DNA of 20,968 bases, taken from contig JAHQWW010000067.1 of the NCBI GenBank assembly GCA_029856365.1, forward strand, positions 1-20,968, given 5' to 3'. Below the pieces are notes generated by a model that had not been told where the DNA came from, did not search any database, and saw only the letters and a list, made by a program, of their open reading frames with translations. This stretch comes from Candidatus Hodarchaeota archaeon (GTDB taxonomy: Archaea > Asgardarchaeota > Heimdallarchaeia > Hodarchaeales > Hodarchaeaceae). A program made the translations under genes and the position numbers. Shown here piece after piece: positions 1 to 20,968 of the stretch; the first letter of the stretch is position 1; every line of letters begins with the position of its first letter.

Positions 1-2549
1 AATGTGCGAGGAAAACGTTGAAAGATACAACTGTCTCGATTTAATGTTTGGATCTCTTTTTGGACTTGAGCAATTCTAAATAGTGTTTCAGCAACTAATT
101 CTTCTCTTTCTAGGAGTTCAAAGACATCAAGCGCTTCTTCATACTGATGGATTGCATTAAAGAATTTTCCTTGAAGGAATAAAGTATGACCTATCTCAAT
201 TTGTGTTTTTGCCTGCGTTTCAGTTTGTACCAAAGTTATGTAATCAGAAAAACCGAATTTTTGAATTTTCAGCGCGGTAGAATAATCTGGTGCTTTTAAG
301 AGAGCTATTAATCCTCTTTTTTGCTTTTCTTTCTGAAATCTAAGTGCTCCAATGACTAGTGGAAAGATACACAGAATTACTACCAATCCCATATGAAAAA
401 TGCTAAAACAGAAAAGGGGGATACTCCAAAAGTCACGGGGATCACTTCCTCCTCTATATTCATCAATATTGAGAACCCAATCTGCGTCTATGTCGTCTGA
501 GGCATCACTGGCGTCGCTTGCATTAAGACCCATTTGGATTTCCCAGAGATCGGGCATTCCATCCCCATCCTTATCATAAGAGGAATATATTTTGTTACAA
601 TATTGTAACTTTGGTGCCGAACTCATTGGATTTAATGAGCCACTTTCCTCAATGTTTTGTATCCAATCTCGGACAACTGTTATCCTGTGGTTTTGACTAA
701 GATAAACGTAAAAACAGTCTTTAGCTGCTAGTTCTTCGATGTCATAATACAGTTGTTGTCTAGTATCAATATTCTGTTCAATAACAGCTTTTTCGATCAA
801 GTTATTCAATTGAATATCGTTTATTTTTAATTGAGTAGAAAAAAATCCATATCTTCCATGTAAATATGGAGTAACGAAATTATCTGGGTCAGCATAGTCA
901 GCTACCCAGCCATTGTAGTACATTGGCATCTCCATAGTCATAAGTGCTTTATCATAATTAACTGGATCCATTGGTTGTAATAAAACTTCAATACCCACGT
1001 CACACAATACAATAGACTTAGCTAACAATTGAAATGCCAAGGCACTTACATCAGACTCTGCACTGTAACTAATTTTGATTGTTCCTTTCCAACCAACCGT
1101 TTTGAAGAGAGCTCTTGCAACCTCTAAGTTATACGTGGGAAGATTTCCATTTTCTATTAGAAGATCATGATGCCCAAACATATTTTTCGGGATAATCCCC
1201 TCCATTTGTTCCGAAATTCCAGTAACCCCTTGATTAATATAAGTAGTGTAATCAAATGCGGTTACAATGGCTTTTCGGAAGAGTAAAGCTGTAAATGGAT
1301 TATTAGGACTTGCAGTTTCATGATTTGAGGCATAACGAAAATGTTCGCTTGCATTATAAGTGGAGGCTACAGATTCTGAAAGAAACTCATTAGACAAAGA
1401 TTCTCTCATATTCATACAAAGAAAAGAATTTTGGAACATTGATGTTGTATAAGCATTCACACCCTCAAAAATTGATTCACCAGTTGATTTGATAACTTTG
1501 GAAGCATCTAAATGCCCTATAAATGCCATATCAGCATCCCCACTTTTAAGGTCTTGGATACGTCTTTCATCATCAGATACAGTCTTAATTTCAATCACAT
1601 CTACCGCATGGGAAGCAAAGGATCCCCACCAATTTGTATTTTTCTTCAAGAGTACAGTATCTTTGTTTAAAGATTTGAGTATGTATGGTCCAGAACCTAC
1701 AGCATTTTTTCCCATCCAAACGTGACCAGCTGGGCCTTGAGGATAAGATCCAGGTACAACACCAGAATTTTTAGGATCAATGTCCCTTTTGAGCCCTAAC
1801 TTTGTTAAATCTGTTAGATCTTCAAACCATTCATCGAGTGGAACCATACCAAAATCATGGTCTTTTACATTTGTATTATAAACGCTTGGTTCGTTTTCAA
1901 TAACAGCTCTTGGAGAAACTGCAGAAGCAACTGTATAAGCTAATGTATGGATAAAAGGGGAGTAAGCAAAATCGAGAATGATCGCGAGAGTGAATTCGTC
2001 TACTACAACAACACCACCGGCATCGAGGTAAGCTAGTGCTTCAGTGACATTAGGATTATCATAAGCCATATAAGCGGCGCCCCCCCTGATTACTTGGGCC
2101 AACATCCAAGATGGTCCATATGGATCAGCCATAAGGATTGCCCGATCAATAGAGTATTTCATAATATAAGCGTTGAAAACAACACCATCATGGAAGGTGA
2201 CGTTATTTTTCAGGTTAAAAAAGTATTTCAAACCGTCTGGAGAAATAATCCACGATGTGGCAAGTTTTCCTTCGATTTCTGCCACAGAGTTTCCCTTATA
2301 ACCGATTAAACCTTCATAAATAAACTCAATGATGGTATTACCATAAGATTCGTAATTAGTCGCAGGATCTATTGGATCTATATACCTTGGACAACCACAT
2401 GTTTCCCAGATAAATTTATTTTGGTTTTTTAATTCCCCAGAAGTAGTTTTTGGAGAGATCGGAGTTGTTACACTAGAAGATACAATAAAAATTGTTATTA
2501 TGCTTAAAATTAGTAGCATGCCTAAAGTTAGATTAAGTTTCTGTTTCAC
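1..2549 (-). CDS. Family-5 ABC-type solute-binding domain fused to Ca-binding-type repeats, a TM helix and a cytoplasmic TPR region (3' end runs off the window; >=849 aa)
   Basis: Translated by hand in segments from GTG at 2549 (alternative ATG 2519); both ends are in the same frame. N-terminal hydrophobic signal (LGMLLILSIITIFIV). SBP_bac_5 hallmarks: DPA..YE..IYEGLIGY, LATSWIISPDGLKYFFNLKNNVTFHDG, AVGSGPY, FRKAIVTAFD, DYADPDNF, RQQLYYDIEELAAKD. Then DKDGDGMPDLWEIQMGLN (575-522), DDIDADWVLNIDEYRGGSDP, TM FSIFHMGLVVILCIFPLVIGAL (~342-422), basic RFQKEKQKR and TPR-like IEIGHTLFLQGKFFNAIHQYEEALDVFE...VAETLFRIAQVQKE. Probably missing from the ORF track because no stop codon lies in the window. 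Confidence 0.92.
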   Translation of the reverse strand, partial: MKQKLNLTLGMLLILSIITIFIVSSSVTTPISPKTTSGELKNQNKFIWETCGCPRYIDPIDPATNYESYGNTIIEFIYEGLIGYKGNSVAEIEGKLATSWIISPDGLKYFFNLKNNVTFHDGVVFNAYIMKYSIDRAILMADPYGPSWMLAQVIRGGAAYMAYDNPNVTEALAYLDAGGVVVVDEFTLAIILDFAYSPFIHTLAYTVASAVSPRAVIENEPSVYNTNVKDHDFGMVPLDEWFEDLTDLTKLGLKRDIDPKNSGVVPGSYPQGPAGHVWMGKNAVGSGPYILKSLNKDTVLLKKNTNWWGSFASHAVDVIEIKTVSDDERRIQDLKSGDADMAFIGHLDASKVIKSTGESIFEGVNAYTTSMFQNSFLCMNMRESLSNEFLSESVASTYNASEHFRYASNHETASPNNPFTALLFRKAIVTAFDYTTYINQGVTGISEQMEGIIPKNMFGHHDLLIENGNLPTYNLEVARALFKTVGWKGTIKISYSAESDVSALAFQLLAKSIVLCDVGIEVLLQPMDPVNYDKALMTMEMPMYYNGWVADYADPDNFVTPYLHGRYGFFSTQLKINDIQLNNLIEKAVIEQNIDTRQQLYYDIEELAAKDCFYVYLSQNHRITVVRDWIQNIEESGSLNPMSSAPKLQYCNKIYSSYDKDGDGMPDLWEIQMGLNASDASDASDDIDADWVLNIDEYRGGSDPRDFWSIPLFCFSIFHMGLVVILCIFPLVIGALRFQKEKQKRGLIALLKAPDYSTALKIQKFGFSDYITLVQTETQAKTQIEIGHTLFLQGKFFNAIHQYEEALDVFELLEREELVAETLFRIAQVQKEIQTLNRDSCIFQRFPRT

Positions 2550-3021
2550 AATTCTTATTTCCAGAAAGTTAGTTAGTAATTAGTGTCATCATCAACTTAT
2601 CATCAACTCGAAAATTTTAAAACTTTACTTTAGAGGCATATTAATAATTTGTGAAATTATGTTTATAGAATTCTGTTTTTATCTATTATAGATTTTTACC
2701 ACCGATCATTTGCCAAATAGATTAGGAAAAACTGTTTAAAATCGAAATAAGAATAGAATCATTAGAGAAACTGATAGCTAAAGTTTTGGTTGCATCGATC
2801 GAAAGACGTTCGTTTACTTCAATTATCTCCAATTGGTTTTTCTACCTAAAAATTACTTGCTAGAAGATGATGTAAGATAAGATATTACCAGAGCTAAAAA
2901 CTTTAAGTGTATAGACAAATTATATAGGTTTCTTTTATTCATTTCACATGTTCAATGCTAGGCCCTTATAATATTCTGTTGATAATTAACAATTTGTAGA
3001 ATGTACTTTTATTCTTAAGCC

Positions 3022-4350
3022 ATGGGGTATCTGATGAAAGACAGTATTATAATAAAGATGATTATCATTTTAGTAATAATTGATTTTTCTTTTACATCCC
3101 TGGTGCTTAATGTCACAGTTACAGAACAGGATATAATATATCAAAAAACATTTGGGGGAATAAAACGTGATGGAGCTTTCTCTTTAATTCAAACATCTGA
3201 TGGAGGGTTTGCCTTAGCTGGATTTACACGGTCTTATGGTGCTGGAAATAAAGATGTTTGGTTGGTAAAGACTGATACAAATGGGTTGGTGTTGTGGAAT
3301 AAAACTTATGGAAGCTCACAAAATGAGGAGGCTCGTTCTGTAATCCAAACCGAAGATAATGGTTATTTGTTAGCTTGTTCCACTAATTCATATGATATTG
3401 GTAATGAGGACGTTTGGTTGGTTAAAACTGATGCCAATGGGCTGGTATTGTGGAATAAGACTTATGGGGGACCACGACTTGATTTCGTCCGATCCTTAAT
3501 TCACACTACAGATGGGGGGTTTGCACTAGCAGGATTTACTATTGATTGGATAGACTTTGTTGCGCTAGGGAATGGAGGAGGTGACATGTGGATAGTTAAA
3601 CTCGATGCTAGTGGCAACATTCAATGGAACCAGACCTATAAAGGTGAAAAAGATGAACGAATTTACACAATTATTCAAACTTTAGACGGGGGATTTGCAC
3701 TAGCAGGAAGAACTACTGTCTCTAGTGACTTCAATTCGGAAATATGGTTAGTCAAAACTGATTTCATGGGTCAAATACAATGGAATCAGACTTATCAAGG
3801 CACAATGGATGAAACTGCATATTCACTTATCCAAACCACTGACGAGGGCTTTATATTAGCGGGTATTAGTCAAATACAATTTTCACTTGAATCAGATATA
3901 TTGATCGTCAAAACGGATGTATATGGAAGCGTAATATGGAGTGAAACTTATGGAGGATCAGCTGATGAGTGTACTCATGATATTATCCAAACTGTTGATG
4001 GTGGTTTTGCTTTTGCAGGCTACACAAATTCATATAATACTGGTCATCCCGATTTACTACTCATAAAGATGGATGTAAAGGGAGGAGTTGAATGGGAGCA
4101 AATCTATGGCGAAAAAGAACCAGAGCTTGCTTATTCCCTTCTCCAGACTGCTGATGGTGGTTTTGCAATAGCTGGAATATCTGAAGCTTCTGACATGGGT
4201 GAAGGTGACATGTGGCTTGTGAAAACAAATCCCATATCAGGTGTTGAAAAGCTAGTTGTTTCAGTTCTAAAGCTTAATTACTGGGGAATAATCTTTCTTA
4301 TTATTATTCTCCTTGCCCTGATAATTGTCATTAGGAAACAGAAATTATAG
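3022..4350 (+). CDS. Secreted, C-terminally membrane-anchored beta-propeller repeat protein (7 repeats of ~52 aa)
   Basis: Seven repeats of W-N-x-T-Y-G...S-L-I-Q-T-x-D-G-G-F-A-L-A-G...D-x-W-L-V-K-T-D-x-x-G; N-terminal hydrophobic signal; C-terminal TM (WGIIFLIIILLALIIVI) followed by RKQK. The start may be Met5 (3034). Confidence 0.88.
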   Translation: MGYLMKDSIIIKMIIILVIIDFSFTSLVLNVTVTEQDIIYQKTFGGIKRDGAFSLIQTSDGGFALAGFTRSYGAGNKDVWLVKTDTNGLVLWNKTYGSSQNEEARSVIQTEDNGYLLACSTNSYDIGNEDVWLVKTDANGLVLWNKTYGGPRLDFVRSLIHTTDGGFALAGFTIDWIDFVALGNGGGDMWIVKLDASGNIQWNQTYKGEKDERIYTIIQTLDGGFALAGRTTVSSDFNSEIWLVKTDFMGQIQWNQTYQGTMDETAYSLIQTTDEGFILAGISQIQFSLESDILIVKTDVYGSVIWSETYGGSADECTHDIIQTVDGGFAFAGYTNSYNTGHPDLLLIKMDVKGGVEWEQIYGEKEPELAYSLLQTADGGFAIAGISEASDMGEGDMWLVKTNPISGVEKLVVSVLKLNYWGIIFLIIILLALIIVIRKQKL

Positions 4351-4634
4351 GTTTAAGGAATGAGGGACTTAATGATAATCTAAATATATATGTTGAAAAC
4401 AAAGAGCGAATTTAAGATCTTTTTCAAATACTTCTACACTAATATACGGATAAATTCTCTAGCCCGGTTTATAAATAACATTTTTTTCCAAAAAAAGAGG
4501 ATAGAAATCAATAAGACGAAAGATTTTGCGATCTGAAGACGAGAAACAGAATTTTTTGTAATTATTTGCTTTGATAACGATGGCTCATTCGTGAAGATGA
4601 AAGTATTTTTATTTCCACTTAGAATTGTGTCCCT

Positions 4635-5495
4635 ATGGCTTTTCCTCAAGCTGTGGTGACCTTTGCTATTATTAAAATCGCGATGTTTTTTTCAACAATA
4701 GTTTTTATCGTGATTGTACACCACGAGAAGGTAAAGGAGCTCTATTTAAAACAAGATCCTTTTCAGTTTTCCCCTAACAAATTGTTGTATGGTCGCTTCC
4801 TTATCTTTTTTGAGATTTTACTTGTCTCACAATTCCTGCTTTTCTTAGAAAGTGTATTGATTGTTTGGGTTCACTTTACAGGAATGAGTTGGTTAGTTCC
4901 TGTTGGGAGCAATTATTATTTCGCAATAAGTATTCCATCGATAAATGGAGAATGGATTACTATTAGTGGGTCGGTTTTTGTGTTAGATGTAGGATCTAGA
5001 GTTGCGACAAGTTTTCTTTATTTCTATTATGATAAATTTTACTGCCAATTTCAAATGAAGGGAATTCCTGCACTCATAAACCTAGGAATAGTTATTGTTC
5101 AGAATTTGTATATATATTATCTGAATCCCTTTTTTTCCAGCATTTTAGGCATAATAAGCTTTATTGTTATGGGGCTGGTTTGCATAGATTTATTCCTCGC
5201 GCAAAAGTCTGTGTCTCACGTGAGAATCATCTTTTTGAGTTTCGTTGGTGCATTTATCTTTGATATAATTACGTCCTCGATTACCTCTATTATTCTAGAC
5301 ATTATTTTTCCCACAGGAAGAACAATAGATCTTTGGGAATGGATAGCTGTCCTTTCCTCATTTGACCTAGTGAGATATGTATTGAATTATTCGATAATTA
5401 CTGCAGGAATATTGATGTTCTTGAAAAAATCGGATCTTGCAGATCGGCCGATTCTAGCGAGGAACGGGAAACTCACCTCCGATCAAATCAGATAG
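4635..5495 (+). CDS. Hypothetical polytopic membrane protein (~7 TM helices)
   Basis: 286-aa ORF with about seven hydrophobic segments read by eye, and a short basic C-terminal tail; no recognisable catalytic motif. Confidence 0.8.
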   Translation: MAFPQAVVTFAIIKIAMFFSTIVFIVIVHHEKVKELYLKQDPFQFSPNKLLYGRFLIFFEILLVSQFLLFLESVLIVWVHFTGMSWLVPVGSNYYFAISIPSINGEWITISGSVFVLDVGSRVATSFLYFYYDKFYCQFQMKGIPALINLGIVIVQNLYIYYLNPFFSSILGIISFIVMGLVCIDLFLAQKSVSHVRIIFLSFVGAFIFDIITSSITSIILDIIFPTGRTIDLWEWIAVLSSFDLVRYVLNYSIITAGILMFLKKSDLADRPILARNGKLTSDQIR

Positions 5496-5735
5496 TTGGT
5501 GTATCCGTAAGAAGAGTCTTGACACTGTTTGTATTATCAATCAAGAACTTGGGATTTGTGCTTAAACTTGTTAAATAGCATTACTACTAATTAATTGAAA
5601 AAATAGCCATTCTTTACTCTCATCAAATGCACCTAGCTTAATATTTTAGATTTTATTCGGAGATTTGTGTCCCCAAGTTTGTTTAGAAGAAAATAAGAAA
5701 AGATTTAATCAACTACTAAAAGGAAAAAATGCTCT

Positions 5736-6047
5736 TTATTTTATCGGTTTTAGAAGTGTGAATTTTCCATCAATGACTCGTAAAACATAAGTTCGTTTAC
5801 TCAATCCCCATAAAATCTTGTGGCCTTCACGTGCCATATGGGCATGCCGAGAATCTTTGTGTGGATTCTGTTCAATGAACCAGATATCTGAATAGGTCAG
5901 ATTTCGTAAGCCTGATTTTGTTTGGCGAATAGGATAGAGTTGTCCCTTCAATTCCACCTCATCCCGATTGGAGAAAATGGCATCAAAGATGATTAATGAT
6001 GTTTCTTTCAGAGCTTCAGTGTCCACAGTATTCATCTCTTCTTTCAA
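5736..6047 (-). CDS. Small hypothetical protein (start may be ATG at 6035)
   Basis: 103-aa ORF with globular alpha/beta composition and a conserved-looking motif FIEQNPHKDSRHAHMAREGHKILWG. Confidence 0.75.
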   Translation of the reverse strand: MKEEMNTVDTEALKETSLIIFDAIFSNRDEVELKGQLYPIRQTKSGLRNLTYSDIWFIEQNPHKDSRHAHMAREGHKILWGLSKRTYVLRVIDGKFTLLKPIK

Positions 6048-6091
6048 GTCTATGTATTTCTAGAGCTTATTAACATATTCACATTATACTG

Positions 6092-6600
6092 TTAAAAATT
6101 AAAACTAAAACCCAATGCTTCATTATAGAGCATATATGACTCAAGGTAAATTGAATCTAGTATTGTTAATTCTCCCACAGTAGCAATTTTGTATTTAAGT
6201 TTACATATCCTCCCTTCTACTAACGTAACTTAGTCTCCTTTTTGGATGTAACATTCACTTCTAAGTTTAACAAGGATTCGCTCCCCAACACTTAATTTCG
6301 CTGGTTTTGATCTTTTAAATGTTACAAACACATCAGTTTTCAATTCCAAGATGAATTTAAGGTTAAAACGTGGAAAAGACGAATCACACACTCCATAACC
6401 TTATTATGGATAGGGGTCTTAGAAAAAATCTACTAAATATTCTTTTTTTTCTCCGAATCTTGATAATTGCTATCAATGAGAAAATCAAAACCAATAACTA
6501 GCTTTCTTGAGTTGTTTCAACGAGTTTTCCTTGAGTGGTTGTCTGATTCCTATATCAACTTTTACTCCGCAATTAGGACTGAATTTTTCGGTATTTGAAA
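6092..6600 (-). pseudogene. Probable decayed gene (degenerate zinc-ribbon 5' part; beta-rich, possibly OB-like 3' part with an in-frame stop)
   Basis: Minus frame 6400-6092 reads GYGVCDSSFPRFNLKFILELKTDVFVTFKRSKPAKLSVGERILVKLRSECYIQKGD*VTLVEGRICKLKYKIATVGELTILDSIYLESYMLYNEALGFSFNF*, with a single TAA at 6230-6232. The same frame at 6586-6566 reads KFSPNCG (degenerate KFCPNCG). Several stops lie between the two parts. Confidence 0.5.
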
Positions 6601-6636
6601 ATCCTTCTTTACTATAAATTTTTACATTTCTCTAGG

Positions 6637-7104
6637 TTAATTTTTTCCCAACTTAATCCAGTATGCAATGGATAGACTAATTGTTATTAAACCAGCAAAT
6701 AATAAACCAATAGCACTAAGTTGCATTACCCATGGTGGCTCCTGCCATGCTTCGAACCTTCCTGCTACAGGAGAACTTGATTTCAACATGATCAGGATAT
6801 ACTCATCAGGATCTATTGATAACTTATAATAAGTTCCATTATAGACATTTTCTCCATCGATATTGATCTGTATCGTGTTGTTTGCTTTAATTGTCAAATG
6901 GAGTTTCGAATCAGAGAACCAAGGAAATGTATCAGTATAGTTATTATAGCTTGTCAGTAAAAAAGGCTCACCTCCGCCGTACCCAGGTACAAGCTTTGGA
7001 AAAATTACATATGTAAAGCCAAGGGAGAGAACTCCAGTTAAGAGTAAAAATAAAGAGAGATTAAACGCTACTAGAGTGATTCTATTCGGCCTTACCAATT
7101 TCAT
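6637..7104 (-). CDS. Hypothetical membrane protein (N- and C-terminal TM helices flanking a small beta-rich extracellular domain)
   Basis: Hydrophobic N-terminal (aa ~10-35) and C-terminal (aa ~127-150) segments; beta-strand-like middle with N-x-T sequons (NYT, NNT, NGT); only 26 bp downstream of the 571-aa gene, so probably co-transcribed. Confidence 0.8.
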   Translation of the reverse strand: MKLVRPNRITLVAFNLSLFLLLTGVLSLGFTYVIFPKLVPGYGGGEPFLLTSYNNYTDTFPWFSDSKLHLTIKANNTIQINIDGENVYNGTYYKLSIDPDEYILIMLKSSSPVAGRFEAWQEPPWVMQLSAIGLLFAGLITISLSIAYWIKLGKN

Positions 7105-7130
7105 TTACTTTGCCTCAATATTTCAAGTTT

Positions 7131-8846
7131 TTATTTTACTGGTACCAATTTTGTGATAATCTTACCACAGGAACCACATCGCTCTGGGATATTATGACGA
7201 TCTTTAACTTCAAAAGTGTTCTCACACTCACCACATTTCCAATTTGAGGGAATTAACAGCTCCTGTTCTAATCGGGTGAGAACAGTGGTAAATCGATTTA
7301 GTATTTGATCCATTTTTCCCGTTACATACCCTACCTCATTGGTTTTCTTTAATTCTTGAGGTGAATCTGGGTTTGTCAGGTGTTGTAGATCTTGTTTTAA
7401 GTTTCCAACCTGAATCTTGACCTCTCTTGAATCAGGGATAACTTCAACGACTCCTCTTGCATCTAACCACTCTAGAAGGAATAAAATTTTCTCAATAATA
7501 ATAGTTGCTTGGGAAACAGTTGCTTCCTTCGAGTTAAGATCAATTAGTTTTTGAATTTCTTCTGATAGTTCTCCTAGATAGGTTCCCAAATCTCCTTGTA
7601 GATTTAATTGCCCATATAATCTAAACAAGGTTAGATAATGTGAAAATTGTTTATCAGGATCCGCTTTTACAAGGACTGCACTTGTTATCTCACGAACATT
7701 TTCAGGTTCGCACTTTTGTGTATCTAGTGGTTCCCCAGTTGGTACTTTCCAACGTGAATGAACAACAATTTGTGTTCCTCGAGTATAATTTAAGTCAACA
7801 TACTCCCGATTTTTAGCTGATAAACATTCCCAGTAAGTATAATTTGATTTTTCTTCATTTAATACTAATTGTTCTAGTCCAGAATTACAGTATTTGCAAT
7901 AGGATAAGTCACTATCTTCTGAGCGGTTCATCTTACCACAAGCAAAACAATAAAAATATGTATAATCCGTTGTAAATTTGCCAAACGTTCCCGTTCCTGA
8001 AACTTGAGACTCATCTGCAGCACGACGCATTCGAGAGAAAAGAGAGTCTGAGTCATCAAGCATTGCAGTTAGTGAACCTCCAAGGCCTTCTGCTGCTTCT
8101 GTTCGCTCTTTTTCTTCTTTTTTCTTCTGTAAATAATTTTCTCTTTCCTCTGGACTCATTTTTTCAATCATTTTCAGTTCTTTCACACGATTCTGCAGTC
8201 TATTCCTGTCAGAAGGTGTTAGAGCTTCTAAAAAGTCTTGAGGAAGAGTTTGAATTTCTTCCATACCCATTTCCTCAAAATCAGTACGTAATTCTCCCAT
8301 TGATCCAGGAGGAACACCAACTTGGATAGGTAAAGTAGAATCAGGTGATAGGGGTGGGGGTGGAGCACCAGAGGCAAATTCTTTACCAGGTATAGGTGGT
8401 GGTCGTTGTGATGTTGAGGATACAATAGGTCTAGATACACGATTGATAGCTCCCATGACCCTCTCTTCAAGATTGTCTAAAAATCCTGCTGTTGTCAAAA
8501 ATTTCTCTTTTTGTTCCGCATGAATCTTCTGAATCTCAATTAACAAATGTTCTGATAAAGCGTCCAAGCGTGGGAATAATGATGAGAGAATATCAAACAT
8601 AATCCATTGTTGAATCTCTGAAAACTGACCATAAGGTTCTGATGAAAGCTTCCCCATTTGGGGGTATATTTCTATTGTTTCCATATTTCTCTTCGCCCAA
8701 GACCAAATTGTTGATTTGTTTTTCGCACTACCAAGGAGTGATTCGGCTATTTGGGCAAATGATTCATTATAAAGACGTCTTCTGATTATTTCCTCACGTT
8801 TCTGATTGGAATTCATCTGGAACCATGGAGCCTGAGGATTAGACAT
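7131..8846 (-). CDS. Multidomain protein: N-terminal HTH, coiled coil, proline-rich linker, charged helices, two CxxC...CxxC zinc ribbons
   Basis: HTH-like REEIIRRRLYNESFAQIAESLLGSAKNKSTIWSWAKR; PPPIPG, APPPPLSP, VPPG; E/K-rich helix; CFACG...CKYC (~aa 300-320); WKCGEC...RCGSCG at the C-terminus. Confidence 0.85.
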   Translation of the reverse strand: MSNPQAPWFQMNSNQKREEIIRRRLYNESFAQIAESLLGSAKNKSTIWSWAKRNMETIEIYPQMGKLSSEPYGQFSEIQQWIMFDILSSLFPRLDALSEHLLIEIQKIHAEQKEKFLTTAGFLDNLEERVMGAINRVSRPIVSSTSQRPPPIPGKEFASGAPPPPLSPDSTLPIQVGVPPGSMGELRTDFEEMGMEEIQTLPQDFLEALTPSDRNRLQNRVKELKMIEKMSPEERENYLQKKKEEKERTEAAEGLGGSLTAMLDDSDSLFSRMRRAADESQVSGTGTFGKFTTDYTYFYCFACGKMNRSEDSDLSYCKYCNSGLEQLVLNEEKSNYTYWECLSAKNREYVDLNYTRGTQIVVHSRWKVPTGEPLDTQKCEPENVREITSAVLVKADPDKQFSHYLTLFRLYGQLNLQGDLGTYLGELSEEIQKLIDLNSKEATVSQATIIIEKILFLLEWLDARGVVEVIPDSREVKIQVGNLKQDLQHLTNPDSPQELKKTNEVGYVTGKMDQILNRFTTVLTRLEQELLIPSNWKCGECENTFEVKDRHNIPERCGSCGKIITKLVPVK

Positions 8847-8915
8847 TATTATTCCACACTACAATCCTATAATTACAGTTAAATTCGATAAAATCTGAGA
8901 TAGAATTAACTATAA

Positions 8916-8953
8916 CATATGAACGTTCATATGAACTTTCAAGTTTGTTCATA
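8916..8953. promoter_or_regulatory. Nested palindromic array of four TATGAAC half-sites; putative operator or protein-binding site
   Basis: CATATGAACGTTCATATG (8916-8933) is a perfect 18-bp palindrome and overlaps the palindrome GTTCATATGAAC (8925-8936). TATGAAC at 8930-8936 also pairs with GTTCATA at 8947-8953. The array lies 70-107 bp upstream of the HTH gene start. Confidence 0.65.
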
Positions 8954-9306
8954 ATCATTCCAATAAAAAGATTACGGAATTACCCTCAAGAAGAATCTAG
9001 ATAAAACTTTTCTGAAGGGTTTATTTTTCGATATCACTACCAGCCAAATAAATAATATCATTCCTCAAATAAGTGTAGTCAATTTTCATCAAAAACATTC
9101 CAAAAGAACTCCTACTCTTTTAATGGCTAATTTTTTTTATGTTATATCTTAGAAATGGAATCCCAGTAGCTAACCTAAGCATTCGCTTCTCCTTTGATGG
9201 TGATTCTACTAGTGAGGAGGTTAATATTGCTGACTTTCAGGTTCCTATTTGTGGTTATCTTGATGAATGATTTTATTACAGTGGCTATGAAACCCAAATA
9301 AGAAAA

Positions 9307-9762
9307 TCAATCTTTAATTTTAAACTTGAGATTTATCATATCCCCTCTGTTGAACCCCATAGCATCGAAGAATCTGAGTAAATCCCAATCTCGCCAATTT
9401 ACATATGTATAGACAGTATCAACACCTACTTTTTTCATGTAGTTTAGCAGTTCTTTAATAAGAAGTCTCCCAATACCTTTCTTTTGGTAATTAGGATCTA
9501 CTCCAATTGTATCAATCCACCCAACGTTCTCTGGTACTCCATATTCCCAACCACTTGCTTCACCAAAAATGAAACCGACAATTATACCTTCCATTTCCGC
9601 AACAAGTGAGAGAAGGGGCGATTTCGTGATTGTTTTAAGTTTTGTTTCCCAATAGTCTGATCGTCTCTCTCCAAGAACCTTGTTGTCGATTTCAATGATT
9701 CTCTCGAGATCTTGTTCCTTTATTATCCTTACAATCGGTTCTTTAGTTGATTTATCGTGCAT
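9307..9762 (-). CDS. GNAT family N-acetyltransferase
   Basis: Acetyl-CoA binding motif A IGVDPNYQKKGIGRLLI, VGFIFG strand, FFDAMGF motif B; purine-rich SD (GAAGGAG) upstream. Confidence 0.92.
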   Translation of the reverse strand: MHDKSTKEPIVRIIKEQDLERIIEIDNKVLGERRSDYWETKLKTITKSPLLSLVAEMEGIIVGFIFGEASGWEYGVPENVGWIDTIGVDPNYQKKGIGRLLIKELLNYMKKVGVDTVYTYVNWRDWDLLRFFDAMGFNRGDMINLKFKIKD

Positions 9763-10226
9763 TTCTATCTCCTTCTTACAGGTAAATGATTTCCTACATC
9801 TTTCCTTAGATGATTCAGGAATTATTTATACTTTTTAACTTATTTAATTGTTTTTTAGACCAATCAATAATTTTAAAAGGATGTTGAGTACGGCATCTCA
9901 CAGATTTTATGCAAAAAGTTATTCACAGCGAGTATATATTCAAAAAAAATCGACAGGTTTTTACTACTTGGCGCTTTAAGTAACACTAGCGTTATAATTA
10001 TTACTGAAGTATGATTGATTTGTTGATAAATTTAATTTTTATATGTCCTCATTTTATGTAAAAATATTCCTATGATAATCTTAAATTTTAAATCTTTTCT
10101 CAATTTTGGTAGAAATAGAAGAGCCGTAAGAAGATTGTTATAGTCGAGTTCTGCATTAAACAACCAAACTCACTCCTTTAGACATTTATTCTGTACTAAA
10201 ATAATGATTACGGATCTTGGCTACGA

Positions 10227-10976
10227 ATGTTTGGAATAAATATCATTACAAAAACTGGTATACTCGTCTTTTCTCATTCCTTTTCAGGTGATTTTCTCTC
10301 GGAAATAGATACAGATATTGACATTCAAGCTGGTCTTATCTCGGCAGTATTAAATGCTTTAAAAGAAACACGAGGAGAATCTGTTACTGTTATCCGATAT
10401 AGAGAATATCGACTTTTGTTATATGAGGGCGTCTTGACTTATGGGATTTTATTTGGTTTTGAGGGTCATAATCCAGAACTTCAGGATTTCCTTCGAAGTA
10501 TTGTTTTAAAGTTCGAGCTCATGTTTACTTATGAATTATACAAAAAAACCGTTGTTAATCGGACTGATTTTGAATCATTTCGTGACACTGTCAAGAATCA
10601 GTACACTGCCATGATTGCAATTGATGTCTCCAGTTTAGATAGACTCATCAATATTATGAGAGAATCGAGTATAGAAAACTACATCATTTATGAAACTAAA
10701 CTATTACTTCCTGTCTTTACAAAAATTGTCATTCCAAAAATAAATTCTCATTTACCGCAAGTCACACGCATTTATCGGGAAATATTAAATCTAGAAAATA
10801 AAATCAATCAAGAACATACAACTAGTATAATTAATTTCAAGGGTATACAATTGAATGCCATAAAAATCCCAACCCATTGTGTGGTCCTTTTCTACACTCC
10901 TAAACAAATGGAAAGAAATGTTTTTAAAAAAGAAATCAATCAAATTCAAAGGAAAATTAGGGAAGATATGGACTAG
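10227..10976 (+). CDS. Longin-like domain protein with a second roadblock/longin-like C-terminal domain
   Basis: N-terminal pattern IITKTGILVFSHSF...IQAGLISAVLNALKET.G..V..I.Y....L.LYEG.LTYGILF...ELQDFLRSIVLKFELMF is typical of Asgard longin domains. The C-terminal half (YIIYETK..LPVF...TSIINFKGIQLNAIKIPTHCVVLFY + helix) repeats a similar beta-beta-alpha-beta-beta-beta-alpha layout. Confidence 0.72.
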   Translation: MFGINIITKTGILVFSHSFSGDFLSEIDTDIDIQAGLISAVLNALKETRGESVTVIRYREYRLLLYEGVLTYGILFGFEGHNPELQDFLRSIVLKFELMFTYELYKKTVVNRTDFESFRDTVKNQYTAMIAIDVSSLDRLINIMRESSIENYIIYETKLLLPVFTKIVIPKINSHLPQVTRIYREILNLENKINQEHTTSIINFKGIQLNAIKIPTHCVVLFYTPKQMERNVFKKEINQIQRKIREDMD

Positions 10977-11257
10977 ATTGTGAAATCCCAATATCTCGTA
11001 TTAAATCACTTGAGATTCTCAAGGTTGTAGTCTTTGGTGTTATTTTGATATATTTTAAATTATCTTTCTCATGAAAATAAGCTTTTAACTTTCACATGGC
11101 TCACATTCTTTGGTTGAATATCTTCAGAACATACCACAGGAACTTATTAGCTCTATCTGGATAACTCTTGAACAACTAAAATACTCAGGATAGCATTCAA
11201 ATCCTCAATTATCTTAAGTATCCCTTAATCACTAACAAAGTTGGAACCCGATAAAAA

Positions 11258-12034
11258 TTGGAGTTTAATTTATCTGGAAAACAATTGAAGGAATTCCCGA
11301 AAATTAACCAGTGTGATGAACTAAAGCAACTGATATTGAGCAATAATGAATTAGTGTCAATACCTGATACTATAAGTGAATTTTCAAACTTAAAAACATT
11401 AAAATTGGATACCAACCGTTTAATATCAGTACCAGAGAGCTTAGGATCCTTGAATCATCTTGAAACACTTGTTTTAAGTTTTAATTATATATCTTCACTT
11501 CCTAAGACACTTGGAAATTTAGCAAATTTGAGATTTTTAGAGTTAGAACATAACAAATTAAAAACACTCCCCTTCTTGGTAAAATTCACGAAATTAGTGG
11601 AATTAAATATCTCTGATAATCTAATAACAGTCTTACCAAAACACATTGGTAATCTCTTTATTCTAGAAAAGCTCAGTTTAAGAGACAACCAGGTGAAAAT
11701 TCTACCAAATTCTATTGGTTCACTCAAGAACCTCTGGTTTCTTGATCTATATCATAATCAATTAGTTTCATTACCAGATTCGTTAGGAAACCTCAAATCA
11801 CTACGCGTTCTACTTTTAAAGTCTAATAATTTAATTTCTCTTCCCAATACCATTGGAAATCTTACAAATCTTCAAGAGCTTATCGTACGTGATAATCGAA
11901 TAAATTCTCTACCATTAGAGCTTCTAAATCTTGTTAATCTCCAGTATTTAGATGTTGAATTTAATCAACTTGATGTAAAATCTGAGAAGATTCTTGAAAA
12001 ATTATGGGAGAAGGGAGTTAAAATTCATACTTAG
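11258..12034 (+). CDS. Leucine-rich repeat protein (~10 repeats of ~23 aa)
   Basis: Repeating LxxLxLxxNxLxxLPxxIGxLxx consensus, e.g. LWFLDLYHNQLVSLPDSLGNLKS; TTG start. Confidence 0.93.
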   Translation: MEFNLSGKQLKEFPKINQCDELKQLILSNNELVSIPDTISEFSNLKTLKLDTNRLISVPESLGSLNHLETLVLSFNYISSLPKTLGNLANLRFLELEHNKLKTLPFLVKFTKLVELNISDNLITVLPKHIGNLFILEKLSLRDNQVKILPNSIGSLKNLWFLDLYHNQLVSLPDSLGNLKSLRVLLLKSNNLISLPNTIGNLTNLQELIVRDNRINSLPLELLNLVNLQYLDVEFNQLDVKSEKILEKLWEKGVKIHT

Positions 12035-12085
12035 GAGAGGAATCCGTGAAAAGTGCTAGATAGAAGTAACTTATGTTGGAAAATT

Positions 12086-12241
12086 ATGAAGCGGAAAAAG
12101 AAAGCTAGGTCTCAGAAGATTGCTTTAGAATTATATAATGAAGTTCGAATCAAAAACCAACGGAAGTGTTGGCCATTTGGTATTAGTAAGACCCAAGGTT
12201 ATTTCTGTTAGCGTTTTGGTAAGAAATATTCTAATAAATAA
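12086..12241 (+). pseudogene. Possible remnant of a small basic Cys/Trp-containing protein with an in-frame TAG
   Basis: MKRKKKARSQKIALELYNEVRIKNQRKCWPFGISKTQGYFC*RFGKKYSNK*, with TAG at 12209-12211. Confidence 0.3.
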
Positions 12242-12424
12242 TCTATTTAGTGTTGAAAAAATCTTATTTTATCTCACCCTTTTCAAATATAAGGAATGAA
12301 ATGATCTTGAATGAAGTTTTTGAGCGTGTTCTCAAATATAATGAGTTTATGACAGTAAATGAACTGCAAATATGAAGAATTAAAATCTTTTAAGAACATC
12401 CCTCCTTTGTCAATTTAATAGAGC

Positions 12425-12862
12425 TTAAATAACTAATTGAATAAGCTCCAAAATTACTCCTAAAGTTTCTTCAGTGTCCAGATAAGCGAATTTAACCATA
12501 TCATGAACCATACCCCTTTCCAACACTTTGATTCCCCCCTTCTCCAGTTTTATTAACTCTTTTTCCAAATCCACGACTATATGCCCTAAATGGTGAACTC
12601 CCTCACCCCTTTCTTCGAGAAATTTAGAATGAATAGTCTTTCCCTCAAGAACCTGAATTAATTCTAGCTGCACATCCCCTAATTGGAATAATCCAATCTT
12701 CAGTTTAGCAGTATTTATCGCTGATTCCAAAGTTAGAAAGGGTTCTAGTCCGAATGACCTGTAGAACTTCATGGTTGCTTCCATATCCCTTACAACAATT
12801 CCAATTTGATCGATTTGGGAGAACTGAGAGAAAAGTGATATTATTTCATTATTACCAACCAT
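12425..12862 (-). CDS. VOC/glyoxalase-family protein, methylmalonyl-CoA epimerase-like
   Basis: IDQIGIVVRD, QLELIQ, FLEERGEGVHHLG, FAYLDT...GVILELIQ; SD GGAGGT at 12874-12869. Confidence 0.88.
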   Translation of the reverse strand: MVGNNEIISLFSQFSQIDQIGIVVRDMEATMKFYRSFGLEPFLTLESAINTAKLKIGLFQLGDVQLELIQVLEGKTIHSKFLEERGEGVHHLGHIVVDLEKELIKLEKGGIKVLERGMVHDMVKFAYLDTEETLGVILELIQLVI

Positions 12863-13454
12863 TATGAAACCTCCACGCCAAACATATTTGATTACTAAAT
12901 AAAATTTTCCCCTGATCTTTTTCTCAGTTAAGAAATAACTCGTGAAGGAGGATAGAAGACTCGTACATACAGTGATTATATATAACTAATTAAAATGATT
13001 TTTCAGGAGAACTGAACATAAATAATGACATTTTACTCTATATTGGTATTGTGTACATTATTCCCACAGGATTATCTCAATTAATTGATAAGGGATCTCG
13101 TTTCAATATTGATGATCTCCAAGATATCGACAATATCAATTTGTACCTTTTCTGTCCTTATGATAAATTAATTGAAGAAATACAGAAAGAACTAGCAATA
13201 TTAAGAAGATAAACCTTCATTATATTTTGAAAAAAGAATTTTTTCATTTTAATTCTTTTAATATCAAAGAAAGAGTGCATTGGGGGGACTTTTGAAGGAA
13301 TAAGTTAAGATTAAAGGAGAATTGCACATTAGGTCAATTTATCCCTAACTAGGCTAGGAAATTATCTTAATATTCAATAAAGCTGCTGATTATCCTTTTT
13401 TAGTTGCTTATTATCTCTACCAATTGAAGGTAAAATTATTGAAGTGATTACTAA

Positions 13455-13853
13455 ATGTTGATTAGGAATTTTCAACTTCATGACATTGAAGAAGTCGTTG
13501 AGATCTTGAAACTTAATAATCAATATGATATGCCCGAGGTTGACGGACCAGAAGCAATGATGAGAATCAAATTATGTGACGCAGCAGTCTTTCTTGTGTG
13601 TGAAATTGAGGGGGAAATTAAAGGAGTGATCAGGGGAGTATATGATGGATCAAGAGCAATGATCCATCAACTTTCAGTTCATCCAATGTATCAAAGACAA
13701 GGGGTTGGAACAGCCCTAGTTACGGAAATTGTCAACATCTTCACACAGTTGGGAGCACCAACGACTTCAGCAACAGTTATGGAAGACAGTATTCCTTTCT
13801 GGCAGCAGGTGGGATTTCGAAAGACTAAGGCAATTGTTGTAGGTAATTGGTAA
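13455..13853 (+). CDS. GNAT family N-acetyltransferase (YpeA-like)
   Basis: YDGSRAMIHQLSVHPMYQRQGVGTALV, FWQQVGF. Confidence 0.88.
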   Translation: MLIRNFQLHDIEEVVEILKLNNQYDMPEVDGPEAMMRIKLCDAAVFLVCEIEGEIKGVIRGVYDGSRAMIHQLSVHPMYQRQGVGTALVTEIVNIFTQLGAPTTSATVMEDSIPFWQQVGFRKTKAIVVGNW

Positions 13854-13856
13854 GGG

Positions 13857-15116
13857 TCAGTAGAAAGAAATTTCGAAGAATGATTGAAGGTCTCTGATCA
13901 GTGAGTAAGCAAGCTTTACTGCCTCCTGAGTCTCGTTACAAGATAATAAGATGCAGATTTCCCCTTGAATCTCTGACTCAACCTTGATAAATGCTGTCCC
14001 TAATGAAATTAATCGATCCGCTATCTCACTTCGCAATTTAATCCGCTTGATGATACTTTCATCCCCAGTCAAGGTGATTTTATGCCAAGGATCTTCCCAT
14101 GATGGCTGTCCTGGTTCCCCATTAATTTTCAGTTCAAGATTTACAATTGGCAGGTTCTGACGTTTCAAACAGCCACTCATTATTATTTGACTCTGATCAA
14201 AATCTACCTTGATTTCCTTAAGAGATCCTGAATAGGGAATGATGCGTACAAAAGGCCCAGTATCGCCCTGATCAAAGAGTAACTCTTGAACTTGATATTG
14301 AATGGATGAAAATAATGATTGTATTTCCTCACTCACTAGTTCTGAAGGTGCTGTTATATCAATTGCATCCTCAAACGATTTGATTTCCGCTGCAATACTT
14401 GGTTCAATAGATTCTTGTGAAGTTTCTGATAATAAGTGGTTGGAAGGAATGGTTAGCTCTTGATCTTTCAATTTGTATTCTATTTCTGATTTCATTTGAT
14501 TCAATTTAATGTTTTTCGATACCTCCACAGGTTTGGGAATATAAGAGGGTATTTCCTTCTGTTGAATTTCGTATGGGTTATAATCCCTCTCACAAGTTTT
14601 TGAGCAGAAATTTAGATATGGTGATCCTTTTGTAAGTATCTTCCCACATGTCCAACAGTGTTGTACTCCTCCATCATACTGTTTCTTAGTAAGATTATTG
14701 GGGAATTTCTCCTCTGTAAACTTGGATGTGATATGGGTTTCAGAGTCCAATCCTAATCTGTCATCTGGAATCTTAACAGTTGTTTGTAAATACTCATTCA
14801 AACTCTTCAACTGAGTATAAAACAGTTCATTTGAAATATTTCTCTCGAAAAATCTCTTTTTTTGGTTTGAATACCAAGCCTTCTTATTCTCCCACATCTC
14901 CTTATTACTTATTGGTTGTAAGGTCTGATCAGTAAAAATTCTATCGAATCTTTGTACGGCACGTTCCAATGATGGTCGTTCTTTGGTAAATTTAATATCA
15001 ATTAGTTTTTGTGAATTTAGTCGTACAAATGTATCTTGTTGTAGTTTTTGGCCACATCTCGAACAGAATTTTGCAGTTGCTTTTATTATCGCATTACAAG
15101 ATGGACATGTTTTCAT
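13857..15116 (-). CDS. Zinc-ribbon domain protein with an additional internal treble-clef (TRASH/FCS-like) zinc finger
   Basis: N-terminal CPSC...KFCSRCG; internal CWTCGK...FCSKTC; acidic low-complexity linker; C-terminal alpha/beta domain; SD AGGAG upstream. Confidence 0.85.
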   Translation of the reverse strand: MKTCPSCNAIIKATAKFCSRCGQKLQQDTFVRLNSQKLIDIKFTKERPSLERAVQRFDRIFTDQTLQPISNKEMWENKKAWYSNQKKRFFERNISNELFYTQLKSLNEYLQTTVKIPDDRLGLDSETHITSKFTEEKFPNNLTKKQYDGGVQHCWTCGKILTKGSPYLNFCSKTCERDYNPYEIQQKEIPSYIPKPVEVSKNIKLNQMKSEIEYKLKDQELTIPSNHLLSETSQESIEPSIAAEIKSFEDAIDITAPSELVSEEIQSLFSSIQYQVQELLFDQGDTGPFVRIIPYSGSLKEIKVDFDQSQIIMSGCLKRQNLPIVNLELKINGEPGQPSWEDPWHKITLTGDESIIKRIKLRSEIADRLISLGTAFIKVESEIQGEICILLSCNETQEAVKLAYSLIRDLQSFFEISFY

Positions 15117-15481
15117 TTCTCTACTCCTTAAAGTTTGGTAAAGTAATGATAGGGGAACTTCTTTTAAAAAGGTAGTTTAGCTCCACCACCATTATACCCT
15201 TTCTTTTCTATTCATTTTCAAAAATCGTTCAATTCTATAAATAATGGCCTATCCTACCTTGAATTTTTTCTATGCTTTCAATATTTGACCATTCGTAATA
15301 AAAGTTAGAAATAACAATAATATCATATAGAATAAAATGAAAATGGCTAGACTCCTAATAATACTTGGTGTAACTCGTTTTCTCTTATCTACGATCTTTC
15401 CAGTCATTTTCATATCTCTATGAAAAATTAAAACTTATACAAGAATAACCCATTTGTTGTCACAAATAAAGTATCATGGGT

Positions 15482-16186
15482 TTACTTTTTCTTTTTACTC
15501 TTTTTTTTATCTGTTATTTCAACTGATTTTTTTTCTAATAATCCTTCCTTTTCAAACATACGCTCAATACTGCTCATCCGGTCATCGAGCCGCTTTTGAA
15601 TGACATGGGAAAATCCCTCTAACTCTTGAGCCCCCATCATGCCTAGTTCGCGTGAATACTCGTAATTTAATTTGTCATAATCGAGTTGCCGTCGAGTCAT
15701 ATATTTTTCAAGAATTTCCTGCATGGACCCCTCTTTTCCGATGAATCCTCGGAGTAAACCCATCAATCCTAAACGGTCTAATGTGTCGGCGTCATATACT
15801 ACCTTTTCTTCTGGAGTCTCAGGAGGGATACCTGATGTAGGAGTATGCCTCACTACCACACGACAAATTTTTTCATTTGTAGAATTCTCTATTTCTAACC
15901 CCTCTAAGAATTCTTCGGCGATACTTCCTCCGAATAATCCATGAAAACCTGCAAAATCATTTGTCGTCTTACCAATATCATGGAGGAGAGATCCTGCAAT
16001 TACGATAAATGGGTCTACTGGATCGTCGATATTCTTACTAATTTGGATTGCAGTCCGTGTTACCATAAAAACATGTGAATAATCGTGCGAATCACTTTTT
16101 GCATGGCAACGTTTCACGAATTCCTGAATTCTCAATAATATTTGCTGTTCTTTCTGCGTTAATGCTCTGGTAAACAAGTATTTCAC
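15482..16186 (-). CDS. HD-domain metal-dependent phosphohydrolase
   Basis: SHDYSHV, LLHDIGK, FHG, RH, VVYDADTLDRLG motifs; GTG start; Lys-rich tail. Confidence 0.92.
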   Translation of the reverse strand: MKYLFTRALTQKEQQILLRIQEFVKRCHAKSDSHDYSHVFMVTRTAIQISKNIDDPVDPFIVIAGSLLHDIGKTTNDFAGFHGLFGGSIAEEFLEGLEIENSTNEKICRVVVRHTPTSGIPPETPEEKVVYDADTLDRLGLMGLLRGFIGKEGSMQEILEKYMTRRQLDYDKLNYEYSRELGMMGAQELEGFSHVIQKRLDDRMSSIERMFEKEGLLEKKSVEITDKKKSKKKK

Positions 16187-16527
16187 CTTATAAGGAAACT
16201 AGATGAGTTATGATTTCATTAAGATATCAAAACTCTTGTTTATATGTATTCTCAATTAGTTAAGCTTCAGGTTCTGAGTGTTGTAATATATCTGGATTAG
16301 GACTTCATATGAAAAAAATTAGAAAAGAATATCCCTCTGAACAACATTTAACTACTAATAACACGACGGACCTTTTCTCATAAAAACTGATCATTAATGG
16401 AATTTGTTTCAAAGCACAGTTTTATAAAAGAGGTCGAGCCTTAAACAACCAAAATCCTATTGTATGTTCTCTGAGTCATGTGAGTGTTTAAGAATTACTA
16501 AATCAATAACTTGTTAAGGAATGAATT

Positions 16528-16794
16528 ATGTCTAACAATGGATTGGTTGAAAGGCTTTATTGCGCAAAATATACAGTCTTTCTTGATGATAGAAAGATGG
16601 ATAATTGTGCATTCATCTCAGCATCTTCTGCAGCTGAAGCATGGGATCTTACGGAAACACTAGCATCATTCTGGAACACAGAAGAGAAAGCTTTGGATAC
16701 AATGTTTAGAATTCATAAAGTATTCAAACAACCGTGTTCTAGAAATCCCATAATGATCTGGACAAAAAAAATTCTTGATAAAATGAGAAAATAG
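16528..16794 (+). CDS. Small hypothetical protein
   Basis: 88-aa ORF, ATG start, upstream AAGGA, normal composition, no overlap with other genes. Confidence 0.6.
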   Translation: MSNNGLVERLYCAKYTVFLDDRKMDNCAFISASSAAEAWDLTETLASFWNTEEKALDTMFRIHKVFKQPCSRNPIMIWTKKILDKMRK

Positions 16795-16827
16795 ATTTAA
16801 TCTGTCCAATTCCTCAAACAATCTGTT

Positions 16828-17400
16828 TCATTTTCCAAGACTTAACTTTTTTCCAAGCTGATAAGCGTTGTCCATTAATTTCTGATTTTGGCTTATTTCA
16901 CCAGCATCCATTGCGCTTCCATGAATAATTTCTGTTATTTCAGCACCAATATATCTGAACGTATCTTTAAATGAATTTATCGCGTGTATAGCTCCAGAAG
17001 AATGTTGATTTGTGTCCCCATAGGTTAGAATTATGCCAATCCTTTTATCTTTCAAAACATGTCTATTAGGTTCAATTAGACCATACAATCGGTCAATAAA
17101 TAATTTTGTTTGTGCACTAATATTAAACCAATATATTGGGCTGGCAATAACAATCGAATCACCAGAACGAAGAGAAACATAAATCTCTTGCATATCGTCA
17201 TCAATAATACAGCCTTTTTTAGGTTGATTGATACATACATTGCACGCATTACAAGGTCTTATATCCATATCTTGAAGAAAAAATTCCTCCACATGTGCAC
17301 CATTATCTTTGGCTCCTTTTACTAAAGATTCTGCTAAAGCACAACTGTTACCCTTCTTCCTTGGACTACCTTTAATAATTACAATCTTTTGTTTACTCAT
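16828..17400 (-). CDS. Iron-sulfur flavoprotein (Isf) / NADPH-dependent FMN reductase family flavodoxin
   Basis: GSPRKKGNS FMN loop, CNACNVC-x7-C cluster motif, IDDDMQ, ASPIYWFNISAQTKLFIDR. ATG at 17400 (MSKQK) is preferred to the TTG at 17415. Confidence 0.92.
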   Translation of the reverse strand: MSKQKIVIIKGSPRKKGNSCALAESLVKGAKDNGAHVEEFFLQDMDIRPCNACNVCINQPKKGCIIDDDMQEIYVSLRSGDSIVIASPIYWFNISAQTKLFIDRLYGLIEPNRHVLKDKRIGIILTYGDTNQHSSGAIHAINSFKDTFRYIGAEITEIIHGSAMDAGEISQNQKLMDNAYQLGKKLSLGK

Positions 17401-17447
17401 GTTTAATTCTCTCAATAATCGGAATCTTTAACTATTTAACAATGAAT

Positions 17448-18116
17448 TCATACTAAGATACGTTTAATCATTGTTATTGCTTCTTCAGGACAGCTGGTGA
17501 CACAAAGACCGCAGCCAAAGCAACGAGCTTGATTGAATGTCATATCTCCTCTTTCATTTAGTGTTCTAGCCATAAAATGGCAATTAGAAGTACATTCTCC
17601 ACAATTGATGCACTTTACTAAATCATGTTGTGAAATATATTCACTTGGTTTTACTAATTCTCCCATGTTCATGAGTAAAAGTCCTTGAAGAGCATGACAG
17701 CAACAAGAACAACAACTACAAATTGCTTGGATATTCTTTTCATCTTCCTCTGGACGATGTAAGGCTAAGTGTACAAGTCCTTTTTGATGAGTTTCTAAAA
17801 CAATCTTTTCTGCTTCATTTTTGGAGATGAATTCAGCTGTACCATTACTCACATTCTTTATTGCGCTTCCATTTAGTGATAAGCATACTTTCAGAGGAAA
17901 ATCACAATTCTGGAGATCTATTCGACAAATACAATTCGTTACTGCAATTTTTTCTGATGATCGAAGAATGGCTAGAACACGATCTAAGTGTAGAGTATTG
18001 TGATGTGTATCAATCTTGATATTGACTGGTATGGTCACAGCTCTCCATCTGTTCTGAAAAGACACTAATTCTTCTTCTGACCACTTAGACTTTGAGTTTC
18101 TTTGCAAGATTTTCAC
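17448..18116 (-). CDS. 4Fe-4S dicluster ferredoxin-domain protein
   Basis: CICR...C...C, GLVH, ICSCCSCCC, then CINCGECTSNC and CFGCGLCVTSCP. Directly upstream of the Isf gene on the same strand, probably an operon. Confidence 0.92.
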   Translation of the reverse strand: MKILQRNSKSKWSEEELVSFQNRWRAVTIPVNIKIDTHHNTLHLDRVLAILRSSEKIAVTNCICRIDLQNCDFPLKVCLSLNGSAIKNVSNGTAEFISKNEAEKIVLETHQKGLVHLALHRPEEDEKNIQAICSCCSCCCHALQGLLLMNMGELVKPSEYISQHDLVKCINCGECTSNCHFMARTLNERGDMTFNQARCFGCGLCVTSCPEEAITMIKRILV

Positions 18117-18513
18117 AAATAATATTTCTAGGATGCCCCTGTATTCATTTGGGGTAGAAAATTCTCCTTAAAAGCATAAAAATGATGGGAGAAACAGAAT
18201 AAAAGTTTTATTATTGTGGTTGAAATAATGAAAGAGATGATCCCTATCAATGTATAGCAAAAGAAGATTTCAGATTAATTCTAATTAATAACCGACCAAA
18301 CACGCGTATCAGATTGTGAATTAGCTTGAAAAAGGCAATATAAAAATCCCAAAAGAATTTTTTCACCACACATCGGAAATTTCTTGGAAAAAATATTAAG
18401 TTATGATATCCTGAAAATTGGAAGATCAATTTAAGACTTGGCAAAGACTCATTTATTGATGTAATCACCCCAATAAAACAAAATATTCTAGTAGCTCTTT
18501 TAAGATAAAAGAG

Positions 18514-19233
18514 TCAATAATCTACTAATTCTAACATTGTTTTTTTGTAGTTCTGCAAGAATTGTAAAAAGTCAGGGTCACCATATAAATTTCTTACCAT
18601 GATAATAGGTAAGAATTTTTCGACAAATTTAACTGCTTGGTCAATTTTTTCATAACCTAGTAGGATATCAATCCCGTCACTTCTCCCAAAACATGGGAAT
18701 TTTTTGAATTTTAGAAGTAAATCATAATCTTCTGATTCTTTTTCATTTAAATTATGTACAACTAAATATTCCCCTTGTGTTCTAGTTTGAATCCCCTTTG
18801 CTATTGGACTGGTAAACCAGATCACCCAACGAGGATGGTGACTTACGATCCACTCAAGTATACGTGCAATTGGCTTTCTAGCATCCATCCTTGGTATTAA
18901 TTGATAATAAGCAATTGATCGTAGAGATCTAACATATCCTTTATAGTCATCAATAATTTCTACTTTCTTAATGACAGTATTTCCTACAGTTATTTCACCC
19001 ATATCCTTTCTTTTCCGAACCAATTTCTCGATAGATTTTTTAATCTTGAATTCGCCCTCCTTGAAACTAACGTCCTTTTGGACTAATTCTTCAATATTTT
19101 GTAAAAAATCTAATGTATTTTGGCTAGGTTCGTTTGTTTTATCAAGTAATTCCCATTCTTCAAACATTTTCTTTGAAGAATTTTCTATAGTTTTTCGTAT
19201 TCCCTTTTTAGTTCCTTCTTTGTCCATTTTCAA
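18514..19233 (-). CDS. Hypothetical protein (start may be ATG at 19227)
   Basis: 239-aa ORF with a charged helical N-terminus and an aromatic-rich globular C-terminus; no recognised motif. Confidence 0.72.
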   Translation of the reverse strand: MKMDKEGTKKGIRKTIENSSKKMFEEWELLDKTNEPSQNTLDFLQNIEELVQKDVSFKEGEFKIKKSIEKLVRKRKDMGEITVGNTVIKKVEIIDDYKGYVRSLRSIAYYQLIPRMDARKPIARILEWIVSHHPRWVIWFTSPIAKGIQTRTQGEYLVVHNLNEKESEDYDLLLKFKKFPCFGRSDGIDILLGYEKIDQAVKFVEKFLPIIMVRNLYGDPDFLQFLQNYKKTMLELVDY

Positions 19234-19421
19234 ACAGCTCTACGGTTCAAAAAAAGTCTCACATCAAATAGGCTTCATTCTTCCTTTTCCCATTTCTTAA
19301 CTAATTATTGTGCTTCTACCAGATACTCCATGATCTCTTCTTGTTTCTGATAGAACCTCTTATGAAGTATTCGATCCCGAATATTTATTAAGCTATTTAA
19401 TGGCTGTTCTTGTGAAAATAA

Positions 19422-19964
19422 ATGAAAATCATTCAAATTTTTGCCAAGGACTTCCCCGAAAATAAGAAAGTGACTTTTACTTACCAATCGGATTATTATT
19501 ATGATGTTCGGGTTATTCAAAAAGAAACTAACAAAGGATGGGTTTTTGACTGGTCATTAAAGGCATTTCCCGCAACATTCACAAAGTTTATTGAAGGAAA
19601 TCTCTTTGAAAAATATAAAGAAAACGCTGAATATTATGTTATTATGAATGATGAAGTAGTAATTGGTCATTTGGTTGCTGGCAAGCAAGAATGGAATAAT
19701 GCTGCCCGAATTTGGGATATTGATGTAGATAAAAGATTTCAACATCAAGGAATTGGTACAAAATTAATAGGGTTCGCAGAAACAAGAGCCAAGGAATGGA
19801 AATGCAGAGCAATGGTTCTCGAATGTCAAAGCTCAAATTATAATGCTATTAAATTTTATATGAAATGTGGTTTTTCATTAACAGGCTTTGATTTAATTAG
19901 TTACAGCAATGAAGACATTCAGAAACATGATATCCGTTTAGAGATGTCTAAATTTCTTAAATAG
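19422..19964 (+). CDS. GNAT family N-acetyltransferase (streptothricin acetyltransferase-like)
   Basis: EWNNAARIWDIDVDKRFQHQGIGTKLI, LECQSSNYNAIKFYMKCGFSLTGFDLISY. Confidence 0.9.
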   Translation: MKIIQIFAKDFPENKKVTFTYQSDYYYDVRVIQKETNKGWVFDWSLKAFPATFTKFIEGNLFEKYKENAEYYVIMNDEVVIGHLVAGKQEWNNAARIWDIDVDKRFQHQGIGTKLIGFAETRAKEWKCRAMVLECQSSNYNAIKFYMKCGFSLTGFDLISYSNEDIQKHDIRLEMSKFLK

Positions 19965-20091
19965 ACTTACAAATCAATTAAATATTTATATCAAAACACC
20001 AAACAAAAAGAGGATCAGACTTTGTTACTATTCACTATTTATTGTTGAGCTAATTGTGCACTTTCTCAGAGGATAGTTTTGGTGAATGTGA

Positions 20092-20793
20092 TTGAATCAA
20101 TTAAATTGGAGACATGTGGCATTTTTATTTACAATCTTTGGCTGCTTCCAATTTGTTCTTCTTTCCTCTCTATCTATGTTCATTTATGGAGGCGGAACAC
20201 GTATTAATCCGAATAGTTCAGGATACACTTTCTTTCTGAATTTTTTTAGTGATCTCGGAAGAACTCAATCGTTTGGTAATCCAAATATAAGTTCAGCCAT
20301 TCTTTTTTTCATAACTCTTATGGTAGCTAGTATTGCATTCGCAGCTTATTTTATAGCAATTCCTGGGGTTATTAATACTGAAAATCCCAGAAAATTGAAG
20401 ACCCTTTCTACTCTAGGAATTTTAGACGCTGCTTTATTTGGTTGTATTGCAATGACCCCTGCTAACCTTTTCCCTTTATTACATAATTTGATAGTTCTTC
20501 TAGCTTTTATTGTCTCATTTGTAGTATCAAGCTCAATGTATTATTTATTTAAAGAAATAGAAGTTATACCAAAATTTTATCATTTGGTATTCTTAGTTTT
20601 TAGTTGTATTATTGTAATGTATGGGGCAGTATCTTTGATTACAACATTCTTTCCTGAAGTTTATGTTTCAGTCTCATTATTCATTCGGGTAGTGATGCAA
20701 AAAATAGTTATCTATTACCTCGTTACATGCTTTTTAGTTCAAAGTCTAGGCGCCCTTAAGAATTTCCCATCAATATTGAGAATAATCGAATGA
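20092..20793 (+). CDS. DUF998-like / Frag1-like membrane protein (~6 TM)
   Basis: YGGGT...GYTFFLNFFSDLGRT...N motif followed by hydrophobic helices, conserved H (LLHN) and MQK; SD GGTGA upstream of TTG. Confidence 0.75.
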   Translation: MNQLNWRHVAFLFTIFGCFQFVLLSSLSMFIYGGGTRINPNSSGYTFFLNFFSDLGRTQSFGNPNISSAILFFITLMVASIAFAAYFIAIPGVINTENPRKLKTLSTLGILDAALFGCIAMTPANLFPLLHNLIVLLAFIVSFVVSSSMYYLFKEIEVIPKFYHLVFLVFSCIIVMYGAVSLITTFFPEVYVSVSLFIRVVMQKIVIYYLVTCFLVQSLGALKNFPSILRIIE

Positions 20794-20802
20794 AGTGATA
20801 AA

Positions 20803-20968
20803 TTGCACATTCATAAATTAGATATTCAAATACTTGTTGAAAATGTTGCCGGACCTAGCGGAACTCTTGGTGAGGGAGGATTCTCTGCTCTGGTAAAAGC
20901 ATATTTTACTGACTCATCTCAATTAATTCTCCTATTTGATACTGGTCCCTCTGCTATTGCTTTTCTTA
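20803..20968 (+). CDS. MBL-fold metallo-hydrolase, 5' part only (runs off the window)
   Basis: From TTG 20803: MHIHKLDIQILVENVAGPSGTLGEGGFSALVKAYFTDSSQLILLFDTGPSAIAFL. IxILVEN...EHG/GFSxLV...ILFDTG is the N-terminal signature of COG1237-type MBL hydrolases. Confidence 0.8.
   Translation, partial: MHIHKLDIQILVENVAGPSGTLGEGGFSALVKAYFTDSSQLILLFDTGPSAIAFL

Follow-up and report, generated by a model that had tools for sequence, protein, structure and literature searches.

The question raised by this locus is whether a binding protein of the transport type has become the outer part of a receptor, through fusion to a membrane-spanning helix and a cytoplasmic TPR tail. The window (the whole stretch of DNA analysed, 20,968 nucleotides) comprises all of contig C78, from a bin of 4.2 Mb that is 84% complete. 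At its left end a minus-strand frame runs from a GTG at 2549 to position 3, giving 849 codons; since the window is the entire contig, the frame remains open to the contig end and has no stop codon. The first-pass annotation had described this as one long frame with a family-5 solute-binding domain (SBP5), a transmembrane (TM) helix and the start of a TPR region, and Pfam searches and hydropathy (hydrophobic stretches at residues 3–32 and 707–740) confirmed the description. The final 200 codons fall past the contig end and were recovered from a same-species contig, 99.76% identical to the window over 12.5 kb, which encodes the complete protein of 1049 aa (P0002; L004:9971-13120). The tail did continue past the window, as predicted, with a full length of about 310 aa where at least 110 aa had been noted. 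The complete gene was followed on that contig by a gene for a 306-aa membrane protein; neither a permease nor other opp genes lay downstream.

It was possible to check the frame against independent assemblies. A contig from a separate mangrove sample covered window positions 3–2441 without gaps, and two further runs bridged 84–995, which contains the junctions between SBP, stalk, TM helix and tail. No indel, frameshift or misassembly was found at the SBP-TM-TPR junctions across these contigs, nor the stop between the two parts that the first-pass annotation had thought worth checking. The features of the protein are collected in Table 1.

Table 1. Features of the fused SBP5-TPR gene and of its flank, numbered on the window unless another contig is named
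Feature	Position	Strand	Basis or remark
5' 849 codons of 1049-aa single-pass protein	3..2549	-	SBP5 - Ca loops - TM - TPR
Signal peptide or signal anchor, residues 1-32	2454..2549	-	Hydropathy, alignment
Complete family-5 solute-binding domain, residues ~44-655	585..2420	-	Pfam PF00496, 1.3e-55
GWxAD motif, D551 aligned to E. coli DppA D408	897..911	-	Register of 1dpe match, assuming its last ten residues gap-free
Juxtamembrane stalk, two TSP3-like acidic loops, residues 659-670 and 686-697	414..584	-	Alignment, profiles
Single TM helix, ~residues 715-737, then K/R-rich patch	339..407	-	Hydropathy, model
Cytoplasmic linker: basic helix, APDY turn, short helix	222..338	-	Alignment, model
First helices of cytoplasmic TPR solenoid	3..221	-	Pfam, model
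Two SBP5 genes, circularly permuted, C-terminal anchor, around 7-TM gene	L004:15001-20249	other strand	Beyond window's left end

The outer domain was as complete as had been proposed. The SBP_bac_5 profile (PF00496) matched residues 91–566 over its positions 1–364 of 368 (189.5 bits; cut-off 32.4), the nearest structural matches were of the DppA type, and residues 1–658 were 48% identical to the stand-alone SBP of locus L071. Hydropathy and alignment placed a hydrophobic segment at the N-terminus of all homologues, and this part of the earlier signal-peptide call stood; the clear A-X-A cleavage site that the homologues possess was absent from this strain, and the segment may be either a cleaved signal peptide or an uncleaved anchor. 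In the GWxAD motif, G, W, A and D were invariant among 10 homologues, and the residue of DppA with which D551 is aligned in Table 1 binds the amino terminus of the peptide (PMC3295651). At the equivalent of the DppA R355 loop, the sequence alignment of the homologues contained no conserved Arg. We take R355 to be the position of the carboxylate-binding Arg of DppA, and the lack of a conserved Arg would make a longer peptide or another amine a likelier ligand than a dipeptide. Judged from these residues, and with moderate confidence, the domain is predicted to bind a peptide or other amine-bearing ligand through W548 and D551, with no conserved Arg to fix a dipeptide length.

The stalk was less repetitive than first described; instead of several DKDGDGMPD repeats, it contained one such loop and one degenerate loop. 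Eight acidic residues of these loops (D659, D661, D663, E670, D686, D688, D690 and E697) were invariant among 48 members of the wider family described below, as were, or nearly were, the P, D, Y and A of the linker. The stalk matched MtsD in part (E = 1.5e-5) and TSP3_bac (PF18884) at E = 0.036, below the profile cut-off; going by motif class, the loops are predicted to bind Ca2+. The TM helix was single and followed by basic residues, in agreement with the positive-inside patch recorded earlier. TPR_12 matched residues 779–831 of the truncated frame (E = 6e-5, below cut-off); its scores were 26–31 bits, and in P0011 it exceeded its cut-off. About 12 helices made up the solenoid of the full tail, with a long helix and then a short cap at its end, and the model of stalk, TM helix and tail (pLDDT 88, pTM 0.75) predicted a small helical stalk, a 34-residue membrane helix and the linker, and then the solenoid.

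Profile search and modelling of the full-length tail revealed helical repeats only and no catalytic domain; no MCP, kinase, GGDEF/EAL or cyclase output domain was present, and the full protein stops after the TPR cap with no C-terminal GP-motif longin. The tail model resembled APPBP2 (Z = 15.6, rmsd 4.0, 235 aligned), TSK (Z = 15.6) and PlcR (Z = 14.1), and since no TPR match stood out from the others, the fold points to no partner. A Foldseek search with the tail model returned nothing at E <= 0.001, which is not evidence of a new fold, and Atlas matches to the tail were to generic TPR clusters only. Homodimer prediction for stalk, TM helix and tail scored 0.00, a value that bears neither way on pairing; outside the tail, AlphaFold gave a full-length model of low quality (pLDDT 48), and therefore no inter-domain geometry was drawn from it. 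An intracellular tail agreed with the distribution of N-glycan sequons in the non-SBP members of the family, whose outer parts contained 403 (250 ± 13 when shuffled) and whose tails contained 29 (39 when shuffled). This excess outside, and not in the tails, supports a tail-inside topology for the shared chassis; the fused ectodomain itself was neutral (59 versus 57). With an unbroken frame, a tail placed inside and no permease genes following, the original observation on the fused protein stands.

The membrane-proximal parts of the protein belong to a larger family. A profile of the tail retrieved 69 clusters at E <= 1e-30, and the membrane proteins among them shared a signal, Ca loops, TM helix and tail, beneath outer domains that were WD40 (one or two propellers), NosD beta-helix or unassigned. 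Homologous Ca loops, TM helix, APDY linker and tail, at 25–46% identity, tie the fused protein to these Hodarchaeales WD40/NosD-TSP3-like-TM-TPR proteins, and the stalk-TM-TPR unit serves the family as a chassis, most often for WD40 propellers. The fused protein differs in its SBP5 outer domain, its stalk of two loops and the absence of a longin extension. The WD40/NosD proteins had database names only, and no paper on them was found. Among the WD40 members, P0172 being one example, the W-D of many repeats is replaced by W-N-x-S/T, which makes the signature an N-glycosylation sequon.

The fused form occurred in 9 of 22 Hodarchaeales genomes of the same genus. Ten full-length homologues (1039–1049 aa, 53–83% identical) had the same architecture; their records were labelled Hodarchaeales, Hodarchaeota or Heimdallarchaeota, and some by their submitters as Promethearchaeota or Thorarchaeota, and contig matches placed records of every label within the genus of the window's genome. 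Among 83 genomes of the class, strong tail matches were confined to this genus (15 of the 21 others, the fused form being present in 8), and the chassis family seems limited to one genus-level lineage. The fused proteins, L067 included, formed one clade in the SBP tree (support 100) and in the chassis tree (100/100). Where dS was not saturated, dN/dS was 0.07–0.24 in SBP and tail alike; both halves are under purifying selection. In the window's genome and five others (70–94% complete), the fused protein was the only member of the family found, and therefore it can probably function in the absence of a propeller paralogue; the window's genome, at 84% completeness, yielded no WD40 member.

Among the 15 WD40 loci that could be assessed, an SBP5 gene immediately preceded the receptor gene in the same orientation in 10 and was divergent in one more, compared with a background of 11 SBP5 genes in the 4.2 Mb of the window's genome; the 10 paired loci are not independent and represent about five separate branches, with different SBP subfamilies. 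Given this frequency, the fused gene most likely arose by the joining of such a pair. The fused SBP was sister to the SBP that precedes the WD40 receptor in L071 (SH-aLRT 99), and the two genes of that locus tile the fused protein, at residues 1–658 and 648–1034. The L071 receptor was also the best non-fused match to the tail and its sister in a quick tree (support 86), but a careful chassis tree did not resolve this relationship, and the receptor is a candidate for the exact tail donor. Fusion of an SBP-receptor gene pair is well supported as the origin, and it is fairly well supported that the ancestor was a two-gene unit of anchored SBP5 and WD40-propeller receptor; a deletion would have removed the SBP anchor and the propellers, joining the SBP to the last two Ca loops. 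At L074:11439-13301 (minus strand), the usual SBP5 position before a WD40 receptor was occupied by a gene for a 621-aa anchored surface protein without Pfam match, possibly an unrecognised binding protein.

The first-pass annotation had treated the lack of a neighbouring permease as a sign of receptor function. The absence itself held, since no Opp permease or ATPase lay beside any fused locus examined (ABC genes 3 kb from L067 belong to another class), but it carries little weight: the window's genome contained three Opp-type operons and 11 SBP5 genes, of which 8 lay outside those operons, and none of four close stand-alone SBP relatives examined had a permease neighbour. Several SBP5 genes of the window's genome share a circularly permuted domain order. 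No recurring signalling neighbour of the fused gene was found, its neighbourhood differing among loci. Three candidate partners were rejected: a MinD/ParA-like ATPase, present in six WD40 loci, of which four are one syntenic site that in the window's genome has no receptor; small GTPases in general, for which 59 Ras-family matches in the genome make chance adjacency likely; and a PlsC-like acyltransferase gene beside five fused genes, confined to one subclade. The divergent neighbour in the window (3022-4350, plus strand) encodes a secreted, beta-propeller-like repeat protein with a C-terminal TM anchor, and was not seen recurring beside fused genes.

Evidence on possible outputs came from relatives of the tail, among them soluble Hodarchaeales TPR proteins whose C-terminal half is homologous to it. 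Homologous TPR halves were fused to HisKA/HATPase (P0175), to MarR/wHTH (P0177 and, weakly, P0176) and to a longin (L132); P0175 is a soluble TPR protein with a histidine kinase, encoded at L088:4447-6942 on the minus strand. Three WD40 members (P0136, P0169 and P0172) end in a 165-aa longin-like domain that matched C9orf72-like (TM score 0.62), NPR2 (0.56) and folliculin-like models, as well as an Asgard longin-GTPase fusion. In all three, the domain contained an invariant Arg, which may be the catalytic finger, and a GP motif of the kind reported to be specific to GAP-type longins (PMC12290439). The genes for these three receptors lay tail-to-tail with genes for an Arf-like GTPase and an HTH protein, and an SBP5 gene occurred within about 4 kb of two of them; the chassis has therefore served as an input at this locus at least once, although the three cases may be one event. 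The GTPase locus was spread across the genus (14 of 22 genomes), and its flanks usually held genes for other longin-ended receptors. At G000:C3:523-2278 and in L095, L097 and L130-L137, the HTH and Arf-like GTPase genes were flanked by convergent genes ending in a GP-motif longin, and the inputs on the longins of this module were beta-helix single-pass proteins, soluble TPR proteins and WD40-stalk-TM-TPR proteins.

The window's genome (84% complete) contained the GTPase and HTH genes (on C3) and six or seven distant GP-longins, among them C154:21487-22311 and C150:25776-26822; a search for the sister-type longin gave nothing at E <= 1e-8. A longin-GTPase link for the fused protein is a lead, and would operate in trans. 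It seems improbable that the protein is specifically a receptor for peptide nutrients and that its TPR tail governs, in trans, both a longin GAP of the folliculin/GATOR1 type and the genus-wide Arf-like GTPase/HTH module; if true, this would be surface-to-small-GTPase nutrient sensing in a prokaryote of the lineage nearest to eukaryotes, similar to the regulators that act upstream of TORC1.

Exchangeable ectodomains, pairing with SBP genes and TPR homologues joined to signalling outputs all supported a receptor-like role. The best explanation, with a probability of roughly 0.55, was an enzyme-free, single-pass transmembrane sensor, gated by its ligand and working through a partner in trans. 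Beyond the architecture itself, we infer that a ligand would close the SBP domain; closure might be relayed through the Ca-stiffened stalk, TM helix and conserved linker to the TPR solenoid, which might then change what partner it binds. With no catalytic domain in the tail, output must come from a partner in trans; the candidates, taken from the fusions of homologous TPR modules, would be a histidine kinase, an HTH regulator or a longin of the folliculin/SMCR8 type working on an Arf-like GTPase. Alternatively, the protein could be a transport component, its SBP delivering peptides to an Opp/Dpp permease encoded elsewhere and its tail localising the transporter or reporting flux. The complete SBP with its amine-binding Asp is in keeping with this, as are the three Opp-type operons available in trans to a genome where some of the outlying SBP5 genes must work in that way, and close stand-alone relatives are SBPs of the ordinary kind, with a C-terminal anchor and no receptor gene next to them. 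Nevertheless, transport was considered rather unlikely: no fused locus adjoined an Opp permease, the 310-aa tail is selected like the SBP yet superfluous for delivery, the same chassis bears outer domains unconnected with transport, and the SBP sits on a 57-residue stalk that lacks the S/T linker of many anchored relatives.

Improbable, though with some features to commend it, is an adhesin or structural tether, the outer domain gripping peptides or glycans on cells or matrix and the TPR tail anchoring it to an inner scaffold, with no switch. The stalk resembles the TSP3-type repeats of the cohesion protein MtsD, the sister outer domains (WD40 and beta-helix) are heavily sequon-rich, and WD40, beta-helix and TSP3-like parts are typical of adhesins too; moreover, the accessible part of one report proposes membrane-tethered WD40 proteins as surface structures in the Asgard genome of Nerearchaeum, giving no TPR tail or SBP pairing for them (10.1101/2025.07.22.663070). 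However, solute recognition accounts better for the regular pairing with SBP genes, a stalk reduced to two loops is too short for reaching out, and homologous TPR modules stand upstream of kinase, HTH and longin outputs. That the gene is an artefact of assembly, or a functionless fusion produced by neutral read-through, might be suspected from its place at the contig end of a metagenome bin; junctions bridged by independent contigs without indels, and a single clade (100/100) in 9 genomes with dN/dS well below 1 in both halves, make this extremely improbable. The sensor remained the preferred reading.

Compared with the family-5 SBPs of Opp/Dpp/Nik importers (E. coli DppA, H. pylori DppA 6ofq and archaeal anchored SBPs, e.g., DSAG12_03090 of P. 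syntrophicum, PMC11284389), the fused protein has in common a complete PF00496 domain, GWxAD-x2-DPD, the D408 equivalent, an export signal and a tether. It differs in bearing a Ca-loop stalk and a 310-aa TPR region instead of a bare anchor, and in having neither an adjacent permease/ATPase nor a conserved Arg in the R355 loop. It ranks as a genuine family-5 SBP, though not as part of an operon-type Opp system. A receptor gene with its SBP gene alongside is an established arrangement among SBP-stimulated receptors (BasB/BasT and CosB/CosT of Halobacterium, DppA/Tap, CBP/ChiS and LuxP/LuxQ), among which ChiS and Tap use family-5 SBPs (PMC8050422). The unfused sister loci have the same layout, with the SBP gene beside a membrane receptor gene; however, the four classes listed for such receptors consist of chemoreceptors, kinases and cyclases, whereas the chassis tail is TPR only, and the WD40 outer domain of the chassis receptor has been lost from the fused protein, in which the SBP is covalently joined. 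Binding-protein folds also form the outer ligand domain of BvgS/EvgS, class C GPCRs, iGluRs and receptor guanylate cyclases; BvgS/EvgS and the eukaryotic SBP-fold receptors use other SBP families, with a kinase, channel, 7TM or cyclase as output. The likeness to eukaryotic receptors drawn in the first-pass annotation is one of analogy, nothing in the present data linking the protein to them by descent, and SBP-fused sensors in general showed no sign of common descent with the fused protein. The protein would work much as the SBP-dependent receptors and the SBP-fused sensors do, but having no enzyme or MCP domain, it falls outside both classes.

The fold of the GAP-type longins FLCN, NPRL2 and SMCR8/C9orf72 recurs, together with the GP motif and a conserved Arg, at the C-terminus of the three sister receptors and of a soluble TPR relative, GP-motif longins being on record from Asgard archaea (PMC12290439; 10.1101/2020.10.19.343400); the window's protein, by comparison, has no longin domain. 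Peptide-binding TPR solenoids (APPBP2, TSK/BRU1, LGN/Pins and the RRNPP sensors PlcR and Rap) have the same fold as the tail at 6–15% identity.

A literature search, with most subscription papers outside it, found no paper on the SBP5-TM-TPR architecture. The protein is a real, conserved and undescribed receptor-like protein, in which SBP5 is mounted on a TPR-tailed chassis. Little is known of how Asgard archaea relay external signals to their numerous small GTPases and TPR scaffolds; the propellers that most of the family carry have ligands that cannot be guessed, and since routine ligand assays (thermal shift, ITC) exist for the SBP5 class, the fused member is the most tractable entry to the family. 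It would also represent a case in which a single gene fusion made a transport-type binding protein into the ectodomain of a receptor, and sister genomes still preserve the unfused state. As the family is seemingly confined to one genus-level lineage, it is a parallel to eukaryotic receptors and not part of their ancestry.

Three other genes of the window were recorded. The first (7131-8846, minus strand) encodes 571 aa with an HTH-like start, a proline-rich middle that looks WH2/VCA-like and two zinc ribbons (DUF7130, weak), and its product is possibly a cytoskeleton-related Asgard protein. The second (10227-10976, plus strand) encodes a 249-aa protein whose N-terminus appeared longin/roadblock-like by eye, with no Pfam family and no match to the GP-longin profile. 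The third (11258-12034, plus strand) encodes a 258-aa leucine-rich-repeat protein.
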